DNA of 58,594 nt, the filler included, from Catajapyx aquilonaris (taxonomy: Eukaryota): NCBI GenBank assembly GCA_000934665.2. It is 2 parts of 2 records of this genome, joined end to end, with 100 filler letters (N's around TTAATTAATTAA, not from the genome) between each part and the next. Parts side by side here need not be neighbours in the genome. Positions count along the whole stretch, not along the records: positions 28,611 to 58,594 come from KZ539247.1; 1 more part is not named here. One strand, given 5' to 3'. A model generated the notes under the pieces. The model searched no databases, was not told where the DNA came from, and saw only the letters and a program-made list of their open reading frames with translations. Position 1 is the first letter of the stretch; each line of letters opens with the position of its first letter. This document shows, in pieces, positions 1 through 58,594 of the stretch. Both the position numbers and the translations under genes were made by a program.

Positions 1-909
1 ATGACTTGCGGTTCTCCCGATCATCTCTTCTCGACCAAAAAGGAAAATAACTGGAGCGAAGGTCAGGCACTCGCAGCAGGTCCCAGGCGTAACCATGTAT
101 GTTGTTCTATAATAATTATAATTATTAAGAAATACCAGCTAACGAAATAATTTGCATTTTATTTAATTTTCTAGACATCTGCATTTTCATGGTTCACTGG
201 CATATTTTCAATTCAGCGGATATTTTTGGAAAACTTAAATATTGTTTTCAAGTTTTCATATTAACATTAACACTAATTTAAACAAATGTACATCGCGCAT
301 ACGTAAGTACAAGTTCTAGTTTCGTAGATCAGAGGTTCAAAATGAATCGGTTCTATCATTATATCGAGAATATCCGACACAATGTGTAGCAATAATTTTT
401 CTTTGTTATTTTCACGTATGATGGACATGTTACACGAAAGATTTTTCAATTATGAATGACAATGGCTTAGGAAGGGAATAAGAGCCTTTATGCTACTAGG
501 CTAGTTAGATATCGAATGCCATTATCATTAGGATGAAAGAAAAAATGATTTACTACATTTCGCACCAATATCAATACACACTTGCCATATTTCTCGTCTC
601 TATTGTCTCTCATCTCTATTGTAGGCTACATGCCACAACAATAAGCAGGCCCATAACAAAAGAGGAATCAGTTACGTAATTGACATGATTCCACCCAACC
701 CGACCTCATTGGAGCCAATTGCCTTGAGAAGAAGCATTCTGAGAGCACTTCATGTTGAGGTGGAACGCTACGTTTATACGATCGTGAAATTTTAGAAGTT
801 TCATAAACTTTTACTCAAGGATATTTAGAAAGCAATATTTAATTTACTGCCATTGCTACTGCAGGTGATAGACCAAACGGGATCTTCAAAAATCATTAAT
901 TCATCAATA

Positions 910-2427
910 ATGCCATTCCAAATATCCACTGTTTCTCGGGTGGAAAAGGCCAAGGAGTCGGAAGATGCTACGAAGGAGGAAGCTTTTTGGACAGCGTTCA
1001 GACCACTGTCCATCTTGGCCACCTTTGGAGGAATCGCTCCTTGTCCTTGGCCCAGGGAAACCCAGAGTTGGAAGTGGTACCAGCGGTGGCCTGCAATGGT
1101 GCATTTCATTATGTTGGCCACGTACATAGCAGTGTTCATCTGCTTCCCACTAGAAGAGTGGAGTGATCAGAAGCGGAATGACAACGGTGGAACAGAAGGG
1201 GCAGTGTTCCTGGGTGTGCTTGCAGTCATACACGGAGGTCCTTGGATCTGTTACATCCTGGTTCAAGCATCGTTGCCGCAAATATTAAATGTGATCCAGC
1301 GATTCTCTCGACTTACCTTAAACCAGCACGAAAAGACACTACGTCGATGGGCCACCTCGTTGGTTGTCTTTACCATCGTCTCGCCTGTACTTTCCCTCTT
1401 TACGTCCATACTCAAGAATGCCAGCCATGGAGTCCTGCTTGGGCCCAGACACATGTTTGTTGTATTCATGAGGTGGCACAGCTTATTTCTGTTCTACTTA
1501 ATTCCTGCTCTAATAGTATTTTTGGCAAATTTTCTCCGTCTACTGCTTACTGAATTTAGCATTGAAATTACTGAAATATGTGCTTCGCTACGTATGCCTC
1601 CTAATGGACAGAGGAATGATGCCGACAGAATGCGTCAGAAGTTGACCTCTGCTACTGACCTGTTTCAAGAAATTTGCCCATTGGTGGGATCCATGAGCAA
1701 GACTTTCGGAATGTGCATTGTGGGGTTGTACCTCATATTCATCGTGTGGATCACAACTTTGCTATTTATTTTATTTATGATGACACAAGATACTTTATTA
1801 AATATTGCTTTTTTCTTCACCATGGTACGCGACATATCTTCGGCAATTTCATTCACTCACATTTTGGGATCTGTTCCACGTACAGTAAGTATTTTAACAG
1901 TTCAACAATTAAAAATTCCAATATATTCCGACAAAATTACCTGTTCTCTAAGAAAAACACTTGGGACAGGTATTCAGATATTCATTCAGTTTGAAAGAAC
2001 TTGATGGCAATTTGCATTTCAGAGTACAAGTTCATTACCAACCATCGTTTTCGCCAATCGTGTTGTCACTGACCGGAAAATGAAAGCAGATGTAAATATC
2101 CTCTCATTTATTTTTGCAAATACTGTATGTTAGCATAGCATGTTGTCGAACTAATGACCTTATCTCCTAAGCTGGAATCACTGATGCAGATAATGATCAG
2201 CACACCAATGGAGATAACCGCTGCAGATTACTTCACAATCAACAGAGGACTACTCACAGCGGTAAATACATCTGTCGTTTAAAAATAATGGGAGCGAGAT
2301 CAATTACACTGACCATAATATTCATGTACTCTATGTGCACTTTTGTCCCTTACAGGTAGCGGGATCTATAATAACATACCTGATTGTCCTGGCCCAATTC
2401 AGAGATGCAGAAAAGTCCAGTGAATAA
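910..2427 (+). CDS. Gustatory receptor GR-1 (7TM chemoreceptor), ~401 aa
   Basis: Exons 910-1884, 2023-2091, 2172-2261, 2356-2427, all GT..AG phase-0 introns. Multiple hydrophobic segments; exon 3 LESLMQIMISTPMEITAADYFTINRGLLTA; last exon VAGSIITYLIVLAQF matches the GR TYhhhhhQF motif. Start ATG inferred from MPF shared with GR-8. Confidence 0.9.
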
Positions 2428-2479
2428 TCCTAATGTATCAGTGAAACCTTTGAGCAATTCCATACCTAATGCAAGGTAT

Positions 2480-2690
2480 ATTGGGGATCCATGAGAAGAA
2501 CTATTGGAATGTGTTGGTGGTCTTGTCCTTATACTAATCGTATGGGTCGCAGACTTGCTCTTTTATTTATATCAGGTGAAACTCGGCACTTTCCTTACTG
2601 TGGCAAGTGTCATCATCATTGGTCTTCATCAGCAATAATTATTGCATTCACTCTCATTGTGTGATCGATTCCAAGGATTTGTAAGAATTT
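2480..2690 (+). pseudogene. Degraded GR fragment (3' end of exon 1, GR-1 type)
   Basis: ggatccatgagaagaactattggaatgtg... aligns by eye to GR-1 ~1687-1890 (ggatccatgagcaagactttcggaatgtg...) with indels and stops, ending at a gtaag donor remnant. Confidence 0.65.
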
Positions 2691-3150
2691 TTACCGACAC
2701 TTCTCTGAATTTGAAGCCTTATCCCAGTATAATAATAATAATAATAATAATCCGGGGTAGTGCTTGACCTCATCTGAGGTATGCAGCACGGACCTTTATT
2801 TATTATGTCAAGTACATTTGGAGCCTTTATACGTAGCGCCCGGGCCCACGGGCAGGATGACAGGAGGGGATGTGCAAGGTGCAGTGCAATGTCTTTATGT
2901 GGCCATTTTTAGTGAACTCCCCCGGGTGGTTTAGTCTGTAGGAAATACCACCCGAGACGAAGCCAGAGGTGACCCAATGAACTCTGCACGTTATCCCAGT
3001 ATTGAACCTGGCGCAAGGGCAGTGAATCATTTTAAACAAATATGAGTCTCATAAATCAACACTTTATTGTTGTTTTGCTATTCATAAGGGCGTAGTCATC
3101 TCCGAAGCAACAATCAATGAGCGTCTGCTGGTATTGGACAAACTTTGTAA

Positions 3151-4641
3151 ATGGCAGTGCAGAAAAAGAGAGTGAGCAAAATGGTTGGCAGGAATAGTGC
3201 AGTCATGTCAGTAGAGGAGGTCAAACGAGATGACCACATTTCAGAGAATGAAGAAGCGTTTTGGACAGCGTTTAGACCACTGTCCATCTTGGCCACCTTT
3301 GGAGGAATCGCTCCTTGTCCTTGGCCCAGGAAAGATCCCAATAGGAAGTGGTACCAAAGGTGGCCTGCAATGGTCCACTTCATTTTATTCATTGCATACA
3401 TTGCAATATTGTTCTGGAATCCGCCCGAGAATTGGCGCAATATCAGTAAATTGAGTGCGACATGTAAATGGGCTCATACGATTATGGACGCGGCATCCTT
3501 ATGTGGTCCCTGGATGAGCTACATTGTGATCCAACCAAGCGTGTCATTAGTGTGGAAGTTGATTCACCGATTCTCCCGGCTTAATATCACCAAACACAAG
3601 AAGACATTGAAAAAATGGTCCATGATGTTACTGGCAATTAACCTCTTGTTTCCCTCGCTGAATTTCTTATCTAATCTGATAGAATCCTCCCAACAATGGG
3701 AACTAAGCAATTTAGTTGAATACTTATTTCTATTGCATTGTGACTTTCTGTTTGCCCTGGTCCTCTTCCAAGTGACATATCTGGCCATTGTTGTCCGGCT
3801 TCTGCTGAAAGACATTGCTGACGAATTAATTCTGGTATCAGACTCAATATGTTCGTCCAAAGAGGAAGAAACAATGCGAACGATTGACATGCTTGCCACT
3901 TTAAAGTCCTGCTCTGAGCAGTATTACGAGCTGTGCATTTTAGTGGAAAAGATGGACTCTCTTTACGGAATGTCTATTTTGGCTAATTACGTGATGTTTT
4001 TCACGTGGAGCACAAGCTACCTCTTCCTCAAAGTTTTGGTCCATTCAGACACCACAACTCTTCAGCTACTCTCGAATGTTGTGGTCGGAGTCGTCATATG
4101 TTTGACGATATTTTTCACCATCATAATAGGGTCAATATCCCAGCAGGTAAGTAGACCACTTTCCTATTAATATAACTTGAAATCTTCCATGGTTTTACTA
4201 TTTTAGAGCACCCTGCCATTGACTCATCTGATTCGTGCAAATGTCTTTGCTACCAATCCGAGTATCAAGGCTCACGTAAGTTGTCGTTAATATGATTGTG
4301 CTAATATCGCGTAATTATCCTGGTTATCAAGAGTACATGACTCAGGAAGTGAGTTAATAATTATCTTTCTCCAATTCAGATAGAAGGATTCATTCAGAAA
4401 ATGTCTGGTCCTCCCATCCAGATAACTGCAGCTGGTTACTTCGCTGTCAACCGTGGTCTGCTGACAGCCGTAAGTGGTGTTGACAAAAATATCGCAATAA
4501 TTATTTTACCCAAAAATTAATAACGGCCAATTTCAGTTTGCTGGCTCTATGACCACGTATCTGATAGTTCTGGGACAGTTCAAGGCCACGGAATCAGAAG
4601 TCGGTGAAAATCATCAGGAAGTTCACTTTGGTGAATCTTAA
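3151..4641 (+). CDS. Gustatory receptor GR-2, ~419 aa
   Basis: Exons 3151-4146, 4207-4275, 4380-4469, 4537-4641, phase-0 GT..AG introns. Ends FAGSMTTYLIVLGQFKATESEVGENHQEVHFGES*. Start could alternatively be ATG 3181. Confidence 0.9.
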
Positions 4642-5180
4642 ACGTTGCCTAACTATATTGTGAGCAAGTATGATTTTAGGAATGTAAAAATGTTCTGACG
4701 CTAAGAAATACCAGTGTTCATAATATTATAATTATCTAATACACTAATACACGCATACTATGTAAATTAGGTATACGTATGCACATGACGGAGGTGACAT
4801 TTGCTGTGTGTATTGTAGGTCATGCACAGCATTTTATAGTCGTCTGAATCACACAGTTTAATAAAATTTAATAAAATCTAAATCATCCAAAGAGAAAAAT
4901 GAAATATGAGTGTTGCACAAACATCGCAAATAGCAACGAAAGTAGCGAAAATGGTGAGATCAAAACAGGCATTGTTCAAAGTGACACTTGACAAAAAGGA
5001 CGATATATTGAACAAGGGGACAATCTACACAAAAGTGGGTCACATAAGTCATAACGAACACTGTATTGTTCTTTCGCTATTCATAAGGGCGTAGTCACCT
5101 CCGAAGCGACAATCAATGAACGCCTGCTAGTATATGACAAACTTTGCAATGAGTACGTCCAGAAAAAGAGACTGAACAAA

Positions 5181-5540
5181 ATGGCTGGCAGGAATAGTGC
5201 AGTCATGTCAGTAGAAGAGGTCAAACGTGATGACCACACTTCAGCGAATGAAAAAGCGCTTTGGACCGCGTTCAGACCACTGTCCATCTTGGCCACCTTT
5301 GGAGGAATCGCTCCTTGTCCTTGGCCCAGGAAAGGGCAGAGTTGGAAGTGGTACCAACGGTGGCCCACACTGGTGCACTTCATTTTCATGATTATACACA
5401 TATTTCAATATTGTTCTGGATTCCGCTTGATGACTGGCGCGACATCAGTCATCAGTCCGACAAGGAAATGGGCTTGGACAATAATGGATGCGCCAGCGTT
5501 AGTCGGTCCCTTGATAAGCTACATTCTGATCCAGCCAATC
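5181..5540 (+). pseudogene. Truncated, frameshifted GR (GR-3psi), 5' part of exon 1 only
   Basis: MAGRNSAVMSVEEVKRDD..LWTAFRPLSILATFGG is close to GR-2. Frame is disrupted around 5390-5460 and homology stops at ~5540, where the GR-4 upstream element begins. Confidence 0.85.
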
Positions 5541-5795
5541 TGAATCATCTATGTCATAATGTAAACCAGCTCATAACAATGTGTACTCTCCTGTTGCGCT
5601 GTATTCTATTGTAATCGCATGCAATTATTCACCCTTATTGTTCGGTACTTTATGACATAACCTTATTGTTAATCGCGGGTGGAGCCGGAGTTGACCCAAG
5701 GTAGCATTATTCGAAGGGACAGTCAATATACGCCTGGATCAGTGCATCGGACAAATTTTGCAAAGAGTATAGTGCAACAAAAGACAGTGGGCGAA

Positions 5796-7206
5796 ATGGT
5801 CCGAAGGAATCATATGGTCATCTCAGTGGAGGAGGTCAAACGGGATTCAGAGGAAGAAGACGCATTTTGGACCGCGTTTAGGCCACTGTGCATCTTGGCC
5901 ACCTTTGGAGGAACTGCTCCTTGTCCTTGGCCTAGGAAAGAGCAGAATTGGAAGTGGTACCAACGGTGGCCTACACTGGTGCACTTCATTTTCTTTATTG
6001 CATACATTGCAATATTGTTCCTGAATCCGCCCGAGGAGTGGAGCGATCGAAGTAAATCGAGTCCTACAATTAAATGGGCTATGACAATTATGGACACAGC
6101 ACCTTTGGTCGGTCCCTGGATGAGCTACATTTTGATTCAACCAAGTGTGTCCAAAATATGGAAGCTGCTTCACCGATTCTCACGGCTGAATATCATCAAA
6201 CACAAGAAGACATTGAAAACCTGGTCGATGGTTTTACTGGCAATTAACCTCTTGTTACCCTCGCTAGACATCTTATCTTATCTGTTTGAACGCTCCCAAC
6301 AATGGGAACTAAGCAGTTTAGTTAAATTATTACTTCTCTCGCATTGTGACTTTGTGTTTGCCCTGGTCCCCGTCCAAATGACATATCTGGCCATTGTCGT
6401 CCGGCTGCTTCTGAAGGACATTGCTGACAAATTAATGCTGGTGTCCGACTCAATATGTTCGTCCGAAAATGAGCAAAAAATGCGAGCGATTGACATCCAG
6501 ACCACTTTGAAGTCCTGCTCTGGGCAGTTTTACGAGCTGTGCATTTTAGTGGAAAATATGGACTCTATTTACGGATTGTCCATTTTGGTCACTTATGTTG
6601 TGTTTTTCACTAGGAGCACAAGCTTCGTTTTCCTTACGATTTTGGTCCCTTCAGACACCACGACATTTCAGCTGCTGTCAAATGTGATCATGGGAACCAA
6701 CCTATGCTGTGGTATATTTTTCACCATCATACTGGGGTCAATATCACATCAGGTAAGTAAATCTCTCTCTCACATGTCAGTTTAATGAGATATTATTGTC
6801 ATCGTTTGACTATTTCAGAGCACTCTGTCCTTGACTCATCTGATTCGTGCAAATGTCACTGTCACCAATCCGAGTATCAAGGCACACGTAAGTTGTCGAT
6901 GATACGCTACAAATCGACTGAATAATAAATTGTCATGTTTGTGGCAAGAATTGAGTTAACCATATAGCCTTCTTCCTATTCAGCTAGAAGGATTCATTCA
7001 GAAGATGTCTGGTCCTCCGATCAGAATATCTGCAGCACGTTACTTCACTGTCAACCGAGGTTTGCTGACAGCCGTAAGTCATGGTGACAATTTTTTGCAA
7101 TACTGTAGTGATAATGCCAAATATTAATTACGGACGTTTTCAGGTTGCCGGCTCTGTCACCACGTATCTGATAGTCCTCGTACAGTTCAAGGTCACAGAA
7201 TCATAA
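5796..7206 (+). CDS. Gustatory receptor GR-4, ~392 aa
   Basis: Exons 5796-6752, 6819-6887, 6984-7073, 7144-7206; phase-0 introns; ends VAGSVTTYLIVLVQFKVTES*. Confidence 0.88.
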
Positions 7207-7414
7207 GTCGGTTAAAATCACGAGGAAGTACACTTTGGTGAATCTTAAAATATGCATCTTACTCCCGATACATTTTGACCAAGTTTGACTATCATCGCTT
7301 AAAAGTGTGTGAGTGCAAATAAGCTTCTGGTGTTAAAAATACCAAAGAGTGAAAAATGTTTCATAACAATATTATTTCAATCAAAATGGAACCGAGTGTT
7401 ACCACAGTATTATA

Positions 7415-8333
7415 CAGGGTGATCCAACTTTATGGCACCAGTAGTTATTGGAAAATTCGCGCAAGCTGCTTGTTTATAAGCAGGTCGTTGCTAAGAGATG
7501 CTTTCTGGCTCTTTCTGGAGAATCGGGAATAGCACCTACTGATATTAGGTCTAATGCCCATGTAACAATATTAATGAGGGAAAAAAGGGTTCTCCGTGGG
7601 AAACAGGCTGTTCTGGTGTTCGCTGGAGGGTTTCACATGAGGTCACTAGCTGCCAAACCACAGGCCCAATCCGTCGGAACTGGACAGACCCGGGTGTGTC
7701 AATAAATAGGCCTTCTGGTCTGTTCATTGTTGGCCGCAGTTGGCGCAACTGAGATAGGTCAACAGGCAGCGTTGTTTAGTTACCAGTAAATAAATAGTTC
7801 TTGTAGAGTCAGGACCAGGACATGCCTTACTCAGGGGGCCTGTTTGAGGGCCGCCCAAGGGCTTGTAGGGTTCTAACAGTACAGTCTGCATTGGGCATTC
7901 TCTCATTAATTGGTACATGTATGGGCATTGGACCTAATATCAGCAGGTGCTAAGACTGGTAACTAAACAACGCTGCTTGTGCAGTTGACCTGTCTCAGTT
8001 GCCCCAACTGTGGCCAACAATGAACGGACCAGAAGGCCTATTTATTGACACACCCGGGTCTGTCCAGTTCCGACGGATTGGGCCTGTGGTTTGGCAGCTA
8101 GTGACCTCATGTGAAACCATCCAGCGAACACCAGAACAGGCCTGTTTCCCACGGATGACCCTTTTTTCCCTCATTAATATTGTTACATGGGCATTGGACC
8201 TAATATCAGCAGGTGCTATTCCCGATTCTCCAGAAAGAGCCAGAAAGCATCTCTTAGCAACGACCTGCTTATAAACAAGCAGCTTGCGCGATTTTTCCAA
8301 TAACTACTGGTGCCATAGAGTTGGATCACCCTG
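7415..8333. mobile_element. 919-bp non-autonomous fold-back DNA transposon (CAGGGTG termini, probably Tc1/mariner-related)
   Basis: ~375-bp near-perfect inverted arms (7415-7787 vs 7955-8333) flanked by TATA on both sides. The paralogous empty site after GR-5 (~13711-13731) reads accacagtatTATAatactc. Confidence 0.9.
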
Positions 8334-9651
8334 TATAATACTCATGACACAAATTATGTCACAATTCATTCAACGTCCTTCGTGACACATACACTCTTAT
8401 TACTCGTTGCTTTCTATTGTAATAGCATGTCATTCATCACCCGTACTCTTGTGCACTTTTTGACCCCACCTAAATGTTGATTATGGGTGTTGCTCGAGTG
8501 CAGTACCTTTTACATTTTACGCATGTGCAAGGTAATCATAAAATTTGTGTTGCACAATTTGTTGCTCTGTTGGTGCCAGTATTTACAATATTTCGTTGTA
8601 AATAATATTGTTGGTGTTGTTACTTGTAAGTCAGATTCAGACAGTAAACAGCTCTGTGACTAGCGTTACAGAAATATTTAGTCACCCACACTCATCGGGA
8701 TTAGGCTTTTTTGTGGATTCAGTATCATACCAGGAAAGAAAGGGAGGGACAATTTTTTGTCCAGGCGAACACTGTACTATAACTAGTATACCATTGGACA
8801 AGCTTCTCTCTATGCAAATGTCAAGTATTCCATTAATTTGCCACCAGGGGCTGGCCTCACTTTCGCCAACCTCGTCGTCACCGACCACAAAATAAATGCA
8901 AATTTAGTATTAATTAGGGCCACAGGGTCACATAAAGGGTCCGTGGCCGTAGGTTGAAGTGACTAAGGAGATGGCACTTATTAGTAGAGTCCGAATTTTT
9001 AGGCACGAAAAAACCCAGACATAGGCACGAAAAAACCTCAAATAGGCTCAAAAAACTTTTTTGGGCACATTGAGGATAATATTACAAAAAATAAAAAGCC
9101 AGAATAATTTTATGGGCCTACAGTATAAATATAAGGTCTCAAACCAGAGCAAAAGTCGAATAACAATGATAAACTGACAGAAAACCCAAAAAACTTGGGC
9201 AAAAGACTCAAAATGTAAGCAAGTATCACTTATTGCTCTGGACTCTACAGCTTATAGCCAGTTTCCACTTGCACCAGACTTGCACAATATGTTTCCCAAT
9301 ATTTTTCCAATCAGAGAAAATTTAAAAAACTATTTGGCATACATGTGTCACAGAAACATGTTCCGTATTACTTCTGAACGATTTTGGTCCTTCCATGAGC
9401 ACAAGAAAATACCCGTCTAAAAACCAAACATGACTCAGAAGGAATTGCAATAACTGAATGATGCACGTTAATAAATAGAAAAAAATGCCAAGGTACTCAC
9501 TGTCATCTGTGGTTTCTTTTGCTTGCCAGCCAATTGCTTCTGCAGCAGCAATAGAAGTGCATCATGAGGGCACTAAAATCATCATTGTTGAGTCTGTTTA
9601 AAAATATATTGAAAGTATGTATTAAAAGTTGAGCATTGTCATATGTGATTC

Positions 9652-9745
9652 GGTTTTGAAACCAGCAATGCTGGTCTGCTGGGAATTGGGCAATTGGCAC
9701 TGTTTTGCTGGTACCAGCATGCTGGTGTTTGCTGGTTTCAAAACC
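9652..9745. repeat. Small fold-back (17-bp perfect inverted repeat), probable MITE remnant
   Basis: ggttttgaaaccagcaa ... ttgctggtttcaaaacc with internal accagca/tgctggt sub-repeats. Confidence 0.6.
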
Positions 9746-10759
9746 AGGTCATTATGTCAGGTCTAAAATCAGGAAAAAATACCTGATTCCAAGAATGCGA
9801 TCCGTTTATCTCTGAGACGAAGGGTAATGAAAGGGGAAGAGAAGAAAATCGGGGGAAAAAATTAGAGGTCTGATCGAGCGTGGCGCCGCTCTTCCCCCCC
9901 TCGGCCACCGGGCGAAGTTGGATACGGATCCCAGCATCAGATCCCCATAACTAAATGCCCGGAGGGATGGACTGGAAGGCGACTATTTTAACACTTGCGC
10001 AGGGCGTGCGGGAGCAACAGATGTAGGCCATCGGTAAACAATTAGGGGCCAAGCAAAGGCGAGGTCCGAAAAGTCACACCTCGGTGACAACGTATGCATT
10101 GGCAGCGGCTTCCACTAGCACAACGTATCTCTGCACCCCTATAATTAGCCATAATGTTTAACTATATGAACATCACACTTCAGTTCCTCTTACAAGGGAA
10201 GCCCGCGATCTTAGATCAACAGATTTGGACGAAAATCGCTCAGTAGGTATGCACACATCAGTAGTAGGCCTATACTTTTCATCCACTCAAACCCCCTTCT
10301 TTCGCCTCATTGATTTACATCATAACAGTTATTATTGTCGACGTGGTTGCTTTTTGCTCTATTTCTGGAATGAAAGGGGTGCTTAATGTCCAGGATTGTA
10401 CCATAGTAAATTCACAATAACACACGTCTTGGTATTTGGACTAATTTGTGGATTCAGTGGATTCAGTACAAGGAAAAAAAGAAAAAATAATTTAGTTGTG
10501 GCCAACAGCATAAAATAACGTCAAACTAACCTCAGTTTCTCTGCATGCATATGCCATAAATGCCGTTATAAATATGCTGCTGACCGCTCTATAACTGACA
10601 CCATTTCGCACTGGAAGGTTCAATGCATGATTGTTAATGACTTCAGTAAGTAACAGTTGGAAGAAGAATAATGATGTCAATGTTTCAAGAAAAACGCTTC
10701 ATTATGTTTTTTATGTGTCGTAATTGATCCATTTAGCTCGAAAGGGTTTCGAGGTCGTT

Positions 10760-10930
10760 TAGAAACAGAATATATCTAAACTCATAGAGTCACGGTCGAA
10801 AGGGACTCATACGATTATGGTGATACGAATATCTACTCTGATTCGGGTTGGAGAAGCCAAGTAGCCAGAAGACAATGCGAAGGAAAAGGAATAAGCATTT
10901 TGGACATTGTTCATACTCCTAGTACCCATC
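10760..10930 (+). pseudogene. GR 5' relic (GR-6-type N-terminus)
   Basis: atggtgatacgaatatctactctgattcgggttggagaagcc...gcattttggacattgttc aligns to GR-6 ~14770-14945 with in-frame stops. It joins directly at catctt to sequence matching GR-6's downstream spacer (~16347). Confidence 0.7.
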
Positions 10931-11188
10931 TTCGAATGTCTGGTGTGGAGTGGAGGTGAAGAGGTCGCCTAATCCCTTTTTTGAGAAGGTACGCTCTGGG
11001 TACTGTAGGGCATGCACAGCGTTTTATAGACTAGTGACGAGGTCGTCTGGAACACAAAGTTTAATACAATTTCATGAAATCTCAATCATCCAAAGAGTAA
11101 AAATGAAAAATGAGTTCTGCACAAACATCAAAAATTTAGCACCGAGGAATTAAATTACTTAGTTTTTTATTAACATTCACAATTTCAA

Positions 11189-11248
11189 GTTGCTGGCTCT
11201 GTGACCACATATATGATAGTACTCGCACAGTTCAAGGTCACGGAATAA
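11189..11248 (+). pseudogene. Orphan GR terminal exon
   Basis: Encodes VAGSVTTYMIVLAQFKVTE*. The in-frame acceptor is mutated (tttcaa instead of tttcag) and there are no upstream GR exons nearby. Confidence 0.8.
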
Positions 11249-11648
11249 CAATGATATCAATCTGAATCCAAATGAGCTCGAGAATTGCCATTATCATAAT
11301 TATTATGAGAGTCAATATATCTCATAATGTAAACCCGCTCATAACAATGTGTACTCTCCTGTTGCGCTGTATTCTATTGTAATCGCATGCAATTATTCAC
11401 CCTTATTGTTCGGTACTTTATGACATAACCCTATTGTTGATCGCGGGTGGAGCCGGAGTTGACCCAAGGTAGCATTATAATAATGTCCAATTCATGACAA
11501 AATAACTTAGGCGCACCTTTGTGCCTGAAGTGCTGCTCGGTACAATACGTCATCGTAACAATCGTTAGAGAATTGTTATAACTTCACAATGGGTATAGGA
11601 AAGCCCACCTACAACACAATGCCAGTGAAGCAGAAGGTTTTTGCACAA

Positions 11649-11790
11649 GGGGGTAATCACTCGACTGAAAAGTGTACACTGGAGTACCAAATTCAAGGAG
11701 TACCACGGAGAAATAAAGAGTGAGGTGCCTGAGGAGTACCAGGGAGTACCACTCCCAGGTGTACACCGGAGTACCGAAGTGATTACCCCC
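11649..11790. repeat. Small inverted-repeat element upstream of GR-5
   Basis: gggggtaatcact ... agtgattaccccc termini with internal ggagtacc repeats; not seen in the paralogous GR-7 upstream region. Confidence 0.5.
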
Positions 11791-12108
11791 CATGTTTTTG
11801 CAAAAACGGTTTTACATGCTTCTGCTCTTATTCTTGTACTGATATTCTGGCAATATCAAACTGGTTTCTTTTCTTTCAAATGGTTGTTGGTATTTGATGC
11901 ATACCCAACTTGTGAACTTGAATCGTTCCAAACAAATGTGATGACTCACATTTGTTTGGAACCATTCAAGTCATAAATCAACATTTTAACGTTGTTTTCT
12001 TATTCATAAGGGCGTAGTCACATTCGAAGGGACAGTCAATATACGCCTGGATCAGTGCATCGGACAAATTTTGCAAAGAGTATAGTGCAACAAAAGACAG
12101 TGGGCGAA

Positions 12109-13526
12109 ATGGTCCGAAGGAATCATGTGGTCATCTCAGTGGAGGAGGTCAAACGGGATTCAGAGGAAGAAGACGCATTTTGGACCGCGTTTAGGCCACT
12201 GTCCATCTTGGCCACCTTTGGAGGGTTCGCTCCTTGTCTTTGTCCCAGGAAAGAGCAGAATTGGAGGTGGTACCAACGGTGGCCAACAATGGTACACTTC
12301 ATTATCTTGATTACGTACAGTACAATACTGTTCTGGAATCCGTCCGAGGAGTGGAGCGATCAAAGTAAATCGAGTCCTACAATTAAATGGGCTATGAAAA
12401 TTATGGATGCAGCACCTTTGGTCGGTCCCTGGATAAGCTACATTTTGATTCAACCAAATGTGTCCAAAATATGGAAGCTGCTTCACCGATTCTCACGGCT
12501 GAATATCATCAAACACAAGAAGACATTGCAAAAATGGTCGACGGTGTTACCGGCAATTAACCTCTTGTTACCCTCGCTAGACATCTTATCTTATCTGTTT
12601 GAACGCACCCAACAATGGGAACTAAGCAGTTTAGTGAAATTATTACTTCTCTCGCATTGTGACTTTGTGTTTGCCCTGGTCCCCGTCCAAGTGGCATATC
12701 TGGCCATTGTTGTCCGGCTGCTTCTGAAGGACATTGCTGACAAATTAATGCTGGTGTCCGACTCAATATGTTCGTCCGAAAATGAGCAAAAAATGCGAGC
12801 GATTGACATGCTGACCACTTTGAAGTCCTGCTCTGGGCAGTTTTACGAGCTGTGCATTTTAGTGGAAAATGTGGACTCTATTTACGGATTGTCCATTTTG
12901 GTCGCTTATGTTGTGTTTTTCACTTGTAGCACAAGCTTCGTTTTCCTTAAGATTTTGGTCCCTTCAGACACCACGACATTTCAGCTACTGTCAAATGTGA
13001 TCATGGGAACCAACCTATGCTGTGGTATATTTTTCACCATCATACTGGGGTCAATATCACATCAGGTAAGTATAAATCTCTCTCTCAGTTTAATGAGATA
13101 TTATTGTCATCGTTTGACTATTTCAGAGCACTCTGTCCTTGACTCATCTGATTCGTGCAAATGTCACTGTCACCAATCCGAGTATCAAGGCACACGTAAG
13201 TTGTCGATGAAACGCTACAAATCGACTGAATAATAAATTGTCATGTTTGTGGCATGAATTGAGTTGATCATATAGCCTTCTTCCTATTCAGCTGGAAGGA
13301 CTCATTCAGAAGATGTCTGGTCCTCCGATCAAAATATCTGCAGCACGTTACTTCACTGTCAACCGAGGTTTGCTGACAGCCGTAAGTCGAGGTGACACAA
13401 TATTGTTACTATACTGTAGTTATAATAGCAAGTATTAATTATGGACGTTTTCAGGTTGCCGGATCTGTCGCCACGTATCTGATAGTCCTCGTACAGTTCA
13501 ATGTCACAGAATCACAAGTCGGTTAA
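12109..13526 (+). CDS. Gustatory receptor GR-5, ~395 aa (close paralog of GR-4)
   Basis: Exons 12109-13065, 13127-13195, 13292-13381, 13455-13526; ends VAGSVATYLIVLVQFNVTESQVG*. Confidence 0.88.
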
Positions 13527-14827
13527 AATCACGAGGAAGTACACTTTGGTGAATCTTAAAATTTGCATCTTACTCCCGATACATTTTGACCAAGTTTGAC
13601 TATCATCGCCTAAAAGTTTGTGAGTGCAAATAAGTTTCTGGTGTTAAAAATACCACAGAGTGAAAAATGTTTCATAACAATATTATTTCAATCAAAATGG
13701 AACCGAGTGTTACCACAGTATTATAATACTCATGACACAAATTATGTCACAATTCATGCAACGTCCTTCGTGACACATACACTCTTATTACGCGTTGCTT
13801 TCTATTGTAATAGCATGTCATTCATCACCCGTACTCTTGTGCACTTTATGACTCCACCTAAATGTTGATCATGGGTGTTGCTCGAGTGCAGTACCTTTTA
13901 CAGTTTACGCATGTGCAAGGTGATCACAAAATTTGTGTGGTGAACAATTTGACGTTATTGCCAGGAAGTACAATATTTCATGTGTAGATGGCTGAATCTA
14001 TACATAATATATAATTTTATAGGCCTTAAGTATAAATATTATAAGGTCTCAAACCAGAGTAAAAGTCGAAAAACAACGATAAACTGACAGAAAACCACGA
14101 AACGTGGGCAAAAGACACAAAGTGCAAGCAAGTATCACTTGCTCTGGACTCTACCGCTTATAGCCAGTTTCCACTTGCACCAGACTTGCACAATATGTTG
14201 CCCACTATTTTTTCAATCAGAGGAAAATTTAGAAAACTATTTGGCATACGTGTCACAGAAACATGTTCAGTATTATTTCGGAACGATTTTGGTCCTTTCA
14301 GGAGCACAAGAAAATACCTCTCTAAAAACCAGACATGACTCAGAAGGAATAGATCCAAAAAGTCCCGAAATTACTGCAAAAAGTTCAAAAACTATCCTAA
14401 AAAGGCCAAATTGGCATGAAAAGTGGCAAAAAGGCAGAATAGATAGAATAGTTTCCAAAACCACGAAATAGGCCATTGTAGGCACTCTAAAACCTATACA
14501 TTATGCACATCCTGCACTTATGAAACGGATATAGATCTCTTCACAAAACGATCCCAACTGTTAAGGAACTGCAGCACTTAACCTGACTTCATTACACGCC
14601 TGCATATTCAATATATGATGGTAAATGGCTGCAGTAAGTAACAGTTGGAAATAGAGTGATGGAGAGGAAATTGAAAGGCATGCGCCGATAATTCGATGTT
14701 TTCCAGGAAAAAATGCATAGAAATCGATTCACTTAAGTTAATAGGAAAAAGTGCATTTTCTTTGTCGTTCAGAATGCAGAATATAACTACAAAGCTAAGG
14801 TCACACACGGAACGCGGTCGTTCGGTT

Positions 14828-16262
14828 ATGATGAGACGAATGTCAACAGTGATTCGAGTGGAAGAAGCCAGACACTCTGAAAAAGATGGCCCCGCGAAAG
14901 AGGAAGACGCGTTTTGGACCGCGTTCAGACCACTGGCCATCTTGGCCACCATCGGTGGAATCGCTCCTTATCCTTGGCCAAAGAAATATCCTGGTTGGAA
15001 GAGGTATCAGAGGTGGCCTACACTGGTGCACTTCATTATCGTGATTACGTACAGTGCAATACTGTTCTGGAATCCGCCCGAGGAGTGGAGCGATGGAAGT
15101 AAATTGAGTCCTACAAGTAAATGGACTATGACAATGATGGATGCAGCATCTTTGGTCGGTCCCTGGATGAGCTACATTATTATCCAACCAAATTTGTCCA
15201 AAATATGGAAGCTAATTCACCGATTCTCACGGCTGAATATCATAAAACACAAGAAGACATTGCAAAAATGGTCGATGGTTTTACTGGCAATTAACCTCTT
15301 GTTACCCTCCCTAGACATCTTATATTATCAGTTTGAAAGCTTCCAACAATGGGAACTAAGCAATTTAATTAAATTATTACTCCAATCGCATTTTGACTTT
15401 ATCCTTGGCTTGGCTATCCTCCAAGTGACATATCTGGCTATTGTTGTCCGGCTTCTGCAGAGAGAGATTGCTGACAAATTAATTCTGGTGTCCGACTCAA
15501 TATGTGCGTCCGAAAATGAGCAAAAAATGCGAGCGATTGACATGCTGACCACTTTGAAGTCCTGCTCTGGGCAGTTTTACGAGCTGTGCATTTTAGTGGA
15601 AAATATGGACTCTCTTTACGGATTGTCCATTTTGGTCACTTACGTCGTTTTTTTCACTTGGAGCACAAGCTTCGTTTTCCTTAAGATTTTGCTCCCTTCA
15701 GACACCACGACATTGCAGCTGATGTCGAATGTGGTCTTCGGAGCCTTCATTTGTTTGGCTATATTTTTCACCATCATACTAGGATCAATATCACGGCAGG
15801 TAAGCAACCTCCTCTCGGAATCCAATGAAGTATTATTTTCATCGTTTGACTATTTCAGAGCACTTTGTCCTTGACTCATCTTATTCGTGCAAATGTCATT
15901 GTCACCAATCCGGATATCAAGGCTCACGTAAGTTGTCGATTATAAGCTACAAATCGAATAATTATTGTCATGTCCATCAAGAGCACTTGCTTACTTACTT
16001 GTGGCATGAAGTGAGTTAATGACATGCTTCTTCCTATTCAGCTAGAAGGATTCATTCAGAAGATGTCTGGTCCTCCGATCAGAATATCTGCAGCAGGTTA
16101 CTTCACTGTCAACCGAGGTTTGCTGACAGCCGTAAGTCGTGGTGACAATATTTTTACAAAACTGTAGTGATAATGCCAAATATTAATTACGGACGTTTTC
16201 AGGTTGCCGGCTCTGTAACCACGTATCTGGTAGTCCTCGCACAGTTCAAGGTCACAGAATGA
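14828..16262 (+). CDS. Gustatory receptor GR-6, ~396 aa
   Basis: Exons 14828-15799 (in-frame upstream ATGs at 14774 and 14696), 15859-15927, 16042-16131, 16203-16262; ends VAGSVTTYLVVLAQFKVTE*. Confidence 0.88.
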
Positions 16263-16591
16263 CATGTCGATGAAAATCACCAGGAAGTACACTCTGGTGA
16301 ATCTTAAAGGGACACTCAACTCAAAATACAAGTTGGTCTCTAAAATCATCTTCGAATGTCTGGTGTGGAGTGGAGGTGAAGAGGTCGCCTAAACCCTTTG
16401 TTGGTACTGTAGGGCATGCACAGCGTTTTATAGACTAGTCACGTGGTCGTCTGGAACACAAAGTTTAATAAAATTTCATGAAATCTTAATCATCCAAAGA
16501 GAAAAATGAAAAATTAGTTCTGCACAAACATCAAAAATTTAGCACCGAGAAATTAAATTACTTAGTTTTTTATTAACATTCACATTTTCAA

Positions 16592-16651
16592 GTTGCTGGC
16601 TTTGTGGCCACATATATGATAGTTCTCGCACACTTCAAGGTCACGGAATAA
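16592..16651 (+). pseudogene. Second orphan GR terminal exon
   Basis: Encodes VAGFVATYMIVLAHFKVTE*; same mutated acceptor and flanks as 11189-11248. Confidence 0.8.
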
Positions 16652-17234
16652 CAATGATATCAATCTGAATCCAAATGAGCTCGAGAATTGCCATTATAAT
16701 AATTATGAGAGTCAATATATCTCATAATGTAAACCCCCTCATGACATGTGCTCTCTCCTTTTACGCTGTATTGTATTGTAATCGCATGCAATTATTCACC
16801 CTTATTGTGTGGCACTTCATCACTTTAAGTTATTGTTGATCGAGGGTGGAACCGGATTTGACCCCAAAGATTTCTGCTATAATATGTAAGTGGAAGTACT
16901 GTCTGTCTTTCATGTCATTTTATGTCATTGTAAATAATTGGTTTGACAATTGTTATCGCCTCAACATGGGTAGGTAAATGCCCATCTATAACACAATGCG
17001 GCTTTACATTGAAGGAAACCTTATACATTCCTAGAGTCTTTGTTTCTTTGACTTTTGTGTATGTCTATAGTGAGCCTCGCTCCTGTAAACAAAAGCGAGT
17101 CACATAACTCAACACTTTATTGTTGTTTTGCTATTAATAAGGGCGTAGTCACCTTCGAAAGAACAATCAATGATCGCCTGGGTACGTCGGACAGGCTTGC
17201 AAAGAGTATAGTGCAAGAAAAGAGCGTGGACAAA

Positions 17235-18672
17235 ATGGTGCGCAGGAATCATGTGGTCATCTCAGTGGAGGAGGTCAAACGAGATGTCCACTCTTCAGAG
17301 GTAGAAGACGCCTTTTGGACCGCGTTCAGACCACTGTCCATCTTGGCCATCTTTGGAGGAATAGCTCCTTGTCCTTGGCCCAGGAAAGAGGAGAGTTGCA
17401 AGTGGTACCAACGGTGGCCAACACTGGTGCACTTCATTATCTTGATTACGTACAGTACAATACTGTTCTGGAATCCGTCCGAGGAGTGGAACGATGGAAC
17501 TAAATCGAGTCCTACAATTAAATGGGCTAGGACAATTATGGATACAACATCTTTGGTCGGTCCCTGGATGAGCTACATCTTGATTCAACCAAATGTGTCC
17601 AAAATATGGAAGCTGCTTCACCGATTCTCACGGCTGAATATCATCAAACACAAGAAGACATTGCAAAAACGGTCGATGGTTTTACTGGCAATTAACCTCT
17701 TGTTACCCTCGCTAGACATCTTATCTTATCTGTTTGAAAGCTTCCAACAATGGGAACTAAGCAATTTAATTGAATTATTACTTCAATCGCATTGTGACTT
17801 TGTCCTTGGCTTGGCTATCCTCCAAGTGGCATATCTGGCCATTGTTGTCCGGCTTCTGCTGAAAGACATTGCTGACAAATTAATGTTTGTGTCGGACTCA
17901 ATTTTATGTTCGTACAAAGAGGAACAAAAAATGCGAACGATTGACATGCTGACCACTTTGAAGTCCTGCTCTGGGCAGTTTTACGAGCTGTGCATTTTAG
18001 TGGAAAATATGGACTCTCTTTACGGATTGTCCATTTTGGTCACTTACCTCGTTTTTTTCACCTGGAGCACAGTCTTCATTTTCCTTAAAATTTTGGTCCC
18101 TTCAGACCCCACGATATTTCAGTGGATTTCGAATGTGATCTTCGGAGCCATCATATGTTTGGCTATATTTTTCACCATTACACTAGGGTCAATATCACAT
18201 CAGGTAAGTAAATCTCTCTTTGAGTTAAATGAAATATTATTGTTATCGTTTGAATATTTCAGAGCACTCTGTCCTTGACTCATCTGATTCGTGCAAATGT
18301 CACTGTCACCAATCCGAGTATCAAAGCTCACGTAAGTAATATTGTTGATGATAAGCTACAAATCGATGCATCAAGAGCACTTGCGTACTTATACTTGTGG
18401 CATGAAGATAGTTAATGATATTCTTCTTCCGATGCAGCTAGAAGGATTCATTCAGAAGATGTCTGGTCCTCCGATCAAAATATCTGCAGCAGGTTACTTC
18501 ACTGTCAACCGAGGTGTGCTGACAGCCGTAAGTCGTGGTGACAGAATTTTGTTGCAATGCTGTAGTTATAATACCAAATATTAATTAAGGACGTTTTCAG
18601 GTTGCCGGCTCTGTCACCACGTATCTGATAGTCCTCGCACAGTTCAATGTCACTGAATCACAAGTCGGTTAA
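17235..18672 (+). CDS. Gustatory receptor GR-7, ~399 aa
   Basis: Exons 17235-18203, 18263-18331, 18438-18527, 18601-18672; ends VAGSVTTYLIVLAQFNVTESQVG*. Confidence 0.9.
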
Positions 18673-19749
18673 AATCATGAGTAAGTACACTTTGGTGAAT
18701 CTTAAATGTGCATCTTACACAATGACTCGCGATACATTTTGACCAAGTGTGACTATATAATAATTATGACCACTTAAAATTTTGTGAGTGCAAATTTTCT
18801 GATGTTAAAAGTTTTGTGATCTCCCCTCTGTAACCTATTCGTAAGTAATGTTATCAATATCTGGAAGCAGAAATCCCATTTGGAAGCACTGTCCATTGCC
18901 TGGAGAAGGTCAATGCTGCCGTGAAGAAGACTGATAATGTTTTGGCCATCTTCAGTCCATTTTGAAGGGGGATGAAGTGCATGTCTCAAAAGTTAAACAA
19001 AATATTGCGATTAATAAAGTGACACCATCATATAAAGTGAAGGATACACATGAATATTGTGATTTCATTTTCATTTTTAAGGCATACTTTGTGTACATAT
19101 GGAAGAGGAGGGGACTCTGGTAATATTCCATATATGATAGCCATAGGCCGTCTCAGTGGAAAGATATTCCACCTACGTGGGGGCATTTTTCCACCTGCAT
19201 AATTACGTATATAGGTGGAAATTGATTAGGTGGAACCTAGTTTCCACCTAATCATATATAATAATAATACAGTATGTAGGTGGAAAGTGCTTGAGAGTGT
19301 AGTGAGTGACAAGCAAATGGAAGGGTCCTCATATTTTGTCCTGTATAACAGTATTTATCTTAAAATATTTATACTATGTTGGTGCCCACAGAAAATAAGC
19401 GGGCAATTTCTTGCCTCTTCGTCGGAGATAAAAGCACCATTAAGATGTCAATGTCAGCAGCTTTAACATAAAAAAGAGTCATTAAAGGCAACCCCTCATC
19501 GTGAACAGAGCATCTGAAATTCTGAAGCCACAAAAATTGGTCATATTCCACGTATTTATTGCACTGTTTCAGGTAAACAATAGCATAAAACCCTAATTGA
19601 CAAGTACCATGTATGGCCGCGCATTTAAAATATATCAGCATGTTCGATTTATAATTATCAAGTCAAACGAAGGATATTGGCCGCAAAATGTTTCGGGCAA
19701 TAATTTATATAAAAACTCTGGGGATCAATAGGAGGGGATCAGTCTAGCC

Positions 19750-22153
19750 ATGGAGAGAGAAGTGGTTGCAGTGTGTCTGTGCGTCTTGGCCTGGGTCACA
19801 TCTGGTCAAGTCCAGGTCAGGTCCTCTCCATCTGTTGGGTCGGAGGAAGAGGAACTGGTGTCATCCTTGGTGAGTGACGTCCATCGGGAGAGAGGGGACG
19901 GGTGTCTCCTGGTGTTGTGCGGCGACTGGTTGGTGTTCCCCTCTTCGTTTAACCGGCTGATCAACAATGGATCGGAGGAAGTGGCGGTGGTGAGGTGGGA
20001 CGGGACACCAGTGGACGCCAGTGGACAGTACTGGTTCTCCTGGCTGCACAGACCGGAGGCCAGGAGACTGGACCCCTGCGCCACCTTCCTCTTCGCCTTC
20101 GGGACACTGGACACCTTGTCTCCTCTGGTGGTCCACGCGGCCACTCTTCACCTCATGGACACCGGAAGGGACAGGTTCCTCTTCTGGCCCAGGGACGGAG
20201 GTCTGGACACAGTCTTGATGCATCCCATCGCCCAACTCATGCTCTTTCAGGTCGGGGTCCAGTTCGACCAGGACTCCAGCTCGCTCAAGGTGATGGCGAA
20301 CTGTCACTATTGCAATAACGGTAGCGCCGTTCCACCCTGATCGAGGAAAACCCCAACACCATCCCCCGAGGTGACCCCTCCAGACTCTTCATCTCCTTCT
20401 GGTGGATCTATTCCCTGGTCATCATCATCGGATACGAAGCCTTGTACTTTGGCTTCTTAGCAACCCCATTGCAGGAGGATTTGCCCGATTCCTATCAGGA
20501 GCTCAACAATAGGCGTCAACAGTGGGAATGGGGAACATTCGAACTGGCCAAGCCCTATTTCGCCAGTGTTTTCTGCAACAATGATTTGGAATATTTTAAA
20601 CCCATTGCTAGTGGTCTGGCAGATGTTCCCGATTTCACCACATGTGTTCGCAAATCAATAAATGAATACTTTGCCTGCATAGCTCCATCGGACATATTGC
20701 TTGCAGTCGGGGCCCAATACACAGACACTTCCGGAACTATTCCGATTGTGATTGCGAAAAACGCTGGGATGTTAGTGTTTGCTGGATACATTTTGGACAA
20801 ACACAGCAAACTAGGTCCAGTTTTTGACAGAATGGCACTTTATTTCATCGAATCAGGTCTGTTGGCCAAAATGGACCAGTACTTGGAGTACACCTGTCTC
20901 TTCATGGGTATTAACCCTTTGATGACGGAGTTTTTTTTCTCCCTTTTCCGGAAATTTTATGACCTCGCTGATTTTCTTGAAATTCGGTGCATTGGTAGCC
21001 CACCCCAAGGGATGAAAAACGCACCTATAGTTACCTGATCAAAATGACCTCGTGACCCAATTTTGAGGGGGGCAGAGGTCAAATTTCGACCTCACCGGAT
21101 TTTCTTCAAATTCGATGCATTGGTAGCCCACACCAAGGGATGAAAAACGCACATATAGTTACCTAATAAAAATGACCTCGTGACCCAATTTTGAGGGGGG
21201 CAGAGGTCGAATCATAAAATATCGACCTCACTGATTTTCTTGAGATTCGGTGCATTGGTAGCCCACCCCAAGGGATGAAAAATGCACCTATAGTTACCTG
21301 ATCAAAATGACCTCGTGACCCAATTCTGATGAGGGCAGAGGTCAAATTCCAACCTCACCGATTTTCTTGAAATTCGGGGGTTATACCAAGGTTATACACA
21401 CTTACATTTTTTGCGTACACGTACTACCCGCCTTAGTGAATCACAAGGGAGACTTTGCAAGTGCCAGTCACAAATTTTCTTGAAATTCGGAGCATTGACA
21501 CAGGTCCCCTCCAATATGGGTCACAGGGTCATGTCGAGCAGGGAACTATAGGTGGGTTTGTCATCCCTTGGTGTGGGCTACTAATGCACCGAATTTGAAG
21601 ATAATCGGCGAGGTCGGAATTTTATGATTTGGCCTCTGCCCCACTCAAAATTGGGTCACATGGTCACTTTCATCAGGTCACTATAGGTGCGTTTTTCATC
21701 CCTTGGTGTGGGCTACCAATGCACCGAATTTCAAGAAAATCGGTGAGGTCGAAATTTTATGATTTGACCTCTGCCCCCTCAAAATTGGGTCACGAGGTCA
21801 TTTTGAGCAGGTAACTATAGGTGCGTTTTTCATCCCTTGGGGTGGGCTACCAATGCACCGAATTTCAAGAAAATCGGTGAGGTTGAAATTTTTTGCGTTG
21901 AAAAATGACCCAAGTTGGCAGGGCAAATCTCCGGAAATCATATGATGGCCGTAGGCAGCAAAGGGTTAAGGAAGCACGTATGCTGGACAGATCGTACCAG
22001 CACTCAATGGCTCTAAAGTTTGACCAGCTGAGGGTTGTCATGTATTTTCTTGCCACATGTTGCTGGTGTTGCGGTATGCTTATGTTCATAGCAGAAGTTC
22101 TACGTGGAAAAAATGTAAAAAGTATTTGCCTGAACAATTACATAAATCCGTAA
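19750..22153 (+). pseudogene. Divergent intronless ionotropic receptor (IR / variant iGluR) pseudogene
   Basis: Signal peptide plus N-terminal domain (19750-~20325), then a frame change straight into a pore/TM segment STLIEENPNTIPRGDPSRLFISFWWIYSLVIIIGYEALYFGFLATP..PDSYQEL. S2 lobe with LGPVFDRMALYFIESGLLAK; last TM ALKFDQLRVVMYFL..FIAEVL* lies after the 20915-21965 insertion. S1 and the first TM are missing. Confidence 0.8.
20915..21965. mobile_element. Non-autonomous piggyBac-type element (1051 bp) with inverted internal tandem repeats
   Basis: TTAA at 20911-20914 and 21966-21969; termini CCCTTTGATG / CAGCAAAGGG. About three copies of a ~130-bp unit forward (20961-21378) and about three reversed (21505-21890). 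Removal restores the IR frame (..MGIKEARM..). Confidence 0.88.
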
Positions 22154-23121
22154 AACATGTTATATGTATCGATACCATTCACATAATACGAGGATGAACA
22201 TAAATCTAGTCCTTTAATTTTAATTATTATCATTAAAGGACTAGATTATTTTCATCCTCGCTGTATTTTTATTACTCAATCACCCTTGAAATTTATGAAT
22301 ATATTATTTGAATATTTTTATAAATGAGGGCAAGCTCCTTTCCATTATTACCTGCCATCAAATCGAAATGGTCAGATTTTCTGTTTATTAACTTCATTTT
22401 TGTGGCATCTTTGGAATTAAAATGGGTCTAATCCAGTTGTGCTTTCATTTTTGCTTTGCAGAAGCGGTAGTTGTCTCAATGATTCCATACATTTTCTCAT
22501 CCTTAAATATTACTATATTATGATTGCGATATAAATTATTATTGTTGGTGTTACAAAATATTTCATGTCGGATATATAGAGTTTGGCTTATCACATTTTA
22601 CAGAAAATCATTGCATCAGTCAAGAGCTTGACGAAGACATAACTATCCAACGTCAAATCGGAATTAAGAGAAGACATCTTCTGAAGAGGTGATGCCATCT
22701 AATGTAATAAATAAGGCAACTGCGGAACAGGCGATGACTCCGATGGTGACAATGTCACAGTGACGTAAGGGTTGAGTATCCCAATAAAAACATAAAGGAG
22801 CAAAGATGTGATCCATATGATGAATATTAAGTACAGTACAATGAACACCTATTGTCCATAATTATATTCGACCATGGGGGGGTCAGATTATTGTGAGAGT
22901 TCAAAGGTCACGAGAACATAATGAAATGTGTATTGAAAATCAATGAAAAAGGTGGAGGACGACTATCGCAATAACGACGTTCTTATTTCTGTCGATTCAC
23001 ATTCTTTTCTTCGTCCCTTTGCAATGGTTAATGTGAATAAATTATTTGGTGGTGGGGAGGAAGGTTGGCCATCCTTCGCTTTCACCTCCTGAAGGGATAA
23101 CCTGATTTTTATATCGCATCA

Positions 23122-24569
23122 CTATTGATTGGAGTGTTCGGCATCTTTGAACTGTGCCAGAACTATCAGATATGTTGTGACAGATCCAGCCACCTGGAAG
23201 TGACACACTTTTCATTAATATTATTTGTAACAAAAAATGTCCCATCTCTTAATTATTGTGATGCGTCACTAGTTATTTACCGCTGTAAGTAGGCCTCGGT
23301 TGACTGTGAAATAATTGGCAGCTGTTATCTCCAATGGTGTACTGCTCATCATTTGGATGAGGGAATCCAGCTGGAAGTTGTTTTGAGAATAATAATGTTG
23401 AAGAGGATTTGTGATAATTCAAGGATACTTACATTTGCCTTCATTTTCTGGTCGGAAACAATGCGATTGGCGAAGGTGAGGTCTGGCAATGGTCTTGAAC
23501 TCTGAAATTGGAAATTGCGATTAGTTCCTTCAAATTCTGTTGACTTTAGGTAGCGTATCATTCCCCATATATCTTTGTTGTGTCTTATTAAACTACTTAC
23601 TATCCGTGGAATCGATCCCAAAATGACGGTGAATGCAACTGCTGATGATATGACGATAAAGATGTTGCTAAGACATGCCACAATGACAGAAATATCGTGT
23701 TTCACCAGAATTAAGTAAAATAGCAGAGTGGTGATATATAAAATAAAATTGAGGTACAGAATTGCAATGCACACGCCGAAGGTTCTGCTTATGGATCCCA
23801 CCAAGGGGCAAATTTCTTGAAATAGATCAATGGCAGAGATCAACTTTCTAAGCATTTTGTCTTCATTCCTCCTTCCATTAGTAGACATGCGCAACCAAGC
23901 ACATAATAGTATAATTTCCTCGTTAAATTCGGTCAGTAGTAGTCGGATAAGGTTTGCCAAGAATACTATCAAAACAGCAAACAAGAGGAACAAAAATGCG
24001 CAGTGCCATTTCAAAAACCAAGCAAGGATATTTTCTGGTACTATCTGTGTACCACTTCTGGCATCCGAGACAATTGACACAACGATAGACGTCGTAGGCA
24101 TGACGACTGCAACGAGAACTAACGACCTGGACCATCGACGCAGTGTCTTTTCCTGTTGTTGTACTTTCAGTCGTGAGAACTGGTGGATCAGATTCCATGT
24201 TTGAGGCACAGATGGTTGAAACAGCAAGTAATTTAACCACGGAACTCCGTACATGATTGCGTGTACAGAAAGGAATGTGAACCCCTCTATTCCACCTTTT
24301 TCGTAGAGGTTGCTCCACTCATCTAGTGGGAAACAGATGAACACTGCTATATACGTGGCCAATAAAATGAAGTGCACCAGTGTGGGCCACCGTTGGTACC
24401 ACTGCCACTTTGGATTGTTCTTGGGCCAAGGACAGGGAGAGATTCCTCCAAAGGTGGCCAGGATACCCAATGGTCTGAACGTGGTCCAAAACGCGTTTTC
24501 CTTTCCCTTCGTATAATCCTCTGACTGGGTCTCTTTCACCTGAATCACACTAGACATCCGAAAGGGCAT
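23122..24569 (-). CDS. Gustatory receptor GR-8, ~399 aa (sister of GR-1, inverted orientation)
   Basis: Exons 24569-23601, 23501-23433, 23370-23281, 23193-23122; phase-0 GT..AG introns; ends VAGSVTTYLIVLAQFKDAEHSNQ*. Confidence 0.9.
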
Positions 24570-25625
24570 GATTGAACGAGTGATTTTTGAAGGCCCTGTT
24601 GGGTTTGTCACTGACAATCACAATGGTTGTCACAATAGTTCAAAAACCTCAATTGCCAAAATATGTTTCAGAAATGACACAATTTCAAGATTGTGAAAGT
24701 CCGAAATCAACCAGTACTGAACGTGCACATAAGCCAACTGTTTTGTTATTCTCAAAGGAACTTAACCACACCCAATGCTGATTAATGATCCTGAAAAGGC
24801 GGTCCGCTGCGTTGAAATAGTGTCCATTAATTTTGTCATCCTTTGTTATGGGCGTGCTCATTGTTAAGAAAATATTATAAGCACTTAAGACACGCAATAA
24901 CCACATGAAGTGTGTATTGATAATGGTTGAGAAAGATCGTAGACCACTCCCTCTACAATATTTATCTAACTCGCTTTATATCGAACTAACTTAGTTGCAT
25001 AAGAGCTATTATTCTTTTATTTCTATTGTGTCTGAATTGTCAGTGATTAATGAATTTCCAATTCCAGTGTCTGCATAACCGGTAAAGAAAATCTAAAAAT
25101 AAAGTTATTGTCTCACAATATCCCATTGGTGGGGCACAAGAAGAAGATATTCCATCACTTGTAGGGATTGACTCGCTTTGCGAGGCGGGGCGGCTTCGCC
25201 CCCCCCCCCCNCCGGCACTCTCCGATGCGAACATAGCAATTCTTTTTACCCAAAAATCGGTCGGAGCGGGGTGGCATCCGTTTACAGAACCCATGACGCC
25301 ATCGCGAAAGGTGTGGAGTAGGAGAATGCGCCCTAGCTGACGTATGGTGAGAAAAGGCACTGAGATGGGATTAGAGTAGATCCAGATTGTGAGCAGATGG
25401 GGGGAGGGAACGCCGCGCCGGAGAGGGGCTATTGTTCTCCGGCGGCTTAATGAGGAGCAGATGGACAAGCTGGCACGTGCAAAAGTCGACTTTTTGCCAA
25501 GACCAAAACGGCTGGGAATTTTGCGATTTTGAGGATTTTTGGCATCGCTAAACATGTGGCAAGAAATCCAACGGAATTTCAACCAGAGCTCTACGACCTC
25601 GGGAAGTGCGAAATCTTTTCCCTCC

Positions 25626-25674
25626 TATATCCTATATCCTATATCCTATATCCTATATCCTATATCCTATATCC
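25626..25674. repeat. (TATATCC)7 microsatellite
   Basis: Seven perfect heptamer copies. Confidence 0.9.
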
Positions 25675-26260
25675 TCCTCGGATTGGGGCTTTATATATAT
25701 TAGAAGAAGAAGAAGATGCTAATAAAACTACTGTAGTTTCTGGGGCAAATATTCCATACCTTCCCACCGCAATTGGGACCTCGTGTTTCGCCAGCGTCGA
25801 TATCTTTCCCATCTTATACATTGCATCTGATTTATCGAGGCAGGCCACAATTATTGCCATCGATCATCTAGTCTTGCTTGACCATTTACAGTTTTACACA
25901 TTTTGAGTAATAGACACTCATATGCTTACACCATGTTACGTAACATGTACCCTCATAATTGTGAAATTTTTAGGCAGATATCGGCCAGATCAGCCAGTCG
26001 TCCTCTTGGGTGTCGGCATCTAAAATTAAGTACAAAGATCAAGACAAAGACTCAAAAACAAACCACACACAAATGGCGGCCCAAAATGACAACTGGGTTC
26101 GAAGTGGCCCATACCTATGTGAAAGGTGTTTCCGACGTATTTTGGGCCGCTGCGTCACCCTGAGAATGTTAAAACGCGATAGAAAGCATGCTAAAATAAT
26201 GATCTACGCCATTCAGAGCTGAAAACCTGCCTGACCGCCAATGTATTTTGCCGCCAAAAG

Positions 26261-27003
26261 TCCTGACTGCCAATTTCCTTTACCGCCAACTGCGCAACTT
26301 ATTCAATCTGAGCCTGAGAATATTCAGAAAGCTGTCATATAAGCTGCTACTTTCAGCCCCACTTTCTAACTATGTCGCCATTTTGGATCCGGATCTAGCA
26401 ACTTATTATTTTCAGCGGATTGAGCCTAATAACCGCTTAGAGTAAACCCTTGCGACTTATTTGGCTGCGTCGCAGCGGTGGGATCAGCAGGGGATAGGCG
26501 GTTGGCAAAGCCACAATAACGCTCGTTGGCCTGCGGCGGCACAAGATGGACAGTAAATGTTGCGGATACGAAACCCACAATGAGCGCCCAGCTCCGCTAA
26601 CGCTCCGCATTAACTAAAAATATCATGCAGGGCGACGAACCATGCCTGGCGGGACCACAACAGATGACAGTAAATTGTTGCGGTAACATAAAGCCATACA
26701 GCATCACCAAGACAAAGGACAACTCCATCCCTCATGTTGCCGCGTCACTCAAATATGCCCATATCAGCTATTATCAGCTATTATTATTAGCTTTAATCAT
26801 AACCTGCTAGATCCGGATCCAAAATGGCAGACCAATTACAGCATGGGGCCGAAAATAACACCAAGCTGCTATATCCATAAGCAGTTACAGCTTTCTCAAT
26901 ACGCTCAAAGGATCGTGACGTCTTCCCACATATGGCACACCACTAAAACAGCCTGATATGGAGCCCTATTCAGTTTGGCGGTAAAGGAAATTGGCGGTCA
27001 GGG
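26261..27003. mobile_element. MITE-like element with long imperfect inverted repeats
   Basis: cctgactgccaatttcctttaccgccaactg vs cagtttggcggtaaaggaaattggcggtcagg; inner pair gccattttggatccggatctagca / tgctagatccggatccaaaatggc; TSD not clear. Confidence 0.6.
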
Positions 27004-27688
27004 AAGCGGTCCCTGAAAACTGATTGCCAAGCAGTGCTTAATGTGACAATTAACATAGACGCAATTATCACACTGCTCATCAACTACAGTAAGTTGTTGA
27101 ATCCGGATGTGCTATCTCAGAATTTTCCCTCTTATAGTCGCCTCATCCGACTAGTTTCGCGTTTCAGTAGCGTCGATATCTGAGTTTCAAACATGGATAT
27201 CTTCAAAATGAGAATTTTGAGATGTCCACCCCATCTGCTGGCTAGAGTGGAACTACATTAGTTCCTGAAGCAGCAGTAACAAAAAATTACCATCTTCACA
27301 TCATTCTGCTGCGGCGAAAATCGTGGTAATTTCAGAAGGTAGCTATCTTCGGGAGCATGGTAGGATCAAAAGTGACTACTGAAAAGTTGAGCCAGTTGAA
27401 GATAGCCATTTTTGAAACGCCACGACTCATCTTTCCCATCTTAAACCTTACCTTACCGTATATCTGATTAAGCGAGGTAGGCCACAGTTGCTATCGATCA
27501 TTTAGCCTCGCTTGACCGTGGCATTTTGAGGAATCGGCACCAGTAGAGTTCAAGTCCCTTGTTCATACCTTAGACCATATATACCTTGTATGGCCATTGT
27601 ATTTATTGTATGGCCATTGTATATACCATATATGGCCTTGTCCACATTTTGTGTGATCAGCGCCAACAGTGACAATAAAATTATATTA

Positions 27689-27795
27689 GGCCGGGCGTGG
27701 TTATCGCACAGGTCCCGAGTTCGATTCCTGGATTGAACAGAAGATAGAGCTTCGATGGGTTCTCTCCGTGTTCGCGTGGGTTTTCTCGGGACACT
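27689..27795 (+). mobile_element. Truncated tRNA-derived SINE (same family as 57925-58205)
   Basis: B-box-like gagttcgattcc followed by gttctctccgtgttcgcgtgggttttctcggg. Confidence 0.6.
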
Positions 27796-28510
27796 GCAGA
27801 GTGTACCTGATTACTTGAAGTTCATTACGATTTATTGTAATGCAGTAGACTGATGCAGGTTATGAATACCTTTATGGAGAGTTTTTCTGAGCTCCATATA
27901 TTCTCATAAATTCACATTGCATGCAATGGTATCTGTCAATGTCATATCAGAAAAGTGGTTGAAAGTGGTCAACCGGAATGGTTTTCTAAATCGCGGGATC
28001 AAAAGCTACTTTAGTGTAAAAAATTGACATGGAAATTTCAGTGCAAGTTCTTATCCCCTCCATAGCACTGCCTTACACAGTTGGGAATAATTTGACCGAC
28101 GCGACGTAGAGTAGGTAAGATAAGCATAGTTGCAACCTCAGTTACACTTGTGACAACTATATTCCAACTCGTATCTGCTTGCCATGATATAGTGGTGGTG
28201 GCCAAGTACTTTTCAGTTAGAATACTAGAACACCACCAAAAGTGTTCACATTAGGCTGCCATTACACTGCCATTAGGCAGTGTAATCGCTCTTTCAGATA
28301 TGACACGCCTCCACCAAGAAGGCGTAAGTGCGCCAGAATAGGTAAGTGAACCTGATAGCAGGAATACGTGGTACAGAATAAGTACTAGTATGTTAGCGAG
28401 CAGTCATGGAGTTGTTTGGACGTGTCCTGGTGTGGCTGGTGATGATTGTGAGAATAGTGTTGGGAAATAACATTAGCCTGGACAAGGATTCGGAGGAGGA
28501 CGAGTCTGTG

Positions 28511-28610
28511 NNNNNNNNNNNNNNNNNNNNNNNNNNNNNNNNNNNNNNNNNNNNTTAATTAATTAANNNNNNNNNNNNNNNNNNNNNNNNNNNNNNNNNN
28601 NNNNNNNNNN
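28511..28610. other. Artificial contig-joining linker
   Basis: Exactly 44 N + TTAATTAATTAA (stop codons in all six frames) + 44 N = 100 bp. Confidence 0.95.
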
Positions 28611-31167
28611 GGCTGGGAGTAAACATGCCTCGTTTTTTTCCCCCTCTCCCCTTTTTTTCCATTTTCCCCTCTCTTCCCCCTAAACTTGGCCCCCCTCTCC
28701 CCAGTCAGAATTTATGGCTCTGAGACCATGGGGGGAAGTGGGGGGAGAAAATAATGAGAAGGGAGCAAAAAGGCGAGGAGGGGGAGAGAAAGCATTTATC
28801 CCCGCCGTTCCCGTGTCTTCAGCTCGCTTTGTTTTGAAACAAAAGGCGTGGACGGAGACGAAGAGTGTCCTCAGGGTGGTCCCTCTTTTCCAATATTAGG
28901 CATCACCCCAGTTATTAATGCAGGCTAAGAGATCGATCTATATCCCCCCCTTCCATGCACCGTATCGGATTATTGATACCAGCATGCTTCAATTGGATCC
29001 GAAATGGCCGTCGTGTCACAGTTGGGTCCCTATTGGATTCAAAATGGCTGCCGTCATTCCACACGATTGACGCTCCTTACTTTCCATATTGGATTCAAGA
29101 TGGCCACCGTGATGTCACCCCCATCTAGCTGCCAAACCGGAAAACTCGACCACTAATGATGCCAGGAGGTGTGCACACACTTTATTTCTAATCAGCAAGT
29201 CCGTGTATGGGGGGGAAAGCGGGGGGAAGGGAAGCCTCCCTGCCTAGTCCCCCCTCCCGCTCTTATCCAGCATGAGTAATCCTTTGTCAAACATTTTCAA
29301 TTTGAGTACAGCGGCATATTTAGCATCCGGATGTGCAGTGGTAATATAATTGCTTTTCCCACCCCCTCTTTTTATTTTCCACCCCCCACCCCCTTTGTTG
29401 ATTTAAGGGAGTGCCAAACGTAGGCAAATAATCAACCGGGGACACACACACACACCAATCCGAAAGGTTCGTCGTCCTGTCACTATACCTACATTATGCC
29501 CAAATAACCGTGGAGAGATGATCGTAATTTAACCAACAAATAATAATTCCCTATTGACACCTTGCTAGTGACGTCACGGGGGGTCAAGTGACGTCAGCAG
29601 TCGCCGAAAATGAAAAAGTGACTCCTGAGGATCTGGTGATTGCGCTTGAACCCTCCAAGTGGCAACAACCGACAGGAAAAGAATTGAAGTGCCCTCTTCA
29701 ATCCACCCCCTGCTTCACTCCCTATCCCCCTCTTTCCTTCCCTCCCCCCACCCGACCGGGGCGTAATTGGCTGAGGGGAAAATGGCCTCTTGGGAAATTG
29801 TGGGGGGAGGCGGAGATCCCCCACTCCCTCTTTGAGAGCCGTTGATTGCTTCTACTTTATTTTTTTTTACGGCCCCTAGGGTATGGGTGGCCCCGGGGGT
29901 TGGGAAGGAGGGCAGGGACGACCTCATGTCCGATCTGATTTCCTTCCGGCACTTATTTACATCCTGGACAGGTCAGCGACGCAGAAAAACAATCCTTAAA
30001 AGTCACTGTCGAAGAGCCTTCCGCGCTACAGTTATCGTGAGTTGAGTCGAAGGCTGATCTTTACTACGCGACGTAGTGGCCCCCGCCAGGCGGTCCATTA
30101 GAGTAATAATTTTAGCTAATTGCGGAGTTGGGCCAACGAACGTTATTGTGGCTTTGCACTCGGGCGTCACATGCAGACGTACTCTCTAAATACGTCGCGC
30201 AGTAAAGATCTTCCGTGGAGGGCTGATCTTTACTACGCGACGAAGTGGCCCCGTCGCGTAGTAACGGCCACTCAATCTGCCATAAGCTGCTAAATATACT
30301 GGTTAAAATGAAGCAGCTTCGTTTTAATTCTGGTTTACTTCATGAAGCAGCATTCCTTTGCGTGGTGCCACCTGCTGAACGCATTCCCGTTCGCGTCGTC
30401 GGCAACCCTGCTCAATCCCATCAAGACGTCTCAGGGCCTTGTCGCATCAAGAGTTGAAGGGGGGGAGGGGATCGGTTAAAGGGGAGGCGGGGTGGAAAGA
30501 GGGGGGTAGGATTTGAGGGTGGGAGGGACAAGAATGGTTCCCAAATCAATAAGGGCTGATAGGGAAGCGGCCCTTATCCTGGGTCAAGCCACCGGGCGCC
30601 ACTTCCAACAACACTTCCCAACATGGCGCCACTTCAACTAAGAAGAATTCTATCGCTAAATATATGGCGGAAGGAACTATTGGATTCATGGAAAAAAACC
30701 TATCGAGGAGGTGGAGGGTTCTAATATGAACAATTCATAAGATGTCAATGGTTGGGAGTGCCAACAAGTGCAGCAAAAAAAAAATCTCCTGCAGAAACCT
30801 AGGGTCACGGGCCTCAAATCCCTCGATCGAAACATCCGGTTGAATTCATAAGGCAAGAAGATCCTAGACACGTGTCAGAGGTCAAACCGGAAGTTCAATC
30901 CTACACAGGTGGCACAAATCGAAGCTGATATCCAGCAGTACATTTCTATAGAAGTTATAATAATCTGCTCCATCTCACTTGTTTGTCCGAGGTGATAGTA
31001 CCAATTCCCCCGCATGACCCTGACAGTGGCAAGTTTACATAGTACCAAACTCCTCGTACAGACGGTGCATCCTAAGTGCAGGAGGATGCGCCAGCTATGC
31101 GAGAAGATGGTACTACCGTAATCAGTTGTGAAGGTGTGTTCCTATCAGTGTAAATGTGTGTAAAGGT

Positions 31168-31421
31168 GGACGCGCATTGCTATCCTTGTGAGGAATTTTT
31201 TTCGCGTTTTTCCTGTCCTTGTGAGGAATTTTGTCATTACGAGGTAGTTTTCCTGTACCTCATAGTGAACACATGCCTCACAAGGGTAGGGTAAAATCGA
31301 AAAAATACCTCATAAAGACACTAAAAATATATTTCACCAAAATTTCGAGTGTTTCTTGTAGGTTAGGTTAGTTTTAAATTTTAAATTTGGGGAAAACCTC
31401 ACAAGGATAGGGATGCGCGCC
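31168..31421. mobile_element. ~255-bp MITE-like repeat, copy 1
   Basis: Inverted ends gcgcattgctatccttgtgagg / cctcacaaggatagggatgcgc with internal TTAGG repeats. Near-identical copy at 43008-43266. Interrupts a ~30-bp minisatellite. Confidence 0.75.
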
Positions 31422-32289
31422 TGTGTGTGGTCATATCAGCGTAAATGTGTGTAAAGGTGTGGTCATATCAGCGTAAATGTGTGTAAAGGTGTGGTCTTAT
31501 CAGCGTAAAGTCGTAATATGGACAGTCGGGGGGCTTGGTAGGCAATGTTGGTACCCATGCTGGTGACAATCCGAGTGCGTGACATGTAACCCTGCCAATC
31601 TCCTCTCTTTTTTTTCATTATTTTCGCCCCCCAAAAAAGCATGCCGAAAGAGAGCATCCGGAATGGGCATGAATGCAGCAGGCAGAGAGGGGATTGAATA
31701 TGGTTGTCATGATTCCCGGATTCGCATCCGGCGGGAGGGACCGAACACACGCAAAAAGTGATGCCAACTGCTAAACCGCATCCAGGGGGTTTATCGACAG
31801 GGGGATCCAGAGAGTGTCATTGTCACAGAAAAAGTGTCACGCCTGAATTCTGTTTCCCGATGTGGTTTCCGTACACATTTTTTTTTAATGGGTGGGGGGT
31901 GTTGCCCCCCCCCCCCCCNTGCCCCCCCCCCTCCCCCCCGTGAGTGGGTAATTCCCCCCACCCACTTGTGAAGCGTGGGTGGAAAACTGGGAGGGCAAAA
32001 ATATTCCACTCCCATCCTCTCCCCCATCCGAAACTGATAATAGTACAACACGTGCATGGCCGTGTAAACGAGATTTTTGACACGCGTCATTCCATTGAAA
32101 ATATGGCCTACTCAATCAATCGCACCGCGTTGTTTTTCCCCCCCACCCTTTCGAGGGTGGGAGGCCACTGAGTGCCAAAAGACATGGGGTTGACACCACT
32201 GGCCAGTCCGGTTTGGNTTCGAGGGTGGGAGGCCACTGAGTGCCAAAAGACATGGGGTTGACACCACTGGCCAATCCGGTTTGGGGTTA

Positions 32290-32480
32290 CACTGTCAAGG
32301 TGTGTTCATATCAGTGTAATGTCACAAAAGTGTGTTCCTGTCAGCGTATTGTCGTAAAAATGTGCTCCTATCAACGTAATGTCGTAAAGGTGTGTTGATT
32401 GTCAGCGTAATGTCGTAAAGGTATGCTCCTGTCAGCGTAATGTCGTAAAGGTATGTTCCTATCAGCGTAAAGGTGCGTTC
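32290..32480. repeat. ~30-bp minisatellite (tcagcgtaatgtcgtaaaggtgtgttccta-like)
   Basis: About six degenerate copies; related units at 31120-31167 and 31422-31515. Confidence 0.75.
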
Positions 32481-34489
32481 GTGCCGCTGGAGACCTGGAG
32501 GGGTGTGCTTCTGAACGTGACAACCCCTAACATGGGGGGTAGGTTAGGGAAAGCAAGTTTAATGTAGCTGCCTCCTGTCAGGATTGTGATGGAATCCTCC
32601 TCCCCAACCATTTCGCTCTCGTCCTCTCTGCATGCTGCTGCTACTCCTCCTCCTCTCCCCAGCACCGCGAAAACCGCTAAGCTAGGAAAAATGGAGATGG
32701 CGGCAACGCCGGCGCCTGATGGGTCCCGATAACCGAATCGATTGCGGGGGGCCAGGCCTGCCAATACGAGAGCCGCTTCATGAATCCCTCGGGTTGAGGT
32801 GCAGGAGAAATAGCAGGGAGTGTGCTCCGGGGGTGGGTGCCACTCCCAACCCGTTTCTATGACGACGCATTCTCTCTCTCTCTCACCCCCTCTCTCCCTT
32901 TTCCTCTCCTCTCCCTCCCTCGAAAAGAATATGTAATTGGAAACCTGGTTCTTGCATAAGGAAACTTTTTTTTTTTGTCGATTCTTCGCCCGGATTCAAA
33001 CCCCTGGAGCTGTTCGCCGCTCGTGCAAGGAATTGAGAAGAATAGAGAAGGGGAGGGGGGGGAAACTTCCCCCCCCCCCCCCCAATCCCTTTCCCTACCC
33101 CAGCCAACTCCTCCCCAAGGATCTCATTTGCCCCCCACTTTTTTTTCCCTCTCTCTCAGGGGCCTATTGGTCTTAGGCGAAAATGGACTGCGTTTTCCAC
33201 ACTGTACAGGGTGAGTCAATATTTCAGCAAATCGTATGAATCAAGAATTCAATAATATCAGTTCAATTTCGGACAAACATTCTCGAGCTACAGCCAAAAT
33301 CATATTAATGTTGTATGGTTATGCCCTCTGATTGGTCCACCGCATGTTGTTACCGCGACGCTTCCGATTGGCCCCCCCTCACACAACAATAGGAGTGAAC
33401 ACTGTTTGCTCGTATTGTTGAGGTCATTTCCATGGAAACTTGAAAAGTGGGAGGTTCCAGAAGTGCATTCTAGGATGTCCTTTGACTATAGATGGGGACG
33501 AGATTTACCAATGTCCTCCGCCAACGCAGGCCGCGGGCCTAGAAAAAAAAAGCGAGCGAATCGAGTGGCTGTCTAAGCCTGTGCCCTATAGACAAATGTG
33601 ATCTATACCTTTCATTTAAATTGCATCTTCAGTATATAAATTATGTATACAGTATTTTATGACCGCACTAAAATAATGGCGAGAAGCCGCTGTGCAGCAA
33701 CTAGTGTGGCGAAATGGTTGTAGGTAGTGACAATGCTACATGAGATGAATGGTTATAACCTGTAGGCGCACCGCTGACTCACCCTGTAATAAAAAGCTGT
33801 GGGGGGGGGGGGTCCTATAGTGGTACTCATAATTTTTCACTCCCACACGCTCCATTTGACTAGCAAATCCGGGACATTTCCGCTCAATCTGTTTCGACCG
33901 CAAAAATTCCGGTGCAAAAATCCGGGGTGGGCAAAATTTTGTGGCGCTCAGACCCAATGCATAGTGTTCATACTTCCCTCCCCTCCAATCAAAAAATCAA
34001 CCTCCCCCCACACTGGCGACAGAGAATAATAAATGGACGGAGGGGGAAATACATTTCGTAACGCACTTTTTTTTCTGTTAGTGAAATATTGAACCAAGAT
34101 AAACCCCCATGTCCTCTAAAGAGCCGATAAAAAAAAAATCACTAACATGGATGGGGGGTGGGGGAGGGAGGTAACAAGTTATGCCTTAAGTGCTTCTGAT
34201 TCGATCTATCTCCATGACTACGACCGAAGATATGAACAAGACTACTTTGCAGGACAGCAAATATTGCTATAGACTGCTGGGAGGGGGAGAAAATAAAAAT
34301 AAAAGACAGACTGTAAACAACAAGGCCGGACTATTCCCAACATGAAGGGTAAAAATCACCCAATGGCTACTCTAAATCTCTTCACGCATACAATCACGCT
34401 TACAATCGCTTTATGCGTGATAATATGGAATCACGCTTATTTTTATACGTGAAGTGGCTTTTAAACGTACGTTGATCACGCATATGTGA

Positions 34490-34762
34490 CCGAAGCAGTG
34501 GTGGCGGAGGGGATATGGTATCCGACTGCTAATCGGGAGGTCCTGGGTTCGAATCCCGGTGCCGGCAACTCTAACCGTGGTTTTCTGTGGTTTCCCACGG
34601 TTCCTCCAGGAGAATTCCGGAGTTGTTTCCTAAACTAATAGGCCACAGCCGCCTCCTTCCTTTCCTATCCCAAAAAGCGCAGTAAAAAACGAAACGAAGA
34701 GTTCCAGTCAAAAAAATATATACATCCCCCCTAAAGAGCCGCCGGCTGATAACGGGGTATGA

Positions 34763-34840
<78 letters not shown>
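34490..34840 (+). mobile_element. tRNA-derived SINE with (ATT)n tail
   Basis: A-box-like tggcggagggg and B-box ggttcgaatccc; body ggttttctgtggtttccca..ataggccacagccgcctccttcc; 3' acggggtat followed by ~25 ATT units. Confidence 0.8.
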
Positions 34841-35510
34841 GTTATAATATGTCCACTGTATATGCGTGAAAATCTTTGCTTTATGCGTGAGAGAATGACG
34901 TTTACAAACGTATGCGTCATTCCCTCACGCATATTGAAGCACCTGCGTCATACGACCTATAGGTGACTGCATAACACGCAGTACATTCCCTATACTATGC
35001 TATAAACAAAGCAGCGGGGGATTCCCCATAATAATCTCTCGGGTCAGACTCATTTGCAATTATTTTGGCGAGAAAAGGTGGGAGGGCTTGAGGAGATGAG
35101 TGTTTCAACGCTTATAGATTGTCTTTGTCGCCATAGCTTCATAAATGCAAATGGGCCGCGTGCTAATCCGTTTATCTTGGGCCCGACAGATGGCGGAGCC
35201 GGACTTTAGAAGGCGAGATGGAGGGGGGGGTTTAGTGATGAGGTTTTGAGGGCGCCTCGCGCTTCTAAACTTAGGACTATGGCTTAGGACTCGAGCTTAA
35301 AATTTGCGATCTCCCAGAGAAATTCAAGGCCGCATCAATTTGGCATGCAAATAGTAATTAACCAGTCGGAATTACACTCGGATGCAAAAAAAAAGGAGGC
35401 CATTTCGTGTGCCTGGCCATTTCCCATGGTAATTAACAATGTGAATGAGGCGCCATGATTTTCTCATCCCATTTCCCTCAGTACGATCAATGTTCATAAA
35501 ATGATCTTAC

Positions 35511-35555
35511 CTGTTTGTGCATCTCCACGTTGAGTCCGTAAGACATCTCGTAGTA
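35511..35555 (-). CDS. gro: groucho coding exon 4 ([15 protein letters not shown])
   Basis: 45 nt, tttattacag| ... |gtaaga, phase 0-0. Confidence 0.95.
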
Positions 35556-38500
35556 CTGTAATAAAGAGGCGATAATTGATTAATTGGCGAAATTGGCGAC
35601 ATGTCATGATTGCTGGCCAGGCTAATCGCAAGGTTGATTTATATTTTTTGCATGTTTTTTTTCTCCGCAATTGTCAGCCTGGCCAGCAATTGCCTGGAAG
35701 TTGTTGCCATGTTTATCCAACATGCGATGAGTCAAACTTGGCAACATCCTCAACGTGCACTATTCATGCAGTGGTTAATAAGCTGAGCGCAAGCATTAGG
35801 ACAACACTGGTCAATGGGATCAAACTGATCAGTAATAAATTGGCCATCAGTGACACCACTATAACCAATCACGAACAGGGTTGTCGATTGGTATAATTTA
35901 CGTGAACTATTCTTACGTTTACAATCGTTATTAATTTTACTCGAATTTCTTCTGTAGAGTATTAGCCAATGTTTTGAACAACATTTTGATTGACCAGAGT
36001 TTAGATGATTTGCTATGAACTATTAGTTTCTACCAATAGCGTGCAAGGAAGTGGGCCAAAAGCGGCTCATCTGCATATTTTTAGTGACATAAAGAAAAGC
36101 AGCCGGAAGAAGATGGGGGGTGAAAATATTTCCGCCCTCCACCTACTCCCCCCTTTTTTTCCAAAATAATTAAAAACGGAGGGACAGGGAGGAAGGGATG
36201 ATTTATCTTTTTTTGTAACAGGGCCTCTGTACTCACCATCACATAATGCCTTTGCATTTCCGTTTTCTCTTGCACTAACTTTTCCAATTCCATTTTTAGA
36301 CTGCAAAAGAAAAGAAGAAAAAAAAATGCGACAGGGGCCCGATGAGTGAGGAGCCAGGAATGTAAACACACATCGCAGCCACACACATCACAAGAAAAAA
36401 CACACGGCAGACACACACGAAAATAATTAGTGATCTGTGTGACAATCAAATAAATAAAGTGAGGCTAAAAAGAGGCAAAAGCGCAAGCTTTGTAAGGTCA
36501 CGTGACGCGGCCACTAATTCTGGAGCCAAAATGGCCGACGCCACGCGGCCTTTTTTTGTATATAAATTGCGGCCAACTATTTCAACTATCACCTAATAGT
36601 GAGATGTATTAGAGGTGGGTGGGGGGGAAATTAAGTGATCGGGGTTGAATTGGGGGTGACACTGGACCATCATCGTCTGGTGCGTCATTCATCAGTGATT
36701 GACTGGCGTTTGCACTTTGATACCTCTCGACCAGGTTTTAACACTACTCGAGTTTGTTGACATTTCTTATCCGACCGGTGATGTCAGCCACTGGTGATAC
36801 GGATAGTGTGTCAAGTGCTTCGTAATTCAACAAAGTCGCGCTCCCTTCCTTGAAACACATCGAGAGAGAAAAAAACAACGGCTTTGACGCAATCAGAAAT
36901 AATACCGACTATGGATTCAAAATGGCGTTTAGATTGGCACCACTGCGTACACCAACCGTAACGTTTTTGATTGGCCATATAAATCATGTTTGGACGATAA
37001 CTGGCCAGGTGCTGCTCAATTTGGTGACCACTGGCAGTAAAACAGGCTGACCTTTTCCCCGGGTGTGCCACTGGTCAACAGGCTAGGTGTTGCCTAGCCC
37101 AGCATGACAAGTTCGGTTCCCACTAATAAACCGGTATTAACATTGGTTTCGGGGCTGTCACGACCAAGTGCCCTGTTTGACCATTCAGGTAACCACTCGC
37201 CCCTAACCACGGTTAACCATACTATTTGGTTGCCAACCCAACCATTTCCATACCCATTATCATTGTTGCTGTTTGACCAACAGGCACTACAGTCCCAATC
37301 ATATCCTTCGAGAGCAAATCTTGGGTAATCCATTACAAACTGTGCAAGTCCCTATAAACTAGCACAGTCCCATGTAAACCGAGAAAGTTCCAAGTAATCC
37401 CGTCCCCACTGAACTCAAGGCTCCGTGCACTGAACTGATAAAATCCATGCTAAACCGGTTTATCCAACAGGAAATCCCGCGGAAACCCCATCCAGTCCCC
37501 AGTAAACCGCCTGCATTCCTCGTAAACCGGTTTATCCAACAGGAAATCCCGCGGAAATCCCATCCAGTCCCCAATAAACCGCCTAAATTCTTCGTAAACC
37601 GGTTTATCCAACAGGAAACCCCATCCAGTCCCCAGTAAACCGCCTGCATTCCTCGTAAACCGGTTTATCCAACAGGAAATCCCATCCAGTCCCCAGTAAA
37701 CCGCCTGAATTCCTCGTAAACCGGTTTATCCAACAGGAAATCCCGCTGAAATCCCATCCAGTCCCCAGTAAACCGCCTGAATTCCTCGTAAACCGGTTTA
37801 TCCAACAGGAAATCCCATCCAGTCCGCAGTGAACCGCCTAAATTCCTCGTAAACCTGGTTTTGTTAGATTTGCAGACTGCAAATAGGACCCGTGCCTCTC
37901 TCCTCCAGTTTTGGTGACACGAGTGGCATCCGAGTTTGCATGGTTGGTAGATGAGGCAACATCGGGGCCCTCGCTGGCTAATTGGCGCTCGGCGGGTTAG
38001 AGATGTCGACTGGAGAGGATGGTGGAGGGGGATGGGAGGTGGGTGGCAGTGTGGGGCCGGCCTGCCTGACCACGCCGATTAGCTCGGTCGCCGTGCGGGG
38101 CCAGAGGGGGGGAGGTTGTGGGCTAGCCTAGGGGATGGGGGAGGAGGAGGAGGAGGAGAGGTTCTCTCTTGCTCTTCATTCCTGGGCCTGGTGTTCGCCT
38201 AGTCCCGGTGTTCGCCTAGCTCCAAAAAAGCCCCTCCTCTTTAATACCCCCCAATGAATACAAATCAAGCTATACTTGCGAGACACCCCAAATATTGAAC
38301 TGCATGCAATTTCATACCCGTTTTTATACCCATCCTGTCTACACCGTGCATAATTAGCCAAGCATTTCTTCACACGACTAGTACCCGGTTCTAATCAACA
38401 CCCACCCACGCCTTCCTCCAAATTGGGAGCAGGAAGTCTGCAGAAAAGTTCTTTCCGCTCATTGTTTCCCATGTGAAATAATCCCCGCCCCCAATCATTC

Positions 38501-41500
38501 CTTGCAAGAAGGTTCAAGACCCTGTGCTCTATTATCTCACTTACGTAATTTTCGCAACAAAAAAAACTTCCGCGCAAAAAAATGACTTGTTTTCGTGCAT
38601 GCACAGGCCCGTGACAAGCCCGGGCAACGTTTGTTGACATACAGTGTCATTGATCCGCGACCTAATCCGGCTCTTATTACTCACTCCCACCCCTCTCTAT
38701 ACTATCACCGACTATATACTCGGGGCTTCCGGATTTCGAAAACGATCCCCTCCCCCTTTTTCGCAATTTGCGAAAAAACGGTAATCCTCACGAATTTGCG
38801 ATCCATTTGAAAGAGGGGAAATACACCCGTTAGAGAAGGAAGAGCTTCCAGTCATGCGTGGGGCTTATGAGGCAGGAAAAAGGTGGGGGGTTTCAAAATT
38901 TCACCCACCAGTCACGCCATGACCTTAGACACGTTCAAAATCCTATTTACAGGGTCGAGGTCACCCAGGTTGGTTCAACCCATTTTACACGTGCTCCTAA
39001 ACCAGTTGAAATATAGTCAGCGGTCCTCCGAGAATGCACATCTGGCACCTCCCACTTTTCACATTTCCACGCATGCGCCAAAGGAGGGTACCAGGTGAAG
39101 CGAACATTATCTCATTAACAACATTCAACTGGAAAAGAAAATATTACGCAGGCGCTTGTGCTTTTTATGTGTAAATTGATATTGAGATATGATGTGTACT
39201 TATGTGTGTAATTGTTTTATAAAAGTGACAAACGTTCTTTCAAAAACGTCACTTATGCCACCTGGCAACCTGGGATACTTATTAGTGGAAATTTGAAAAG
39301 TGGGAGGCCGCTGTCTATATACGTAGTATGTTATATACTGTACCTCGCATTTTTTTAACGGGTCTGAATAATTGCTTAACTTTACAATGTTAATACTTGG
39401 GGAATAATTTATTGTTTGTTTGCAGTTCCTTCCTTGTTTGGCTCTCAAAGCCAAGTAGCGGGGCCCCTTCAAAACCGTACTTACGACCCGAAATAAGCTC
39501 TTTTGGCGGTATCCGCCTCGGAGTTTGTTTTAGGGGGGGAAAACCCGGTCAAATTCTGGAAGGAAAATTATTTATTTTGGATGCCCACCTCCCCTCCCTT
39601 TCTCTCTCCCTCCATGGCTATTCTGTGGATCTAGTGAATAAAACAGTGCGCCAAGGGAGAGGGGGGGTAGAAGGATAAAGGAGGCCAATGGCAATCTTCC
39701 CAACTCCTCGCCATTTGTGTGTTTGCACAATACATGCAAATCTCCTCCCCCCTCCCAACCAGTCCTGCACCCCCTTTCCGCTCTGAGACGTGCGCCGTAA
39801 TGTCCATTGTTTGAACTAGCAGCCGTGGGATTACCTGCATTCCCCCCTGCCTTTTAAAAAAAGTATTGCTATTTCCAGGCTCACTAATCACACAATCAGA
39901 CCAATGAAATGGGGCAGAGTTTTTCGAGAGCATTCGCATGTTCTTATCGGTTACTACTTTTTTTTCATATTTCATTATCGTTATCGAAACACTCGAGTCC
40001 AATGTCACCCACTTGATGGTCCAGCACCTTCTCTCTCTTTTTTTTATATGTATAAATGTCCTTAAGAGGTCAGGGGTCAGAGGTTAGTGCCATAAAGTGC
40101 AGGTCCTTTTTTTGTGGTTTGGCGGCAATGTTATACTCACCATGACATAATGCCTCTGAATCTCAATTTTCTCGCTCGCCAACTTCTCGCACTCCAGTTT
40201 GAGGCTGAGAAGTATACAGGGGGGGATAGAGAAGGAAGTGTTGTTCAAGCCATGTCTTACCATCATGATAAAAGGGGGTGGGGGCAAGGTGGAGGATATG
40301 TTTCAGATATAAGAAATTGGCCAAATTGTGGTCCGGAAATTTTGAGTAAGGGGAGGAAATATAGTTTTGCTTTTTTATGCGCCACATTCCCAATCAGAAA
40401 TGTGTGCCCCTTTTTTGCCTTACGTTATCATCACATAATATTTATTCAGCTCTAGTCGCCTATTAGGGAAATGGGCCAAATTTTATGGTGTAACCTGCAA
40501 CATAGGCTACACACTCTGATTCTATGTTTGGACTAATGCTCGTAAATGACAACATAGTTGTAGGCAGTCCAAATGCATTTCAAAAATAATAGAAAAATAT
40601 TGTGTCGTACTACAGCTGAATAAACAATCGTAAATAGTTACAGTACTAAACTAATAAATTCACAGTTTTGCTTGAGAGATTAACATTGGCACGATTGCAG
40701 GGCACTTTCAGAACCAGTAATCTCTATAGTACAGCTGTTACAATTGGTCAGATTGGATCATGTGACCAGCAGGGGTGCCAATGTTACAGGGTTTAGAAAA
40801 CTACTCAAAATTTGAGAATAGCTTTTAAAAAATTTGTTACAAATATGAAAAAATTGAATCTCCCCAAAATATTCAGCCAATCTTGATGTCATTGGACGCC
40901 AAAAATACGCGGTATGTCACAAAGTTGACAATTTTTTTAAAACACATCTTAATTAAACCATGTGCAAGCCGGACTTGACACCGTTTCAATACGCAACCAT
41001 TAAATACAGCTGGCAAGTCATAAATCCGCCTTAACTTATGGCGAGTTAACCAATTTACCTCCACGAGCCTCCAATTTTAATCCAACATAATTCATCTTAA
41101 TTCCACAGCTACAAATCGCCAAAAAAATGAGTAAATTCGCATTCAGTAAACCGGCTTGACAGTCGAGCTAAAAAATTGTGCTCAAATGGCTGACAAAAAC
41201 ACGTAACATCATTCCTGCAAAATTTATGCCAGGAAATATTCGAAACATGCCATCGGATTTTGCAAAACTATCCCCAGCAAAATAATTCAGCTCCAATCCT
41301 GAAAAACTATTGCTTTCATGCCAGAATTTATGCGAAAATCCGCCTCAACGCGTTTTTGACTATAGGTTAAGCCAAAAATTCTGCTTAAAAATAATTAGCA
41401 CGATACTAAATCATTACTTTCACGTACAGCAGAAGAGCAGAGAATTTGACATCTGTTACATACACTTTATGCATACTTTTTAAGCGAATTTTATGTCAGG

Positions 41501-44500
41501 CAATTTCAGGGGGTCTTTTTTTTGTCCATGTGCAAAGTTTGCACTACATACTTTCATCTGGAGTGCAAATTATTTACTTGGAGCTCTTAATTTTTACTTA
41601 CTGAGTTTACTTACTGTTTGCACTCCATGGCTCACTTTGGAGTGCAAATAATAATTTTGGAGTGCAACATCCTAATATTTCGACCCCTGGTACATACTGT
41701 ATGCATACTCTTTAAATTAATTTAAGTCGGGTAATATTTTGACTTGCATTGTACGATAAAAGACCTTTAAAAAAAACTGCTGTTGTGCAATGTTCAGTAG
41801 CAATATATTTTCTCTCAATTCCTCCCACTGGGTTTGCAAATATGAGCAGGCGGATTCACGCAGATTCCGGAATCCTGCTGCAGAATCTGGCATGAAGCAG
41901 CAGCAGGGGTTCAAGTTGTAATGGGTCAAAATTGGTGGTGTCGACCACCCCTGGTTCCTTCCTCCCTCCAAGTTGGAGTGGTTGTCCAGAGCTCGGAGGG
42001 AACAAAGCACCTTGTGGAGTCCCCCCTTTTCCTCTTACTCCTAACACGGATCCCCACCTGGCAATGGGCCATATACCCCCGCTTTTCCCCTCTCTCTCTC
42101 TCTCTTCCCTCCCCCGCCTTCCCCCTCCTCTTTTGGCAGCAGCAGCCCTTTTACAGGGAGGGAGGAAAATGCATACAGAGAGTGCTGTTAGAAGGACCCA
42201 CAGCTGCCCAACCCCCTAAGTCAACACCAGGATGTACAGTTGTTTGCCCAGTCTGCTTTAATACTGTATAAATACACAGCAGCAAAAATGTGTGTGCACC
42301 CTGTAAGAAAATTGGCGCAAAAAAAAACTTTCTGCGCCATCATGAAAAGCTATAATGAAATTCTTCCCTTTTTGGCAAAAGGCAGCTCCAGTTGATTCCA
42401 CTTGGAAGACTCCACGATTGACACCCAAGGCTTTTTTATTTCGCGCTCCAAATCACGGCTCTCGAAATGACACCAACAAAGTCGCAAAAAAAATTTATTG
42501 GGGCCAGCTACCAGTTCGATATATCGAATTTGTTTATGAAAATACCAGTGGGTTCCCGCCCACCCCCCAGCAAATACCAGGGAATTATTCATTTACATTG
42601 TTGCTCACTGTCTGCGAACGCGTGTGTGTGTATATTTCCGGTCTGGAGAGCTCGACCTCCATCCGAGTGCAACAGTGCAAGATGGCAATAATAATGGTTT
42701 TCATCCCCTCCCACTCGAACCCCCTACAAAACAAACAATGGGCCGCCTACAAAATGCAATGCCCGCAACAATTGAGGCGTAACTTGTTATTCATATCGAT
42801 CCAGTCGCATAACTTCACGTGCCTCGGGCCTCAACGATTTTTATTATTAATATTACCAGCAATCCCGGCTATAAAATGAATTATTTTTTTTAAATGAGCG
42901 CAACCAAGTGCGCAACACAGTTCGCGCAAATTGTTTCCAGCCACTAAGCTTGAGGGGGTAATAATATGGCCGACTTTTGCTCTGGAACGAACCTTACAGG
43001 CCCACTTGGACGCGTCTTGCTATCCTTGTGAGGAATTTTTTTTCGCGTTTTTCCTATCCTTGTCAGGAATTTTGTCATTACGAGGCAGTTTTCCTGTACC
43101 TCATAGTGAACACACGCCTCACAAGGATAGGGTAAAATCGAAACAGTACCTCATAAAGACAGTAAAAATATATTTCGCCAAAATTTTGTGTTTCCTTGTA
43201 GGTTAGGTTAGGTTAGTTTTAAATTTTAAATATTGGAAAAACCTCACAAGGATGGGAATGCGCGCCTGTGTGCGCGAGTGTGGGTGCGCACTCGGTTGCG
43301 CTCGTAAAAAATTCATCCTTTTCATAGTATTCCAAAATTGCAGCTTATTTTGTAAGTAGCTATCAACGCTATTTTTTTAGCACACGACTACTAGCAGACT
43401 GGTCATTTTTTTTAAACCTCCCCATTTTCTCTGGGATTTGAAGCAGCCCCCCAACCTCCCCTGTCCCCTTCCTCCCCTCTTCCGCCACATCCTCCCACAA
43501 GCCCTCCCCTCCTACCCCCTGCACACAAAACCAGACCCGAAAACCCGGCCTGTGCCCGCAGACCTGGCCCGCAGCCAGCTCTATAACCCTGCCTCACCAT
43601 TTTCCACCAAAAACCTAATTTCTCCGGCAGGAATCGCCGGGGGAGAGAGAGCAGGCAACACTGTCCGGTCACGTGATCCCAGACAGCCAATGGCGAGACG
43701 CGCGGTATCACGTGACCGCTACAAAGCAAGGTTGCCAAATCCTCGCTAATAAGGGCCGAATTCAGAGAGGTTGCTTAACGTAATCGCGCCCGATTAAATC
43801 CTTTAGTCATCCTCGATTAGCAAATTTAAAAGTGCTAGCAAGTGCGATTAGGGGGCGCTTAGCGCTAATCGCGGTCTTTGTATTAGCAGGTTGATTAAAT
43901 TTCCTAATCGAGGCTGACTAAAGGATTTAATCGGGCGCGTTTACGTTAAGCAACCTCTCTGAATTCGGCCCTAAATAATTTGACGTACACAATTGGTCGA
44001 CACCACCTTTTTTTTTAGACCCCCCTCCTTATTTCAATTAGTAATGAGACCTCTTCCCAGCGAGGTGTTGGTACTCACTTGTGGTACTGTGCCTGAAGGA
44101 AGTTGAATTCCTCCTTGATGCGGTCGCACGACTCGCCAACCGTGAACTTGAACGGTTGGCCAGGTTGCGGTGGACCCTGTGGACACAAGGGGGAAAAAAC
44201 ACATTTTTTAGAATTTTGAACCGTGACCTCTGGTGATCAAATGGGGGTGACGACATTTCCCAAGGATGCCAACCCTCCCCCATGTCACTTTTTTTTTTTA
44301 ACTTCCAAGCAGGGGGGGGGGGGGGGGGNTTATGACTGGTCGTGACAGGCATCTGGGAGGAATGAAGGACCCTCCTTGTTTCTCCTGGCAGCCGAGACCC
44401 AAAATGGGCGCCAACTTGGCAACCATTTGGCCCCTTCCCTAAATGCCTCATTGCTCTGCCCCTGGATTATGAGGTGTCCATAAAGACTGCGCACCACTCT

Positions 44501-47500
44501 CGGCTTCATTAGCACTACATAATATACAGGGTGGTGCACTGCTGCCCCCATCTGCTGGCCCGAACAGTTTGTGAGCCACCCTGTTCCCAAAACGTAGGGA
44601 GGCCAAATTTTTTGGTGATAAATGGTAGGAGGCATAAAGGAAGCCATTATAACTAGGGGGTGAGAGCAGAGGGGGTCTCGATACACTCCAGGGACCACTT
44701 TTTTTTTAAACGGGGGAGGGTGAGGGTAAAAATGAGGAGTGGGAGGGGCTAGGACCGCCCACGCTCAAGAATGGAAAAAAAAAGTGAAATATCGGGAGTG
44801 CGCCTGACGTCCATTCAAAATTTGGGAGGTGGCCCAGAGGGGTTGAGGAGAGCATGGAAAATTACAACCCATCACTGATATATGCGCCTCAAATGGTGCC
44901 AACAGATGGCGCTTACCACCTACTGGGTATGTTGTTAGCATATGGGGGGCGGTTCTTAGGGGGAGGAGGCTCGATTTAACTTTTAACGGAAGGTGCTGGT
45001 GACAACTGCCAAATCTACAATCGCACCATTTCGGAGTACCATATACGGAATTCACAATCCGTGACTCCACTCCGTAAACAAGTTGGCATATCCTTCACTT
45101 TCCCCGTTCAACAAATTAGAGGACATAAGCGCCCTGATGGACTTTGTCCGCGCGGTGACTCATCACCAACGTGCATGTAGCACTATTTTCGCCATGAGTG
45201 GCAGGAGTGTGCCTATATGCGCCAACTGGTAGTGGCCTATCGTACTACGTCCAAGCACACGCAAAATTTACTAACGGGTCCGCTACTACATGAAGTAATA
45301 AATAATTTGTTTATTTTCAGTTAGTACTTGTGGAGCATACAATCCACAAACTTGTTGAACTGTGGACTCTTGTTCAATGTACAATAATGCACTTAGTGAC
45401 ACAATATCCGCTGATAATCCTCAAAAATAAAGCATGTGTGATCTGCGATAACGAGCCTCTCCACCATTCTTATTTTATTTATTTTTTTAATCGTGAAAAA
45501 AAGGTCATGCTTTGCAATTGTCACTTTATCTCCGTCTTCTTACCCCCTTCTAGGGTATAGCATGTGTGGATTATTCATACCACCCCCACCCCCGCTGTCC
45601 ACTTTTCCATGGCAGTCAGATAAAACAATCGCTGCTCAAACATCAGGCTGCAAATTTCAATAGAGGAGGGGAACAGGGCCCGAGCGGAACCCCAGCATGT
45701 ATTATTTATGTGGTGATTTCTGTGTTTTCGTCGACCAACCCCCCCTTCAACCACCCACCCTTCAAATTGCCGAATTCGCCGCCTACTATTGATCGGGGGG
45801 GCCTGTCAAGTCACCCTTCGAGGTCAGCTTCGTTTATATGGCACACACCTGTCTAGATACAACCTGGCCTCCCCAAGTATTAAGTCATTGCCACGTGCCT
45901 CCCAAAAGAACAGGTCAAGGTTGACCTCACATTGTTGCGCGCATGTAAGTAGACCGCGGATGGAAAAATTCGTACTTTAAAAAAAAATGCATTTTTAACA
46001 CCCTAAAAATCGAGCCGATTGGTCGCAACGGCTGGACTAATCGGCTCTATATAATTATGTTGCGCAACAGGTTATGTCCTACAATCCCCTTTTCCCTGAT
46101 ACACAACACATTTTCATTGGGTCGAGGGGAGGGATTCAGGGAGGGGCTGGAGAGGGGGGGATTTTTCTCGCACTGATTCCCTCCCCATATACCCAATACT
46201 CTATCAATCATCCGGTTTATAAACTATGAGCCGATTTTTTTTTCCGGGGGGACCTGGGGGGGAAAAGAGGGGATAATCCGACTGCAAAAAAGTGCCAATT
46301 AATATAATTGCGATAATTACGGCATTACGGACGTGATTCACAAAGGACTGTATATCCACCCCACCCACACCCAATCCGCGGGCACATTAATACGGGCATT
46401 AGACTAAATGAGACTAGAAAACCGTCGTGTGATGAAAATTTTGTGGGTTCGCATCGATTGGCTATCAATCAGATGTGCTCGCCTTAATAATCGGACCAGC
46501 CTCAACTGCGGCCAGTCCCAATCCGCTGACTTGTGCTGGCAACACTGGTCAGCATGTGACACTGATTGGCTGGCACAGTTGGGACTAATTTATTTGCAGG
46601 TCGGCACAAGTGCAAATGTGGACATAACATGTGCTAATATTAGATTTGTCTCAAAATATTGAAGATAACAAACGCGTGTGCACTTTCGTTGCAGCGCTTC
46701 CTTTCAACACGTGTTGATATGGCTCGCTTTCGGTAGGGAGTTACAAGGCACCAGGCCACTTTCGTACCGGTCAATTCACACGTTTGCTTCGACCCATTTA
46801 AATAGAACCTTCAACTGAAAGGACGTGTAACTATAAGGCGAGTCATCCCGATGCGCTTTTAAAACTCCCATGTAAAACTGAAGCGCTCCCAGTTACTTCG
46901 CTTGGTTAATTCACACCTATTTGAAGTAGAGAATTCAACTGAAATGACATGTAACTATACAGGCGGGGTCATCCCGATGCGCTTTTAAAGTCCCATGTAA
47001 ACGGCAACGTGTCCAACTGGCTCCGTGGCCCACTCTCTGGGAGTCTGAGCCCCCCTCTTATCGAAAAGAGGGCCATAAAATCCGGGCCATAAATCCCCCT
47101 GGACGCCACCTGATATCCGCCAAGGGCGACTAACAGCCTCCGGAAAAAGCTGTCCGGAGGAATGCCAAAAATGCTGGCCTCCCCTCCCCCACAAAACCAG
47201 CCCCAAAAAATGGCCGCACAGTGTGTACTTACACGCTCGAGCAGATGTAATTAGGTGGCACGCCTCGCCACCTGATGGCGCCTAAGGCGCCACAAGCCAT
47301 GATTGCAATAATTTATTCTGGCTGTATGCCTGTAACGTACAGGTGGGCACACAGGAGAGGATAACACACAGTAAAAATAAATATGGACCAAAAAAAAAAA
47401 TCCGGGGCTTCCAGACTGGGAAGCCTCATGTAACATTTACTCGCCAAAGTCAAATTTTGAGGCCTGAAAGTTAGGCAAACATTAAAGCACGAACCCGGGG

Positions 47501-50500
47501 CCTTAATTTTATGAATACTGTAGAAGCAAAAGGGGGGGTGAGTTTGAGGGGGGTAGAGCTCCGCCCCCTTTTTTGGGCATAAAAAATGAGAGAGAAAAAC
47601 TCGAGGCCAAAGATCGCAACTCTTTCATTTAATAATAAGAGCCCTACCAGCTACCACCCCCCCTTTCGCGTCTGGCACTCATCTTTAATTCGCGCAACGT
47701 GTGCCAAGCCCTTGTTTTCTCGGGGATTTTCAAACTTTCTGCTTGCTTATTAATTCAGTCCGAAGAAAGCAAAAGGGGGGTTGTGGACAGACTCAAAAAT
47801 TTCCTGGGTATATCTCAGCCTCCCCCCTTCTGAAACTTAGCCATGAATGATTGATGGTCATACCGGGCGATGTTAAGCTAAGCTCGTCGTGACGTCACAT
47901 ACCATAGATGTGACAACAGTGTAGGGTAAGCCTAAGCCCGGAAACAGCGAGAGAAATCCCACTCCCCGGAGCCAAAATATGAGCTACCGATGGTGTTTTA
48001 TGCCGCGAGTGGGGAGGATGATGTACTCAACTTACACAAAGGCGCAATGGAAACATTAACCGGATTAGAAGCGACACCTCCCAGAGAGTAGAGTGGGTGG
48101 GCCTGATGCGATTACACTTTCCTCACTATTGGTACCCCCGTCTTGCTTTGCCAGGCATCGAGTACACTGTACAAAAGAGGTATTGCATGTCACAGGTTAC
48201 AGTTAGTTTACACCCACCCCAAAAAAATCTTACAGTATTTTTTTTTTTCGAACGACACTTGCAATCGTGGACTTTCGTTTCCTCCTGTTTACAACTCTAC
48301 TTACATGTAACACCAGTCACTGAGATAAGAAGAAAACAAGTCTGGCCGACGAATCCAGAAAATCCAGTTCGGTCCACTTATCGCCAATATACGAAAAAAA
48401 AATGTGATAGTCTTTCACAAAAAAAAAAGTGACCCTTGGTGCTCTGGCACATGACTCCAGATTAATGCGGATTCGCAGGAAAATATACTTCAAAAAAATG
48501 GGTGAGCAACAGGGGCGTATCCGCGCCCTTAATTTCCCCAATTAAGGATTCACCCCAGTTCTCTCCCCACACCCCCTGCTTGTCATAATCACTTAGCTCG
48601 AACTTGAACAGACCGCAACTTCTTAATCTGCGAATTACCTCCACAAATCCTAATTGTAACACCCACCCCCACTCCTTCAAACCCCCCCTGCTTATACCAC
48701 CCAAGTTGGTGGAATTTTAGGTGATGTGGCAACGTGGCTATGACGTCGGCAAGCTTGACGAGAAGCTTCATTACTGCTGATAAAGAAAATCAAGTGAGCA
48801 AAGGGGGGGCAAATAGGACGCCCCCCCCCCTCTCCAGGCAACCCCCGGATTAAAAAATGACGGGTCACAAAAGTCTCTAACTCCACACCATCAACATTTC
48901 AAAGCCTCGGGTCTATTGTGCTGAAAAAGCCACGATGTCGCTCTTGAAAAATTCACCTTTCTTTTTCTACGTGTGCCTTTTCCTCCAAAACCATTTCAAT
49001 TATGCAACCCCGCCTCGCTGTGGGGAGGGACTACCCAACATGAAACAAAAAAATTTAGCAGGATTAATTTATATGCCGTCCATGCGATGGATTCGCGATT
49101 TCAAACCAAAATGTGTTGAATTCCAAGCTGGCATGAAAAAAAATAAAAAGGACGTGACTTCCTGACAATAAATCGCGAGCGTGTATTGGCTGCAGGAAAT
49201 GTACGTTATCGCGTGAACTCGCCCCCCCTCTCCCTTACCCAGCGACGTGCTAAAAGTTACTGCTGAATCAACGTCCCTTGCTGACTGTTTGTTTATCCAA
49301 CCTCGCGTGACACATTCGGTGGCTTACCCACCCACCCCCCCGGACACCCTCCCCCAAAACCACGCCTGAGAAATCTCGTACCTAACCGGCCGCCTGGCAT
49401 TGCACAATTAATTTCAAAGCAGAAACGTGCCGGGCGACCGATTGCCAGGAACCCAGCCACCAGCGAGCGACGGGGGAACCGATTCCAAATTGTCTTCTGA
49501 GGGGCCCCGTTGTACCGACTTGTGTTAAGAAAATCTAAGATTACACTAATGCTGAAAATTTGCAACTAATCATACATTTATCGTGTGTTGGTTGGTTCAA
49601 CAAATGTAAAAATGGGTTGGTCGAATTGGGCCAGCGATTCCCTATAGGCATCGAGCGATATTTGTCTTTGATGGCCGGTTGTACCAACTCACGTTAAGAA
49701 AATCGACGATTATACATGTTGAAAATTTGCAGCTAATTGGAAAGTTGTCGTTTGTGCTAATTCAGGTGGGTTTGGTGGGTTAGGCAAATTTGAAAATTGG
49801 TTGGTAGATTTCGGATTCAAACACGGCAACCAGCAACCGGCGACCGGCGACCGGCAACCGGCGACACTGATGCCAAACTGGCACAATCTGATCTGCTGAG
49901 TGGTCATCCACTCCCCCCCAGACTACCCGCAAATAAATGGCCGCCTGATCCCGCGGTTACTGGGCTACGAACCCAGACCCTTTTTGGCCGCGGAGGATGC
50001 CAGCAACGCTCTGATTCCATTTTGGACATTCCGGAGAGGGGGGAAGGGTTCCGACAGACCGTGACTGATCTACTTATGCCTGTCTTTGCAAAACCCGCAT
50101 TTGCACTGTACCCTCTGCCATTGCAAACACGAGGTCTCCCCCCCTCTTTTGTGTACAGGCTTTGCTTTTGTTGCTGCAGAACCGGGGGTTGGTTGCCAGG
50201 GGGGCAAACCCATAGCTTAGCTGACATGATACCCTCTTGCTCGGGACAGATAACCTTGCACAATAACAGTGTTACGCAACTCCAGAGGATTGTTCCGGAA
50301 ATTGACCCTGTGACGTCACGGCATGGCCAGGGTTGACCAACAAAAATGCGCGCAAAGTTGTTCACCTTGAACCGGCCCACTTTCCAAAATAGTTTTTTAA
50401 GGAGCTGGGGCTCATCATTGCCCAAATTGTTCCTGGCAATAATTGCGTCCTTCACTATACGGTGGGGGGGTCACTCACTCTTTTTTTTTGCGACAATACG

Positions 50501-52205
50501 GGCTCTGTTCACACGGACATTAGTTGGCTCCAGTTGCCCAATAAACTAGACATTCACATGGGTCAGGTTCCTCCTCGAATCAGGTAGCGCTACAGTTATC
50601 GTGATTTGAACGTAGCCAAGATGCCAACTGAAGTTGCGAGTAGGCAAGATGCCAACCAGCTATTAGACAAGATTCCAACTGAAGTTGGCATGTTCAGTTC
50701 CGACCACGTTGTCTGTTGGCTCCCCCCTGTGTGTAAATCGCCCTGGGCCTGCCACACTGTTAAAAAGGGAGGGGCCTCTGATTTACGAGCCTGATAACTG
50801 CCTCTCAGTGATACCAATCGGCCATTCCAGGGATGGCCAAAAAACATCTCTTTTTTTATTTTTCATACTGTAGGTGAGATGTTTTGTGTGGGTGGGTGGG
50901 CGGGTGGTTTTACATTTTTTAAAAANGGGGGGGGGGGGGGGGTGGTTTTACATTTTTAAAAAAACGGAGTGGGGGTTCGTGCAAGTCAGCCATGCGGCAA
51001 TAATTCCATTCGGCCAACCTTGACACGCCATCATCAGGCAAGCGGTGTATGGTGGTAGTCGCAGTGATGAGGTGCGTGGTTGATGGAGTGAGAAAATTCG
51101 CGTCGCGGTTCCCTGATCACGTCGGAAGGAGACGGGGCCCGGGGTCTCATGCCGCCCTGGCTACTGTTTGTGTTACTGCAGTTAACATAGGGGGGGGGNN
51201 NNNNNNNNNNNNNNNNNNNNNNNNNNNNNNNNNNNNNNNNNNNNNNNNNNNNNNNNNNNNNNNNNNNNNNNNNNNNNNNNNNNNNNNNNNNNNNNNNNNN
51301 NNNNNNNNNNNNNNNNNNNGGGGGGGGGGGGTGCCAACAGCTACATGTTGGCACCTTGATTCCAGCAGTCACGTGATCAAAACAGGCTGTGGGGTTGGCT
51401 GAATCGGATCACGTGACAGCATGGGTGCCAACAGTTGCCGTCAGATGTAAGAAGACCTTAACTCAAAAACTAGCACGCATACTCTGCACTAATCCTCCCT
51501 GACTCAGAGAGGATTAGTGCATGCGACTTTCACCCTTACTAGTTTTTGAGTTACGGTCTTCTTACATCTGACGGCAGCTGTTGGCACCTTGTCGAGTAAC
51601 TTGACAGCAGGGTCGCCAATGTTGATTCATTATTAGTTAAAAGGGCCTTCAATTACTATAGCAGGGCATTGCCTTTGTTGCGATTCATGTTTGGTTATGT
51701 GAGCCAGAGGAGTAATGGGAGAGTAAATGAGCACGTGGGACATGACCGGCAGGGTTGCCAACGGCTATCGGACAAATTTTATTCGAGTCAAACATTTTAC
51801 GTGCTGTTATCTACAAACACGTGCCAATTTTTGTCGACTTGTCACATGTCGCGATCATGTTTCGACCCGCGTCTGTTCCTTATTAAAAGCACTGATAATG
51901 TAAAGTGTAATATTTCTTTCAGGTCCCAACCATGCAGGCGAATGCGTGCCGGCATATCCGCGTGCAATAAACGGGTGATGACGTCGCCACAATAACATTC
52001 GTTTGTGTCAAGCCGGGATGTCATCACGGCCGCAGTCTCGAGCGCGTCCAACTCGCACATGGTGTGAACCGGACCGTGTCTCGACCGCGTCTGGAGTCAC
52101 GTGCCCCCATGTACCCCCCCGGTGTCCCCAACACGTGCACCAACTTACCGGGTGTCGGGCCGCCGCCGCTGCTGCTGCCGCCGCCGCGTTCATCGAGGGA
52201 TACAT
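35511..52205 (-). CDS. gro: groucho/TLE corepressor, 5' part (Q domain); the rest of the gene is not found in this window
   Basis: Spliced exons 52205-52149, 44176-44079, [40204-40141 or 36300-36237], 35555-35511 give MYPSMNA10[59 protein letters not shown], the Gro/TLE N-terminal Q domain. Confidence 0.95.
36237..36300 (-). CDS. gro: groucho exon 3b (alternative): (N)[21 protein letters not shown]
   Basis: 64 nt; strong polypyrimidine acceptor tttcttcttttcttttgcag|, donor |gtgagt; phase 2-0. Confidence 0.9.
37451..37855. repeat. Minisatellite of 61/72-bp units in the groucho 3a-3b intron
   Basis: taaaccggtttatccaacaggaaa at 37451, 37523, 37595, 37656, 37717, 37789 plus a partial copy. Confidence 0.9.
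40141..40204 (-). CDS. gro: groucho exon 3a (alternative): (N)[21 protein letters not shown]
   Basis: 64 nt; acceptor tatacttctcag|, donor |gtgagt; phase 2-0. Confidence 0.9.
43008..43266. mobile_element. ~255-bp MITE-like repeat, copy 2
   Basis: Near-identical to 31168-31421; contains taggttaggttaggttag. Confidence 0.75.
43753..43971. mobile_element. PIF/Harbinger (Tourist-like) MITE, 219 bp
   Basis: TAA|gggccgaattcagagaggttgcttaacgtaa ... ttacgttaagcaacctctctgaattcggccc|TAA; ~68-bp near-perfect TIRs and a 3-bp TAA TSD. Confidence 0.88.
44079..44176 (-). CDS. gro: groucho coding exon 2 ([32 protein letters not shown]+AA)
   Basis: 98 nt; ttgtgtccacag| ... |gtgagt; phase 0-2. Confidence 0.95.
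51424..51588. repeat. 165-bp nested fold-back, probable MITE, in groucho intron 1
   Basis: ggtgccaacagttgccgtcagatgtaagaagaccttaactcaaaaactag and its reverse complement enclose a second stem tgcactaatcctc / gaggattagtgca. Confidence 0.75.
52149..52205 (-). CDS. gro: groucho coding exon 1 ([19 protein letters not shown])
   Basis: ATG at 52205; MYPS..RHP is the Gro/TLE N-terminus; donor |gtaagt, phase 0; possible 5'UTR acceptor at 52273-52274. Confidence 0.9.
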
Positions 52206-52779
52206 CTTACGTCAGCACGACACACGCATCGTAGCACGGTTTCCCAATAAGCGGTACCGGTACACGATACCGCTGAGGTAGCAAGTTGGTTGGTATTCCC
52301 CCCCGCGCTTTTTTTTTTTTTGATTATATCCCAAATTTGATCGCACCAATAAACACAGTCGAATGCGCGTGTGAATCGCCCAGTTGTGGGGGGGTCACGG
52401 GGGTCGTCGGCACATCACAGCACGCATCCTGGGTCACAAGCACTGCACTGTTATCACTTAAACGCACTTTTTTCTTTGTACCCCCCCTCCCTTATTTTTG
52501 TGGATGTTATTGTACTGGGGGGTTGTTGCCAGACGAAGCGACCGCTCGCGTCCGCGTCTGCCTCTGCACTGGCTGGGGGAAAGTAGGGGGTGGCGCGGCA
52601 GGAGGGGGGAGAAGCGAGCCCCCTCCCCCTCCTGCTCCTTCCCCCTGCCAGCTTTCTCCCNGGGGGGGGGGGGGGGGGGGACACCCAAGGCAAATACTCA
52701 ACCACCACTGATTTCGCTCCTTCTTCTACCGCAGGGGTGCCAACTCAACTTTTTTTATATAAAAGTAGCACGGGGTGCC

Positions 52780-54340
52780 AGGTGTAGTCACTAAGTGGAA
52801 TTTACGTCCCACTGCTAGTTGCTGCTAACTTAGCAGAATGGTACTGCTAAGTTACTAGCAGTAGGACAGAAACATAGTGTTGAATTTTCGTCCCACTGTT
52901 ACCTGCTGCTAACTGGCCGGTGTTATGCAATAATGGGTCAACCCTCAGTTTAGGAATGGTACTGCTAAGTTACTAGCAGTGGGACAGAAACATAGTGTTG
53001 AATTTTCGTCCAACTGTTACCTGCTGCTAAACTGGCCGGTGTTATGCAATAATGGGTCAACCCACAAAACATACATCCAAAGGATCAGTTAAAATCATGG
53101 TGGCGAAATCTGCATACTTTTGCCACAAATGACAGGGAAGTTAACTCACAAATGGTGTGCATGGACAGTGTTATGAAATAATGTGTCAACCCACAAAAAA
53201 AAATGTCGAAATTGAGCAAAGCCCAGGAACATATACCTAAAGGATCCTACTTAATTTAGTTAAAATCATGCTGGTGAAATCTGCATACTTCTGCCTCAAA
53301 TGACCGAAAAGAACACTGTGAATTAATTTCACAGGTATGACCTTCAGAGCCCTTTTTCTCAAAACTGTTCTTATGTGGGTTGACTCATTATTGCATAACA
53401 CTGTCCAAGCCTTAGCAGTACCATTGTTGGCAATGGCACTGCTTAGTTAGCAGTAACTAGCAGTGGGACGGAAACATATAGGTGAATTTCCGTCCTACTG
53501 TTACCTACGGCTAACTTAGCAGTACAAGTGTCGGGGATACAGTTACTTGCTAAGTTAGCAGCAACTAGCAGTAGGACGGAAATTACACCCACTAACTTTA
53601 AGTGAGAGCTATTAGTGAAAAGGACGTAATTAGCCCTACTTAGAGCCGGTTGTGTGTATGAGTAGTGAAGAGCAGTCAAGTACTGTTACAGCTACACTAA
53701 CTTTAGGTGGAATATTCGTCCCCACTGCTAGTTACTGCTAACTTAGTAGTAACATGTGGTGCTTCTAAGTTAGCAGTACCTAGCAGTAGGACGAAAATTC
53801 CACCCAATATGTTTGGGATGGTTATTGCTAACTTAACATTAACTACTGGACATTAATGGTGCCGTACTGGTGGCGCCACGAGCCTCTGGCGCCAAAAGAG
53901 GGAATTGAAGAGATTCGATGATAATTCATCACTTCAATTTGCTCATTTGCCGCCACAGGCTCGTAGCGCCACCAGTACGACACCATTAATGTCCAATACT
54001 GTACCAATGTTGGGGATGGTTACTACTAAAGTTAGTAACTACACGATAACTAGCAATGGGACGAAAATTCCACCCTTTCACTAACTTTAGGAGCGCTGAG
54101 GCTACTAAGGTCATGCTTAGTTACTGTTAGTGAAGGTGGGTATGGGACATTAATAGCAGCAGAACTCTGAACCTTCATTACTAATATTGTATTAACTTGA
54201 GCACTATAGAGGAGCGAGGCTGCTAAGGTCATATGCTTAGTCACTATTAGTGAAGGGGCCTTAATAGCCTACTTAGAGCCAGTTGCGTATAAGTATGGGT
54301 CGTTAAGAGCGGTCGAGTAGTGTAATAGCACTATTAAAAC
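52780..54340. repeat. Complex nest of inverted and tandem repeats (degenerate DNA-transposon material)
   Basis: Recurring gtcc(c/t)actgctagttactgctaacttagcag in both orientations; nested element 53162-53407 with TIRs tggacagtgttatg..gtcaacccaca. Confidence 0.6.
53846..53996. mobile_element. ~150-bp hairpin MITE with probable TA TSD
   Basis: TA|ctggacattaatggtgccgtactggtggcg ... cgccaccagtacgacaccattaatgtccaa|TA. Confidence 0.65.
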
Positions 54341-55274
54341 TGGATGTTATTCACCAGTAGTACACACCATATCGTTCAGGATAAACACACGTCTCTAAGA
54401 ATTACGTACCGGCACTAACCTACGTCTACTAGCTTGTGAAATTAAGCGCTGCTGCTAAGGGCCGGCTGCAACTTGTTTCGCATGTAGGATTAATTACTCT
54501 TTGTATCAATTAAATCGGACTGTACTTAAGAGTTAATTAGCAGACAATGCAAACTGTGCAGTATGCTAAATATTGGGCATGCCTTCAGCGCTACAGTTAT
54601 CGTGACCTGACTGTACTTATTATAAAATTGCTAGAAGAATAGGCACCATCCCGCTACTAGCTTGCAAGCACTATTAGGCGCTATTATATTAGGCTCCACC
54701 CACTGCATTTTGGGCGTCGTTTATTAGTCATTAGGCGCCGCTAAAACAGGACTACTAAAAATTAGGCGCTAGCACTATAGTATAGCCGGGGTAGAAATCA
54801 GGCATCACTGGTTTCCGCGCTAATAGCAGTACAGAGAGGGGAAGAAGGTTGTAAATGGTCGCATTGTTTATTCTCCGATTCTGCTCGCTGACAGAAAATT
54901 TGCATACTACGGTGACTTTCAAGCAACGCTTTTTAACTTAAAACTCTAAAACAAAAATATATCCTTATTACATTTTTCCGTTTTGCACTCTTTTTTTTTT
55001 TAAACACACACACGGTCGCCTACCTCCAAAAGCGTGCAATGCGCATTACACGAGCGAACAATGAGCAATTATTGGGCAAACTACCTGCAAACTGCTTTTT
55101 CCCCTCGCGACGGTTGTTGTGTTGCGAAAAAAAAAAGTTATTTTTTTTCTCTCTCTCTCGCACATGCCCGCAACATTTCGAACTCTATGCAAATATCGGC
55201 ACATACCACTCAAGGGAAGAAGAAATCCGAATTGTTCACTCCAATCATTTGGGATATAACACGCAGGTATAGGC

Positions 55275-56190
55275 CCAGCCTAACTTGCCATTGACGTCAT
55301 CGTTTCGCCTACCAATTCCTACAGTCCGGAAAACGAAACAATGATATGACGTCACCGTGTCAACAAAAACATTGTTTACTCCTATTGTTGCATGGACATC
55401 TCCATATGGAAACATGATGAAGAACGTACGTTGCTAAACTGTCAGCACTACCGAGCTTTCCTATTGGTTATACGTATTGTTATTTTATTGTTGTTTATTT
55501 CGCTGCTGTGCGGAAGCCGCTGAGGTTAGCAACGTACTCGAAAAGTGGGTGAGTTCGGCAGATTTCCGTTCACTATGAGTTGGCAAGCGAAACGATGACG
55601 TCAATGACAAGTTAGGCCAATTACGTTGATTTTGGTGCCAGACGCACTGTTATCTTGCGCCCGATCTGGTTGTCGTAATAATGTACATTATACGACGCTT
55701 ATTTCTTAAATTTGACGTTAGGCCTCCGTTAGTTGACGTTAGGCCTACTTGTTTATTTTGCTGCTACGGCTGAGGTTAGCAACTCACTCGAAAAGTGGGT
55801 CCATGGGTGAGTTCAGCAGATTTCTGTTGACTATGAGTTGGTAAACAAAGCGATGACGTCAATGGCAAGTTAGGGCAATTACGTGATATTGGCGCCAGAC
55901 GCACTGTTATCTTGCGTCTGGTTGTCGTAATAATGTACATTATACGACGAAGTCGACGCTTATTTCTTAAATTTGACGTTAGGCCTACTTGTTTATTTTG
56001 CTTCTGCGGCTGAGGTTAGCAACGTACTCGAAAAGTGGGAGTGTCCATGGGTGAGTTCGGCAGATTTCCGTTGGTAAACAAAGCGATGACGTCAATGGCA
56101 AGTTAGGGCAATCACGTGATATTGGCGCCAGACGCACTGTTATCTTGCGTCCGATTTGTCGCAATAATGTACATTTACGATGCTTATTTT
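55275..56190. repeat. Tandem ~240-bp repeat (about three copies) with an inverted partial copy
   Basis: gctgaggttagcaacgtactcgaaaagtggg ... gatgacgtcaatggcaagttagg ... gccagacgcactgttatcttgcg repeats near 55520, 55770 and 56010; reverse copy at ~55279-55308. Confidence 0.75.
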
Positions 56191-57579
56191 TTTTAAAATA
56201 ATTTGATCGCGTCTTTCCCTCCCCTACTGTGTTGAGTCTTTGAAAAAAATCGCGTGGAACCCTGTGCGGTTGGCAGGCCATGCTCCCTCCCAAATATGGC
56301 AGCCGGTGGGTGGAGAGGGGGGCCAGAATTGTTGGCTGGGAGGGAATGGTGGGGGAGCCAGGCAGGGAGGGAGCTTCTCTCTCTCTCCCCTCTCTCCCTG
56401 CTCCTCCTCCTGCTTCTCCTCCTCCTCCTCTCGTCTGATTGCCAGTATCAAGCGAACAACGGTTATGCCGCGGTCGCGTCGCCCCGGCGCGGACTCCACG
56501 TGGAGCCACCGCGTCCGGAAGGCCCGCTCGGCCACGCAGCCTATCAGAGGGATGGATTCGCCAGAGAGAGCGTATCGCCGAGCGGATCTGTGCAACGGGC
56601 GGGCTGGGCGGAGCGATTCTGGTGTTCGCCTATCAAGCGGCTGGTTCGGGAGCGGGTAGGGATAGTTGACAGGCTTATGTTGGCTCCACGTGGATCCGGG
56701 ATGAAGGGGGAGCAAAAAGGGGGAGAAGCGGGAAGAGGGGGGAAGAGCTTGAGGGCGCGATGTTGGTGGGGGGCTGGGGAGGGCTGGAATAAAAAAAAAA
56801 AGAGGAAAAAAAAAAAAGAAATAAGAGAGCAACTTGGGTTGATGAGTTCCAAGGCTGCCAACATATAAAATCCGTATTTCCCGCCCTGCAATTGTGCGCA
56901 ATATCTACTCTCTCCCCCCACTCCACCTACTCCCCCGCCGACGCCGCCGACGCCGCCGAGGGGCGCCGCCGCTGGCGTTTTTGGCGGCCGAGATGGTAGG
57001 TTGGGTTTTGGGTAGGTTATGTGGGGGAGGTGGTGTGGCAGAGAACTGGAAGGGGGGGGGGGGAGGTGGGGANGGGCAACGCCGCTTCGCCACTTGGGGC
57101 GGCCCGTAATGAGGGTGGTACTAGTGAAGGGGGGGAAGAGGGGGGGTGTCGGCGTGTAGCGGCGCTGTACTACAGCGTGTAGGGGCGCACCCTGCTCGCT
57201 GCTCGTCTCCCCCCTCCCCATGCTCCACACCACCCTGCTTGTTCCAACCCCACACACTTGCATCCATCCATTTGGACCGCGGGAAGGTCAGGGACACCCG
57301 GGGCTTCAACAATGCCTAACAATAACGCCCCTTCTAGAGGGGAGGGGGGTTATATCGTCGACAGCGACATCTGGTGCCGAAAAAAAATGCATTGGGGGAA
57401 TGGGGGAGGGGGGGGGGGTAACGCTTCATTCGCCCCCGAGCCATCTGGTAGGGGGCGGGGAAATGGATAAGCCTCTCACATTACCTCCCCCTCTCAGAAC
57501 CGAAAAAAACCTACTCTGGAAAAAGAGATCAATTAACATGGCATCAGTGACGTCACGCGATTGTTCACCCCAGCAACCG

Positions 57580-58150
57580 GGTTGATGCGCTTCAAATGAC
57601 ACATTTACAAGGCACCCAGTTAAAAGCGCTGCAGAACTCTTCATAACGTATGTGTCAAAATTTAAAGCGTGTTAAGATGGCTCTCCCCGTTGACGCGCTT
57701 CAAATGACACATTACAAGGCATCAGTTAAAAGCGCTTCAGGAATATGATCACTGCATATTCATAACGTGTGACAAGCGTGAATCAAAATTTAAAGCGTGT
57801 TAAGATGTTTCTTCCCGTTGGCGCGCTTCAAATGATAAACGCGAGTCAAAATTTAACGCGAGTTGAGATGCCTCGCTCCGTTGACGCGCTTCAACCGTGA
57901 GCTGCCTTGTGTGATTCCCCACCGGGCGGCACGGTGCGGTGGTGTAGTGGTTATCACAACAACCTTCCACCTCTGAGGTCCCGAGGTCGATACCAGGGTC
58001 GGACAGAGGGTACTTATGTGGATAGTTTCGATGAGTTCTCTCCGTGTTCGCGTGGTTTTTCTCGGGGTCCTCCCGATTCCTCCCACAATCAAAATCCACC
58101 ACGGGGTATCCATTATTATGATTATGATGATGATGATGATGATGATGATG

Positions 58151-58206
<56 letters not shown>

Positions 58207-58570
58207 TCCCTACCGATATCAACACGTTTTGAAAGGAAGCGCTGTCATGTAATAACGTTGCTCACGGAAGATGTTCACCTCAGCAACCGGGTTGATCCGC
58301 TTCAAATGATGTAAGTCAATTCAGAGCCGGGTTACAAGGCACCAGTTAAAGCGCTTCAGGAAGAGAAGCACTGTAGCTCCTTCATTCCTGTCGTATAACA
58401 TGCGATAAAGCGCTTCAATCTGTTTTGCTACCTGGTAACTCCCTACCGAAATCGAGCTGTATGTGAAGACGTTTTGAAGTGCCATGTAATGTGGCTCACG
58501 GAAGTTGTTCACACGAGCAACTGGTTGATGCGCTTCAAATGAAGCAACTGGTGACGTCACAGAATGCGGA
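57580..58570. repeat. Degenerate tandem repeat (gttga(t/c)gcgcttcaaatga core) interrupted by the SINE
   Basis: Core recurs near 57581, 57689, 57817, 57880, 58291 and 58524. Confidence 0.65.
57925..58205 (+). mobile_element. tRNA-derived SINE with V-domain-like core and (ATG)n(ATT)n tail
   Basis: Head ggcggcacggtgcggtggtgtagtggtta..gaggtcgatacc; core gttctctccgtgttcgcgtggtttttctcggggtcctcccgattcctcccaca; probable TSD tccccaccg / tccctaccg. Confidence 0.8.
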
Positions 58571-58594
58571 AATGTGCAGTATTAAAGCCTGCTG

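What the first reader, a model, noticed from the sequence alone, without database searches (positions are those of the whole stretch)
36237..40204. Tandemly duplicated, mutually exclusive exon 3 in the groucho Q (oligomerisation) domain
Seen: two 64-nt exons on the - strand, 40204-40141 ([21 protein letters not shown]) and 36300-36237 ([21 protein letters not shown]). Both have canonical AG/GTGAGT sites and phase 2-to-0, and lie between single copies of exons 2 and 4. Since 64 is not a multiple of 3, including both or neither frameshifts the protein, so only one can be used. They differ at 6 of 21 residues plus many synonymous sites without stops, which suggests an old duplication under selection. 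Known: this segment lies in the long coiled-coil helix of the Gro/TLE Q domain that drives tetramerisation and TCF binding; vertebrate TLE reads roughly [22 protein letters not shown]. Exon 3a keeps the ancestral first half (TEM>IEI), 3b keeps the second half (LEC>MEL, AS>VQ). Inference: a splice switch making Groucho isoforms with different coiled-coil surfaces, and so possibly different oligomer or partner specificity. I recall [11 protein letters not shown] variants in insect Groucho entries, which would make it ancient; this is unverified.
Basis: partly seen in the sequence, partly recalled or inferred. Interest (0 to 1): 0.85.

Follow-up and report, generated by a model that had tools for sequence, protein, structure and literature searches.

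The report
Alternative Groucho Q-domain exon pair
An insect-type Groucho co-repressor gene carries two tandem 64-base exons of which only one can be used per transcript, giving two versions of its oligomerisation helix; the same pair is already annotated in many insects, so it is real and old but not new.

Summary
On the minus strand, two 64-nt exons (40204-40141 and 36300-36237) lie between single copies of groucho exon 2 (44176-44079) and exon 4 (35555-35511). Both have CAG|...|GTGAGT sites and both match the same part of Pfam TLE_N.

They differ at 6 of 21 residues and at 7 synonymous codons. Similarity stops at the exon borders, so this is an old duplication and not an assembly artefact.

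The pair is orthologous to an "A" (S/T10-I13-I15) and "B" (Q10-T13-M15) exon pair. RefSeq already models this pair as alternative isoforms of one gene in 14 named insect species of 5 orders. In 12 of 13 isoform pairs checked, the two proteins differ only inside this exon.

Nine of 78 unnamed contigs (5 independent groups) show the same A-then-B order. Chelicerates, molluscs, nemerteans, a brachiopod and starfish show a single form.

Using both exons or neither shifts the reading frame. I found no conserved RNA pairing element. Expression in this organism could not be tested, and the functional effect on the coiled coil is inferred.

My literature searches found no paper on it, and an earlier report of this scan reached the same reading on another genome. 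It is a new member of a known kind, of moderate interest.

The parts
52149..52205 (-). groucho exon 1, coding part (ATG ... CCG|gtaagt; 19 codons, [19 protein letters not shown])
   Evidence: the only MYP/MFP start upstream of exon 2 that is followed by a GTAAGT donor. It resembles the N-termini of named insect Groucho proteins.
44079..44176 (-). groucho exon 2 (98 nt, phase 0 start, ends with 2 bases AA of a split codon)
   Evidence: cacag|GGT...CAC AA|gtgagt; tblastn gives 96% identity to Thrips palmi Groucho residues 60-85.
40141..40204 (-). exon 3a, A-type alternative exon ([21 protein letters not shown])
   Evidence: The peptide is identical to that of 46 of the 120 listed hits and to many named insect proteins.
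36301..40140 (-). 3,840-nt intron between the two alternative exons; it holds a 61/72-nt tandem array at 37451-37861
   Evidence: It has no similarity to any of the 78 related loci outside the exons.
36237..36300 (-). exon 3b, B-type alternative exon ([21 protein letters not shown])
   Evidence: It carries the B-type signature Q10, T13, M15 seen in insect B isoforms.
35511..35555 (-). groucho exon 4 (45 nt, [15 protein letters not shown], phase 0 to 0)
   Evidence: TLE_N profile positions 45-62.

Best explanation
The window holds the 5' part of an insect-type groucho/TLE co-repressor gene: exons 1, 2, 3a, 3b and 4 on the minus strand. Exons 5 onward lie beyond the window start.

Exons 3a and 3b are the 'A' and 'B' members of an old tandem exon duplication that is spliced in a mutually exclusive way. 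Each mRNA takes one of them, which swaps 21 residues in the middle of the Q-domain coiled coil.

Shown:
- the anatomy of the exons;
- homology of both copies to the same TLE_N segment;
- conservation of both types, and of their A-then-B order, in other insects;
- annotated isoforms of one gene that differ only in this exon.

Follows directly from the sequence: because each exon is 64 nt, taking both or neither shifts the frame. Such transcripts cannot encode Groucho and would probably be removed by nonsense-mediated decay.

Inferred: the two versions differ at two predicted core positions of the coiled coil (heptad a: C/L; d: I/M), one flanking position (e) and three outward positions. They therefore probably tune the stability or pairing preference of Groucho oligomers, or a partner-binding surface.
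For: Anatomy.

Same domain segment: (TLE_N positions 23/24-46 for both, above the gathering score). Searches align both to the same 21 residues of the solved TLE1 Q-domain chains 4OM2/4OM3.

Old duplication: local alignment of each exon with 200 nt of flank on each side finds similarity only from 3 nt before to 7 nt after the exon. There are 7 synonymous and 6 non-synonymous codon differences.

Both types from one gene (RefSeq isoforms in one 90% cluster on one contig):
- Thrips palmi;
- Schistocerca gregaria, Rhopalosiphum maidis, Adelges cooleyi, Melanaphis sacchari, Lycorma delicatula, Camponotus floridanus, Anoplolepis gracilipes, Polyergus mexicanus, Temnothorax nylanderi, Acromyrmex echinatior;
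- Planococcus citri, Arctopsyche grandis, Neodiprion.

12 of 13 A/B isoform pairs have equal length and differ at only 3-8 positions within a span of at most 15 residues.

Genomic tandem order: 9 of 78 unnamed contigs carry two exon-3 copies, always A upstream of B on one strand. They form 5 independent groups.

Type signatures: among full-length proteins, A has C5, L8 and A9 in 11 of 11 distinct peptides and I13 and I15 in 10 of 11. The Q10 class, which also includes non-insect single-exon forms, has Q10 in 21 of 23 and T13 and M15 in 22 of 23.

Frame: one search shows both 3a+3b and exon 2 joined to exon 4 are frameshifted. In 7 spliced-looking contigs of other species, the shifted frames reach a stop 1-72 codons after the start of exon 4.

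Heptad register: one register puts hydrophobic residues at 17 of 21 a/d positions, against 13 for the next best. The variable residues fall on f, a, e, f, b, d.
Against: There is no transcript evidence for this organism. No RNA holder was listed, so no reads could be laid.

Once the type-defining codons are removed, nucleotide identity no longer separates A from B orthologues. Orthology therefore rests on the diagnostic residues, the conserved order and the annotated isoforms, not on a tree.

Several lineages list only one type, so loss of use of one exon does happen and could have happened here. Only A: beetles, Lepidoptera, Folsomia, mayflies, Bacillus rossius, Anabrus. Only B: mosquitoes and other Diptera, Bemisia, bees, Nasonia.

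No conserved docking/selector RNA pairing was found, so the only exclusivity device shown is the reading frame.

Within the window neither shifted frame meets a stop. The stop would lie in exons that are outside the window.

The effect on oligomerisation is not tested. The heptad assignment is a simple count, not read from the crystal structure.
Confidence: 0.85

Rival explanations
1. Only one of the two exons is still used in this species; the other is an unused relic of the old duplication (a pseudo-exon).
For: There are no transcript data for this organism. In many insect groups the listed isoforms carry only one type. The window's 3b differs from the commonest insect B forms at positions 5 and 9.
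Against: Both copies keep an open frame, a CAG acceptor preceded by a pyrimidine-rich stretch, and a GTGAGT donor. 3a is identical to the most common insect A peptide. 3b keeps Q10, T13, M15 and the invariant K2, K7, K12 and QRHYVM. After the age implied by 7 synonymous differences, an unused 64-nt exon would be expected to have lost its frame or splice sites.
Confidence: 0.08
2. The second copy is an assembly artefact: a collapsed haplotype or a misplaced piece of a second groucho paralogue.
For: The window contains several N runs, and the genome could not be searched for paralogues.
Against: No N lies between exon 4 and exon 2. Similarity between the copies ends at the exon borders and they share only 46 of 63 bases, which is not what haplotypes or recent duplicates look like. 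The same A-then-B arrangement occurs in 5 independent groups of unnamed contigs. Both types are modelled from one gene in 14 named species.
Confidence: 0.02
3. The exons are alternative but not strictly exclusive. Regulated inclusion of both, or of neither, is used to make a frameshifted, unproductive or truncated transcript that lowers Groucho dosage.
For: The frame rule means such transcripts cannot encode full-length protein. No RNA device enforcing one-or-the-other choice was found.
Against: None of the full-length isoforms examined shows both exon 3 copies or none. The one protein with two copies is a long bird TLE1 entry whose two copies have different flanking sequence. 12 of 13 A/B pairs are clean swaps. 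Protein collections would not show unproductive transcripts in any case, so this is neither supported nor excluded.
Confidence: 0.05

Closest known systems
Annotated A/B isoform pairs of insect groucho / 'transducin-like enhancer protein 4' genes in RefSeq (for example Lycorma delicatula X1/X2, Rhopalosiphum maidis X1/X2, Camponotus floridanus X6/X3, Schistocerca gregaria X5/X7, Arctopsyche grandis X4/X5, Thrips palmi X3/X2)
   Same: The same 21-residue segment is swapped and the isoform length is unchanged. The type signatures match (A: S/T10, I13, I15; B: Q10, T13, M15). The flanking exon sequences are the same. The window's 3a peptide is identical to the commonest insect A peptide.
   Different: The window's exact 3b peptide was not found in the protein collection. 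For the window there is only genomic sequence and no transcript model. Here the 3a-3b intron is 3.8 kb, against about 0.3 to 6.7 kb in the unnamed contigs.
Human TLE1 Q (tetramerisation) domain, solved structures 4OM2 and 4OM3
   Same: Both window exons align to the same 21 residues of the solved chains (chain positions 50-70 of 4OM2 and 34-54 of 4OM3), which read [21 protein letters not shown]. A review describes the domain as a dimeric coiled coil that dimerises head to head into a tetramer and mediates TCF binding (PMC7458405, passages read).
   Different: Vertebrates have several TLE genes with one exon each at this place in the proteins seen here, not an alternative pair. 3a differs from the solved sequence at 2 positions (13, 15) and 3b at 4 (3, 5, 9, 10). 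The primary structure paper was not held, so residue-level contacts were not checked.
Mutually exclusive exon clusters of arthropods made by tandem exon duplication (Dscam1 exon clusters, 14-3-3 zeta, Mhc); recalled from general knowledge, not from a call
   Same: Adjacent homologous exons of equal length and phase, with one chosen per transcript.
   Different: Those clusters are known for docking-site/selector RNA pairing. No such conserved pairing was found here. This is a two-member cluster in which the reading frame alone already forbids both or neither.
Single-exon forms in chelicerates, a myriapod, molluscs, nemerteans, Lingula and starfish
   Same: The same exon, with the same flanking exons 2 and 4.
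   Different: Only one form appears per gene among all listed isoforms. It is LKLECEKLA[ST]EKTEM in spiders, scorpions, ticks, horseshoe crab and a millipede, and LKMECEKLAQEKTEM in the Spiralia and starfish examined.

Membership tests
Groucho/TLE co-repressor gene | N-terminal Q domain (Pfam TLE_N, PF03920) | tested here: met
   the ORFs around 3a and 3b score 37.2 and 33.5 bits (cut-off 32) at profile positions 23/24-46. Exon 4 scores 30.5 bits at positions 45-62; exon 2 is 96% identical to Thrips palmi Groucho.
Groucho/TLE co-repressor gene | C-terminal WD40 propeller and the central GP/CcN/SP regions | tested here: inconclusive
   These are not in the window. tblastn with full-length Groucho and motif scans of all six frames find nothing after exon 4. 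A Pfam scan of 150 of the 275 minus-strand ORFs of 45 aa or more (those at 1-34634) gave no WD40 hit. The gene must continue beyond the window start, and the whole genome is not held.
Mutually exclusive exons from tandem exon duplication | Adjacent homologous exons of equal length and equal splice phase between shared constitutive exons | tested here: met
   both are 64 nt with the same phase, 15 of 21 residues are identical, and exons 2 and 4 are single.
Mutually exclusive exons from tandem exon duplication | Including both or neither destroys the reading frame | tested here: met
   64 is not a multiple of 3. One search shows the shifted translations. One search shows early stops in both shifted frames in 7 of 7 spliced-looking contigs of other species.
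Mutually exclusive exons from tandem exon duplication | Transcripts of this organism contain exactly one of the two | not testable with these tools
   No run could be used (see Tried and rejected). In orthologues, 12 of 13 annotated isoform pairs are clean swaps.
Mutually exclusive exons from tandem exon duplication | A dedicated exclusivity device: steric hindrance from a very short intron, U2/U12 incompatibility, or docking/selector RNA pairing | tested here: not met
   The intron between the copies is 3,840 nt. Both exons have AG acceptors and GTGAGT donors. No conserved intronic block is shared with any of the 78 loci. Inverted repeats and duplex energies are at the level of shuffled controls. 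Pairing elements specific to this lineage cannot be excluded.
Insect groucho A/B exon pair | Upstream copy with S/T10, I13, I15; downstream copy with Q10, T13, M15 | tested here: met
   for the window. A lies upstream of B in 9 of 9 two-copy loci (5 independent groups). One search gives the type signatures.

The most novel reading that the evidence does not exclude
The A/B exon choice may be an ancient oligomerisation code for Groucho, dating at least to the common ancestor of Orthoptera, Hemiptera, Thysanoptera, Hymenoptera and Trichoptera. The A-type signature is also present in a springtail and in mayflies. By changing two predicted core positions and a surface patch of the Q-domain coiled coil, the cell could sort Groucho into separate homo-oligomer pools or change which transcription factors the Q domain binds. 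The flies examined (mosquitoes, sand flies and others) list only the B-like form, and beetles and moths only the A form. That may be why the switch has gone unstudied in the usual model insects.
Probability: 0.25. Interest if true: 0.7.

Novelty: new member of a known kind. Interest (0 to 1): 0.42.

Why it matters
Groucho/TLE is a central co-repressor of Notch, Wnt and segmentation pathways. How far its repression depends on Q-domain oligomerisation is still debated (my general knowledge).

A conserved either/or exon in the middle of the oligomerisation helix is a natural experiment. Insects that keep both exons make two Q domains that differ at a handful of defined positions. This gives a direct way to ask, by biochemistry and by exon-specific deletion, whether oligomer stability, isoform mixing or partner choice matters in vivo.

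For annotation, both exons must be modelled as alternatives. Joining both, or missing one, yields a broken gene model.

Tried and rejected
1. Transcript evidence in this organism. The look-up of sequencing runs on window:35450-44250 (kind rna): no RNA holder listed, none was listed. Read laying therefore could not be used.

2. The window's own genome is not held, so paralogues and the rest of the gene could not be sought.

3. Exons 5 onward. tblastn, motif scans in six frames and Pfam on 150 of 275 minus-strand ORFs found none. I conclude that they lie outside the window, not that they are absent.

4. Docking/selector RNA pairing.
- blastn of the 9.1-kb gene segment against the two-copy loci and against all 78 loci gave no non-exonic hit at E <= 1e-3.
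- Unconstrained duplex folding of 10 pairs of intron regions against 30 mononucleotide shuffles each gave z from -2.44 to +2.17, and no pair beat all shuffles. This method is crude because it pairs whole regions.
- The inverted-repeat scan of 35500-44100 gave 13 pairs. Those linking different introns (39552-39574 with 43972-43994, 23 nt, 78%; 35969-35986 with 40236-40253, 18 nt, 83%) are short, AT-rich or have about 10-bp cores, as expected by chance in 8.6 kb.
- Scans of four other loci gave mostly low-complexity or local pairs, with no shared architecture.

5. Orthology from nucleotides alone. With codons 10, 13 and 15 (or 3, 5, 9, 10, 13, 15) removed, identities no longer separate A from B. 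I therefore built no tree on 63 nt.

6. The primary paper on the TLE1 Q-domain structure is not held. Only a review's passages were read.

7. Literature. Searches for 'groucho' with 'mutually exclusive exons' (6 papers), with 'mutually exclusive', 'splicing' and 'Q domain' (2 papers), with 'exon duplication' (4 papers), and with 'splice variants', 'coiled-coil' and 'insects' (1 paper) gave no paper on this exon pair by title or abstract. For PMC7290859 I read the matching passages, and the two terms are unrelated there.

8. My first reading of locus L014 as a partly spliced transcript was wrong (see Noticed in passing).

9. No complex or structure prediction was run, because the report does not claim a specific binding result.


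Full report
**What is in the sequence**

On the minus strand the window carries the 5' part of a groucho/TLE gene.
- Exon 1 (coding part 52205-52149) starts with ATG, encodes 19 residues and ends at a GTAAGT donor.
- Exon 2 is 44176-44079 (98 nt). It starts after cacag and ends with the two bases AA before GTGAGT.
- Exon 4 is 35555-35511 (45 nt, [15 protein letters not shown]), lying between ttacag and GTAAGA.
- Between exons 2 and 4 lie the two reported exons: 40204-40141 ([21 protein letters not shown]) and 36300-36237 ([21 protein letters not shown]). Each is 64 nt, follows CAG and is followed by GTGAGT.
- The first base of either exon (C or T) completes the split codon AA- to Asn.

tblastn with two full-length Thrips palmi isoforms hits exon 2, both exon 3 copies and exon 4, and nothing else. 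Motif scans of all six frames find no exon 5 or WD40 sequence. The gene therefore continues past the window start, and intron 4 is longer than 35 kb. No N run interrupts the exon 2 to exon 4 interval.

**Is it more than chance, and is it an artefact?**

Both stop-to-stop ORFs around the exons reach the curated Pfam threshold for TLE_N at the same profile positions. Both align to the same 21 residues of the solved human TLE1 Q-domain chains 4OM2/4OM3.

The two copies share 46 of 63 in-frame bases. Six codons differ in amino acid (positions 3, 5, 9, 10, 13, 15) and seven differ synonymously. A local alignment of each exon with 200 nt of flank finds similarity only from 3 nt before to 7 nt after the exon. 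That is the picture of an old duplication with both copies kept open. It is not the picture of a haplotype, a recent duplicate or a mis-join.

**What it corresponds to elsewhere**

A search with the 3a region returned 734 proteins, of which the best 120 were listed. Among these, 46 carry exactly the 3a peptide, including named entries from ants, wasps, beetles, moths, a cockroach and others. A search with the 3b region returned 87 proteins. Most carry LKMECEKLAQEKTEM, the form of molluscs, nemerteans, Lingula, an annelid and echinoderms.

A third search, with a full-length thrips isoform, listed 120 arthropod and other Groucho clusters. In hexapods two types appear:
- an 'A' type with S or T at position 10, I at 13 and I at 15;
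- a 'B' type with Q10, T13 and M15.

Opening 30 clusters member by member shows both types among RefSeq isoforms of one gene in 14 named species:
- Thrips palmi (Thysanoptera);
- Schistocerca gregaria (Orthoptera);
- Rhopalosiphum maidis, Adelges cooleyi, Melanaphis sacchari, Lycorma delicatula and Planococcus citri (Hemiptera);
- Camponotus floridanus, Anoplolepis gracilipes, Polyergus mexicanus, Temnothorax nylanderi, Acromyrmex echinatior and Neodiprion (Hymenoptera);
- Arctopsyche grandis (Trichoptera).

In 12 of 13 A/B pairs compared, the two proteins have the same length and differ at only 3-8 positions inside a span of at most 15 residues. This is the mark of a same-size exon swap. The thirteenth pair (Melanaphis X2/X3) also differs in length elsewhere.

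Other groups show only one type:
- Only A was listed for the beetle, moth, Folsomia, mayfly, Bacillus rossius and Anabrus clusters.
- Only B was listed for mosquitoes and other flies, Bemisia, bees and Nasonia.
- Spiders, scorpions, ticks, horseshoe crab and a millipede show a single form, LKLECEKLA[ST]EKTEM.

At most 15 members per cluster are listed, and annotation can miss an exon, so 'only one type' is not proof of loss.

**Genomic confirmation of the tandem order**

A scan of metagenome contigs with the 3a ORF gave 78 loci. Nine of them hold two exon-3 copies on one strand, always A upstream and B downstream, spaced about 0.3 to 6.7 kb apart. By pairwise identity they form five independent groups:
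- L005/L006 (with L007 covering the A exon only);
- L009/L010;
- L014;
- L018/L019/L043;
- L022.

By blastn, the window's 3a matches their A exons best (83-89%). Its 3b matches the B exons of L005 and L014 best. When the diagnostic codons are removed, however, nucleotide identity no longer separates A from B. Orthology therefore rests on the signature residues, the conserved order and the isoform annotation. Independent duplications with convergence are unlikely but are not formally excluded by the 63 nt.

**How it most likely works**

Shown: the two exons are alternatives for the same 21 residues of the Q domain. Because 64 is not a multiple of 3, using both or neither shifts the frame. Inside the window the shifted frames stay open through exon 4. 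In seven spliced-looking contigs of other species, both shifted frames stop 1-72 codons after the start of exon 4, whereas the true frame runs on for about 690-745 codons in the three full-length contigs. Wrong combinations would therefore give early stops, and I infer that they would be removed by nonsense-mediated decay.

Other known exclusivity devices do not apply or were not found:
- The intron between the copies is 3,840 nt, so there is no steric block.
- Both exons have ordinary GT-AG sites.
- I found no conserved intronic block and no inverted repeat above chance that could serve as a docking/selector pair.

A lineage-specific pairing element remains possible. Testing for one needs genomes of close relatives, which were not among the loci.

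**What the swap does to the protein (inference)**

A review describes the Q domain as a dimeric coiled coil that dimerises head to head into the active tetramer and mediates TCF binding (PMC7458405, passages read).

Counting hydrophobic residues over 71 residues of a Lycorma isoform, one heptad register stands out: 17 of 21 a/d positions are hydrophobic, against 13 for the next best. In that register the window's six differences fall as follows:

| Position | Heptad letter | Change (3a/3b) |
|---|---|---|
| 3 | f | L/M |
| 5 | a | C/L |
| 9 | e | A/V |
| 10 | f | S/Q |
| 13 | b | I/T |
| 15 | d | I/M |

Two predicted core positions, one flanking position and three outward positions therefore change.

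Across full-length proteins the A type is very constrained: C5, L8 and A9 are invariant in 11 distinct peptides. The Q10 class, which also includes the single exons of non-insects, keeps Q10, T13 and M15 but varies at positions 1, 3, 5, 8 and 9. This pattern fits two versions kept for different properties. Which property differs (stability, self-sorting or partner surface) is untested.

The coordinates, splice sites, phases, residue count, domain assignment, vertebrate comparison and the recalled insect variants all hold.

The suggestion that each copy kept one ancestral half fits the chelicerate and myriapod form. Spiralian and starfish proteins, however, are 3b-like throughout, so the ancestral state is open.

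The main correction concerns novelty. The pair is already modelled in many RefSeq insect genes, and an earlier report of this scan on another genome (e1-7513160) reached the same conclusion, which I checked independently here. Four full-text searches found no paper describing it.

**Verdict**

This is a real, conserved, mutually exclusive exon pair in the Groucho Q domain. It is a further instance of an old and little-discussed splicing switch. Confidence in that reading is 0.85. Use of both exons in this species and the functional consequence remain to be shown. Interest is moderate (0.42). Novelty: a new member of a known kind.

Noticed in passing
window 23352-24617 (-): An intronless 422-codon ORF matches Pfam 7tm_7, the insect chemosensory (gustatory-type) receptor family (E 1e-12, 48.5 bits, cut-off 26.6). 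It lies on the same strand as groucho, inside what must be groucho intron 4, so it appears to be a nested gene.
   Followed up: partly
window 43747-43829 and 43895-43977: A large inverted repeat with 83-nt arms, 94% complementary, with 65 nt between them. It sits in intron 2, about 100-330 nt downstream of the exon 2 donor. It looks like a small foldback transposon, and no Rfam family matched.
   Followed up: partly
window 37451-37861: A tandem array of 61/72-nt units (about 5 copies, 85-87% matches) in the intron between exons 3a and 3b. It produces the repetitive long ORFs seen there.
   Followed up: no
window 34495-34567 (+): A borderline Rfam tRNA match (32 bits, gathering score 29, E 0.008), but ARAGORN finds no tRNA there. 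It may be a decayed tRNA or a tRNA-derived repeat.
   Followed up: partly
L014 340-470 (with 230-293 and 783-1080): In this unnamed 1,268-nt contig the A-type exon is fused in frame to a second, diverged copy of the 3' half of exon 2. It sits only about 50 nt after the ordinary exon 2 donor. The B-type exon follows 313 nt later, and exon 4 runs straight into exon 5 sequence. How the fused copy would be spliced is unclear.
   Followed up: partly
L003, L017, L028 (and the spliced-looking L044, L055, L069): Unnamed contigs with very short introns carry an A-type exon followed by exon 4 within about 60-140 nt, with no B copy between them. Some lineages therefore appear to have the A type alone in their DNA.
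   Followed up: no
P0394, P0411, P0381: A second, more divergent Groucho-like cluster (about 72% identity to the thrips query) includes a Zootermopsis entry. It has a different N-terminus and a single S/T10-TEM type exon. It may be a second paralogue in some insects.
   Followed up: no
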